A stretch of 64,000 nucleotides of DNA from Azolla caroliniana (taxonomy: Eukaryota > Plantae > Polypodiophyta): the NCBI GenBank assembly GCA_043228905.1, contig JBHGNT010000007.1, positions 17,980,001 to 18,044,000 of the forward strand. Direction: 5' to 3'. Below are positions 1-64,000 of the stretch, piece by piece. A model generated the notes under the pieces. It worked only from the letters and a program-made list of their open reading frames with translations. It was not told the DNA's origin and did not search any database. How positions within the stretch are numbered: position 1 is the first letter of the stretch; each line of letters begins with the position of its first letter. A program made the translations under genes and the position numbers.

Positions 1-145
1 CAAGAAAGACATGGGATTGCTCATGTACAAAAGAAAGACGGGATTGTTCACGTACAAAGGAAAGATATAGACCTGTTTATGTTCAAAGAAAGATATGAGG
101 TTATTCATGTATAAAAGAAAGATATGGGATTGTTTCATGTAGAAA
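1..145. repeat. Degenerate ~28-30 bp tandem repeat (consensus ~AAAGAAAGAYATGGGATTGTTCATGTAC), about 5 units, running off the window start
   Basis: Five consecutive imperfect units read by eye upstream of the SUA-like start codon. Confidence 0.7.
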
Positions 146-402
146 AGCAACATAAAGCAAGATGTGGAATTGCTTTGGATACTTCAATCTTAACTAGCCA
201 TACAAGAAACTGGTTATATAGATGTTAAATATGGTTTGGAACCATGAATATCAATGCCAAGAAAGGTCGAGGAAGAGAAGAGAATATGCTAGATCTCCTT
301 GAATTTTTAACATCTTAACTCTGTGCATCCTGTTTCAGGAGAGGGATCATTTTGCATGATATAGTGTTTTTGTCTGCATCGATGTGGAACCAGAAAGAAG
401 GA

Positions 403-3400
403 ATGGACGGCGGGAGATTTGTGTTGCATCAAGCTGGATGGGATGATAAAAGTGTATGACACATATGTCAATCCGTGCTTTTTCAATCCATGTGGTTCAG
501 GGGGTTTGAAACCTCTACTTTTATCCAAGAAATTCACATCCATCTAAACAGCAAAAAGAAAGCAAGGCCATGGCCACTTCGTGGATATTTGCTTATTGGG
601 CATCCACTTCTTACCATTTCCTGACTTAATACTTATTCTTTTGGATGCACAGGCTTTGGGAAGATATGATAATTCACACAATCCTGACTATAGGTAAGGT
701 TGCATGTGTGTTTGAATAAAACTATTATTTATTTTATAAAGTAATTTTTGTAGCTTTGTTTGTCAAAAACTCAAGCTAAGTTTTTATCCATTGGGATTTT
801 TTCATGATTGTGTTGACTGGTACCTTTGATGGTATTGGGATTTCAGACATGGGGGGACTTATCCTGGACAGGGTTACACTGAACCTGGGTATCCCTCAGA
901 TAATGGCTTTAACCGTGGAGGATTTCAAAGGGATGTGCTTCTCGAAAGAGAGAGATATCAGATGGCCGCTCCAGTTGAAGGAGCATGGAAGCCTCCGAGG
1001 AGTGGATATGATGATGAGTTAGGTGTTGTTGGAGGTTCACGAAGGCATGCAAAAGCTGGATATGATGATAATAGTAGAGAATCAAATGATCTCAGTGATG
1101 GTGAAATTAGAGAGCCAGAAGATGACCATAGAGATTTTAGGGATGTCAGGGATTCCAACACTTTTAGAGACCATGAATTTGAGAGAGGGGGCAGACCATT
1201 TGTGTCTGGAAGACATGGTTTTGTAGGAGATGATTATGGCCATAAACGCTCAGCTTTTAAGAGCAGTCGGGAGGGGAGCTGGGATAAGGATTATGTGCAT
1301 TCCAGGTATGGTGATGAATATGAATCAGATCAAGATGAGGAGAAGAGGGACAGGGGCTGGCGGAAATCACAAAGAAGGGATAGAGAAAGAAGGAGAAGCA
1401 ATGATAGAGATGAAAGCCCTGAAAGAGGAAGAAAAAGAGATAGGTCACATTCTCGTGGACTAGAACACCGGTCGAGGAGATCGCGATCCTCCTCTCGAGG
1501 TTATACAAGGGAGAGACGTGATCGAAGCTACGATGATGTGCATAGAAGGGATGAGAAGCGTTATCGAGACTATTCTGTGGTAATAGTTTGAAGTGTTGTG
1601 ATTGGTTTTATTTCAAACAATACTAACTGTATTACATTCCTAACTGGCGTGTGCATTTTTTCATGTAATATATTTGCTAGTCTGCATCAGCTACACTTGT
1701 TGTCAAAGGTCTCTCACAAAGAACTGTGGAAGATGATATCTGTAAAGCTCTGGTAATTTCCATCTAATCTTTTTGTAAGCGTTGATGGCATTCTGACTTC
1801 TGGAAGTCTTCTCAAAAAACATCGGATGTTTCTTGTCATATCCTGGTTTACAATTTAGATATGTTCTTTTTTGCAGGCAGAGTGGGGACCTTTGAGACAC
1901 GTGAGAGTGATCAAAGAGAGAAATACTGGCACTTCACGAGGCTTTGCATTCATAGATTTTCCAACTGTGGTCAGTTATGAGTGTATACGCTCATTTTTCC
2001 TTATTGAAAATACTATGCATTCTGTTAATCTTTATGTTTTTGTTTTCCTTTTATTTCAAAATCTTTCAAGCAGGAAGCTGCACAAAAAATGATGATTGAT
2101 GTAGGCGATAGTGGTTTGGTTGTGGATGGACGCCGGCTATTCTTCGAGTACAGGTATTGAAGTAACCTTTCGGAAATTAATTTCCTGAATGTTCAAATTG
2201 TGATCGGAGAGTTTTATGTTATTTTTATCCATGAAAACCTTGGTTTTGATCAAGCTAAGTTTAGAAGCCTACAACTCTGTTTTATCCTAATGAAATTCTA
2301 TATTTTATACTTTCCATGAGTGATTCTATCTTAACTATAAGTCTATGTAAAAATATCTAGAAACTCAAAGCGTTTATCAAGTCTTTAAAAATTCTGCAAT
2401 CTGATGCATAGGTTGTTGGCCGAATGTTAAGTTAACATTGAAGAACATGTTAGATATTTTTATATCAATTGATTTGGAAGATAGAATGAATGAAAAAACT
2501 TATTTGGGAAGTTCTAACCAAACATTCCATTGGGAATTAAAACATATGTAAAAATTTGATGGGTAGGGAATTCATTTGGTTGGATGCTGGATTTTTTACG
2601 TGTCCATAAAAACGTGTGCGAAGGTCTGTTAGTGTGGATAATGTAATTTTGTAGCGTAAAGCAAATAGGGTAGATGGGAATGTTTGTCCCTGTTTTGGTT
2701 GTATCCTTTTCAAAAGCTATAGAAGGGTTCTGAAATTCTGTAACATGTTTCAGTAGCAAGCCAACTGGGGGTTCTCATGCTGATTCAGGTGCTGGTGCGT
2801 CCACAGTTGATTGGATGTGCACTGTGTGTGGCTGTGTGAACTTTGCACGTCGTATGTCATGCTTTCAGGTATTGTTGGAAAATAAAATGTACACTATTTG
2901 TCTTTTTAAGGGGATCTGGATCTGTGTCAAAATGCTCAATTTATCTATCTATCTATATATAATATGAACTGAGTTATATATGAATAAACTATGGAGTAAT
3001 TTTGGTCACTTGCATGTGCAAAATATATATGAACAGAGTATGGAATACTTGTGATTTCTTGCACTGTTACAAGACATATCTGTATGGTGCGGTAGTTGTA
3101 GTTGGTTTTGTAGATTTTTAATAGATGATTATTGGTGGGAACTATGCTCTAAAACAAGTTTGTTATATGTGCATGCCTGCTTACCATGAGTGAGAATGAT
3201 ATATGTGTGTGTGTGTGTGCATGTGTATGCTGAAGAAGGATTATGCTAAACCTCTAATTTGTTCAAATGGTATTATGATATTTTACACAAACTTTAGCCT
3301 ACTCCGGGATTCCCAATCATCAAGTCTATGCTTTGCACTACAGTAGTTGCGGTAAAAGTTTTTTGAAAATTTTGCTTACCAAATGAAAAGGTTTCTAGAA

Positions 3401-6133
3401 CACAAGATTATACTTTGATTTTATTTATGATGACAATAGAGTTAGATCTATCACAAATAGCACACAAATTGTCTGTAAAGCATAGTGATCCAATACTTAT
3501 TTCTTGTAGGTCATTAACACTCCCACAATTTCAAACAGAATACTAGATAACATAGCAGTTAGCCACATACTTTATTTGCAAGCCTAGACTATTTCCCTCT
3601 TAATGAGAGTATAGGTTTCATCTCTAACTAACCTACAACCCAAATAGTTTCATGACTCTTACGATATTTGTCTGCCACTTTTATCTCTCTCCTCTTGTTT
3701 GTTCATCCACAAAGTGAATTATATGAGCCTGAACTATGCATAAAGCTATGTATAGAAGTTTGTAGAAGGGATAAATAACTATGTTCAAGAATTTGGCTAT
3801 TTGTGAAAGAAGTTTACCTGTATGTGAACCATAGATACTTTAATTTATAGTGCGTTAACAGATGCTTACATGGTTGAATCTGTGATCTACCATTGACAGT
3901 GTAATGAAGCACGCTCAGATGATGCACCCGATGCGGATGTTTCTTCAGTGATTACATCTGCATCAGGGAGGAAAGGGCATGAAGCAGGTAAAGACTATGT
4001 TCTAATGTTTGTGTTTCTCTGTGATTTCTATTATAATGTTCATGTTCGTATTATCATTGATTTACTCACCAGAAACCTTGTATTTGTTAGGGCGTACACA
4101 TGTGTTGGTCATTCGAGGGTTAGATGAAGATGTCCACGAAGAGATACTGCGTTATGAATTCTCCAAACATGCTCCTATTAAGGTGCTAGCTAACTATTTC
4201 TGACCAAGGGAACTAAGAACGTTTTGTATTTGTTCATGATAATGTTGGGGTTTATAAGTCAATGGTGTTCTGCAGGATTTAAGGCTTGTTCGGGATAAAT
4301 TCACGCATGTTTCAAAGGGTTTTGCGTTTGTGCACTTCCATTCGGTATGGTTTATGATGATGCTCCTTACTAAGGAGTGGCCGAGAATACAAGGCATTGA
4401 AGAGAGGCTGTTGCAAAAAAAATCTGTGGAATGGACTTCTGATATTTTGTGATGGATGCCTCTTATGCTTTTAAGGTGGAGGATGCAACGAAAGCTTTAG
4501 AAGCAACCAACGGTACCATGCTTGATAAGAATGGGCATCCATTAAGGGTAGCTTATGCGAAGAGTACGAATGGCCCGGGCTCTTCTTCCAGTGCTCATTC
4601 CAACAACAGTCTTGCTGCTGCTGCAATTGAAGCTGCTGGATTTGCACAACAGGTTTTTCATGATCCGTTGGGTTATGCTAGAATGAAATAGTACATTAAA
4701 TTCCCTTGTTATATACATTGATATTAGTTGGTCAAAACATGAAAGAAAGACTGATATAAGTGCTAAATAAATAATAATATTTTTCGCAAAAAATTCTTGA
4801 GAAACAAAAAAAACTGAACTTCAAATGGTATCAAAATATTTTGCTTTCTTGACAGTATGATCCAGCAGGTTGGGCTCCGAAAGAGTACAATCCTGATGAA
4901 GTGCAACAGAATGATGGAATTTCAGCAAATAGTGATCCTGCTCCACAAGCAGGTTTTGTTTGGGATGAAGCATCAGGCTATTATTATGATGCTGTATCTG
5001 GGTTCTACTATGATGGTCACCGAGGTAAGCTTTAAATGCTTACATAGTTAAACTTGAATTGTGCTCAATATGTTCTAAATATGCACTCTTTTATTTATAT
5101 TTGGTGCTGTTTTTCTTGTAAAGGCTTGTACTATGATGGAAACCATGGCATTTGGTACACGTACAATCAAGAGACACAACAATACGAGCCTTATGTCTTG
5201 AAAGAAGGAGAAAGTGTAACTGCAAATTCATCGTCTTCAGCACAGCCTCCAAATCATCAAAAGTCGACCCAAAAAGCGACTGTGGTAGCTAATGCAACAG
5301 TGAAGTCTAAAGATGCGACCACTGTCCGGAAAGCAGTAATCTCAGCTCCGCCCTCAACTATACATGTAGAACAAGATAGCAGTACTAAGGTAGGAGTCAT
5401 CCAGAAGAAAGAGAAAGGTCGTAAAAGCAAAACCAAGATCAGTGGGGTCTCTTCTATATGGAACCAAAAGCAAGAGGGCGGTGTTCAAGCTGTAACTGTC
5501 CAAAGCCCGGTCCTGCTGAAAGTCTCTCCTGCCATTGAGAATCTGAAAAGGAATGCTCTGGTAAATGAGAATCAAGAGAAAAGTGCACTGGCCAAATCAG
5601 TTTCTGGTATCGGAGCTTCATCTGCCTCGGCAACAGCAACGATCCCAAAGAAGATTCAGGGAGTCATACATCGAAAACAGACTTTGAGTAAAGGATCGCT
5701 GGCAGAAGAATCTCGTCTTCTGGGCGAAACCGCATACAATGTCTCAGCTAAAACTAGCGGAGTTGCAGCAACACCCAAGTTGGAAGGTGTTATACATTCA
5801 AGAGATGGACCTACTAGTGGTGGTGGCATAGTGACGATCCCGAAGAAATTTGAAGGTGTAATACATTCGAAAGATGGACCTATGCTCTCAATGCATTCAA
5901 TAGGACAAGGAACAGGGGATTTGAAATCAGTAGAGAACTCATTCAAGATGATCAACAACACTACGCTATCGATAAATGTAGGGTTCAGTGAAGCCAGGGA
6001 TCCAAAAGGAGATTCCACATCATCGTTCCCAGGAGGTGGTAGGCGAAGATTTACTGAGGCTCCAGCAGCCCCGACTCAATCTGGCTATAGAGACAGGGCA
6101 GCCGAGAGGAGAAATCTTTATGGTGGATCGTAA
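403..6133 (+). CDS. SUA: SUPPRESSOR OF ABI3-5-like / RBM5-RBM10 family splicing factor (RS/RD-rich region, RRM1, RanBP2 zinc finger, RRM2, OCRE); no G-patch in window
   Basis: GT-AG exons 403-453, 653-693, 847-1579, 1681-1752, 1877-1969, 2074-2153, 2754-2868, 3900-3987, 4091-4182, 4276-4344, 4476-4652, 4856-5024 and 5124-6133 join in frame (2790 nt). Motifs: N-terminus MDGGRFVLHQAGWDDKS; RRM1 AEWGPLRHVRVIKERNTGTSRGFAFIDF; ZnF DWMCTVCGCVNFARRMSCFQC; RRM2 DLRLVRDKFTHVSKGFAFVHF; OCRE GFVWDEASGYYYDAVSGFYYDG; YRDRAAERR. An in-frame ATG also lies at 382. Confidence 0.92.
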
Positions 6134-6750
6134 CACTGGCCGTCTATATTTTGAAATCATCAGAGGAACATCATCGATCTTCCATTTTCTTTTCTTCACT
6201 TTTCTCTAATACTTGTAACTACTTTGCACAAGAATGTTTACCATTTTGCACATGGCTAGTATAGCCACATTGGGCTAGAATCTTAATGGTTGGTATTTGT
6301 TAGCTGCTTTGGGCAAGAATCTTCATATCGGCAGGGTTTCAATTTTTATGTATTGGAAATTGGGCCTTCCAGGTTGCTGTTCTGAACATCATATTTTGTT
6401 CCCTTTATTATTAAGAGGCTCGTTGTTAAACGGAATGTTCCCTTTATTTTACATCATTTTCTTGGCATATGCGATGATGCTTGTCAGTTTTATCTGAAAG
6501 ATCAAATTCTGCACTTTGTGAAGATACTACTGTTCCAATATAGTGGACTGGACGGTGGCAGCAAAGTATCGTCAGCATATGTTTTTGTTCTTTTGCATAT
6601 GAGCTTGAAGTTGACTATACAAAGGGACTTTTCATAAGAAGTTGGCATGTGGGATTTTCTTTCATCCCATGTTTTATCGTGAACTTATATCCTATATTCT
6701 GATGCTTGTCACTAAGAGTATTTTTATTAGAGAAAGTTCTGGAGTAAAAG

Positions 6751-7695
6751 TAGCAATGGGCTGGGTTCGGTTCGGTTTCTTGACCTTGAAACCAAACCAA
6801 ACCAAGCCACACGATTTATTCATAATAAAAATTGACCCTAACTGTTTAAAATTTATGAAGCCGTTTAAACCAAACCGTTTATGGAAAATTTATAACCAAA
6901 CTGTATCGGTTTATCATAAATCAAAAGGAAACCATTTTTGACAGATGTTGATTGTCATACTTATTATAAATATGTGTGAGAAAATCATAAATTTGTTCAT
7001 TATACTTATTATAAATTTGGTCATCATACTTATTATAAATTTGATCATTGAACTTATCATAAATTTGATCATTGTACTTATCATAAATTTGGTCATCAAT
7101 ACTTACCATAAATTTGATCATTGTACTTATCATAAATTTGGTCATCAATACTTACCATAAATTTGATCATTGTACTTATCATAAATTTGGTCATCAATAC
7201 TTACCATAAATTTGATCATTGTACTTATCATAAATTTGGTCGTCATAATTATCATAAATTTGATCATCGTACTTATCATAAATTTGATCATCAAACTTAT
7301 CATAAATTTGTTCATTGTACTTATCATAAATTTGATCATCGTACTTATCATAAATTTGATGATCATAAATGAAAAGGAGACTCTAGATATAATGCATATA
7401 AAATTTAATAAGTTAAAACTAGGGTTTAAAATTGAAAGTTGAAAGTTAGGGCCTAAAGGGAAAATTTAGGAGTATTTTTTAACTTATAAACCTTTAAACC
7501 GAACCACATAAATCGCAACAGATAAGCTAATAAACTGTTAAACCACTAAACCACGAAATTCAAAATCGAACCGAACAGAAACCAAACTGAATAGTAACAT
7601 TTGAAACCAAACCAAACTTTATTTAACTTCGAACCAATAAACCGTTCAGCCACGGTTTAATGGTTCGGTTTGAGCCGAAACCGGGCCCATTACTA
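6751..7695. mobile_element. Non-autonomous hAT-superfamily DNA transposon (MITE-like, 945 bp)
   Basis: Imperfect TIRs TAGCAATGGGC / GCCCATTACTA; perfect 8-bp TSD AGTAAAAG (6743-6750 and 7696-7703); many subterminal AAACC/AACCG motifs; no transposase. Confidence 0.88.
6950..7368. repeat. Minisatellite of 24/25-bp units (CATAAATTTGATCATTGTACTTAT / CATAAATTTGGTCATCAATACTTAC) inside the hAT element
   Basis: Roughly 16-17 tandem units; source of the spurious MIKFMIST-repeat ORFs in the ORF track. Confidence 0.9.
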
Positions 7696-7860
7696 AGTAA
7701 AAGTTGTTATGAGAGCAACTTCATCTTGAAGTTTAATTGGGGCATAGAAATGTTGTGCATCATGGTGAGCTTTGACACTACTAGCCCTTGGTCTTGGGCT
7801 CAAGACCCAAATTTCTCACATCTATATTGCACCATACGTATCCTCTAAATTTACTAGATG

Positions 7861-7938
7861 CCAATGTGGAATGTAGGGGTCAAATCCATGACATCTTGCT
7901 CTCCATTGGGCAACCTTTCCAATTGAACTACATCCATC
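7861..7938 (-). mobile_element. tRNA-derived SINE-like head, copy 1 (degenerate)
   Basis: Minus strand reads GGATGTAGTTCAATTGGAAAG (A-box-like) ... CATGGATTTGACCCC (degenerate B-box); homologous to 8176-8255. Confidence 0.5.
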
Positions 7939-8175
7939 TCTTTCTCTTTCGTTTACTGCTAAAAAACACCATCTCTTGTGCTATCAAGTTACACTTCTAC
8001 CCATTTGGGAATCATCTTCGATTGAGGAATGGTGGTCCCTACAAACTAATCATTCTTCACTTCCTACTTCGTGTAGCTTGCTACATGGGTTGTGAGTGGA
8101 AACTAAGATTCCTCTTTGATAGTAATTTTTTTGTAATTAGTTTACCCTAGTGGTAAGTTGTTATACTACAAGCAT

Positions 8176-8253
8176 TGTCTTGGGTTCATAACCCAATTGT
8201 GGAATGTAGGGGTTGAACCCATGACCTCCTGGTCGCCATTGGGCAATCTTACC

Positions 8254-8255
<2 letters not shown>
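8176..8255 (-). mobile_element. tRNA-derived SINE-like head, copy 2 (5'-truncated at the AG microsatellite)
   Basis: Minus strand TTGGTAAG-N16-CAGGAGGTCATGGGTTCAACCCC carries a B-box; aligns with copy 1. Confidence 0.5.

Positions 8256-8256
<1 letters not shown>

Positions 8257-8298
<42 letters not shown>
8257..8298. repeat. (AG)21 microsatellite at the LINE 3' end
   Basis: Directly visible. Confidence 0.95.
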
Positions 8299-8301
<3 letters not shown>

Positions 8302-8391
8302 AAAAAACACAATTATATTAATAAATGTGTGTAAAAAACACTACTTACAAGGTGTGACCATGAAGTATGGTCACCCACTAACTACACTAAA

Positions 8392-11300
8392 CTACATGGG
8401 TAATGGAACATGTTGAATTGCCAATTGGCAAGATGAACATTCCATTGAGGAAAGGATTTCTACTTGCTCCAATAAAGAAAATTGCCACATTAGTACTCCC
8501 TTCAACTTTCGTAGATATGCTTTCACTCCATGTCTACCATCAAATACAAAAGCGTTGTGCATATTCCAATTATGACGCAATCCCCAATATCTCAAAAATA
8601 AAAAAACAATCTCCATCTCTGACTTTGGGTCCACCTGTGTAAATTGTGCAAACACCCACTGTCTAGGTTTCAAATAACAATCGTGATAAAACTTGCCAAA
8701 TTTGAGAAATGTAACTCCAAATCTGAGAAGCAATCGGGCATTGTATAAATCAATGAGTACTATCTTCCATTTGAATAGTGCAAAAAAAGCAATTATCTAT
8801 TGCTAGTCCACGATGCTTTAGAGCTAATCCCAACGGCAATCCTCCAATCAAAACTCTCCAAATGAAGACCTTTGCTACAAGTGGCAATTTAGAATGCCAA
8901 CTACGTTGTAAGATTTGCCACCACCCATGATCAAATTTGTGTAATCTCCATGCTTCTTCAGCCTTAGATGATAACCATCTAAGAGACTCAATAGAGCAAT
9001 GATACAAAAGATTACTAGTCACTTGTAACAACGATGTTTGAACCTTTAAACACCAATCAATCCACGATTGTTCTCCTGTTTGTAAAGGTAAGGGACCTTG
9101 CATCAATGGGATATTTCGTAGTTGTTGCCAAATAAACCCATAATTAGGCGGAATGCGTAATAATTGCCGTGCTTCAACAAACTCCAAAATTCTTTGAGAT
9201 GGAGCCACAACTATATCTCTCACCTCTTTGACTCCCAAACGAAACAAACGATTAAATTGAGAGCGTAATCTCTCCTTTCTTGGCCAACATAATAACCGAG
9301 AAGACACAAGTAACTCTTTTTGCAAAGAATTACAATGCTCTCTACTAGATGATGGTTTCCATACACATAACAAGAGTGCTTCTTGCCATGAGGTAACCAA
9401 GTGTTGAACACATGTAGAGCCCAAAATCCTAAGTGAAATACATCCATTTAGTAATTGCCACCATGAAGCCTTAATTGTTGTCCTCCCATGTGTTAAACCC
9501 TTGTTCTCAATGAAATATTGAACAATAGATATCCATGGTTGTGAGTTTGAACACATGCCTTGTAATAATGAAAATCTACGAGCCATCATATGCTTAGATA
9601 AGTTCAATACTCCAGCTCCCCCCAAGTGTTTAGGAGTTGTTAGACGATTCCATGCAACCCAAGTGATTCCAATCTTATCCCTTTTCTTCCACAACAAATA
9701 TCGAAGAGGTTGCAAAATAGAATGCAAAGCCTTCTTTGTCCACGACAACAATGGCAAGTAATATAATATCATAGTTTCCATAATACATTGTACAAGCTTA
9801 AAACGTACATGAAATGGCCAAGATTGTGATTTCCAATACATGAACTTATCCCTCAACTTACTAGACATCAATTCAATCAATTGGCCATTTGTAACATTCA
9901 CTCCTAATGGATAGCCCAATTGTCGAAAAATAGAGCCTTTCTTCACCACGGATCCTTGCCATCCTAAAAATTCCAAATCCCTTTTAGTACATGATATGAG
10001 ACTAGACTTCCTCCAATTAATATGTAATCCGGAAGCCAATGCAAATTGGTTCCATACAAGAATCCCCTTCTCAAGATTCTCTTGTGAGGCTTGTAGAAAC
10101 ATGAAAGAATCATCAGCCAAAGCTTGTGCAACTAGTTGCCCTCCAAATAGAAGGTGTAAACCCACAATATCACCATTTATTGCAAGCCTTGATAACATCA
10201 CTAACAAGGGGTGAGTAACAATAGCAAACAACAGCGGGCTAATAGGGCATCCTTGACGAACGGATCTTGTAAGGGCAATATCTGATGTAACACCTCCATT
10301 AAGCATGACTCGAGACACCGCATCTTGTCCTAATAAAAATATGAGGCGAGACATATGAGGTCCAAAGCCCATTGTATGCATTAACCCAGAAACAAAGCAC
10401 CAATTAACATGATCATAAGCTTTCTCCAAATCTAATTTCACCATAATCAATTCTTGATGAGTGTTTCGAGCATAATCCATGGCCATTTGAACATTCAACA
10501 CATTATGCAATATACTCCTACTTGCAATAAAACCATATTGGGCGGGATGTATAAACTTTGGCAAATACATTTGTAATCTATTTGCCAAGACCTTTGTAAA
10601 TATCTTATACACCCCCCCCCCCCCCCCCCCATCAAAGAAATAGGTCTCCATTGATGAAATGACTCTAGAGATGCCACCTTAGGAACTAATTTAATTAAAC
10701 CAACCTTCCAAGCTTGAGGCATACGACCAGAATCCCAAAAAGGTTGAAACATCAAAGTCAAGGGCCCCTTTAAAATGTATAAATATTGCTTAAAAACTTC
10801 ATTTGTCAAGCCATCCCAACCAGGGCTCTTACCACTAGGAAGATGCCTTAAAACTGTGTCCACCTCATCCTCAGTGAAATCCGCATCCAATTCATGACTA
10901 ATGAGGTCATGCACAATACATCCAACCACATCATAAAACTCATGACGTGCTCTACTCACCTCATTTGTCATTAACAATTGTGGGCCAATCAACTCCTTAA
11001 AGTGATGAACACATATGTCAATTATTTTAGTAGGATCCACTATCCATTCATCATCTTGCTTCACATGTACCACATTAGATCGAGTATAAGTAGGATGTAA
11101 TGCTTGGAAAAACAAATGGGATTGACATTGATTATCTATGAGTCCATCCCTCAATTGTCGCATCTTCACATAACGATAACTTTGGCATTGCAATTGAGAA
11201 ATAATAACATACAATTGACTTTGGATATCCAAAAGCTCCTCATCTAAAGGTGCACGTATCAATAATGCATTACACCTAGAGAGAACTTGTGAGAATTTTA

Positions 11301-12237
11301 GAAGAAGACCTCTTCTTTGTTGAGCATTAGTTATTCCATACATACGATGAACGATCTTAATATTTCATAATGTGATATCCCATGCTTTAACTCCTTTAAG
11401 ATTCACTTCTTGTGAAAAATTTACCAAAATTTGCTCCATGAGAGAATCAAAGTGAGGTTGAAGCAAAAGAGAAGAGTTAAAGCGTAATGGAGGCTTTCCA
11501 AGTAAGGATTTATACATGTCAATTGCATGACCACAAATATCCAAACAAATAGGAAAGTGATCTGAAGTTTCTACATCTTGTAAAACTGCCATACAAAGTG
11601 ATGTCAATAAAAAAGAATCATTGTGCATCACATACATTCTATCTAACCGACTCCATGTTTGTCTATGTTGAGCGGATTGGAAAGTAAAACCTAGATCATT
11701 CCCATGCAACCATGTCCAAACATCCAACTTCAAAACCTCCATAGCCAATGAATCCCAAACAAGTTGCTCAGGATCATCCATGATTAAATGTTCAGACGTA
11801 GATTGAGATGCATCAACACACATGTTAATATCACCCAAAAGTAATCTTGGACGGCCCACACATAGGGTTTGACGGAGTGAGCCCCATAATGCAATACGTT
11901 GAGTGGCTTGGTTAGGGGCATAAATCCCAACCACCCACACAACTTCGCCAAAAAAAGTGATTTCTAGAACCAAAAACCGACCATAAGGATCATTATGCAC
12001 CACCTGAGGAAAATACTTATCCCGCATGATTTATACCACACCCGAATAATGATTATTAAGATGTCTTGCATAGAATGATGAATATCCACGCAAATGAACC
12101 GTGGATCTTGCTAACTCATGACACTTATGCTCAACTGCACAGAATATATCCCATTCTTTACTTAATAAAGTTTGCTATAATATATACTTATTATGAGGAG
12201 AACATACCCCTCTCACATTCCATGTTACCACTTTCAT
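8392..12237 (-). pseudogene. LINE ORF2 (APE endonuclease - reverse transcriptase - zf-RVT), frameshifted
   Basis: MKVVTWNVRG start at 12237; LLGDIN, SRLDR and SDHFPI endonuclease motifs; GKSPGWDG, WRPISL, KLDLEKAYD, VRQGCPISPLLF and LADD RT motifs; CFFC at the C-terminus; stops plus a frameshift at a G19 run. Confidence 0.9.
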
Positions 12238-12250
12238 TCAGTCAAAAATG

Positions 12251-13772
12251 TTATGGGTGCACTTGCTCCTTTAGAGCAACCGATGTCATGAAACTAGTCA
12301 AAGCATGTTCCAATGCTGCATATGGATTTTCATGCACCACATCCTTAGAGTTGTCTATCGAACTCCTTTGTTTAGGTTCTCCCGCTTGACGAAAACCTCG
12401 AGAATTCGATGAATTTACAACCCGTCCCAATGAATCAAATTGAAGGTGAAGGGGTAATCCCTTATCCCTAAATTGTCTTTGCCAATGAACTTTTCGAGGA
12501 CCCTCCCTAGTTCTTGAATTACTTTTCCAAGTAGTCTCACGAGTAGTGGGCAAACTATTACGTTGCATATTCATTGATTTGCCTTTCGACTTGCCCTTAA
12601 CCTGATGCCAATCATTTTCAACAACAACATTACTAGTTCTATCCAACGATTTTTTCCCCTTATCTATAACCACCAAATTTTGTTTTTCCATATCCATAGA
12701 TTGAGTTCCCTTATTCTTAGGGCCAAAACCTTGAAGTGAAACCTCTTTATAACCTGCTCTAGATGATGTTCCTTCATCCATAACAACCACCATATCTGAC
12801 ACACCAACATCTCTCCCAACTCCTTCCTTACCATTCCCTTCATTAGGAACCTCTATAGTTGAAGGACAATGACGATGGCATTCCGCCATAAAGTGACCCC
12901 ATTCACCGCATCCAAAACAATGACCTGCAAATGTCTCCCACTTCAATTTAAAACAAAGTCTTTTCATTCCAGGTGTGTTCATACGCACCCATCCTAGCCT
13001 CTTACGACTTGTATCCCATAACACACAAAATCTACACTTATTTGTAGCATTTGCATGTGGAGATACCAACACTTTACCCATTTGACTCATCAACTCTGGT
13101 AAAAGTGGCCATAAAAAAGCATGCTTACAATCCATTGTTACCCAAACAGGGCATTCTTGTTTCAACAAAGCATGATAGTCCACAACAGGGGGACCATTGC
13201 ATTACATGCACCAATTGTTTATCAAAAAACACTAGAACTTTAGCCAATAGTGCACTTCGATGTTCCGGTGAACGAAACACTACATCATAAAACCCTCGTG
13301 GTCCTGCATATATATTCTCAACACAATTTGGTGACACAATTGTGTCCAACCATTGTTTAATCCAATTAATGTATGGGAGTTTCCCAGTAAAAAACAATAT
13401 AACTGAACGATCATAGAATACATCAAAAGATTGCAACACTACCTTAGCATCAACATCCACATCATGCACATCCTCATCATTGCATTCTTTCATTGCATTT
13501 TCATTTTCTTCCACAATATCAGACAATAAGGTATTGGCAATTCCCCAAAAAGTATCCCAATTACAATTATCTTTGTCAACCTCATCTACATGTATTACTT
13601 CGGCATATGTCGCTTTTTTCTCATTAATTTCCTCAATGCCCTTAAACCTCTTAGAGCTTCCAATGTCTTCCCTTTCACGATTACATTCAACCATCACATT
13701 ACTCTTTTTTGGATCAATTGTTTCCATATCGATGTCCCCCACAATTTGAGAGGAATTCATGTTTATATCCAT
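12251..13772 (-). pseudogene. LINE ORF1 (DUF4283-like region + CCHC zinc knuckle), one frameshift
   Basis: ORFs 13125-13772 and 12251-13183; CFGCGEWGHFMAEC knuckle; lies upstream of ORF2. Confidence 0.82.
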
Positions 13773-14029
13773 TATTCTTGATGTGATAGTGATCTGGGAT
13801 AAAAATAATTTTCCATGAACAAGAAAGACAACCGGAACTCACCCGATTGAAGGGGTCGAAGATGATGAATACAATCGAAGACCCACAATGTGTGTTGAGT
13901 ATGTGGATGCCAACAACACAAGATTCCTTATTTTAATTGCTGCTTCTCGCACAGACCACCAAATTTAACTTGCTATATCTCGTTACGAAGCTCTAATCGA
14001 GGGCTTTCCAACGCATGTCTTTATGATCG

Positions 14030-14031
<2 letters not shown>

Positions 14032-14063
<32 letters not shown>
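14032..14063. repeat. (TC)16 microsatellite
   Basis: Directly visible, between the LINE 5' end and the 3' end of a second LINE fragment. Confidence 0.95.
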
Positions 14064-14066
<3 letters not shown>

Positions 14067-14640
14067 ATAAATAATGGCTTTCATTATGAAAGAAAAAAAA
14101 CACCACCATGACTAGCTATAAAGTATAGAACCCTTCGAGGAAGCTAAATACTACTACGAATACAAACTCAATTCAAATAGCGGATATAATGATATGTGAC
14201 CTTGTAGAGTTCTCTCTCTTCATGGTTGAGATTTCATGACTTCTCTAGCACTGTCAATTGCCACAAAAGAAGACCTTTTAACTTTACAATATATTTTCTC
14301 ACCCCAACTTGTGAATCAAAAGTGAAGGCATTCCGCATATATTCCAATTGAACAATTGCCCGCAATACCTCAAGAACTCAAAATTAATTTGGAAATGAGG
14401 CATCGGTTCATTATTCTACATCTATGCAAAAACCAAACTGAAGGAAAATAGGCTTACTCTAATTATAGACATCCAGACTAAATTGATACACCTCCAAATC
14501 ATCCTGGCCATTGGGCATGAAAGAAATTGATGCCTACTATGTTCAAATTCCACTGAACAAAAGCAACACATTCCTCTAGCAATGTTTCTTTTTTTTAATG
14601 CATCCCCCAATGGTAAAGCTCCAACCACAACTCTCCAAAT
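14064..14640 (-). mobile_element. 5'-truncated 3' fragment of a related L1 LINE
   Basis: IWRVVVGALPLGDALKKRNIARGMCCFCSVEFEH aligns with IWRVLIGGLPLGLALKHRGLAIDNCFFCTIQMED of the full LINE. Confidence 0.8.
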
Positions 14641-16048
14641 GAATGAGAAAGCAAAGGAGTATGTGACGATGGACCGTCATACCGAAGCAAGGAGTGAGTT
14701 AGAAGATTCCGTAGATGAGGGCATGGAGGTACAAATGATGTAAATTCCTAGAGTGAAAAAAAGCATTGGAAGTGGCCATCCAACAACTTAGGAAATAAAT
14801 ATGCTCGTAGAATCCGATATAGAGGTATGAATACAATGGTTACATCACTAAGTATTATGCTTATATGATCAAAGTAATAGAAACATAGCTTATTACCTAG
14901 CTTTGATGAAGCTAAACACTGAGACATTTGAAACAGGTAATATGTCACATTCCCTCATTGATAATTACATGAGATGTCAAGAATTACCTTTTTTGAACGA
15001 ACTTTCAAGAACCTATCACGCACACGTACATGATTTTTAAAGGCATCACTCAATGCAATTAATATTTTGAAGATTATTCAAATACAAATTTATCCGATTC
15101 TTAGATAAGATGATGGGAATGCATCCAATTATAATTGTAATATGCTTCATTGTACAGAATGTTAAATTCAAATCCAACTTACTAAATTTAGAAATGCAAT
15201 TATGTTACTATATTTGTCTCCAAAATTTATAAAGATTGATATGTCAAGTTTGTAAATAGGATTTATGGATATAATTAGAAATTTTTTCGCAAAGGAATAT
15301 CTCATGAGATACCACACGCAAAAAAACCACTACGAACATTATATATCAATCATTCATGAACAATGTGAATGCATTATCATATGAGCAACCATCTTGACTT
15401 AATATTATTGTGTTTGCTCGAAACTAGTTTTTACCAAGATTAATGACAACATAAATCATATAATAAACATTAAGTTCAATTATATTAATCTAGAAACAAT
15501 TATAACCAACATTTGTTGTACAATCGATAAGTTGTTCATTGTCTAGTAGAGTAAGTTTTGTGCATACCTGTGTACTGTGTGTGTGCGAGGTCGTTACCTT
15601 CATAGCTGAACAGAGATAGTGAACGAGCAAGAGCATATTTGTTGTAACCACCTGTCGGCGAAGCACGCGAATTGAGGTCGGTGCCTATGAGTTCGTGTTA
15701 CTGTATATTGTCTTCTCATAGTGATTTGTTCGGTTTTTGTGGACACCCATGGTTTTTACCCGACTTGGGGGTTTCCATGTTAATATCTTGAGCACTTTTT
15801 TTTTTTTTTTCTCTCTATTTCTGCTTGTGTTCCCTATTCCGCATTCAACTCGGTTGTGGCCGAGTTCTGGTTCTTCTATCAAACTGGTATCAAAGCATAG
15901 AAAAATGGAAGATTCATTTGGGGGTATGTTCAAGCTAACCGGTTCCAACTATTCAGTGTGGAAGTCGAAGATGAGAGAATTGCTAGTGTGCAAAGACCTA
16001 TGGCTACTAGTACAGTTCGCAAGTTAAAGGCCGGACAAGATTGATGCA

Positions 16049-19000
16049 TGTTGAGAGACAAGCTCAACATCAGCCGGATCGGCTGAGCAAGCCGAGGACC
16101 GGATCGGTTGGGACCGATCGGTTAGGCCGGACCGGTGCGTAAAACGGATGCGTAAAACAGTACGTAGACCAGTGCGTAGGAAGGCTGTATTAGTGCGTAA
16201 ACCGAAAGTCCGTTAGAGAGATATTCCTTGTAAGGAATAGTTTTGGGAGTAAGAGTCGAGGCTCATTTATGAGCAGTCAAGTACTGTCAGTACTTGTGTC
16301 AGCTCAATTGTCAGGGCTTGTATAAAAGTGCTCACTGAGCACATCCTATGTACAGATTGAGTATTATCTTTTGGAATTAAGTTCTTGTGTTTACTCTCTC
16401 TCTGTCTCTCCTGTGCGTACTGTGCAAACCTAAGCTTTCCATTAAACCTGCGTTTTCAATTGTTTGGATTTTCCCTATATTGCTTCCGCACGCCATTCTT
16501 TTCATGGTATTAGAGCGCGAGGGTTGAGAACCTCTACAGCCGACTTTGCTTGGAGGAAAAACCAACGAAGACGAACAAGAAAACCGATGGACAGAGGAAT
16601 GGCTAGCTCGCTTCCAACGGAGAAGCTCGACAGAACCAACTACACATCTTGGTCCTACAAGATGCACCAATACCTTCTCGGACACGGTTACTGGAGCTAT
16701 GTCGATGGAGAAAATGACACAGCACCCGATTCGACACACAAAGACTTCCCGGTGTGGGAACAATCGGCGAGCAGAGTGCTGTACTGTTTCGCGTCTTGTG
16801 TGGGCGAACAACTGTTAAGCTATGTTCGGGATGCAAAAACGCCGAAGGGTGCGTGGGAAAATCTAAAGAAGATCTTCGCCGCGAGCACCATAGCCAGGAA
16901 GCTTCAACTTCGACAGGAGTTGAGCAACCTACGGCAACGCGATTTGTCGGTGGCTGACTATACCTCGAGGATTAAGGACATATGCGACTCCTTAGCTTCC
17001 ATCGATGTGAACATTGAGGAAAGCGAGATGGTCCAGGTCTGTCTCGGGGGTTTGGCGTCGAAGTTCGGGGCGTTCCGAACTGCTATGTGTACCTGGGAGA
17101 ATACGCCGTCCTTTTTCGACTTACAGTCGATGCTCCTGGTAGAGGAGAACCACGTGGGTGCATCAACAAGCATGCACACCGACAACAAGATGTTGTACAC
17201 GGAGGGAGATAGGCCCCGTGGTCGTGGCGGACGAGGCGAGTTGGTACGCAATGGAGGCGGCCGACGGGATCAAGGAAGAAGGCACCGAAGTGATCCCGAC
17301 AGCAATTCCGGATCCTCCGGAAACAGGGGGAGTCGAGGCGACGAGAACCAGCAAGGGAAATCCGCCGCGGAATGCTGGTACTATGGCAAGAAAGGCCACA
17401 GGGAGAGCGAGTGCTGGAAAAAGTGCGCCGATTCGGAGAGAACCGGGTCCGGAATAGGTTTCGGACAGACCGAGAAAGGAAATCGGCAACGATCACACTA
17501 CGCCGAAGGATCCGGAAAAGCCGGAAAAGGGTCAGTCTTCGTGACGAGACACGAAGCAAACTCAATGAAGAAGATCACCCCAAAGTCAGAGGAGGTGTGG
17601 TACGTCGACTCCGGCGCGTCAAACCACATGACGTGCCACGAGGAGTGTTCCTCATACCTTGAGAAACCGACACAACTAGGAGTAGTCGCAACCGGAGATG
17701 ACACTCCGCATCCGATCGTGAATGTCGGTGAAGTTCCCTTGAGCCATGTTGGGTAGAAAGGGAAACTTATGAACATGTTACACGTCCTGACCATCACCAA
17801 GAATCTGGTGTCGGTCAGGCAGATCGTCGACCAGGGTATGCAAGTTCGGTTTACACACCTCAGGTGCTTCATTGAGGAAGAAGGCCGTATTATTGCGCAA
17901 GGGCGAAGAGATGGGAGGATGTTCATCCTCGACTCTACTGACGGTGGCATCACAATGTTCACGAAGGGACAAAAAGTTGAGTCGGACATCGACTTATGGC
18001 ACAAACGGATAGGCCACGTCAACTACCAGCGACTTCAAGACCTGCAATCAAAATAAGTGGTGTTTGGATTGCCGAAATTTAGTGGCCGGAAGGTACAAAT
18101 TTGTGAAGCCTGCCAGCTTGGGAAGCAACACCGACTTCCATTCCCCAACGAGCGTAACCGGAGCCGGAACAAGCTCGACTTGATACACTCCGATGTGTGG
18201 GGAACGACACAAAACGTTAGTCGATATTTCGTCTCCTTCATCGACGACTACACGCGGCAAACGTGGATCTACCTCATTGAGAAGAAAAGAGAAGTCTTCG
18301 ACTGTTTCCGGGACCTCAAAGGGTTCGTGGAAACGGAAACAGGAAGAAAGATTAAGTGCCTGCGGTCGGATGGCGGAAAAGAATACTTTTCCGGTCAATT
18401 CAACGGTTATTTACAACAGATGGGAATTCGGCGCCAATTCAGTTATAGATACACGCCGGAACAAAACGGCGTGGCCGATAGGAAAAATCGGTTGGTTGTG
18501 GAAGCGGCACGGGCAATGCTGGAAGAAAAGAGCTTGCCCAAGTTTTATTGGGCCGAGGCGGTACGAACCGCGGTATACATCCAGAACCGGATCGGAGAAA
18601 GAGTGTCGGTGCATGAGCTATATTTCGGAACAAAGCCGAACTTGCAACACTTACGAGTTTTCGGTAGCATTGTGTATGTGCATGTGCCGAAGGAGAAACA
18701 GAGGAAGTTGGACGCGAAAGCCGAGAAATGTATCTTGGTCGGCTATTCGGATGAGCAGAAGGGTTATAAATGCTATAACCCGCGCACCAAACAAGCGCGT
18801 GTGAGCCGTGACGTTGTGTTTGACGATTCCGCGTCCTGGTACTTGCCTCCGACTCCGGACCTCACCTCCAATTCGAGTTCTGACGATGAGGCCAGCGAGG
18901 CCGGGATGCCTCTGGATGAGCCTGAAATCGGGACCTACGAAGAGAGTCCGATTTCGTTTCGGTTAAGTGGACCAAATGAACGACTGAGTCGGTACGACCA

Positions 19001-21790
19001 ATCCGATGAAGAGCCGGTGGGTAGTGGAGACTCAGCTGTGCATTCCCCACGCAGGAAGCTGAGGAGACGGCTTACGTGCAAAGAGAAAGGGAAGAAGAAG
19101 GTGTCGGATTCCGGCACGGATAGGAACAAGTCAGACCGACGCGAGTCCGACTTCGAGGGAAGCGGCGATGGGTCTTCAAGAGCGAAGTCCGCGTCGGCCG
19201 AGAAGACCTCGACATCGGCTAATGACCGATTACGCCGATCCACCTGCCAGAACAACCCAGTTGTGTGGTTCGGGTACAACGAGTATATGGCGCATCATTA
19301 TGCGTACATGACCCGTGTAGCGGATGTGCGTGAGCCGGAGAGCTACGCAAAAGCGGCTAAGGACGCGAATTGGCACGCCTCGATGGAGGAAGGGATGCAC
19401 ACGTTGGTGGAAAACGAGACCTGGGACCTGGTTGACGCACCGAAAGGTGTGAAGCCGATCAGATGTAGGTGGGTGTACAAGGTCAAGTACAACACTGACG
19501 GCTCGGTCAACCGATACAAGGCCCGGTTAGTGGCAAAAGGCTACGCGCAGAAGCACGACATCAATTTCGATGAGACGTTTGTGCCGGTCGCAAAGATGAC
19601 GACCGTCCGTGTTTTGCTCGCGGTAGCCGCGGCCAAGGGGTGGCATTTACATCAGATGGATGTAAAGAATGCGTTCCTGCAAGGTGAGCTTGAGGACCAA
19701 GTGTACATGGTACAGCCCCCCGGATTTCACTCCGGAACGAACACGTCGGCAGTGTGCCGATTGAAGAAGTCCCTTTACGGATTGAAGCAAGCCCCGTGTG
19801 CTTGGAATGCGAAGATCACGCATCGGTTGCGTTGGATGGGCTTTGCGACATCAAAATCAGACTCCTCACTGTTCGTTCGGAAAGGTCGACTTGGGCCGGT
19901 CAATATTTTACTCTATGTTGATGACTTGGTCATCACCGGTGCCGACCTAGGTGAAATCAACCGCTTGAAGCTCCAGCTTGTGGCATTGTTCAACATGAAG
20001 GATCTGGGGGACCTTCATTACTTCCTCGGGATCGAAGTAATCCGCACCCCCGAAGGCATACTGATCAGCCAACGTCATTACGCGCTGAATATGCTCTTCA
20101 AATTCAGGATGGCAGACTGTAAGTCCGTCTCGACTCCTCTTGACAGAACTGTCAAGCTTCGCCCCAATTATGGCAAGGTATGCGACCCAATGAGGTTTTG
20201 ACAAATTGTCGGAAGCCTTATTTACTTAACAATCACCTGACCCGATCTCAGTTATCTGGTCGGGGTGATAAGTCAGTTTATGGCGCGGCCTACCAAGGAG
20301 CACCTTCAGTGTGCGCAACGCGTACTGCGGTACGTAAGCGGCACTAAGGACCGGGGATTGCTATATCGGACCGATACAACCCCGCAGTTGGTCGGCTACA
20401 CCAATGCCGACTGGGCCGGTAATGTCGCCGATCGCCGATCCACGTCGGGATACGCGTTCTCTCTTGGGAGTGCCGCGATAGCGTGGAGTAGCAAGAAGTA
20501 GCCGATAGTTGCATTGTCGAGCACCGAAGCTGAATATAGAGGAGCGGCTGTCGCGACATGTGAAGCCATATGGTTGAAGCGGCTACTTAAGGATCTGCAG
20601 GTGGAGGTGTCCGATCCGATGACGATCTACTGCGACAACCTCAGCAGCATCCAGCTCGCGAAGAACCCCGTTTTCCATGCACGGACCAAGCACATTGAGG
20701 TGCACTACCATTTTGTCTGTGAGCGTGTCCTCTTTGGTGAAGTCAAACTTTAGTATGTTCCGACGGATCGGCAGATCGCCAACATCTTCACCAAGCCTCT
20801 TGGACTGGACAAGTTGCGGCAATTCTTGGGTGCGCTTGGGTTGCGTCACCTCGACGTGCCGAGCTTGAGCGGGAGAGAAGACCGTGAGTCGGATGACGAA
20901 TACGATTTCGGTTCGGCTGAAGGAGCTGAGGCCGGATCCGCGGAAGAGTCCAAAAGTGACCACAAGGGGAGTAGCCGAAAGAAAACGCCGGAGCCAACCA
21001 AGCATGGGGGAGATGATGCCGTCAAGGGCGAGAAGACCGAAGACGAGTTGGAGATAGCCAACTCGGACGAGAGCGAAAATCGATCGGAGGTAGTCGAGTC
21101 GGTTCAAATGTTTGATTCGGATACACTGAATCAACCGAGGGCCAAGCGGAAAAGAAGGCAGCAGGAGAAGCACCAACACCGCGACAACAAGGGAGCTGTG
21201 AAGGGCCGTACCGACTGGAAGGGTCGAAGCGCGGAGTCGAACAAGCCGAAGAGCGCGAGCGAGGCGTGGAGCCAAGTGGAACCGGAGCGGTGATCCGGAA
21301 GATCTCGAAGAGCCTCAAGTTGAGCTTGAGGGAGTGTTGAGAGACAAGCTCAACATCGGCCGGATCGGTTGAGCAAGCTGAGGACCGGATCGGTTGGGAC
21401 CGATCGGTTAGGCCGGACCAGTGCGTAAAACGAATGCGTAAAACGGTATGCAGACTAGTGCGTAGGAAGGCCGTATCGGTGTGTAAACCGAAAGGCTGTT
21501 AGAGAGATATTCCTCGTAAGGAATAGTTTTGGGAGTAAGAGTTGAGGCTCATTTATGAGTAGTTAAGTACTGTCAGTACTTGTGTCAGCCCGATTGTCAA
21601 AGCTTGTATAAAAGTGCTCACTGAGCACATCCTATGTACAGATTGAGTATTATCTTTTGGAATTAAGTTCTTGTGTTTACTCTCTCTCTGTCTCTCCTGT
21701 GCGTACTGTGCAAACCTAAGCTTTCCATTAAACCTGCGTTTTCAGTTGTTCGGTTTTTCCCTATATTGCTTCCGCACGCCATTCTTTTCA
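16049..21790 (+). mobile_element. Full-length Ty1/copia LTR retrotransposon G
   Basis: 456-bp TG..CA LTRs at 16049-16504 and 21335-21790 (about 25 mismatches, mostly transitions); 5-bp TSD ATGCA; PBS TGGTATTAGAGC 16505-16516; PPT GAGGGAG before the 3' LTR. Confidence 0.96.
16599..21293 (+). pseudogene. Copia G gag-PR-INT-RT-RH polyprotein with premature stops
   Basis: WYVDSGASNHMT protease; HSDVWG and RSDGGKEY integrase; YKARLVAKG and LLYVDDL RT; RTKHIEVHYH RNase H; several C-to-T nonsense codons. Confidence 0.93.
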
Positions 21791-24504
21791 ATGCATCGAC
21801 TTGGGAAGTGTTGCATCTAAAGGCAACAACATACATTAGGTGTTTTATAGAATAGAGTCTATTCAACAACTTTGATGACGAGAACAAGGCTGATGTCCTT
21901 TGGAGAAGATTTGCATCATGTTTGAGAATAAGAATGCCATAAATAGAGTCTCAGTTTTCAGAAAGGTCGTGAGACCCAAGTATCAGGATGGCTCAAGCAT
22001 GGCAGAGCACCTGAATTCCTTCCAAGGACTTATGAACCAAACAACCTGTCTAGAAGTACCTCTAGCCGATGAGGTACTAGCATTATTATTGCTGGGATCC
22101 CTTTCGGACAGTTGGGAGACACTTGTTGTCACACTAGGACTTGCCGGACCGGAAGGGAAGCATCTAACCCTAGAGAAGGTGAAGTCGAGCTTGCTGAATG
22201 AGGAAGATCATTGGAAGGATAAGGAGGCAATTTACAACCCGAAGGCCCTGTTCACGGAAAGTGATACTTATAGAGGAAGAGGCTGAAATCGGAGTTCCCA
22301 GAACCGAGAGAAGTCGAGGATGAGGTCTAAGTCGAGAGGAAGGCCCCCATGCTTTTACTGTGGAAAGCTAAGGCACTTCCAGAAGAATTATCAAAACTTC
22401 CAAAAGGAGAAAGGGGGAGCCGACAATGACGACTCAAAGAAGAGCTTGGATCGGAAAGGCACGTTGGCTATCACGACAAGTGAAGAGGAATTGTTGCTCA
22501 TCAGTGAGCAAACTGAAGTGAACCTTGTCAGTGATGAATCAACATGGGTGGTCGATTCGGGAGCGTCGTTCCATCTAACCCCTGATAGAAAGTGCTTCTC
22601 ATCCTACAAGGTGGGAGACCACAGTCTTGTAAGGATGGGAAATTAAGACGTATGCCAAATTGTCGGCATTGGAGATGTGTGCCTGGTAACGTCGATTGGT
22701 ACTGAAAGATCTCCAACACATTCCAGAGGTCTGACTGAACCTGATATCAGCTGGATGGCTGGATGACAAAGGCTACACGGGTAACATCCGGAACAGAGTT
22801 ATGAAGTTTAACAAAGGGAGCTTGTTTGTGGCCTGAGCTCAAAAGGTCAACACTCTATATCTGATGCATGCTCGATTATGTTGAGAGGAAGTAAATGTGG
22901 CAATCGACACAATTGGTGAGCTGTGGTTCAAGAAGCTATGCCATATGAGCCAGAAGGGGATGCAAAGACTTGCCGATGATAACCTCATTCTAGAGATGAA
23001 GAACGTACAACTTGAGAAGTGCATAGATTGCTTGGCCACCAAGCAGAATCGAACCTCCTTTCGAACAAGGCCCCCAATGAGGAAGAAGACACCGCTAGAA
23101 CTTGTGGATATTGACATATGCTACGTGGACTCAAAGTCACATGCTGGTTCACAGTACATCGTGACCTTCATAGATGAATGTAGTCAGAAGTTGTGGGCTT
23201 CTGTCTTGAAAACGAAGGACCAGGTGTTATCTGTTTTCAACGAGTTCCAAGCCAGGGCCGAGAGGTAGACCGATCGAAAACTGAAAGTAGTATGAGTGGA
23301 CAATGGCAGTGAATACCGGGTAATTAGAAAAGTAATGCCGAACTCAAGGTATTCGGCTCGAGTACACAGTACCAGAAATGCTAGAGCTCAACGGATTGGG
23401 CGAGAGGATGAAACTGACCATAATGGAGAGGGTCTGAAGTGTGTTGGCACATGCGGAATTGTTCAAAATGTTCTGGGCTGAAGCATTGAACAACGATGTA
23501 CGTGATAAACAGATCGCCCTCAACACCCTTGGACGGAGACATCCCATGGAGAGTGTGGACTGGCAAAGACGTGTCATACCGACACCTGAAGGTGTTTGGC
23601 TTTCTTGCCTACATGCATGTGGGGCCAAAGGGGAAAATTAGATCCAAAATCTCGGCCATGCATATTTTTTGGCTATGGAGATGACGAATTCGGCTACCGA
23701 CTATGGGACTTAATCTACAAGAAGGTCGTTCGGAGCCGAGACATAGTCGTCATGGAAGAGAAGACTATTGTTGACTAGGAAAAGGAGAAGTTGGACACAT
23801 CCACCTGACCAGTCGAAGGTTGAAGGCCGATTGAAGAACATGGAGAGCTGATTGAATTCCGATGCCAATCGGGTGTCAGAGTCGAACACATAGTCGGATC
23901 CAATGAAGACGACGAGATTGCCAACTCAAACCTAGATGAAGAACCAGACGAAGAAGAAGAAGAAGAAGTCGAACAGGATCCGACTAGGGAAAAATAGAGG
24001 AAGACGATACCCTTTGATTGGAATGCTGAAGAAGGCCTTGAGTAGGTCATTCTCAATGAAAGATATGAGTCCGACAAAATAAAACTTGGGGATGCACATA
24101 GTTCGAGATCGGACAAAGACGATGCTATGGTTGTCACAGGAAAAATACGTGACAAAGGTGCTCCAAAGATTTGGCATGGAAAGCTTTGAAACCAATCGGT
24201 TTGACACTTGTGACAAATAGAAAGCTATCATCGACAGTGTCCGAAGAGGAAGATGGAGAAAGCTAAGATGATGATGGTGCCATTTGCCTCAGCAGCTAGA
24301 AGCCTGATGTACGCGACGGTATGTACCAAGCCGGACATAGGATATGTTGTTGGAGTCGTCAACCGATACATGAGCAACTCCGGAAGAGAGCACTAGACAA
24401 CAATTAAGTGAATACTTCGGTACCTAATAAGGCACCTCGAGCATATGTCTTCGATTCGGTTCTAGTAACCATGTGTTAGAAGGCTTTACCGACACAGACA
24501 TGTC

Positions 24505-26690
24505 TGTTGAGAACGCAGCCGTCTAGGTGTGGAACAATCTCTGCTTCGTTCTAGTGAAAGATCATTAACAAGTACATGTAAAGTAGATTGATGACAACAA
24601 GCAACTGAATCAAGCAACAAGATCAACACGAATGCAAGAAGAAGAAAAAAATAGAAAGTGTAAGCACAAGATGAACTGTATTACTCAAGCTCTCAACGAC
24701 ACAATATACAAGATGAACCACACCTTTCAAACTAGGTTACAAAGCCCATTATATACTAACTGGACTAGGGCAACTGCCCTTTGACATATTCACGGAAATG
24801 ACATAGTCCTGAACAAAGTGATCAATATCGAACATCGATATGCTTGGAGGCGTTGTGATGAACCAGATTTTTAGACAGAGCAACAATGCCTTGACTTTCT
24901 CCATATAAAACTGGAGCCGAGTCGGATTCGACTTGTTGAAACGTACAAGCCAGCCAACCGAGCCATAAGGCCTCCTTCATCGCATCGGACGTGGCTACGT
25001 ATTCGACCTCAGTCATTGATGTGGTAGTGCACTCTTGAGGTTTTGATTTCCACGAAATCGCTCCATTGCCGAATTTGAAACAATATCTGGTTGTCGATTT
25101 TTGACTGTCCACACAACCAACAAAGTTCGAGTTGGTATAACTGACTACGCCCGAGGTATTGTTCGGGCTGAATAAGATGCCATAGTCTTTTGTGCCCATA
25201 AGATATTTGAACACATGCTTTACTGCGTTCCAATGCGATCGGCCGGGATTGTGCATGAATATGCTGATGACTCCAACAACGTGAGCATTGTCAAGCTGTG
25301 TCGCGACCATCACGTACATCAAGGAGCCGACTACCGGTGCATGCAGTACCGACTTCATAGTTTCCCTCTCTGAACCGGACGTCGGGCAGGCTCTCTAAGA
25401 TAGCTGAGTGCTAATGAGAAGCGGGGTCGAAGCAGATTTGGCCGATTGCATGCTGAAGCATTCCAAGACACGTCCAATGTAGTCAGATTGAGACAAAAAC
25501 AACTGTCTTCAATTTTGATTCCGACTTATCTTCATTCTGAGAATGTGTCTTGCCGGACTGAGATCCGTCATGGCAAACTTTAACCGCAGTGGCCGAACAA
25601 GTTCGGCGAGCTCTCCGGCATGTAGACCGGAGAGTAGCATGTCATCCATGTAGATGATGAGGAAGATGGGTGACCCATCTTGAGCTGTTTTCGTGAAGAG
25701 GAAGTGGTCCTCATCGAACTTCTTGTACCACTGTCATGGTGCTTGTTTTAGGCCATACAGACTCTTCCTGGGTCGGAAGACTAGATGTTCTTGGCCAAAT
25801 TCCACAAAGCCTTGCGGGAGCTCCATATAAATTTCCTCCTCTAAATCACCATCGAGATAGGCCGTCTTTACATCTAATTGTATAAGCTCCAAATTCTTGG
25901 TTGCCACCATGCCGAGCATAAATCAAAAGGTTTCATTTTCGAAACAGACGCCATATTCTTGTCGAAACCCTTTCGCAACTAAACTGGCCTTGAATTTTGG
26001 GGTGATTGAATCAGACGTCTCTTTTAGTCTGTAGACCAACTTGCATGGAAGAGCACGCCAATTTTTCGGTAATTCGACCAGGTTCCAAGTTTTGCTTGCT
26101 CGAATGGAGTTCATTTGCAACTCATCGCCAAATGCCATGTGGCCGAATCCGCGGATATCGATGCTTCTTCGTATGACGTCGGTTCACCGACTTCTGTGAA
26201 GAATACTGCAGGAGAGTACCTCTCTGGGGGTTGCGACAGTCTCTCAGATCATTGAGGTATCACTGGACTTATCGCATCGGGTATCGAGGTTGGATGGTCT
26301 ACAGTCGAACCACTCGGTTGTTTCGAGTCGAGCGTTATCGAGTCAGGGCTTGAGAATTCGATTACCTGTGAAGCCGATCTCTTGTTATGGGTTGGGCTTT
26401 CGTGAAGGGTCGACACTTTGGAAAAAGTGACCCTTCGAACTTCAATAGGTCTTTCGGCCGTCTTATGCATAGTTGACTCATTGAACATGACGTCTGAACT
26501 TCGCATGATCTGTCTGTGTTATGGATCCCAAAGTCGGTAACTGATTTCGCCATCTGGTCCATAACTAAGGAAAATACATTTCTTGTACCGCGGTTCGAGT
26601 TTTTGGCAATTGTCCTTTAGGATGAGGGCGTACGCCTTGCACCCGAAATCCTTAGTTATTCGTAATTCGACTTACTGCCGGTCCATAATT
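24505..26690 (-). mobile_element. Truncated Ty1/copia element H (partial 3' LTR plus INT-RT-RH remnants)
   Basis: Begins TGTTGA at 24505, interrupting the RNase H of A; minus-strand DVKTAYLDGDLEEEIYM, KSLYGLKQAP and SKHIDVRY; internal deletions; far end not found. Confidence 0.8.
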
Positions 26691-27740
26691 CCTGAGGTAT
26701 TCGAAGTCCTAGAGGCCGACCGCCTTTGTTCGGCCACCATCGCTATGGGTGTCGTTATTCTTGGTCGTCGCCGCCCTTCGTCTGGCTGTCGTCGCTTCAT
26801 TCGGTTATCTCCTTTCCTTCCTACTTCCTGTTGCTATTGGCAACTGTCCGGCCATCTTCGGCCCTGTCTGTCCAGTTAGGCAGTGACTTTCCGGTCCGTG
26901 TTCATTTTTTCCGGCCATCTACAAGTTGCATCTCCATCCACCGTCTCTGTTCAATCGTTGGGTGTCCGACTGCCGCTTTCCAGCCGATTCTGTCGCCATT
27001 CGTCAATTCTCCTCCGTTGTTCGGCCTTGTCCGTTTAGTTGTCACCATCTTTGTCCAAGGTTATTCGGTGCCTGTTTGTCCTTCTGGTGTCTTTCCATCA
27101 ATGTCCATTTGTCTGGCCCGTTTGGTTGTGTCTTTCCGGTTTTTTATTCGTCTGAGTCGTGGTTGTCTGTCTTTTCAGTCGTTTCTGTCTTTCCGGATTT
27201 CCGGACAACACCATCATTCTCTTTTCTTTTGTTCTCTTTTGTGATTAGATTTGTGCCAAATAGACCCAACACAAACCAACAGAACACACTTGAATACACC
27301 TTAATTCGCAGCGAAATCGTGCAACAATGAATTTGCCATTTCCCACTTCTTTCGCACATTGTCATCGTCATTTACTGCACATTGTCATTGATTCCATTTC
27401 TCGTACATCATCACCACATAACATTCTTCGACTTCCTTGCTCACATCATCACCATTTTTGTATATCGTCTTCTTATGTGAACACATGACACGCCTGTGGG
27501 ACAATGCATTGCACGGTGAACCCACTTGCCATGGCAACTCTTCTCGACCGACACTCCATCGGTCAGAAATCCCTCGACTGGATCACTACTGTACGATCCA
27601 TAAATTTGATCGGAGCTTTGCTTGACTCGAACCTTCTCGTTCGGTCAGCACAAGTCGCGATTGGATCATACATCAATCGGCTAGTTCAATGTGCCATGGG
27701 TCGTGAAATCGTGTGTCATGTGAGTTGTGTTTTCAAAATT

Positions 27741-27890
27741 TCATGATTTGTACCACTTATTTTTTGAAATTCTAGTTTTTACCCTCATGTTTTTAAATTT
27801 TTTATATTCTGCCCTCCATTTTCTGAAAATTTTACTTCTGCCCTCGAGCTTCTGAAATTCGATGGTATGCCCTCGAATTATTGAATTTTT
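27741..27890. repeat. Degenerate ~30-bp tandem repeat (TTYTGAAATT...TRCCCTC), 4-5 units
   Basis: Periodic CCCTC motifs about 30 bp apart. Confidence 0.6.
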
Positions 27891-30034
27891 CCTCTCTACC
27901 CCTTTCTCTTTCTCTCCTGCTTTCTTGTTTGCTTGTTCTTTCTTTGTTCTCCTATTTGTCTGTCGATTTCGTTTTCTTCTTCTCTTTCCTTCTTGCATCA
28001 GTCACTACCTCTGCCATGGCTGCAACTTCTTCTTCCTCTTCTTGTTCTTCTTTTTTTCTCCTTCTTCTCCTTCTTTGTCGTTGTCCTCCTCTGATTTCTT
28101 CCTTTTCTATCTCTTGCTTTTTTCTTTCTCTTCTTCCATCGGTCATCTATGGCCATTTCCATCTGTCGGCGACCGGCTTTGTACTTTCCGACTCTACCTA
28201 TTTTCCATAGGCCAGAAATATAAATACATCATATGTAAACTCGCCGGTAGGTAGAAAAGTAGGTGAGGAAATAGGTAGAACTAAGTCGAGTTTTTAGCCC
28301 TGACAATCAGCTGATGGCTCGGCTCTGTCTAAAGAAGAGAACTATATAAACCGAGATCTGCATACCTCGAAGGGGGAGATACCTAGATTATTTAGCAAGA
28401 TTAACATCGTAGCCCTGAGCTCTGCACAAACTGTTTCCGGCCGAGAGCCATGTACTATAATCGATGTGAGCTTCTCATTTAATATAAATCTTGCTCTTAC
28501 TGTTCCTTCATCTATGTATCTCCCCGTACTCGTAACCAAGCTACGTTTATGCCTAACGGGTTGTAGCCCGTGTACGCTCCTCATTCTCGTATTGTCTTCT
28601 CAGTGTAGAAGAGGCTTCCACGTAACATGACCCCTTGATATTGATAGCCTGTGGGCTCATCGAAGGTGTTTTCCCTAGAAACAGTTAACACAATTTGGCA
28701 CGCCCTGTTACAGTTGTAAGGTCACAACGAACTATGTAGGAGGCAAACCTTAGCCGCCATTAGGACACCCAATCGCATCACGCGGTCTTGGCCACTTGCC
28801 TGATGCCCTGAGCCAGTTGAAGGAACTTCCGACTTGGCGGTCACTGACCAATCTTTCTAGGAACTATCAACGGCTCACCGGTTGCAATCCTCGCCACCCG
28901 ATACCCAGTTGCGAGTTGATTCTGCACCGACCTCCTCGCCAAGCCCTCCAGAGGTCACCCAACCTGACCCTAACCCTTTTCCGGCTTTACCTGAAGACCC
29001 GGATCTCGATACCATGCCTTACCCTTACCCACGATATACAGACGGCCCCAACGCGGAATCGCACACCCATGCTTTCGTGTCCACATGGCAGGCCAACCAC
29101 TCGACGTAGCGGTTATCGGCTGCCGAGATTGAGTCCTCCAAAATTGCGGAATTTGATCTATCCCTCGATGGGCCGACTGCTCGATGGTATTCCCGCCTCG
29201 ACGTGGGGGAGGTCACAATGTTCCAGGACGTCCGAACAAAGTTTCTAGAGTTATTTTACCGCGAAGTTCCGAAGTGAGAACTGCTCCGACAGTTCTTTTC
29301 CATGAGCCAAGAACCTCACGAGACAGTCACCTAGTTCACAATCCGGTTTCAGGATCTCTACCGACAACTGGCCAACGATGTCTCCGCTCATCACATTCCG
29401 GATACTTTCCTTTCCAGCCAGCGGGAGCCTCTACAGACGACTCTTGCACTTACAAATTTCTCGAACCAGAAAATCGAGCAAGTCATCCCACGCGTCCTCG
29501 CCATCGATCAGACACAACATAACACGGCTTTCTCCATGGGCTCTTTGATAAGCACCCTTCCTCAGGAGGACAACCGGTTCCGACAAGACCTCTAGTGCAC
29601 AGCCTGCTTGGGTTCAGGCCATCTGGCTCTCGAGTGCCCTCACCGGCCACATTGTCCAATCTGTTAGTCCCGATCCCACACGATTGAACTATGCGAATAC
29701 AACATGCTCAACCGCACAACGATGGCTCCGGTTTGCCAGATCGAGCCTCGGAATACATACTCACAATAGGATGAACGTCAGTCATACTGACATCAGGAGA
29801 ACGAGCGACCACGATCCCTGGATTGTCGGCACCGCGACGACGACCGCTACCGCCAAGACAACCCTTGGAGATCGGACGACCGCTGTGACCAATACCACGA
29901 TGACCAATATAGAGTAAACGATGAGTATGAACGATGCGACGAAGATCGGGATGACCGGTACGATCAACGGTATTCACGAAACGATAGAAGAAACGACATA
30001 ACAACAATCGTCGTCGGGACCCCCCTCAAAACGT

Positions 30035-30830
30035 TGTCGTAGTGTAATACGCACACTACGTGGAAAATTACATTTTTGGTCTCTCCGGATAGGACATGGA
30101 GTACCCGGTGAGAATCGGAAGAAGGAACTGGTAAGGATCGAAACTGGTAAGGAGACCCGGCAAGAGCCGGATGAAGAAGGCCGGTAAGAGTCGGTGAGAA
30201 ACGGACGAAGAGATCGGTAAGGAGGTCCTGGTAAGAACCGGACAAAGAAAACTAGCAAGCACCGGATGAAGCAGAACCGGAAAGAACCGGATGAAGAGAC
30301 ATATTTGTAAATAGAAGAAAGTATAAAAAAAAAATATATTACATGCATAGGGCAAGATTCGAACCTTGCACGTCCATGTTAATAATGTTAAGCCTTATCA
30401 TTATACTAGGCTATTATGAATTTTAAAGTTATACTAAACTTTATCCCATGTAAAATTTCTAGACATGCATGGTACAAAACGTTATTCATGCATAGACACT
30501 CGAGTTAAAAGAAAAGATGAGATAGAAAGCTAATCATACACATGCAGTGTGCATGAAAACTAAAGATAGGAAAAGCATGATGCTTGCATGTGATAAACTT
30601 AGACTCTTCCAACACTATATAAGGAAGGGAGAAAGATGTATAGAGGTTGTTGATTATTTTTAAAGGGGATTAATATAATATAATCGTGGGATTCACGAGT
30701 TTTTCATATCTTTCTTTCTTACAATATATTTCATATTCTTAATTGCCTTAGAGTTTTCTTTCCTCCTAGTCCAAAACCTCAGCGGTTCCCACCCAACTCA
30801 CGCAACCATCCGGAGCCGTAAGGCACGACA
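30035..30830 (+). mobile_element. Solo LTR (796 bp) related to element F LTRs
   Basis: TGTCGT...ACGACA ends; 4-bp TSD ACGT on both sides; inserted in B1 gag; same order of CCGG-rich block, antisense tRNA-like cassette, CATG-rich block and TATA as the F LTR. Confidence 0.88.
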
Positions 30831-32816
30831 ACGTACCCCACAACTCTCTTCCCCATAACGCGCCACAGGCCAACATGCCTACACAAGCGGCCGGGAACCA
30901 CTCACAACCTTTCCCACACCCTGAGCACAGTGACACCAGCAACTCGACATCCGTTACCTGCTTTAAGAGTAACCAACCCGGCCACTACGCTACCCAATGC
31001 CCAACCACAGACCGTGGCAAGGACCCAGCCGTGAATACTATTATGGCCGACGTCCAACACATCACTACACGCAGCAAATCCCAGGCCACCCAATGGCAGG
31101 TACAAGACATCCGACAAGCAACCAAGGAATGGATTGACACCGCTAACAAAAGCAACGTGGAGCGGATGCACACAGAGATGTAGGACGTGAGCATCGGAGA
31201 ACCATAGTCCACCGGACCATCCACCGCGGCAGAAGATGACCATCTGTGGGACACCCTTACCAGTTCTAGGATCTCGCTGCCATTACATAAGCTTTTACCG
31301 CTTATGCCACGCTTTCGAGAGACCTTGGCTACGCTCATGACTAACGACAAATCGACCGCACCCCCGGTGAACCTGACAGAGCTGGGGACGCATTAGATAT
31401 AGCCATTGGCAGTGCGCTCATTCAACGCACACCACCAAATTGGTACCGGCCAGTGTATTACGCTAGCCGACGACTCTCAGCCGTGGAAAAGAACTACTCA
31501 ACAACTGAATGCGAGGCCCTCGGTATGGTCTATAACATCAACAAATTCCGGCATTACCTCTTGGGCCGGAACTTCACATTCCATGTTGATCACTCGGCTC
31601 TTCTCTACTTGGTTAATAAGCAGTCCTTCACAGGTCGCTTGGCCCGATGGATGCTCCTGCTACAGGAGTTTGATTTTCAGATCCAACACCGGCCCGACGT
31701 TCAACACGCCGTAGCTGATTACTTGAGCCGCCTCGAGTTAGGAGAACCAACCGAGTCTATGTACGATGATCTACCCGACACCGCCCTTTTCAGTCTCGCA
31801 ATGGTGCCAAACAAAAATGAAGATGAATGGATCACGGAGATGACCCATTTTCTCAGCACCGGCCTTCCTCCCGACCAGTTGACCCTTGACGCTCGGAAAC
31901 GACTAGCTGTCAGGAGCCGAAACTTTTGTCTCGTCTTCGACACCCTCTACCACAAAGGATCAGACGGCATCTGGCGCCATGCAATCCTTCAATTCGAGAA
32001 ACACGCAATCCTCCAGGAGGCACATCACGGAATCGTGGGGGGACATTACGCTGGAGAGGCCACGACAAGAAAAATATGGCAGAGTGGCTAATGGTGGCCC
32101 ACAACAAAAAAAGATGCTCATGAATTCTGTCGATAGTGCGATCTGTATCAACTCATGGGACAATCGATTGAGCAAGCCCGGATGCCGCACCAACCCATCC
32201 TCCTGTTAGAACCATTTCAAAAGTGCAGGTTAGATTTTATGGGACCTTTCAAACTAGCCGCGGCTCGCATCGGTAACAAATACATAATCGTGGCCACGGA
32301 CTATTGCACCAAATGGGTCGAGGCTAAGGCACTACGAGACAACAAGACTGCATCCACGACAAAATTCATATACGAACATCTATGGTGCCGATATGGATGC
32401 CTAATCGAGCTCATGTCAAGATTCGAACTCTTGACACGACCATGTTATAATCTACTATTATGAGTTAACCAAGATATCTAGTACTAGTTATGTATGTAAT
32501 TGTTCCTTATTATTTTGCTAGCATCATGTGCATAGTTGCTCCCTTGTAGTATTTACACTTGGCACATGCATGCATACCTACATGCTCTATTGTAGATTCA
32601 CATGCGTGCAACAAGTATGCATGCCATGTAGTATAAATAGAGGAGTTCACCTTGAAGGAATTCAAGGTGAACAACACCAGTTATGGAGTCTTTCCTTTAG
32701 TACTATCTTCTTTCTTGTCCATTTGGTTATCTTCTTCGTTGTCTCTTGAGTTTATGATCCGTGACAGTCTGTTCACCTTCCCATCCTCATAGCTCTCCCT
32801 CTCATAAGCCATAGCT

Positions 32817-33833
32817 ATGTCCGACTCAACTAGTGAGTTAGGCCAAATAATGGTAGCCTTACGACAACTACAGCTTGAAAATGAAGCTCTTCGAAATTCT
32901 TTACAAGAACTTCAAGTCGGTACCTCCCTATCCTCACAACCCCCGAACCCTAGTCTCCCACAACAACCTAGCCTAGAGCCCGATCTTCTACCAACATCTA
33001 GCCTAGCTTCGTCACAGATTCTTGAGCCTAAGGTTAGCCTCCTAGAAAAATTTGATGGAACGAGGTCGCGTTTCCGAGGGTTCATCAACCAAGTTCGACT
33101 TATCATTCGGCTACAACCTCAACGTTATGGAGATGGTCTTCGACAAGTCGGCCTTGTGGGCACCCTTCTCTCCGGTCCGGCCCAAGCTTGGTTTGCACCA
33201 TTGGTAGAAACCTCATCACCTTTATTGGAGGACTTTCCCGCCTTCCTCGCCGAGTTAGAGGCCACATTTGGAGAGATAGACCAACGACGTACAGCTCTTA
33301 ACAAGATTTATGCACTCGAACAAGGTTCACGTGCAGCTTCGGTCTATGCTTCCGAATTTCGACAACTAGCATGCGACGTCAATTGGGATGATCAAGCTTT
33401 AGCTGATCACTTTCGGCGCGGTCTTCAAAGCAATGTCAAGAATCTTCTCTTAAACTTTCCAGAGCCCACCTCGTTATCCCAAGCGATTTCACAAGCAGTC
33501 CATTGTGACAATCGTCTTTTCGAATTTCGCCAAGAAGAGCGCCGGACTTGGTTCCCACCTCATTCACTTCCACGCCACGCCCCGGTCATACAACCCCAAG
33601 CATCCTCACACTCGCCTACTTCGGTAGATGCTCCTGTCCCCATGGAAATTGATCAAGCCCGATTTTGACCATTGACTGATGCTGAACGACAATTTCGGCG
33701 GGCTAATGGCTTGTGCATGTATTGTGGCGCCTCCGGTCATGTCGTTCGCCATTGTCCTAGGAGTACTCGCCCACAATTCCATAGAGCTAACGGACCCCAA
33801 CATCCGGAAAACGACATCGTTCGGTTGCAGTAG
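32817..33833 (+). pseudogene. Chromovirus gag (one internal TGA at 33666-33668; CMYCGASGHVVRHC knuckle)
   Basis: EKFDGTRS and PMEID motifs; the frame continues past the TGA through the knuckle to TAG at 33831-33833. Confidence 0.88.
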
Positions 33834-33856
33834 GAGCCATGCAACTGAACATCTCC
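33806..33856 (+). promoter_or_regulatory. Putative -1 ribosomal frameshift signal (G GAA AAC + stem-loop/pseudoknot)
   Basis: Pol is in the -1 frame of gag and open from this heptamer; an 11-bp stem GTTCGGTTGCA/TGCAACTGAAC begins 6 nt downstream. Confidence 0.75.
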
Positions 33857-36800
33857 CGTCGCCCACATTCTCTTGGTTCCATTGCCGGACCATCAGGCAA
33901 TTTCACATTGGAGGTATGGCTTTCATTTAACTCTAGTTCCATTCACTCTATTGCTTTACTTGATTCTGGGGCATCTTCTTGCTTCATCGACGTCGCGTTT
34001 GCCCAAGCACATGGTGTACCTGTCATTGGCCTCTCAAAACCCATTCAAATTGAAGCCATCGACGGGTGCGTCCTCTCGTCAGGTGCAATTACTCAAGCTA
34101 CAATCCCATTAGGGCTTCGGGTGGGCTCACACCAAGAGGAGCTCACCTTTTACCTCATCGCATCTCCTCGACATCCGATCGTCTTAGGACTAACGTGGTT
34201 GGAGGCGCACAATCCAATAGTGGATTGGTGCAACCGCTCGATCACATTTAGCAAGCCAAGATGCTCGTGCAAAAGTATGAAGGTAAATTCAGTTTCCTAT
34301 CCTTCGGAGACGGTCGACTCCGAATTGACTACCCCATCATCCGTCCAGGATGGGTTTGTTTGTGGCACCATTTCTAACACACTCCATGTTATTCCCGAAA
34401 AATACCAACACTTCTCCGACGTATTTGAAAAATGTAATGCTGATCGGTTGCCTGAACACCGGCTCTACGACTGTCCGATTGATCTTCAAGAAGGTGCGTG
34501 TCCACCCTTTGGTCCTCTATATGCGTTGTCTGCACCAGAGTTGAAGGCCCTTCATGTGTATCTTGATGAGAACCTCGAGAAAGGCTTTATTCAACCTTCT
34601 AAGTCACCAGCTGGGGCCCCCATTTTATTTGTGAAGAAGAAGGACGGCTCTCTACGCTTATGCGTCGACTACCGAGGTCTCAACAAACTCACTGTGCGCA
34701 ACCGCTATCCGCTACCTCTGATCCCCGAACTCCTTGATCGGCTCCGAGTTGCGTGTGTCTTCTCCAAAGTTGATCTGCGTGGCGCGTACAATCTAGTACG
34801 CATCAAGCCGGGGGATGAATGGAAAACCGCATTTCGAACACAGTATGGGCATTTCGAATACAAGGTAATGCCTTTTGGTCTTACTAACGCTCCCGTAGTT
34901 TTTCAACATATGATGAATGATATTTTCCGGGAATATCTTGATCTTTTTGTTGTCATTTACCTCGATGATATTCTCATTTTCTCGCCAAACATGGAGGAGC
35001 ACACTCGCCAAGTCCGATTAGTTCTGGCCAAACTTCGCGAGCATGGCCTTTATGCCAAAGGCGAGAAATGCGAGTTCGACCGTACCTCGATCGAATTTCT
35101 GGGCTACATCATCTCGCCCATTGGCATCACCATGGATATGAAGAAGGTCTCTGTCATTCAGGCGTGGGCGACTCCAAGGCGACTTAAAGATGTGCAATCC
35201 TTCCTCGGCTTCGCAAATTTTTACCGTCGCTTCATCAAGGGGTTTTCCACCCTAGCACAACCTCTTATCGCTCTCACCCATAAAGGCACTCCATTTTTAT
35301 GGACCTCGGAGGCACAAAATGCGTTCGACTCACTCAAACACGCATTCATCACTGCCCCGGTGCTGCTACATGCCGACCCCACAAAACCCTTCCAAGTCGA
35401 AACCGATGCCTCTGACTTTGCCATTGGCGCCATCTTATCCCAAGCAGACGACAACAACCTAATGCACCCAGTGGCTTACTATTCCCGAAAATTTACGGCA
35501 TCTGAAATCAATTATCCCATTTACGACAAGGAGCTTGCTGCTATCATTGCTGCCTTTGAAGAATGGCGACCCTACTTGGCTGGCCGACCCTACTTGGTAG
35601 TGACTGATCATAAAAATTTAGTTTATTTTTCCACCACTCGTACTTTGAATCGAAGGCAGGCCCGTTGGTCTACATTTCTCACCGACTACGATTTTGAGAT
35701 CGTATTTCGACCTGGTGGCCAACATGGGAAGGCTGATGCCCTTTCTCGCCGAGCTGACCTTGCACTCCGCCCTGGGGATGCTGCTTATGCTCAACAATCT
35801 AGACGTTTGTTGAAACCCGACCAATTGCATCTGTTTGCCACTTGTATGTTGCAGGATGATTCTTTACTCCAACAAATCACTGATGCATCCAAGACCGATG
35901 CGTTCGCCAACGAGATTCGAGATAGTTTGCAAAACCCCTCCAAGGCGACCAAAAGGAAGGATCTTGACACCTTCACCATACAAGAGGGTTTGTTGTTCTG
36001 AGATCATCTCTTATACATCCCAGAGGGCCCATGTCGCACCCGGGTGTTGCGGGAATGCCACGATGACCCACTTGCAGGTCATTTCGGGGTTGCGAAAACC
36101 CTCGAGCTAATCTCTCGGGGGTATTGGTGGCCACAACCATGGAAGCTGGTCAAAGAATACATAAAGAGTTGTGAGATTTGTGCTCGCTCCAAAGCCATTC
36201 ATCATCGGCCATACGGCTTACTACAGCCGCTTTCATGTCCTTGTCGTCCTTGGGCCTCTATCTCTATGGACCTGATAACTGATCTACCCTTGGTCAATAG
36301 CTATGACTCGGTGTTGGTCGTTGTCGATCGGTTTACGAAGATGGCTCACTTCACTCCATGCTCCAAAACCATTTCCGGAGAAGGAATGGTGCATCTCCTA
36401 CTCAACAATGTAGTACGCTTGCATGGACTCCCCGATGATGTCATCTCGGATCGTGGACCCCAGTTTGTCTCTCACTTCTGGCAGCGCCTGCTACAAACTC
36501 TAGGCATCTCTGTCAAGTTGTCCTCCGCTTATCACCCCCAAACTGACGGGCAAACGGAGCGTGTCAACCAAATCCTTGAGCAGTATCTTCGGTGCTCGGT
36601 TAGTTACCAACAAGATGATTGGGTCAACTTACTTTCGCTCGCGGAATTCGCCTACAATAATTCTCTCCATGCATCGACTGGCGTCACTCCCTTCTTTGCC
36701 AACTACGGTTTACATCCTCGCTTCAACATTTCCCTTCCTACCACTTCCGTGAACCCTTCGGCGGAGGATCGTGCCCGCATTTTGGAAGAAGTACATCGTG

Positions 36801-37384
36801 ATTTATCCTTGGAGCTTAGTCTTGCTAATGAACGATACAAGAAGCAGGCTGATCGCCATCGATCTTCCACTCCACACTTTGTCGTTGGAGACATGGTCTG
36901 GTTGTTACGTCGACACATCTCTACTACTCGTCCATGTGCGAAACTTGATTACAAGAAGTTAGGACCATTCCGTATCATCGAGTGCATCAATCCCGTCGCC
37001 TTCCGGCTCGCCCTTCCATCCCACTTCCGGATTCACGATGTTTTTCATGTCTCCCTCCTCGAACCCCATTATGCTTCACAACTCCCAGGACGTCAAGCCC
37101 CACCACCACCACCTGTGCAATTGACGACAGGGGAGGAATACGTGGTCGACCAAATCCTTGACTCGCGTTGGCACCGTCGACACTTGCAATACCTCGTCCT
37201 ATGGAGGGGTTACCCCATGTCTGAGGCCACATGGGAACCATCGGCAAATTTACAAAATGCCCCAGAGGTCGTCCAAGATTTTCATCACCGATATCCCCAC
37301 AAACCAGCGGCTGATTTGGGAAGGCGACGGCGTAAGAGGGGGGATAATGTCAAGATTCGAACTCTTGACACGACCATGTTATAA
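33806..37384 (+). pseudogene. Chromovirus pol: PR-RT-RH-INT-chromodomain (one internal TGA near 36000)
   Basis: LLDSGAS, YLDDILIF, ETDASDFAIG, HPQTDGQTER, GPF, and chromodomain EYVVDQILDSR...YLVLWRGY...TWEP. Confidence 0.95.
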
Positions 37385-39149
37385 TCTACTATTATGAGTT
37401 AACCAAGATATCTAGTACTAGTTATGTATGTAATTGTTCCTTATTATTTTGCTAGCATCATGTGCATAGTTGCTCCCTTGTAGTATTTACACTTGGCACA
37501 TGCATGCATACCTACATGCTCTATTGTAGATTCACATGCGTGCAACAAGTATGCATGCCATGTAGTATAAATAGAGGAGTCCACCTTGAAGGAATTCAAG
37601 GTGAACAACACCAGTTATGGAGTCTTTCCTTTAGTACTATCTTCTTTCTTGTCCATTTGGTTATCTTCTTCGTTGTCTCTTGAGTTTATGATCCGTGACA
37701 GCTCATTAGTGACCAAGGTGGGCATTTTATAAACCACTTAATTCACGAGCTCACTACACACTACGCGGTGGTACATATGAAAAGTACACCATACTATCCT
37801 CAGGCAAATGGATTAGCGGAATCTACTAATAAAAATTTGCAAACAATCTTGAAAAAGATCGTCAATGAGAACCACACCGATTGGGATAACAAACTCCAGA
37901 GTGCATTATGGGCGTATCGCACCACATTTAAAACTAGCATTCAATCTACACCCTTTTGGATGGCCTTTGGTTTGGAAGCAGTCATGCCGATCAACTTCCA
38001 AGTTCCGAGTCTCCGAGTTCAGGTTAAGGAAAGGCTACCCGAGGCCCAATCAGAGCAATATCAGCTCGAACAACTCCTCGAACTCGGCGAACATCGAGTG
38101 GCCAACATGGCTCAATTGGAACAACGCCAATGACAACGCAAAGCCTTCGTTGATTGTCACCGGAAAGGTACGGAGAAAACACTTACCATCGGCAAACCGG
38201 TACTGGTCTTTGAAACACGACTCGGTGCTATGCCGGGGAAATTACGATTCCGATGGACAGGCCCCTTCTGGATAATTGATGAGTTTAACGGCACATTCCA
38301 ACTTGGCACACTTGTCGGAGACATCGTCAAAAGCTGGGTAAATGGATTCTGACTCCGACCTTACCATGGAAATGATAGGAACTACACGCTCCGGTGAATG
38401 ACGCGCGGCCACAACCGAGTCTAAAAATCAAACACAGAAAAAACAGGTAATGTACGCACGACACAAAGGTGAGAGAGGAGTGCACAGGATGTTTAACGTG
38501 GAAAACCCTGAGAGGGGAAAACCACGGAAGTCCACCGACTTCAAACTATCACTATATCACAATGATCACAACAGTGAGTTCACGGAGGCAATAACCTCGT
38601 TCTCACGATCTTCGCCACAGGCGGTGGTTACAACAGAGGCAACGACCTCTTCCTCTCTCTTCCTCTCTCTCCCTCTCTCTGTACACTGTTACGCTCTCAC
38701 TAGTCTTGCACCAACAAGAATGACAACGACACACTCAAAAGTTTTCCCTAAGTCATATTTATACTAATATGACTTCTCCGCTACTTACAAATAGAGCCAC
38801 GATGGACTCTCAGAAACATATTTACGAATATGTCTCTTCATCCGGAGAGCGCTCCTCACCGGGCCTGCATCATCCGGATCTTGTCAGGCACTCGTCATCT
38901 GGTTCTCACCGGGTCTGCACCATCCGGCTCTCCGTAGCCGGGTACTCCTCATCCGGTTCTCACCGGGTCTGCGCCATCCGGCTCTCCGTAGCCGGGTACT
39001 CCTCATCCGGTTCTCACCGGGTCTGCGCTATCCGGCTCTCCGTAGCCAGGTAATCCTCATCCGGTTTCCCATCCACACTGTTCTTCTCCCTTCCCATCCG
39101 GAGGGACCTGTTTCCTAGCAAACTCCCCCTTCACTCCGGCATGGGATGT

Positions 39150-42100
39150 CTTACTAGTCCGATTCGCTTCCGGCATGCATCCAACTTGTCGGGTATCAGT
39201 ACTTTGGTCAGCATATTTGACCTGTTCTCGGCCGTGTGGATCTTCGTCAGTGCGAACTCCTGGTCATCTACTCTTTCCCGGATCCAGTGATACCTTCGCT
39301 GAATATGCTTCGTCCGGGAATGGTAGGCTGCATTCTAAGCGAGGTGGATGGTACTTTGACTGTCGCAATAGAGCCGGTATTCATCTTGCCGAATACCGAG
39401 CTCTCCGATGAAGTCCTTCATCCATAATATTTCCTTGCCGGCTTCCACAACTGCCATGTACTCCGCCTCCGTGGTTGACAACGCAACCGTCTTCTGCAGC
39501 CTCGACTGCCACAAGACAGCTCCCCCTGCATATGTCATTACATACCTGGATGTAGACCGGCTGGTATCTACATCATCCGACAAGTCCGAATCAGTAAAAC
39601 CGTCAAGTTGAGGTTTTCCGGAGCTGAATCAGAGACACATATTCGAAGTGCCCTTCAAGTACCGGAGTATCCATTTGACCGTGTTCCAGTGCTCCTTGCC
39701 GGGATTTCTCATGAACCGGCTCACCACTCCGACTGCGTATCCTATATCCGGTCGGGTACACACCATTGCGTACATTAAGCTCCCGACGGTAGAGGCATAT
39801 GGAATCTTCATCATATCCGCCTTCTTTGCTTTCGTCTTCGGGCTTTGCATACCGGATAACCTGCAGTTTGCCGGAACTGTCGATCCGACCGGTTTCGCAT
39901 CTGACATGTTGAACCGGTGAAGCACCTTTGTCACGTACTTCTCTTGTGACAGCCACAAATGCTTCACTGACCGGTTCCGGATAATATGCATCCCCAACAT
40001 CTGTCTTGCCGGACCCAAGTCTTTCATTGAGAAGGTCTGGTTGAGAGCCTTCTTCAGCATCCGGATTCTGGCTTGGTCTCGTCCGATGATCAACATGTCG
40101 TCCACGTATAGAAGGAGTATCAGGAAGTCACCTCCTTCGAACTTCTTCACAAACACGCAGTGATCGACCTGCGTCTTGTGGTACCCTTGATCAGTCATGA
40201 AGGAGTCGAACTTCCGGTACCATTGTCGGGGAGCCTGCTTCAATCCGTACAGGCTCTTCTTCAAACGGCAAACCAAGTGCTCCTTCCCTTTCTCCACGAA
40301 TCCTTCCGGTTGCTGCATGTAGATTTCCTCTTCGAGGTCACCGTGAAGAAATGTTGTCTTCACGTCCAACTGCTCTACCTCGAGGTCCATGCTTGTCGCT
40401 ATACTCAGCACCGTCCGGATGGAGGTCATCTTTACTACCGGGGCAAATATCTCGTCGAAGTCCACACCCTTCTTCTGATGGAACCCCTTCACCACGATCC
40501 TGGCCTTGTATCTCGGGGGTTTGCCGGCATCTCCCGGTTTCAACTTGTACACCCACTTATTTCGGAGTGCCCGCTTTCCTTTCGGCAACTCCACCAATTC
40601 GTACGTATGGTTCTCATGCAGGGAATTCATCTCATCCTGCATTGCACTTAACCATTTGCGGCTGTGGGTGTCATCCTTCGCTTCTTCGAAGCTTTCTGGC
40701 TCCCCCTCATCGGTTAGCAGCACATGCTCTGCATCCGGAAATCTCCGGGGGGGCCTTCTCTCTCTAAGAGGATATCTCCGTCTTTGGGCTTCGGTGACCG
40801 GATCCTCCATTTGCTCTTCATCCGAATCTGATTCGGTGTCTTGGCCGGTTCCGGTTTCAGCTTCCTCTACTTCTTCTTCTGCTGGTTCGGTATCCTCACT
40901 GTAACTGGCTGGTTCCTCGAGTGCTAACCGGTCTGTTGCCGGTTGGGTCTGTTCATCATAGAATCGATCCTTACCGGTCGACTCGGAGTTCATTATCTTC
41001 TTCTCCGGCTCCCAATCGGCGAGCGTGTTGTTCTCCATGAAGATAATATCTCGACTCCGAAATACCTTCTTGTCGACCGGGTTCCACACTCGGTAGCCGA
41101 ACTCATCGTCGCCGTAACCGAGGAATATGCATGGCCAGGTCTTTGGATCTACCTTTCCTCTCCGGTCCTTAGCTACATGCACGTACGCGAGACACCCGAA
41201 TACCTTTAGATGCCGGTAGGACACTTCCTTACCGGTCCAGACTCTCTGTGGCATGTCTCCGTCGAAGGGTACTGAGGGTGATCTGTTTATCACATATGTT
41301 GCCGTCGACAGTGCCTCAGCCCAAAACTTCTTGGGTAGTTTTGCATGCGCCAGCATACTCCGGACCCTCTCCATTATGGTCTGGTTCATCCTCTCGGCCA
41401 ACCCGTTTAGTTCCAGCGTCTTCAGCACGGTAAATTCGAGCCGGATTCCCTTCGAGCGACAGTACTCCTCGAACTGCCCCCGGTATTCACCTCCGTTATC
41501 TGCTCGAACCGCCTTCAACTTCCGGCCGGTTTATCTTTCCACTCTCGTGTGGAGCTCTTTGAAGACGGATAGCACCTGATCCTTTGTCTTCAATGGTGTG
41601 GCCCACAACTTTCGGCTGTGGTCATCTATGAACGTCACGAAGTACTGCGCTCCGGCATGTGTGTCCACTTGACACACATCCGTATGCACCAACTCTAGTG
41701 GCGCATTACGTCTCATCGGTGGCCTTGATCGGAAGGAGGTCAAGTTTTGTTTACCGGCCAGACAATTAGTGCACTTCTCCAAGTGCACATTCTTCACTGG
41801 AATGAGGTTGTCGTTAGCAAGCCTCTTCATCCCCTTCTCGCTCATGTGACACAACCTCTTGTGCCACAACTCACTGGCAGTGTCGGATGCCACGTTCACT
41901 TCCTCTGGACATAACCGAGCATTCATCAGGTACAACGTGTTTACCTTCCGGGCCCGAGCCACAATCAGGCTCCCTTTGCTGAACTTCATGACACCGTTCC
42001 GGATGCTACCTGTGTAGCCTTCATCATCTAGCCGACCGGCTGATATCAGGTTCAGTCGAACCTCCGGAACGTGTCGGACATCCTTCAGCAACAACTTGCA

Positions 42101-43171
42101 TCCGGTTGGTGTCGACAACCACACGTCTCCTATGCTGACAATTCGGCATGTACCTTCATTCCCTATCCGGACACAGCCGTGATCACCGACTGAGTAGGAT
42201 GAGAAGCATTTCCGGTCCGGGGTAAGGTGGAACGACGCTCCGGAGTCTACCACCCAGGTCATCTCGTCGCCGGCAAGGTTTATCTCACTCTCCTCGGTGA
42301 TGAGCATCAACTCTTTTTCACTTGCCATGATTGCCGTCGTTCCCTTCCGGTCCAGCCCCCTCCGGTCTTTACCGTTCCGGTCCGGGGTCCGCTTCGAATC
42401 GGTACCGTCGGTTTCCTTGTCTTTTCGGAAATGCCGACAATTCTTCTAGAAGTGTCCCGGCTTACCGCAATGGAAACAAGTAGGCCTCCCCCTTGACTTT
42501 GACTGTGTCCCCGACTTTTCCCGGTTCTAGGGACTACGGTTTCTGTGTCTTCCGCGTTCCGATTCGGTAAGGAGCGCTTTGGAGTCGGAGCTCGTATCCG
42601 TATCTTTCCGACGCGCCTCCTCATCTAGCAAGCTCGACTTCACTCTTGCTAGGGATAACCGTTTCCCTTCCGACCTGGCGTTGCCCAAAGTGACAACCAA
42701 CGTCTCCCAGCTATCCGGGAGGGAACCGAGTAGGAGTAGCGCTAATACCTCATCGGCGAGGGGTACTTCCAATGATGTTGCCTGGTGTATCAGCCCCTGG
42801 AAGGCATTCATGTGCTCCACCATGCTGGAGCCATCTTGGTACCGGAGTCTTACTAGCTTCCGGAATACCGAAACTTGGTTAACAACATTTTTGTTCTGAA
42901 ACATAATGCCGATCTTCTCCCAGAGCTCATGAGCCTTGCTCTCTTCATTGAAGTTGTTGTATAGGCTCATGTCGATGAAGCACCGTATGTACGCTGTTGT
43001 CTTCATGTGCATCACCTCCCATATTGTGGCGTCGATCTTGTCCGGTCTCTTGTCCCCGAATTGAACCGGTAACCAAAGATCTTTAACCACGAGCATGTCC
43101 CTCATCGTCGACTTCCAAACTGAATAGTTGGAGCCGATGAGCTTGAACATGCCGCCCAACGATTCGTCCAT
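39150..43171 (-). pseudogene. Copia D gag-pol polyprotein with a few stops/frameshifts
   Basis: MDESLGGMFKL gag, WVVDSGASFH, RADNGGEY, YKARIVVKG, LLYVDDML and STTEAEY motifs. Confidence 0.93.
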
Positions 43172-44386
43172 TTTCTATGTCGTTTCGCTCTGATACCACT
43201 TTGATAGGAACTACACGCTTCGGTGAATGACGCTCGGCTACAACCGAGTCTAAAAATCAAACACAGAAAAAATAGGTAATGTACGCACGACACAAAGGTG
43301 AGAGAGGAGTGCACAGGATATTTAACGTTGTCGTGAAGATCTGTCACTACGCGCGGATCGTGAGGCGGAACCGCCGGGGTTCTGAACCAGAAGGATTTAG
43401 AGTCGATACAATCTTTGGCGAGAAAGTACTTAAGATAGATTGGGAAAGAGAGAAGTTAAGATTACACGATCAATTTGATAACGAATTTCTTCCTCTTAAT
43501 TTTCATAAAAAAAACCGTGTTTTTTCTCCTCCCCCTTCCTTCTTTTATAGATGCTCTCATGCATATGATGCATGTGAGGGTACAAGACATGCATAAATTG
43601 CATGTTTGCCATTTGGCGCTTAAGTATTACATGTGGTGCATGATAACCATGTCACTCATTTTAGCTCTCATGTATGAGAATTTACATGTAAAAGTACAAT
43701 GATAGAAATATAATTTCAACTAAATAGCATGGCTTAATGGTAAGCCAATTGACTCGTAACTTGGAGGTGCAAGGTTTGAATCCATACTTGCCCTCCTTGT
43801 ATATGTAAATATGTAAATATATTTATATATTTATTTATCTAGTAGCCGGACGCCCGTTCGCCGGATGCCGTTGGTTACCGGTGCCTCGCCGGATACCGCC
43901 GCCGGATTGCCGTCGGATCACCGGCTCCATCGCCGGTCCGGTTTTGGTTGGCCAAAACCCTTTATGAGTAGCTAGCCACCTCCACTCTTAGTTCAAGTTA
44001 CCTTGAACTCTCTATGCTCCACACATAGACACAAAGATAATATCTTTTGCTCCACCTTATATATGATGAGAGCCATATTTGCGTGCCTATGTGGGATATC
44101 TCACAATTTTCTCTTTTCTTTTCACAAACTTTATACCCTCATATCTTGACATTTAGTTGTCCATTTCTCGTGTAATAAAGTGCATTCGAAACCTCCATCA
44201 TTTTGTACTTAGATATTAAAAATGTTATCTTTACAATTATTGTATTACGTGATTCATACTCGATTTCGTACGTTTTATGGGATTTTCACACTATTGCCGA
44301 AAATCTTCACGACATCCACCCCCACCAAACCGCACGTCCTCCGGTACGTGCCAAGAAGAGAAGAAGTGAGATTTTGGCTATGATGA

Positions 44387-47300
44387 TCAATTAGATTCCT
44401 CCATGTCTTCATTTTCATCCGGCCTATTATGTTCATCGTCGAGGTAATCGAGGTCAGGATCCTTGTCTTGTCTTTTCTTGAAAAGCTTTACTCTTTTTCC
44501 CGCAATGGGTACGACCAACCTTGATCCGTCTAGTTCCGCAAGGTGGTATGTGGCATTATCGTTGGCACTTGTCACCACATACGGCCCGAACCATCTTCTT
44601 GCGAACTTCCTTGTTGTACTATGTTGATTGTCAAGGGTGCTGTCGTAAACCAAAACCCAATCCCCTTCTTCAATCTTCTTGGGACGAAGTCGATGCGTGT
44701 TGTCGAACCGAACTTTGTTCTTTACTCGGGCTTCCTTCATCATCTTTCGCGCTTTTTCTAAATCTTCAGGTCTTCTTTCAAGTTGCCTTATCCGCGCCGC
44801 TAATAACTCTTCTCGGCTCATCTCGTTCTCCCACGGTATCGCTACCCATGAGGCGATCGTCCTTTCGATGGGCATAATCGGCTTTTGTCCATACATAAGC
44901 TCCGTCGGCATATACCCTGTCACCGAGCTATGTGTCGTTCTATCGGCCCACAAGGCATAGGGTAATAGTTGTGGCCAATTCCCGACTCGACCGTTGCATG
45001 CCCGTATGATGGCTTTAACGATAGGTTCATGCCCTCGCTCGATCTTCCCATTTGCTTCCGGATTGTAGGTAGTCGTGAGGGAGAGCTTCACGCCTAGTCT
45101 TTCGAAGAGCTCCGTCGCTTCGTGCGCGTCCAACTCCCCTCGGTCGGCCACTATCTTCCCTACACATCCATATCGGCAAACAACATCTTCAAGTAAAAAT
45201 TTACAAACGGCTGAAGTCGTCTTATTTGTCAAGGCTCGTCCTTCCACTTGATTTGTCAAGTCTTCCCTTGCGAGTGCTAAGTACTTCATTTGTCCCACTC
45301 CCATTGGCATCGAGACCAGATCCACCATCCATTTGAAGTGAATGGTGAGTGGGTATGTCGGCTTTAACTCATCACGATGACGTATATTTGAATATATTTG
45401 GCAAGTTTCACATGTGGACACGAAATGGAGTACATCTTTGTACATGCTTGGCCACCAGTACTTCTCCTTCAATTTTTCGAACGTCGCCCATGTTCCTCTA
45501 TGACTTGCCCAGGCACTCTCGTGGAATTCGGTCATCAGCGTCTCTTGCTCTTCTTTCTTTACCACCACTCGACGTGGTATTCCCGTCCTTCTTTTTGGAT
45601 GTCGCCAAAGGAATCCTCCCTTCAAGAAGTATCGATAAGCTTTCTTTTGGATTCGTAGGGCCTCCTCCTTTGTCAACGAAACATCTGCCGTCAATGTTCT
45701 TAGGAATCTACCGATGAGTAACCACTCTCCTTCGTACTCGTTCTCGTTGAAGGCGTGGAGGGTTTGCATGTCCCGGTCTTCCGCCGACAATCGAGCCATC
45801 TTGAAGAAGTCGAGGGCGACATCTTCATCTTCTGAAACCATGTTACTTTCATTTGAAAATCTTGCCCTTGACAGCATGTCAGCCATGGCGTTCTTCTTCC
45901 CTGCAATGTGACGGATCTATGGGTTTAAAGACTTGATGTAGGCGATCCACCTTAGCATAGCAAGATCTGGGGTCGCACATCCGGAGACCATTCCGAGAAT
46001 TGGGAGACAATTTGTCTCTATTATCACTTCTGACCCGATCAGGTAATCTTTGTCCGTCTTCACTGCCGACACAATACCCGAAAGTTCCCGCTTGACTTGG
46101 GCATATCTTTGTTGCCGTTCGCTGAGAACCTTTGCTCCGAACCGGACGGCATATCGCGCATTATCTTCACCTTCTTGATTGATGACCCACCCGATTCCGG
46201 TTGGGCTCGTATCTACAGTCACGTAAATTGGTTTCCCTTCGGCATAGTCGGCCTTCCTTAGTGCCGGAGCTTCAAGAAGCAGTTTCTTTAATCTTCGCAT
46301 CGCCTCTGTGTGCTCGTCTCGCCATTTGAACTTTATTCTTTTCTTTAGTAGTCCATATAACGGTTCGGCGACATGAACGTAGTGAGGAATCCATATATGA
46401 TAAAATGCGCACGCTCCAAGGAACCTTCGAACCTCCGTTTGGTTTTCGCATTCTTCTTTCATGTCTTGGATTGCGTTCACTTTGGATGGCGAGGGCTTCC
46501 GACCATATGCTCCACACAAGTGACCTATCACCAAGATCTCCGGTTGCCCGAATGCGGATTTTTCTCCCGAAAATGTCAAATTCGCATCTTCGAGCCTTTG
46601 AAGCACCTTCTCGCAATATTTCATATGATCCGCAACGAACTTTCTACAACCTTCCTTATCTTTCGATTCATCTTTCTCCTCATCCGAACATCCTTTTATC
46701 GGAATATCATCCAAGAATGGCATCGTGATGTCCAGAATGCAATCCTTCAAGACTTTATTCATGGCATTCACCATATGAGCCACCGAGTTCGTTGCGCCTT
46801 GGGGTAAGGTACACATCCGCACAAGCCCGATCGGAGTCCTCATGGTTGTAATGTCCCGACTGTTGATCGCCAACTGGAATTGGTCATATCCGGAGTAGAG
46901 ATCGCCAATGGAGTAGATGGACCGGCCCGCAAACGCTTCGACAAATTCGTCCACGCTCGGACCGATTCCGGCATTTCGAATTATCACCTTGTTGACGGGT
47001 TGAAGATCTTGGATGAATCGCAATGATCCATTCTTCTTCGGCACCGTGAACCACCTATTGGAATAAGGAGCATTCGACGGTTCTAGAATTCCCATACTCA
47101 CCTTCTCCTTTAAGAGCTCGATCAGCTTCGGAAGGTGTGCTCTCGGAACCGGTATCAGTTTCAAATTCCAAGGCACATGAGGCACCGTGAAGATCACAAT
47201 TGGCTCTATAACCTTTGGGTCGGCGCATCCGATTTCTCGTGGGAAGAATGCGAAAGCCTTCCCATGTCTCTCAAGCATATCGCGAAACATTCGGTCCTCT

Positions 47301-47881
47301 TCAGGGAGAAGGAAATTCTCCTTTCCAACTCGTAGCTTCCCCTTCGTCTCTTTGGTGAAGACATGACCTATCTTCTTCGGATCTCTTAAGCTTGGATCGT
47401 TAGCGACTTCCTTCATCTTTTGCCAGCTATCTTCCGGTAGCGGAACCGCAATTGGCTTGATCTTCTTAACCACCGTTTTATATTTCGTGTTGATGTCAGC
47501 TTCCTTCATCGAGATGCCACGACGGTATTCATCGATGATAGCGTACATGTTGACGGAGTTAACCGAAATCACGCGTTGGTTGTGAAGATAGCTCAAGTCC
47601 ACGATGTCCTCGATTTCGCCGATGGTGTCGTTAAATGAGGCTTCTTCCATAATATGAGTCACGAACTCTCCTTCTTCTATTATATTCTCTTCTTTCAGCA
47701 TCTTCTCGAATTCTTGTATCCGGCGCTTGTGCTTCTTGTCGGGTAGTACTAGTTTACATGCGCCACTAGGTGTGACACATGTTGCTTCTCCTTGCAATCC
47801 ACGCACTCTTCTTTCTTGTGGGGTCTTGTGATTGCTCGGACTATTTGTGCCCCATGCTTCAATAGTCCGCTCTAAAAATCC
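44387..47881 (-). pseudogene. Element F RT-RH-INT (pol, -1 frame of gag-PR; frameshift near 45917)
   Basis: LPQGATNS, PFLDDIPIKG, VTVDTSPTGIG, YNPEANGKIER and RWFGPY motifs. Confidence 0.93.
47819..47881 (-). promoter_or_regulatory. Putative -1 frameshift signal G GAU UUU + H-type pseudoknot between PR and RT
   Basis: Heptamer immediately before the TAG; 9-bp stem CGGACTATT/AATAGTCCG 5 nt downstream; loop TGGGG can pair with downstream CCCCA; -1 frame open into RT. Confidence 0.75.
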
Positions 47882-50070
47882 GAGGATTCGCTTCTGAGAC
47901 TATCTCGATTCCTTTCATGATTGGCTCGCACCGTTAGGAATTGGACCGATCTTTGGTTGTCAAGACTCTTTATTCGTGCGAAGGCTGCTCCATTATCGAA
48001 CACTTTGGTCTCCATCCGAGATGATGTGATATAAGGTTGCCCTAGGATGACAGGATGCGACGCCGATTCTTGTACGAAGAAGTGTTGATCCATCTCCACA
48101 TCCCCGATCGTGACTTTGACATTGGGACAAGCTCTGTACAAGTCCTCCGTAGACTTTGTTGCCGCGCAAATCTTCCATCCGTGGTTTGTATTGATTGGCC
48201 ATCTTCCCTTTTTGTAGAAGTCGGTTGACATGAGGTTGATCTCCGAGCAGTGGTCGATCAAGGCTACGACGGTCTCTTTCTTCTCCCCGATCTTCACCGG
48301 CATCTCCGTTGTCGCTCGTGCCCAATGAGGTCGAGTGTAGTGGCTGTCCACCATATCTTCATCGATTTCGTCTCTTGCCATCGTTATGGCATTCGTTTTT
48401 GCTTTTTGTGGCTTCTCTTCTTCCTCGTCCGATTGTTGTCTCTTTCTCTTTACAAGGTCCACGATCGTGTCATGGAACTCCTTCTTCGTAATGCCAAGCA
48501 ATTCCCTCAAGGACAAAGTTATGTGGCTATCAAGAACTCGTTCTTCGAGAATCTTCTTTAGGTCCGTCGTCTGCTCTATGTCCGACCTTAGCTTATAGGT
48601 AGGTATAGTCCTTGTCCTCCGAGCGGGGTCTTCGACACCAACCTTCACGGGCCGAACCGTTTCTTCAACTCGTATGCTTGGCTCCCCTTTTCGGCTTGAT
48701 TCTCGTTCCTCCGTTTGTAAAGGTCGACTCGTCTCCGCATCGTCCTTCTTTTTCGCGTTCCTTGTTTCATGTCTTTTAGATGGGCCTTGCTCTTCTATTC
48801 TCTTTCTCTTTTCTTCGACGAACACCTCGTGGTTGTCGCACATCACCTCTGCGAGTATGGTGTTGTCGTCCACCGGATCCGACCACCCGGGTATGCTTTG
48901 CACGTTTCGGTCCGCAAGCTCTACGTCGTTCCATGTGACTTTTCCCTTCTTCTCATATTCGAGAACGGAAGTCCAAAACTTTGCTCCCGCTCTAGCAGCT
49001 TCAGTCTTGTCTTTCCCGACTCTTATTCCGGCCGACGCAGCATAGTGCATCGCATCCACATGAGTCGCAGCGGCATCCTCCATAGATTTCTTCATTCCTC
49101 CTCTTCCGAAATTCACCCGTAGGGGTCTTCTAGTCTCGCTTGAGTAGATCATGTTGTCCTCTATGTATACGATATTTTGTTGAATCGCCTCTCGAAGGCT
49201 CGCACAATCCCTTCTCATGTGGTCCATGCTATCGCACCACACGCATCTAAAGGGTTCTTTTCCTTTAGGGCCCCGACGATTCATGTTGGCTAGCGTGACC
49301 TTCTCGAACTTCTTCGCTAGCTCTTCAATGATGTCGTCATCAATCTTCTTTTCTTCCACGTTACTTTGTCTCAGCGGCTCAGCTACTTTCGGCGGTCTTG
49401 CTTTCTCTGTGGTAGTCGGTCCCGTCAAGTCGGTGTCATCAACCCATTGTCAACGCTTGTCGAGCCTATTGCATGCCCACTTCACCGCGATCCAGTCCGC
49501 TACGAGCCCATTTGCTTGGGTATCATCTTCGAGAAGAGTCCCCAACTCCCGTCTATCCTTTATGTCCACAGCCTTCAAGAAGTACAAAGTCTTGTCCTCT
49601 TCAAGCAACACTTGGTCCGTATTGGGGAGACGACTAAACATTTGGTCGAATTCGTTGTACACCCTCGAGACGCTCATCTTCTTATTCTTCTTCTCTATCC
49701 ACTTCATCAGGGCATGTCGAGTCATCCTCGTTGAGTCTTCAGTCACGAACTCCGCTAGTATCGTTTTCTCGAACTCGGACCATGTTGTCTTACCTTCTTG
49801 AAGCTCGATGACGCGTCTTTGGATGTTGTTGGCGACAACTCTCTTGAAGCTTGCGATTTGACGTGCCTCGGACACGTCCCTTTGATTCATCTCCCTCTTA
49901 TATGCATCAAGGAACTTCGTAACGTTCCTTCCATCGAATTGGCCCTCGAGCTCTACGACACGATCGACAACCTTCTCCACGCTCGCGTCGTTGTCCCGAG
50001 ATCTCCTCATTTGCTCGACGATTAGCACCATCCTTTCGAGCTCTCCTGCTTGGTTGCTTGAGGACGCCAT
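47872..50070 (-). pseudogene. Element F gag + aspartic protease (one internal TGA at 49450-49452)
   Basis: CVWCDSMDHMRRDC knuckle; ALIDHCSEINLM protease core; ILGQPY motif. Confidence 0.88.
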
Positions 50071-50111
50071 CTCCAAGTATTAATCTCGACTTGATCCTTC
50101 CTACTGCCTCT

Positions 50112-50129
50112 TTCATGTCGGGTTCACCA
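50112..50129 (-). promoter_or_regulatory. Primer-binding site complementary to tRNA-Trp 3' end
   Basis: TGGTGAACCCGACATGAA versus plant tRNA-Trp 3' end ...TTCACGTCGGGTTCACCA (recalled from memory; one mismatch). Confidence 0.75.
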
Positions 50130-50533
50130 CTTAATTATGTCGTGAAGATCCGTCACTACGCGCGGATCGTGAGGCGGAACCGTCGGGGTTCTGGACCAGA
50201 AGGATTTAGAGTTGATACAAGCTTTGGCGAGAAAGTACTTAAGATAGATTGGGAAAGAGAGAAGTTAAGATTACACGATCAATTTGATAACGAATTTCTT
50301 CCTCTTAATTTTCATAAAAAAAACCGTGTTTTTTCTCCTCCCCCTTCCTTCTTTTATAGATGCTCTCATGCATATGATGCATGTGAGGGTACAAGACATG
50401 CATAAATTGCATGTTTGCCATTTGGCGCTTAAGTATTACATGTGGTGCATGATAACCATGTCACTCATTTTAGCTCTCATGTATGAGAATTTACATGTAA
50501 AAGTACAATGATAGAAATATAATTTCAACTAAA

Positions 50534-50602
50534 TAGCATGGCTTAATGGTAAGCCAATTGACTCGTAACTTGGAGGTGCAAGGTTCGAATCCATACTTGC
50601 CC
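50534..50602 (+). promoter_or_regulatory. tRNA-like Pol III A-box/B-box cassette in the U3 of element F, antisense to the element (second copy 43725-43793)
   Basis: A-box TGGCTTAATGG 50539-50549 with D-stem GCTT/AAGC; B-box GGTTCGAATCC 50582-50592; tRNA-like spacing. Confidence 0.7.
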
Positions 50603-52057
50603 TCCTTGTATATGTAAATATGTAAATATATTTATATATTTATTTATCTAGTCGCCGGATGCCGCCGCCGGATACCGGTGCCGGATTGCGGTCGGACGCC
50701 GTCGGATAACCGGCTCCATCGCCGGTCCGGTTTTGGTTGGCCAAAACCCTTTATGAGTAGCTAGCCACCTCCACTCTTAGTTCAAGTTACCTTGAACTCT
50801 CTATGCTCCACACATAGACACAAAGATAATATCTTTTGCTCCACTTTGTATATGATGAGAGCCGTATTTGTCGTGCCTATGTGGGATATCTCACAATTTT
50901 CTCTTTTCTTTTCACAAACTTTATACCCTCATATCTTGACATTTAGTTGTCCATTTCTCGTGTAATAAAGTGCATTCGAAACCTCCATCATTTTGTATTT
51001 AGATATTAAAAATGTTATCTTCACAATTATTGTATTACGTGATTCATACTCGATTTCGTACGTTTTATGGGATTTTCACACTATTGCCGAAAATCTTCAC
51101 GACAATGTGGAAAAACCTGAGAGGGAAAAACCATGGAAGTCCACCGACTTCAAACTATCACTATATCACAATGATCACAACAATGAGTTCACGGAGGCAA
51201 CAACCTCGTGCTCACGATCTTCGCCACAGGCGGTGGTTACAACAGAGGCAACGACCTCTTTCTCTCTCTCCCTCTCTCTGTACACTGTTACACTCTCACT
51301 AGTCTTGCACCAACAAGAATGACAACGACACACTCAAAAGTTTACCCTAAGTCATATTTATACTAATATGACTTCTCGGCTACTTACAAATAGAGCCACG
51401 ATGGACTCTCAGAAACATATTTACGAATATATCTCTTCATCCGGAGAGCGCTCCTCACCGGGCCTGCATCATCCGGATCTTGTCGGGCACTCGTCATCCG
51501 GTCTCACTGGGTCTGCACCATCCGGCTCTCCGTAGCCGGGTACTCCTCATCCGGTTCTCACCGGGTCTGCGCCATCCAGCTCTCCGTAGCCGGGTACTCC
51601 TCATCCGGTTCTCACCAGGTTTGCGCTATCCGGCTCTCCATAGTGGGGTACTCTTCATCCGGTTTCTCCCTTCCCATCCGGAGGGACCTGTTTCCTAACA
51701 GGAAATACCCCCGAGAATCCCTTGACCGAGTCTCACGGCACGAAGGCGTCCATGTGTCCCCATCAGTAAAATACTGACCTACCCACCAAATGTATATGGT
51801 AGGAATAGTTTTAGCAGTTAAATTAGCCCTACCTAAACTACCTAACAAATCACCCCAAATCACGACATTTCTTAGGCGTGCCAACTAGTCACATTCACTT
51901 TAAAGTAAAATATTTAAGGAACATGCACACCACACATAGCACTCCTGTGACGCATGGCCATAATACCTTATTATGGCAGCCACAACCAAGAATCTAAAGG
52001 ATCTTCTCCCTGCACAAAACCCTAGGCAGTCACATAAAAGAAACTACCCCACACTCA

Positions 52058-52624
52058 ATGCGCTCACTCACACAACAACGTTCTTGTCTTCATCGTCTTC
52101 AAACTCCCAAGCTCTCTCTCGTTCTCATCGCTCCTACAAATAGGCCTGCTCTCGCCCTCGTAGCCCCTGCACAGAACAACGGTGTCCTCCCCAACCATCT
52201 TCTTCCATCTCTCTGTCTCGCCCTCATCTCATCGCTTCCCCCCACGCCCCCTTGTCAGCAAACCTTCGAGTCCACCATGCCTCTCGCAGCATCGCAGGAA
52301 ACCCGTTCTTGGCTACAACAACGAGGACTGGGTGGGTACTTACGGGTCATCGATGCCCTAGCGCACCCTGACGCCCCAACAATAGCACGCAAAATCCACC
52401 CTGACACAGTAACCAAAAACATGATTCGCGCTGCACTGGAACTTGCGCGAGGCGGAGACCATGAGGTCGAAATCCCTCCCCACTCGACCCTCAAGGAATA
52501 TTTTGGGATTTATTCGATGTCGGTAAAGCTTACCGCACTTACGGAGGGCCAAACAAGGCTTTTGGGGAGATCGCCCGTATTTTGATGGAATATGCCTTTG
52601 TGCATACAAATCCCACGAGTATGT
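52058..52624 (+). pseudogene. Uncharacterised extra ORF 3' of integrase in gypsy B1, truncated by the B2 insertion
   Basis: SQETRSWLQQRGLGGYLRVIDALAHP aligns with STALRRWLVEKRLDGYIRVAEAPPH at the same position in B2 (58735-59004). Confidence 0.55.
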
Positions 52625-55600
52625 CGTTGTCCACTGGAATAGTAACCGACGGACAAGAGCGCAGTAATATGGAATAGAATAATATTGTAACACATGGAAC
52701 GGTTCACACGGGAAGCGTGAACGGCTAAAAGACACTGCGTATATAAAGGGCAGAAAACCTCTGATAGAGGTAGCATGTAATTTTGAATGTAAAAGGCGTA
52801 TCGTAATAGAGTTCTATCTTCTCTGATATCTGTGCGTACCTGTGGTTAATCTACTTTGTGTCTGTAATCCTTAAGAGCGTAGGCGTGAGTAACGGTGTGT
52901 GTGCTAGGCCACTGCCTAAGTAGCTCGGTTGTAGCCATCTCCCTTATATGCTGCTAGGTTACGGGAAGTATCCCACTAAGTATTACGCATAGACGCTACC
53001 ATTCGTTGTCACATAGTCACTTGGAGGTCTAGGTCGTAGGATTGACCATAGACCATGTTCCTAATAGGTAACACTTTTGGCACGCTTGGTGATCTGTGTC
53101 TTCTCACAGACGAATAGCGACGAATGGATGTTTAGCCACAGACGCCCCAGAGAACCAACACGACAAGACCGGCCAATCACAAGGTCCATCACACGCCATG
53201 CAAAGGAACACGCACAGCAAAAGCCTCGCTTCGATGACCTTAGTACTACCTATTGGAACCACAAAGATGATTTCTCACTCTCCAAATACCTCGACGATAC
53301 GGGGGAAGCGCGCTCACCACGAAAGCACTGTGGTCTTTCCCTGACCACCGTAGCACCCAACATGGCCTTTGCCTATCCCCGCTTCAACGGCGAAACCGAC
53401 ACTGCAACCCACATCCGCATGTTCCTCAATGTCTGGAATGCAAACCACATGGCGTAGAGCCTTTCCGAGGGCGTAACGCACTAGTCCAAAATGACGGAGT
53501 TCGGATTAACCTTGGATGGGAGAGCGGCGTTTTGGCATTCGCAGATGGACCTGCCAGCAATCACAACCTTCGACCAACTGCAGGGAGACATTTCTAGCAG
53601 CATTACGCCGACCCATAAGAACAATGCTCAACAACAATAGCGTGAAAGGGGAAACGACCGATATGGTCATAGAACGAGCGCTACAGCTCGAGCTGGACGA
53701 AGAAAAGGAAAGGTTTTGCATGTCCTCATTACGACAAGCGTTACCTTAGGACGAGGAACGACATTTTCGTCAAGCGATCCAGTACACGATTTGCTTGAAT
53801 TCGGGCCATTCCGCAGTTGAATGCAACATGCGAATCCATTGTCCAATATGTCACTCGAAAGCTCACATAGTTGAGCAGTGCGAGTACAATATGTTGAACA
53901 GAGCCACGCCCACAGTACGCAGCATGGACACACAACGTCCCCCACGCTGTGATGTACAAAGGCGGCAGGAAAACCGATCATGGTATATGGATCGCAATCC
54001 ACGCGATGACCGGCACTATCGGAATCGCTGGAATCACAACGATTCCGAGGAAGACGAGCCGGAGGACGAAGACTACCGGGGCCACCCCAAAAATACTAAA
54101 GGGGGCCGACGCTATGAGAATTACCGTCCGACAAATAGACGTGGTGGGTTCAATGCACCTCGCGGAAAGCATCGGCAATATCGGGACCAATGACGGTATG
54201 ACAAAAATTCGGACGGGACCAACAACAACCACCGTGTATGCTCCGACGAATGAATGAGAACTGGGAGGAGCAAGTCACACCTGGGGATTGGCACACACCA
54301 CCAGGGGCCGAGAAGGGCGAATCTAGCATCCATTGTTTTTTTTGTCAACACCCTGGACATTATGCCACACAATGCCCAGTACGCAAGGGCAAGGGGCCTG
54401 CTGTCAATACGATTACGATGGAAGTACAACAAGTCACGACACGCCAACAAACAAAAACTGTTGATTGGGCCGTGCAAGATGAGATACGATGAACAACCTG
54501 GGCAGGGGTTGAAAAAGCAAATGCTACAAATATGGAGCGCATGCGGAAGGAATCTGCAAACACGGTGGAGCTATTGGAGGACGAGGGACCATCCCCGGAC
54601 CCCATATGGCAAGCATTGACAGGCTGCGAGATGACGTTAACCATGGAGAAGCTGCTGCAACTAGTCCCATGATTCCACGAGGCCGTGGAAGAGCGGGTGA
54701 CGGGCAGACTTGGCGTAAGCGTCGCCATGAATTTTACGGACATTAGTGACGGACTGACAGTAGTGGATCACCACAACTCGGCTATTAAGTTGATATTACA
54801 CGGTCAGGAAATCCCAGGATGCGTAATCGATGGCAGCTCGGGCGTTAATGTAATTAGCGCAAAGACATGCGAACAATTGGGAATTTTAGAATGGGAAGCT
54901 TGCCCGTTCTGGCTCCGCATGGCAGATACCCGTTCAGTGTGACCATTGGGGTTGATATGCAAGGTAGGCATTATTGTGGGAGGACATCACTTTGACATCT
55001 CGACAATAGTCCTCGCCCTTGACGCCCCAGGGGCGTACCCTATGCTATTGGGCAGACCGTGGCTTCGTTCAGCAAATATCAAGCAGAGCTAGCAACACAA
55101 GTGTATCAACTTTCGACGAAGATGCACCAAAGTCCGCGTACCAACAGAGGAAATGGTGACACAATCCAAGGGCATAACACCATTGTACGCGGAGGATAGA
55201 AATATGCTAGCTAGAGTGGATGATACAGAATTTGAAGCATACCTAGACGAGCACCCTTGGATTATTCCGCTGTTCGAAATCGACGTCATCGAAATCGCGA
55301 TGGAATATGCCACGGCCACTACACTCCACGATGAGGCTTACGAACCAAACCCGGAGTCAATATTAGAACTAAGCAGAGCACGAGCAACATTCGAGAGGGA
55401 AATGGAAATTTCACAGCGAGTCACCGCCTCAGCCTTGGAAGAAGTAAACTTGGGTACGACGTCAGAACCCTGTTTCCTCTCCATCGCAAAAGAATTAAGG
55501 CCGGACCAGAGAGATGCGATGATAGTACTACTCAAGAAGTACAAAGATGTGTTCGCCTGGGCCCACTAGGACATGAAGGGGTTAGACCGGAAGTTCTATC

Positions 55601-57016
55601 AACATAAGATTAATTTAGCAATCGACGCGAAACCGGTCCAACAGCGTCGATACCGCATGAACCCAAACTACGCAGCCCGTGTAAAAGAAGAAATTGACAA
55701 ACTCCTGAAGGCGGGATTCATACGGCCAGTTAAACAAGCTACATGGTTAAGCCCAATTGTAGTCGTACCAAAGAAAAACGGCAAAATACGGGTATGCGTG
55801 GACTACTGAAAATTAAACGCCGTAACCATTACGGACGCATTCCCATTACCATTCACTAATAGCGTACTGGACGCTGTCGCGGGGCATGAGATGTAAAGTT
55901 TTTTAGATGGCTTCAGTGGGTACAACCAAGTACGCATGCACCCCGATGACCAAGAGAAGACGACATTTGTCACGGACTGGGGAGTCTATGTGGTAGTTGT
56001 CATGATGTTCGGGCTAAAGACGGCACCGACGACATTTCAACGGACAATCACAGAGATTTTTGGGGAATATATTCTAGCATTCATGCAAGTTTTTTTGGAT
56101 GATTTCGTGGTATATGGGAGAACAACCGACCATTTTACGCATCTGCAACTGTGCCTGGAACGCTGCCGCACCGCACGCTTAAGCCTGAATTCCGCCAAAT
56201 GTGCCTTTCGCGTTACCAGCGGGGCTCTCCTAGGCCATATAGTCAACAAGGAAGGGATAGCGGTCGATCCGAATAAAATGTCCACGATTACTCAAGCCAA
56301 AACGTTGACAAACGCGAAATCACTCAGCCGTTTTTTAGGACAAATACGATGGCACAGTTGGATGATACGCTATTTGGCGGACTTCACCACGCCGTTACAT
56401 GCCGCCGTGCACCGGACTCCCTTCCAATGGACAATGACGGAAGAAAAGGCATATGATGCACTAAAGGTAATGCTAACGTAGGAACCCGTCGTACAGCCAC
56501 CGGTTTGGGCGAAGCCATTCCACGTGTTCGTAGATGCCTCAGACATAACAATAGGAAGTGCGCTAATGCAGCTTATGGAGCCGAATTGGTACCGGCCGGT
56601 GTACTACGCTAGTCGGAAATTATCAACGGCGGAGTGTAACTATTCCACAACGGAACGTGAGGCGTTGGGGATGATCTATAGTATCAATAAGTTCCCGCAT
56701 TATCTGCTAGGGAAGAAATTCACGTTTCACATGGATCATTCGGCACTGCTGTATCTGGTGGAGAAACAAGCGCTGACGGGGAAATTGGCGAGATGGATGC
56801 TGTTGCTTCAAGAATTCGACTTTGTAATTCAGCACCGCTCGGGTACGCAACACACAGTGGTAGATTTTTTGAGCAAACTTGATAATGGAGAAATGATGCA
56901 GAAGGATGACGATGACTTTCCGGATGCAGACATTCTGCGGATAGCAACACTAGCAAAACGAACGGAAAAGACCTTCCCAGACTGGTGGCTCATGGAAATG
57001 ACCAACTTCCTGACCA

Positions 57017-57130
57017 TGTGGTATAGTATATTTTCCACTAAACATAAATTCCGATTCCGGACGGCCAACCGTTTTTTCTCATCCGTTCGGAATCGGAATT
57101 TCTGTTTAGTGGAAAATATACTATACCACA
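57017..57130. repeat. 43-bp inverted repeat (one mismatch) within B2 pol
   Basis: TGTGGTATAGTATATTTTCCACTAAACA... / ...TGTTTAGTGGAAAATATACTATACCACA. Confidence 0.92.
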
Positions 57131-57953
57131 AGGGCAATGACGACATCTGGAGGCATGGAATACGATAGGATGAGAAGGTCGCGGTTCTACGCGAAGCCCA
57201 TTGTGGTACGGTGGGAGGACATTACGCGGGTGATTTTACGGCCCGGAAAATTTGGCAAGCAGGACTGTGGTGGCCGACGACGCTAAAGGATGCGTAAGAA
57301 TATTATAGGCACTGCGATTTATGCCAACGACTGGGTCAACCCATAGAAGTCGCAAGAATGCCACATCAACTAGTGTTGCCATTGGATCCTTTCCAAAAGT
57401 GGGGGTTAGATTTCGTGGGACCTTTTACTTCGGCAACCGCTCGAACAGGCAATAAGTACATCCTGGTGGCTACGGATTACTGCACGATGTGGGTAGAAGC
57501 GCAACCACTACGCGAGAATACTGCGATAGTCATGGCGAAATTCCTGTACGAACACATCTGGTGTCATTTCGGTTGCCCCATCGAGCTCATTAGTGACCAA
57601 GGGAGTCACTTTTTGAATACGGTCATTAGCGAACGGACCCAACATTACGCGGTGGTGCACAAGAAAAGTACGATGTATTACCCGCAGGCAAATGGCTTGG
57701 CGGAATCCACGAACAAAACCCTCCAGACCATCCTCAAAAAGATAGTCAATGAGAATAGGACGAATTGGGACACCAAGTTGCATAGCGCGTTATGGGCATA
57801 CCGTACCAGCTATAAGAGCAGCATACAATGAACACCGTTCAAGTTGGCATTTGGTTTGGAGGCCGTGATGCTAGTTGAATTCCAGGTACCCAGTCTACGG
57901 ATCCAAATACGAGCCGGGCTACCAGAGGGAAAATCCGCACAAATACGGCTATA

Positions 57954-58485
57954 GAGACTACTAGAGCTAGGAGAAACAAGGGTACATAGTATAGCCATAT
58001 TAGAGTAGGAACAACGGTGGCACAAAGCATTCGTTGACCGACACCGGCATGCACGTGAAAAAGATTTTATGGTTGGAAGAGCGGTATTAGTTTTCCAAAC
58101 CCGCATGGGGCATATGCTAGGAAAATTACGATTCCGCTGGATAGGCCCGTACTGGATAGTACGAGCAGAACAAGGCACGCTGGCCGGGGAAGTGTTACGA
58201 CAGAAAGTGAATGGGTTTAGGAGACTACTAGAGCTAGGAGAAACAAGGGTACATAGTATAGCCATATTAGAGCAGGAACAATAGTGGCGCAAAGCATTCA
58301 TTGACCGACACCGGCATGCACGTGAAAAAGATTTTATGGTTGGAAGAGCGGTATTAGTTTTCCAAATCCGCATGGGGCATATGCCAGGAAAATTACGATT
58401 CCTCTGGATAGGCCCGTACTGGATAGTAGGAACAGAACAAGGCACGCTGGCCGGGGAAGTGTTATGACAGAAAGTGAATGGGTTT
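57954..58485 (+). repeat. 267-bp tandem duplication of the integrase C-terminal (GPY) region in B2
   Basis: GAGACTACTAGAGCTAGGAG at 57954 and 58221; the two copies differ by scattered substitutions. Confidence 0.92.
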
Positions 58486-59004
58486 CACCTTAAACCTTAT
58501 CTGGGACCTACACCACCTAACCCGTTCCCCGTCGAACAGGACAAAGTCGGAGAATCTGCGGAGTAAGTAGACGGCCCCACTTGTATTATAGTGTAAAAAT
58601 AGTATTGTATGTAACCATTACGAAAAAAAAAGAAAAAGAAAAGAAAGAGAAGATAGAGACACTATTAAAAGGACTTAAGGCATGCACAGACTTCTAGACC
58701 AAGAACACGCGGCACCACGATGGCTCATTGACCAATGAACCCTAGGCCACAAAAAGAAGGAAATAGAAGGTTTTCTGCACGATACAAAAAGCAACATTCT
58801 AACTCTCAACGCTCTCATCGCTCCCCTTCCTCATCTTCTTCTCCATCCCATCATAGAGCTCAAGCCCACCACAACCAACGGTCTTCACCCCCTAGCCACG
58901 AGCCTATTCCGACTTTGCCGATATTCATCTCTACCGCCTTGCGTCGATGGCTCGTGGAAAAACGCTTGGATGGGTACATTAGGGTCGCGGAGGCACCTCC
59001 ACAC

Positions 59005-61126
59005 TGTTGTCCAGAGGACAGAAATGTAAAATGAGGGAATTAGCAAACGCCGAGTCCGAGTATCACGGGCCACCGACGGCTCGACTGTGTATTAGGGGAA
59101 AAGTTATTTAAACGAGAACCAGTACCTCAGAGAAGGGGAGAAGAAAAATATAGGCGGAAGCACTAGCTTAGTCCTTCGTAACTAGATAAACTTGTAAGGT
59201 CACCGGCCATAGGCCGTGTTCTATAATCTTTTCTGTCATAGTAATATATCTGATTTGTGCCCATTTTGCTCCATGAGTCTGTGCTTTGATCCATACCTAT
59301 GAGTTCAACGCCGCCCACGTCTATCAAGACCTCGCTAGTGTTTTCTCTCTGAGCCCTGTCTCTCTCTCGACGCCTCTGTTACGAGCCTTCACGTACCACG
59401 CCCTTGAAGACCGATAGCCGCAGATCTATCGAAGGTGTTCACCCAAAGGAACGGGTAACACAATTTGGCATGCCCGGTTACAGCTGTGAGTGCACAGCGA
59501 ACTTCGTTGAAGGTAACCACCAGCCGCCGTTACGGCGCCCTCTCGCACCACGAGGTCTCGGCCACCCGCCCGACGCCCTAAGCCAGTGGAAGGAACTTCC
59601 GACTCGGCGGTCACTGACCAATCCTTTCCCGAGCAATCGAAGGATTGTCTAGTGCAATCCTCGCCACCGGACACTCGATCGCGAGTTGATTCACCACCAA
59701 AACCCCCGTCGAGCCCTCCGGAGGTCAATCAACCGGAACTAAACCCTTTTCCGGTGCTACCAGAAGACCCACAGTACGACATCATGCCGTACCCATACCC
59801 ACGATACACCGACGGACCAGACGCGGAGTTACCCATCCGTGCCTTCATATCCACGTGGCAGGCTAACCACTCCACGCACCGCCTCACGCCGGCCGAAATC
59901 GATGCCTCAAAGATTGCCGAGTTCACACTCTCCCTCGATGGACCGGCCGCACGATGGTACTCTCGCCTCGAAATAGGAGAGGCCACCACTTTCCAAATCG
60001 TGCGCACAAAGTTCCTTGAACTTTATCATCGCGAGGTGCCTAAACGGGAACTGCTCCGACAATTCTTCTCTATATGCCAGGAACCGCACGAAACGGTTGC
60101 GCAGTTCACGATCCGGTTCTAGGATCTCTACAGACAAGTGGCCGATGATGTCTCGACACAACATATACCAGACACTTTCCTATCCAGTTTACGAGAGCCT
60201 CTACGAACGACTCTCGCACTTACAAATTTCGCCAACCATACTATCGAACAAGTCATAGCGCGCGTTCTCGCCCTCGATCGGAACCAGCACGGCGCGGCCT
60301 TCTCGATGACATCCTTGCAAAACGCTCTTCCCCAAAAGGACAATCGCTTTCACCAAGCCCTCTAATGCACGACGTGTTCAGGATCAGGGCACCTGGCCCT
60401 CGAATGTCCCCACCAACCACAGTGTCCGATCTGTCAGTCTCGAGCTCACACGGTCGAGCAGTGCGAATATAATATGCTGAACCGCACAACGGCGACACCG
60501 GTCCGCTAGATCGAGCCACAAAATGCATACTCTCGGCAGGACGAGCGATATATCTACCGAGACCAGGATAATAACCGACCACGATCCCCGGACCGACGGC
60601 GCCGAGACGACGACTACCGACGTGATGACCATCGTGATCATTATTGCGATGACTGGCACAACGATTATGCTCGATATGATGACGATCGTGATGACCGGTA
60701 TGACCGACGGAACTCACACATTGATCGGCGAAACGACAAGTGCAACACACGCAACAATAGAAGACCTAATGACAACCGCCGACGGGACACTCCTCAAAAT
60801 GACCAGCGCAACTCCAACGCACCTCGGAACAACCCACCACCAAACAAGACCGAGAATCAACAACAACAACTTCCACACACAGACCGAGCGGACACCAGCA
60901 GCTCGACTGACGTGACATGTTTTAAATGTAATCAACTAGGCCACTACGTCACGCAATGTCCGACAACCAACCGTGGCAAGGCACCCGCGGTGAATAGTAT
61001 CATGGCCGATGTTCAAACGGTCACTACCCGGAGTAAAGCGTAGACTACTCAGTGGCAAATCCAGGATGAAGTACGTCACGCAGCAAAAGAATGGATCGAC
61101 ACGGCCAATAAAAATAATGTCGTACG
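59005..61126 (+). mobile_element. Ty3/gypsy element B3 (close relative of B1): 5' LTR + gag, interrupted by copia E
   Basis: LTR 59005-59460 (TGTT...AACA) alignable with the B1 LTR; PBS TGGCATGCCC 59466-59475; gag PYPYPRYTDGPDAE nearly as in B1. Confidence 0.88.
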
Positions 61127-64000
61127 TGTTGGGATTACGGTCCCTTCGGATGGGATGGTCGGATATCGGAGATGAATGCCGACAAGCCCGGTTTCAGTTT
61201 CGGATCCGGATGACGAAGACCCCGGTTTCGGTACCGGATGACGAATGTACCCGGAGAGCGATCCGGATGCAGGGACATATCCGTGAATATGTTCGCTATG
61301 GGCCCCTGAGGCTACAGTTGTAAATAGCCCAAAGTCATATAAGTATAAATATGACTTAGGGCAAACAGTTTTACTGTTGCTTCTCATTTTTTCTGTTTTT
61401 CCACTTTAGAGGAGTGAAGAGGGAGCAGCCGTGAGAGAGAGAGAGATAGAGCGCGAGAGAGGAAGAGGACGACGCCTCTGTGTATTTCCGCCGCCTGTGG
61501 CGAGGACAGCGAGCTCAAGGTCGTCGCCTTGGAGCTCGTCATTGTATACTTCTCTTTGTATAGTGTTGTTTGGAGTCTTGTACTCCCGTGGTTTTTCCCA
61601 TCTAGGGTTTTCCACGTTAATCTCTGTGTACTCGTGTATTTCTCTCTTTGGTTCCTATTTTCTGCTCCATTGATCCGCGATTACTCGGTTGTGGCCGGGT
61701 GAAGAAGGTGAATCGAAGCGTTGATTTTCAACAAGCTGGTATCAGAGCAACTGTTGCAGAAAATGGAAGGCGGCGGCAGCGGGCAGCCGGGGATGATGGT
61801 GCTGAATGCACAGAATTACGCCGACTGGAAGATCAAGATGGAGGATCTTCTGATTGTTCGGGACCTGTACGAACCGATTGATAGGTCGGAAATACCGAAA
61901 GGGGTACTTGAGTCGGAATGGAGGCTTCTGAACCGGAAAGCCGTTGCAACCATTCGGCAATACGTCGACGTGAGCGTCCTACAACATGTGGCAAACGACA
62001 CCAACGCATATGAAATGTGGAAGAAGCTGTCGGGCCTCTACGAGAGGAAGAATGCGTTGAATCGGACCTCCCTGATGAGGAAGATAGTGAATCTCAAGTA
62101 CCGGGACGGTGAGAGTATGGTGGAACACGTAAGCACGTTCATGGGATTCGTGAATCAGCTTGCGGCGATCAAGTTCCCGTTGGAGGATGCAATGCAAGCC
62201 ATCATCCTGATGTGTACATTGCCGGAAAGCTGGGAGAACTTGGTGGTGACTCTCAGCACCTCCTGCACCGAAGATAACTTGTCCTTGCAAACGGTAAAGA
62301 CAAGTATTTTGAACGAAGAAGCGCGTCGGAGAGATAAAGAACCGGCCTCCGACCCGAAGGCGCTGCTTACCGAATCGGATCGGGGAAGACAATGGAACCG
62401 GAGTCCGCAAAGACGGGAGAAGTCGGGGACCCGGTCGCAGTCAAGAGGAAGGCCCACATGCTTCCACTGTGGGAAGCCGGGGCACTTCCGAAAGAATTGT
62501 CGGCATTACCGAAAAGACAACGGAGCCGACGACACCGATTCGAAGAAGTCACCGGAGAGAAACGGTGCATACCGGGGAGCCACGGACCGGAGAGGTTCGG
62601 ATCGGCGAGGGTAGGACCGGAAAGGAACGACGGCACTCGCGGCAAGTGAGGAAGAAATCATGCTCATCACCGAAGAAGGTGAGCTAAACATTGCCGGCGA
62701 TGAGACGACCTGGGTGGTCGATTCCGGAGCATCGTTCCACCTGACCCCGGAGAGAAGATACTTCTCATCCTACACAGCCGGTGAGCATGGCTGTGTTCGG
62801 ATGGGAAACGAAGGTACGTGCCGGATTGCCGGCATAGGAGACGTGTGGTTGACAACCCCGACCGGATGCAAAATGCTGCTGAAGAATGTCCGACACGTTC
62901 CGGAGGTCCGACTGAACCTGATTTCGGCCGGGAGGCTAGATGATGAAGGCTACACGGGTAGCATCCAGAACGGCGTAATGAAGTTCAGCAAGGGGAGCCT
63001 GATAGTGGCTCGGGCCCGGAAAGACAACACACTGTACCTGATGAATGCCCGGTTATGTCCGGAAGAGCTGAATGTGGCAGCCGACACTGCCGGTGAGCTG
63101 TGGCACAAAAGACTGTGCCACATGAGTGAGAAGGGGATGAAGAGGCTTGCAGAAGACAACCTTATCCCAGTGAAGCATGTGCACCTGGAGAAGTGCACCG
63201 ATTGCCTGGCCGGTAAGCAGAACCGAACTTCCTTCCACTCAAGGCCACCGACGAGACGTAGCGCACCATTGGAGTTGGTGCACACTGATGTGTGTCAGGT
63301 AGAAACGAAGTCACATGGCGGAGCCCAGTACTTCGTAACATTCATCGATGATCATAGCCGAAAACTGTGGACGGCACCGATGAAGACAAAGGACCAAGTG
63401 TTGTGCGTCTTCAAAGAACTCCACGCGAGAGTGGAAAGGGAATCCGGCAAGAAGCTGAAAGCGATACGAGCGGATAACGGAGGGGAATACCGGGGGCAGT
63501 TCCAGGAGTACTGTCGCTCGAAGGGAATCCGACTCGAGTTTACTGTGCCGAAGACGCCGGAACTGAACGGGCTGGCCGAGAGGATGAACCGGACCATAAT
63601 GGAGAGGGTCCGGAGTATGCTGGCACATGCGAAATTACCCAAGGGATTTTGGGCTGAGGCAATGTCGACGGCGACATATGTGATAAACAGATCACCCTCA
63701 GTACCTTTGGACGGAGACACGCCGCAGAGAGTGTGGACCGGTAGGGAAGTATCCTACCGGCATCTGAAGGTGTTCGGGTGTCTCGCATACGTGCATGTGG
63801 CAAAGGACCGGAGAGGAAAGCTAGATCCAAAGACCCGGCCATGCATATTCCTCGGTTACGGCGACGACGAGTTCGGCTACCGAGTATGGGACCCGGTTGA
63901 CAAGAAGATATTCCGGAGTCGTGATATCATCTTCATGGAGAACAAGACACTCGCCGACTGGGAGTCGGAGAAGAAGATGAAGAGCTCCAAGTCGACCGGT
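61127..64000 (+). mobile_element. Ty1/copia element E (Tork/Tnt1-like): 5' LTR + gag-PR-INT, runs off the window
   Basis: LTR 61127-61733 (TGTTG...CAACA); PBS TGGTATCAGAGC 61737-61748; gag from 61763 with CFHCGKPGHFRKNC; WVVDSGASFH; RADNGGEY. Confidence 0.93.

Follow-up and report, generated by a model that had tools for sequence, protein, structure and literature searches.

tRNA-derived A/B-box cassettes in the U3 of protein-coding Ty3/gypsy LTR retrotransposons of the Phygy type: a candidate DNA-level Pol III promoter module

The stretch of DNA analyzed here (the window; 64 kb of an Azolla caroliniana contig) contains a Ty3/gypsy element, termed F, which is inserted within a copia LTR, and a solo LTR belonging to a second family, that of loci L035, L038 and L040. 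The U3 of both F LTRs and that of the solo LTR carry a tRNA-derived cassette with an A-box and a B-box. The features of the two hosts and of the cassettes are as follows, with residues of the cassettes numbered as in tRNA.

43329-51104, minus strand: element F, Ty3/gypsy, 7776 bp
43325-43328, plus strand: target site duplication (TSD) of F, ACGT, with partner ATGT at 51105-51108
50138-51104, minus strand: F 5' LTR, 967 bp, TG...CA, with a 12-bp terminal inverted repeat
50112-50129, minus strand: primer-binding site (PBS) of F, 8 nt past the 5' LTR
44387-50079, minus strand: F coding region, gag (DUF4100), RT, RNase H and integrase in that order (Pfam)
44315-44326, minus strand: polypurine tract of F, preceding the 3' LTR
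43329-44314, minus strand: F 3' LTR, 986 bp
50352-50359, minus strand: likely main Pol II TATA box of the F 5' LTR
43543-43550, minus strand: likely main Pol II TATA box of the F 3' LTR copy
30035-30830, plus strand: solo LTR, 796 bp, with the 4-bp TSD ACGT on both sides
30615-30622, plus strand: likely main Pol II TATA box of the solo LTR
50532-50602, plus strand: tRNA-derived cassette (tRNA positions 1-72) of the F 5' LTR, antisense to F
50539-50549, plus strand: A-box (T8-G19) of this cassette
50574-50577, plus strand: its conserved stretch A44-G45-G46-T47, upstream of the B-box
50582-50591, plus strand: its B-box (G52-C61), 43 nt from T8
43723-43793, plus strand: cassette of the F 3' LTR, in which C56 is T (at 43777)
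30345-30415, minus strand: cassette of the solo LTR, antisense to that LTR

The two LTRs of F differ by 21 substitutions in 966 aligned sites, the coding region of this copy carries in-frame stops, and a Pfam search of F gave no Chromo (chromodomain) match. The Phygy clade of non-chromovirus Ty3/gypsy elements is described as having a 4-bp NCGN target duplication, a length of 7656-9968 bp and a compact coding region (PMC6317226, partial text). F and the solo LTR fit this clade, since both have 4-bp TSDs of the ACGT type and F, at 7776 bp, falls within the size range and has a compact gag-pol without a chromodomain; the partial text of that description holds no mention of Pol III motifs in LTRs. 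The pooled flanks of about 100 contigs per DNA run end in ACGT. The named relatives are Riccia proteins, and three scans of viral contigs found no relative. A single PBS 18-mer, a putative match to tRNA-Trp (a PBS for this tRNA being a criterion of Phygy), is present in 31 of 37 sites. In F the PBS lies 8 nt from the LTR end (window 50112-50137), and in relatives this gap ranges from about 1 to 8 nt.

The family is very abundant in public DNA runs, with 3685 contigs in run X1 and 3561 in run X5 matching 50125-50605; across this interval the contig depth over the cassette is about that of the neighboring U3, and the cassette is family-wide, as opposed to a one-off insertion. Among the 40 of 53 contig variants listed, none falls at T8, G10, A14, G18 or G19, the B-box lying near the edge of the interval, while position 50565, which corresponds to the central anticodon base, varies among F-family copies. 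Run X17, guessed to be RNA of the organism that carries F, contributed two contigs matching the same interval, which cannot show strand or ends.

An earlier note on this DNA had reported A- and B-box strings at tRNA spacing in both F LTRs. The strings and their spacing are there, but the cassettes start at 50532 and 43723, and the 3' LTR copy, GGTTTGAATCC, has a B-box that is damaged at C56 and hence not consensus. The solo-LTR version is collinear and gap-free, as had been stated, but position 19 of its A-box is A. All three window copies are indeed antisense to their element, and the reported location upstream of the TATA box holds, the distance to the CTATA(A/T)A box being 171 nt in the F 5' LTR and 198 nt in the solo LTR, the two intact-box copies that were measured. 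Of the D-stem also reported, a hairpin does fold in the F copy, but it is not kept across families.

When the F LTR is compared with the solo LTR by BLAST, the cassette alone matches significantly (75.8% over 62 nt, E 1e-4), with one further HSP at E 0.64. A profile trained without the F and solo-LTR families scores the three window copies at 45.3, 39.6 and 30.4, and the next independent match in the 64 kb scores 14.6. Within the window, the copia LTRs have no profile match and the chromovirus LTRs a weak one only. These chromovirus LTRs (355 bp, 99.7% alike) open, at window 32414-32471 and 37348-37405, with a perfect 8-bp hairpin, the loop of which is an antisense B-box-like motif whose weak profile score of 13.1 may be chance. 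A functional tRNA gene was rejected as an explanation of the window cassettes: ARAGORN reported no tRNA there, lowered thresholds producing noise only, Rfam gave no match at E<=5, and stem pairing across the 29 cassettes analyzed below is at chance level.

The wider distribution was surveyed in relatives chosen by integrase alone, these being the best 80 of 127 retrieved by integrase alignment. They were divided into 17 integrase groups on a quick tree of 76 of 81 segments, cut by eye, with LTR similarity used to place five loci that the tree did not include. A generic A/B score, which is family-independent and leaves the A-B spacing free from 35 to 60, was applied to up to 800 nt of 3' LTR; it reached at least 26 in 13 of 43 3' LTR regions (window element included), a score that none of 215 shuffles or 43 coding regions attained, both controls being scored on the antisense strand. 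The matches comprise eight antisense and seven sense, and the spacing is 43-44 in 14 of the 15 top matches, the fifteenth tying with a 43. A leave-group-out profile, trained without the integrase group being tested, reached at least 12 in 28 of 68 LTR regions (two of these being the window's own and one a nested F-type fragment), compared with none of 204 shuffles or 49 coding regions. Matches of at least 20 occur in 11 of the 17 integrase groups, a further group has a weak match and five have none of their own, although the groups are not fully independent, because U3 segments are shared across them and 77 of the 80 loci come from 13 assemblies with neighboring accession numbers. The match at L047 falls in a nested piece of an F-type LTR whose B-box is broken, and it does not enter the tally of its group; that at L011, a SINE-like head outside the LTR, was excluded from the seeds. 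Retention of a tRNA-derived A/B-box module in the U3 of protein-coding gypsy LTRs, as the earlier note held, is supported. On the other hand, the module is dispensable, because complete LTRs without a cassette are found in three well-represented groups among the five matchless ones, C4 (L023, L054), C13 (L015, L017) and C14 (L010), and C13 and C14 also have no USE-TATA motif of the kind described below.

Two or three cassettes per LTR region occur in L016, L026, L028, L045 and L050. For detailed analysis 29 cassettes were used, with near-identical duplicates and weak matches left out. Twenty-one are antisense and eight sense, so that the antisense orientation, noted earlier for the window copies, does not extend to the families generally; some cassettes, moreover, lie downstream of the TATA box (the sense ones of L026 and L028 and the third copy in L050). 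The B-box half of the cassette is partly duplicated in tandem at L026:3302-3347 and L050:4260-4288. F U3 segments recur in LTR regions beside distant integrase groups (L027:4789-4986, L045:515-680, L052, L054 and L067), which suggests exchange of U3 modules or nesting.

Among the 29 cassettes, pairing in the acceptor, D, anticodon and T stems is no better than in a partner-swap control, while G18, G46, G53, T55, A58 and C61 are present in all. G45-G46-T47 is found in 17 of 21 seeds and in 9 of 9 seed groups, at positions that the seeding score did not use. In yeast, a base ahead of the B-box is contacted by TFIIIC, and altering positions 44-47 affects both binding and transcription (PMC11724288, partial text). 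Within families (six small sets), substitutions per site amount to 0.24 upstream, 0.25 in the spacer and 0.25 downstream, as against 0.17 in the A-box, 0.10 at positions 44-47 and 0.09 in the B-box; the boxes thus change more slowly than spacer and flanks, as had been anticipated, although conservation of the A-box is modest (0.17 versus 0.24-0.25) and that of the boxes in general is partly circular, with decayed copies liable to be missed, because the cassettes were found by their boxes. In the same sets, gap openings per 100 sites are 3.2 and 3.5 in the flanks and 0.1 in the spacer, or about 30-fold fewer. A T4 run occurs within 60 nt downstream in 21 of 29 cassettes (six of eight sense, 15 of 21 antisense), versus an A4 in 3 of 29, and within 7-177 nt in all 29. 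The solo-LTR cassette has a run of ten T (30334-30325) beginning 22 nt past its B-box, and at the F 5' LTR cassette the first T4 lies 140 nt away. In the 15 LTR copies where a purine-tailed TATA was found, it lies a median of 152 nt downstream of the nearest cassette (range 68-233).

The evidence free of circularity consists of G45-T47, the spacing found under a free range and the T-run asymmetry. Preservation of boxes, spacing and G45-T47, with loss of tRNA folding and of spacer sequence, is the pattern expected of a DNA promoter and not of a structured RNA, as judged from sequence. The features of a type 2 Pol III promoter (A-box, B-box, tRNA spacing and a downstream T-run) are found together, with the limits in F that the first T-run, at +140, is no longer than T4 and that the 3' LTR copy is without C56, the mutation of which cuts yeast TFIIIC binding 370-fold (PMC11811891, partial text). 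Two sequence-testable outcomes named beforehand as counting against retention, decay of the boxes at background rate and confinement of the cassette to these copies as an incidental SINE carrying its own TSD, are not what the data revealed. T33, present in 23 of 29 cassettes, and A37 and A38, also enriched, are features that a TFIIIC/Pol III site does not explain. A B-box hairpin in a shifted register averages 5.3 bp, versus 4.4 bp in swap controls, and is inconsistent between families.

A further promoter motif, resembling that of U6 genes, lies in the U3 of F.

50877-50887, minus strand: snRNA-type USE of the F 5' LTR, element-sense
50845-50852, minus strand: TATA-like box of the F 5' LTR, 24 nt past the USE (23 nt in the 3' LTR)
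44087-44097, minus strand: snRNA-type USE of the F 3' LTR copy, in a USE-TATA unit at 44056-44097
50731-50746, both strands: back-to-back T4 runs (50731-50734 on plus, 50746-50743 on minus), candidate first Pol III stops

The F USE has one mismatch to the published consensus, and the arrangement in the F LTRs, a USE followed by TATA at 23-24 bp, has the sequence hallmarks of a type 3 (U6-like) Pol III promoter; such a spacing is of the Pol III type in Arabidopsis (PMC8287931), and for moss U6 a distance of about 25 bp is given. The cassette and the USE unit of F are convergent, with 8 nt separating the first T4 of one from that of the other. USE-TATA units occur also in L001, L019, L023, L024, L042, L054, L063 and L067. 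Exact matches to the USE core number 16 in the loci, as compared with about 5.5 expected by chance across all DNA searched, and in 10 of the 16 a TATA follows at 22-24 nt, each of these being sense and within an LTR. Eight distinct LTR sequences having the TATA at 24 nt show 0.11 differences per site in the USE and 0.64 in the spacer, and the units share ancestry. Most belong to group C4, which is without a tRNA cassette. This second motif, the assignment to a Phygy-type clade, the multiple cassettes per LTR and the cassette-free families go beyond the earlier note.

Yeast tRNA genes act as chromatin barriers. We regard the cassette as a tRNA-derived type 2 Pol III promoter motif that probably serves, at the DNA level, as a landing site for TFIIIC, TFIIIB and Pol III and keeps the Pol II promoter open, a reading to which we assign a probability of about one half. 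TFIIIC would bind the LTR cassette, and occupancy by TFIIIC, TFIIIB and Pol III would hold the Pol II promoter some 150 bp downstream open within silenced, transposon-rich chromatin, so that a barrier or anti-silencing effect would fall on the element's own promoter; short terminated transcripts may arise as a by-product. A site acting as DNA is favored because the RNA sequence is free, the orientation is free, another type of Pol III promoter seems to substitute for it and the median distance to the TATA is 152 nt. As to origin, the occurrence of cassettes in either orientation and at several positions, together with slightly more TSD-like repeats than expected, suggests that tRNA or SINE heads were captured repeatedly into LTRs, and the U3 segments shared between integrase groups suggest a later exchange of U3 modules that may have spread cassettes among families. 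A role of TFIIIC as a chromatin insulator has been described (PMC11811891, partial text). A broader and more tentative proposal is that Pol III promoters of both kinds, the tRNA-type bound by TFIIIC and the U6-type bound by SNAPc, are exchangeable U3 modules of Phygy-type elements, repeatedly captured as a portable anti-silencing device, and that F carries a convergent pair ending at one two-way terminator. If true, plant LTR elements that encode proteins would possess a new strategy, acting in cis, for countering silencing.

Other explanations draw on parts of the same evidence. Terminator-like T-runs downstream on the cassette coding strand might instead mark true Pol III genes, whose short RNAs would be useful as decoys or small-RNA precursors in the manner of the foamy-virus U3 cassettes, an unlikely but still serious alternative. 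The predicted RNAs of F fold well (z -4.2 for the 205-nt antisense unit, about 50530 to 50734 on plus, and -3.3 for the 79-nt USE-driven unit, about 50821 to 50743 on minus), Pol III miRNA cassettes do reside in foamy-virus U3 (PMC6950176, PMC7693620, partial texts), and miRNA loci of Cuscuta use U6-like promoters (bioRxiv 2022.07.06.498962). However, no sequence or fold is common to the families, the mean z of the 29 cassettes being about -1 on either strand; z near -3 is attained in only four of nine USE units, two of them F copies; and good folding is common in the F LTR, since other 80-nt segments of it reach z -2 to -3.4. A reading of the cassettes as passive relics, left where tRNA-derived SINEs repeatedly entered LTRs and since copied along, with apparent conservation owed to ascertainment, is also rather improbable. 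SINE-like tRNA heads exist in the window, and both orientations, several positions and absence from three groups would accord with such relics, as would TSD-like repeats of at least 8 nt, which flank nine of the 29 cassettes where 4.4 would be expected (p about 0.02); five of the nine end 38-46 nt past the B-box. Yet these repeats speak to origin and not to retention, and the F and solo copies have none. Passive copying is harder to reconcile with a spacer that changes at the flank substitution rate but has some 30-fold fewer gap openings, with the keeping of the unscored G45-T47, or with the cassette being the sole alignable part of the F and solo LTRs. The same holds for C56 to T in 2 of 29 cassettes and A57 in 13 of 29, though one CpG can give both and some A57 may be inherited.

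Pairing with tRNA has precedents in the HIV-1 U3 and in the bipartite primer site of Ty3, and an antisense cassette in genomic RNA could conceivably pair with a host tRNA and so aid priming or strand transfer. We consider this very improbable: 21 of 29 cassettes are antisense and conservation falls on bases of the tRNA loops, T33, A37 and A38 included, but positions 62-73 have 0.28 identity to the primer end as deduced from the PBS, none of the 21 antisense copies agrees with the primer at position 52, CCA is present in 0 of 29, the eight sense copies would be unable to pair so, and the T-run asymmetry tracks the cassette strand. Self-priming, or pairing with the element's primer tRNA, is accordingly not supported, as the direct comparison with the PBS-derived primer fails. 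Least credible, to the point of being nearly dismissed, is transcription of the element itself by Pol III from the cassette, a mode that has been shown for Cassandra and put forward for Helenus. Box conservation does resemble that of Helenus (PMC10886601, partial text) and eight of 29 cassettes are sense, but most are antisense, T-runs follow within 7-177 nt in every case, and the elements are about 8 kb long and protein-coding, with a TATA box downstream.

Compared with known systems, a DNA-level TFIIIC/Pol III site in these LTRs has several partial counterparts. Helenus TRIMs, including TRIMp3, have tRNA-derived LTR sequence that keeps the A- and B-boxes but holds no functional tRNA, and for which an origin by SINE insertion into an LTR has been proposed; "not a few" Repbase LTRs are said to resemble part of a tRNA, and the partial text gives no list of the non-TRIM ones (PMC10886601). 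The bare observation therefore has a precedent: tRNA-like boxes in LTRs are already known, and protein-coding Phygy-type carriers are a new variant. Helenus elements are non-coding and 311-1263 bp in length, with their only plant family in Selaginella; Pol III is proposed to make their RNA, and autonomous partners are expected not to share long LTR stretches with TRIMp3 (PMC10886601, partial text). F shares with them the tRNA-like sequence and its two boxes, but is not a Helenus, because it is long and coding (7.8 kb with gag-pol, as opposed to a non-coding element of up to about 1.3 kb) and its cassette points away, the antisense placement in F and in 21 of 29 cassettes being unsuited to transcribing the element. 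Phygy-type carriers as a whole differ from Helenus in an 8-kb gag-pol structure, a TATA box, mostly antisense cassettes, several cassettes per LTR and T-runs downstream. Cassandra likewise retains a captured Pol III promoter over long periods in plant LTRs, but this is a 5S-derived type 1 promoter, in a non-autonomous TRIM, which drives the element's own transcript (cited in PMC10886601, partial text). Foamy viruses, which are replication-competent, carry one to five Pol III units per LTR (TATA and/or A/B box plus terminator) in a non-coding U3; those units, however, encode dumbbell pri-miRNAs, demonstrated by sequencing in two viruses (PMC6950176, PMC7693620, partial texts), whereas the LTR cassettes have tRNA-gene geometry and no common fold, dumbbell or other (mean z about -1, 29 cassettes). 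Insulators formed by tRNA genes or extra TFIIIC sites are B-box-dependent and independent of RNA sequence, as proposed here for the LTR cassettes, but are known from the host chromosomes of yeasts and animals (PMC11811891, partial text), and none is shown in a plant retrotransposon in the papers found. Helenus, the closest precedent (PMC10886601, partial text), is absent from the earlier note. A literature search, with subscription journals, Repbase reports and bioRxiv supplements outside its scope, found no Pol III motifs described in Phygy or moss LTRs, and the word "tRNA" does not occur in the text of PMC7466625.

These findings bear on the question of how abundant plant LTR retrotransposons remain transcribable inside methylated transposon nests, to which one answer becomes directly testable in moss through a conserved, point-mutable candidate TFIIIC footprint lying roughly a nucleosome's length ahead of the TATA box. 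They carry the occurrence of small-RNA-gene promoters in LTRs beyond non-coding TRIMs, to elements that encode proteins. The F LTR is matched by thousands of contigs in each run, and at that abundance the elements would scatter very many potential TFIIIC sites genome-wide, with consequences for Pol III occupancy maps, chromatin boundaries and the annotation of tRNA pseudogenes.

Other features of the window may be recorded here. Two tRNA-derived SINE-like heads lie 333 bp apart (7865-7935 and 8198-8255, minus strand); they have a relative at L011:3075-3149 and are a possible donor type for LTR cassettes. A CATG- or CATGCA-rich stretch directly precedes the TATA box in three unrelated LTRs (50360-50500, 30450-30600 and 32520-32630), resembling the RY elements bound by B3 factors. 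At 5048-7413, an ORF with an OCRE domain match is followed by a 24-bp tandem array, of which 12 offset copies were reported.
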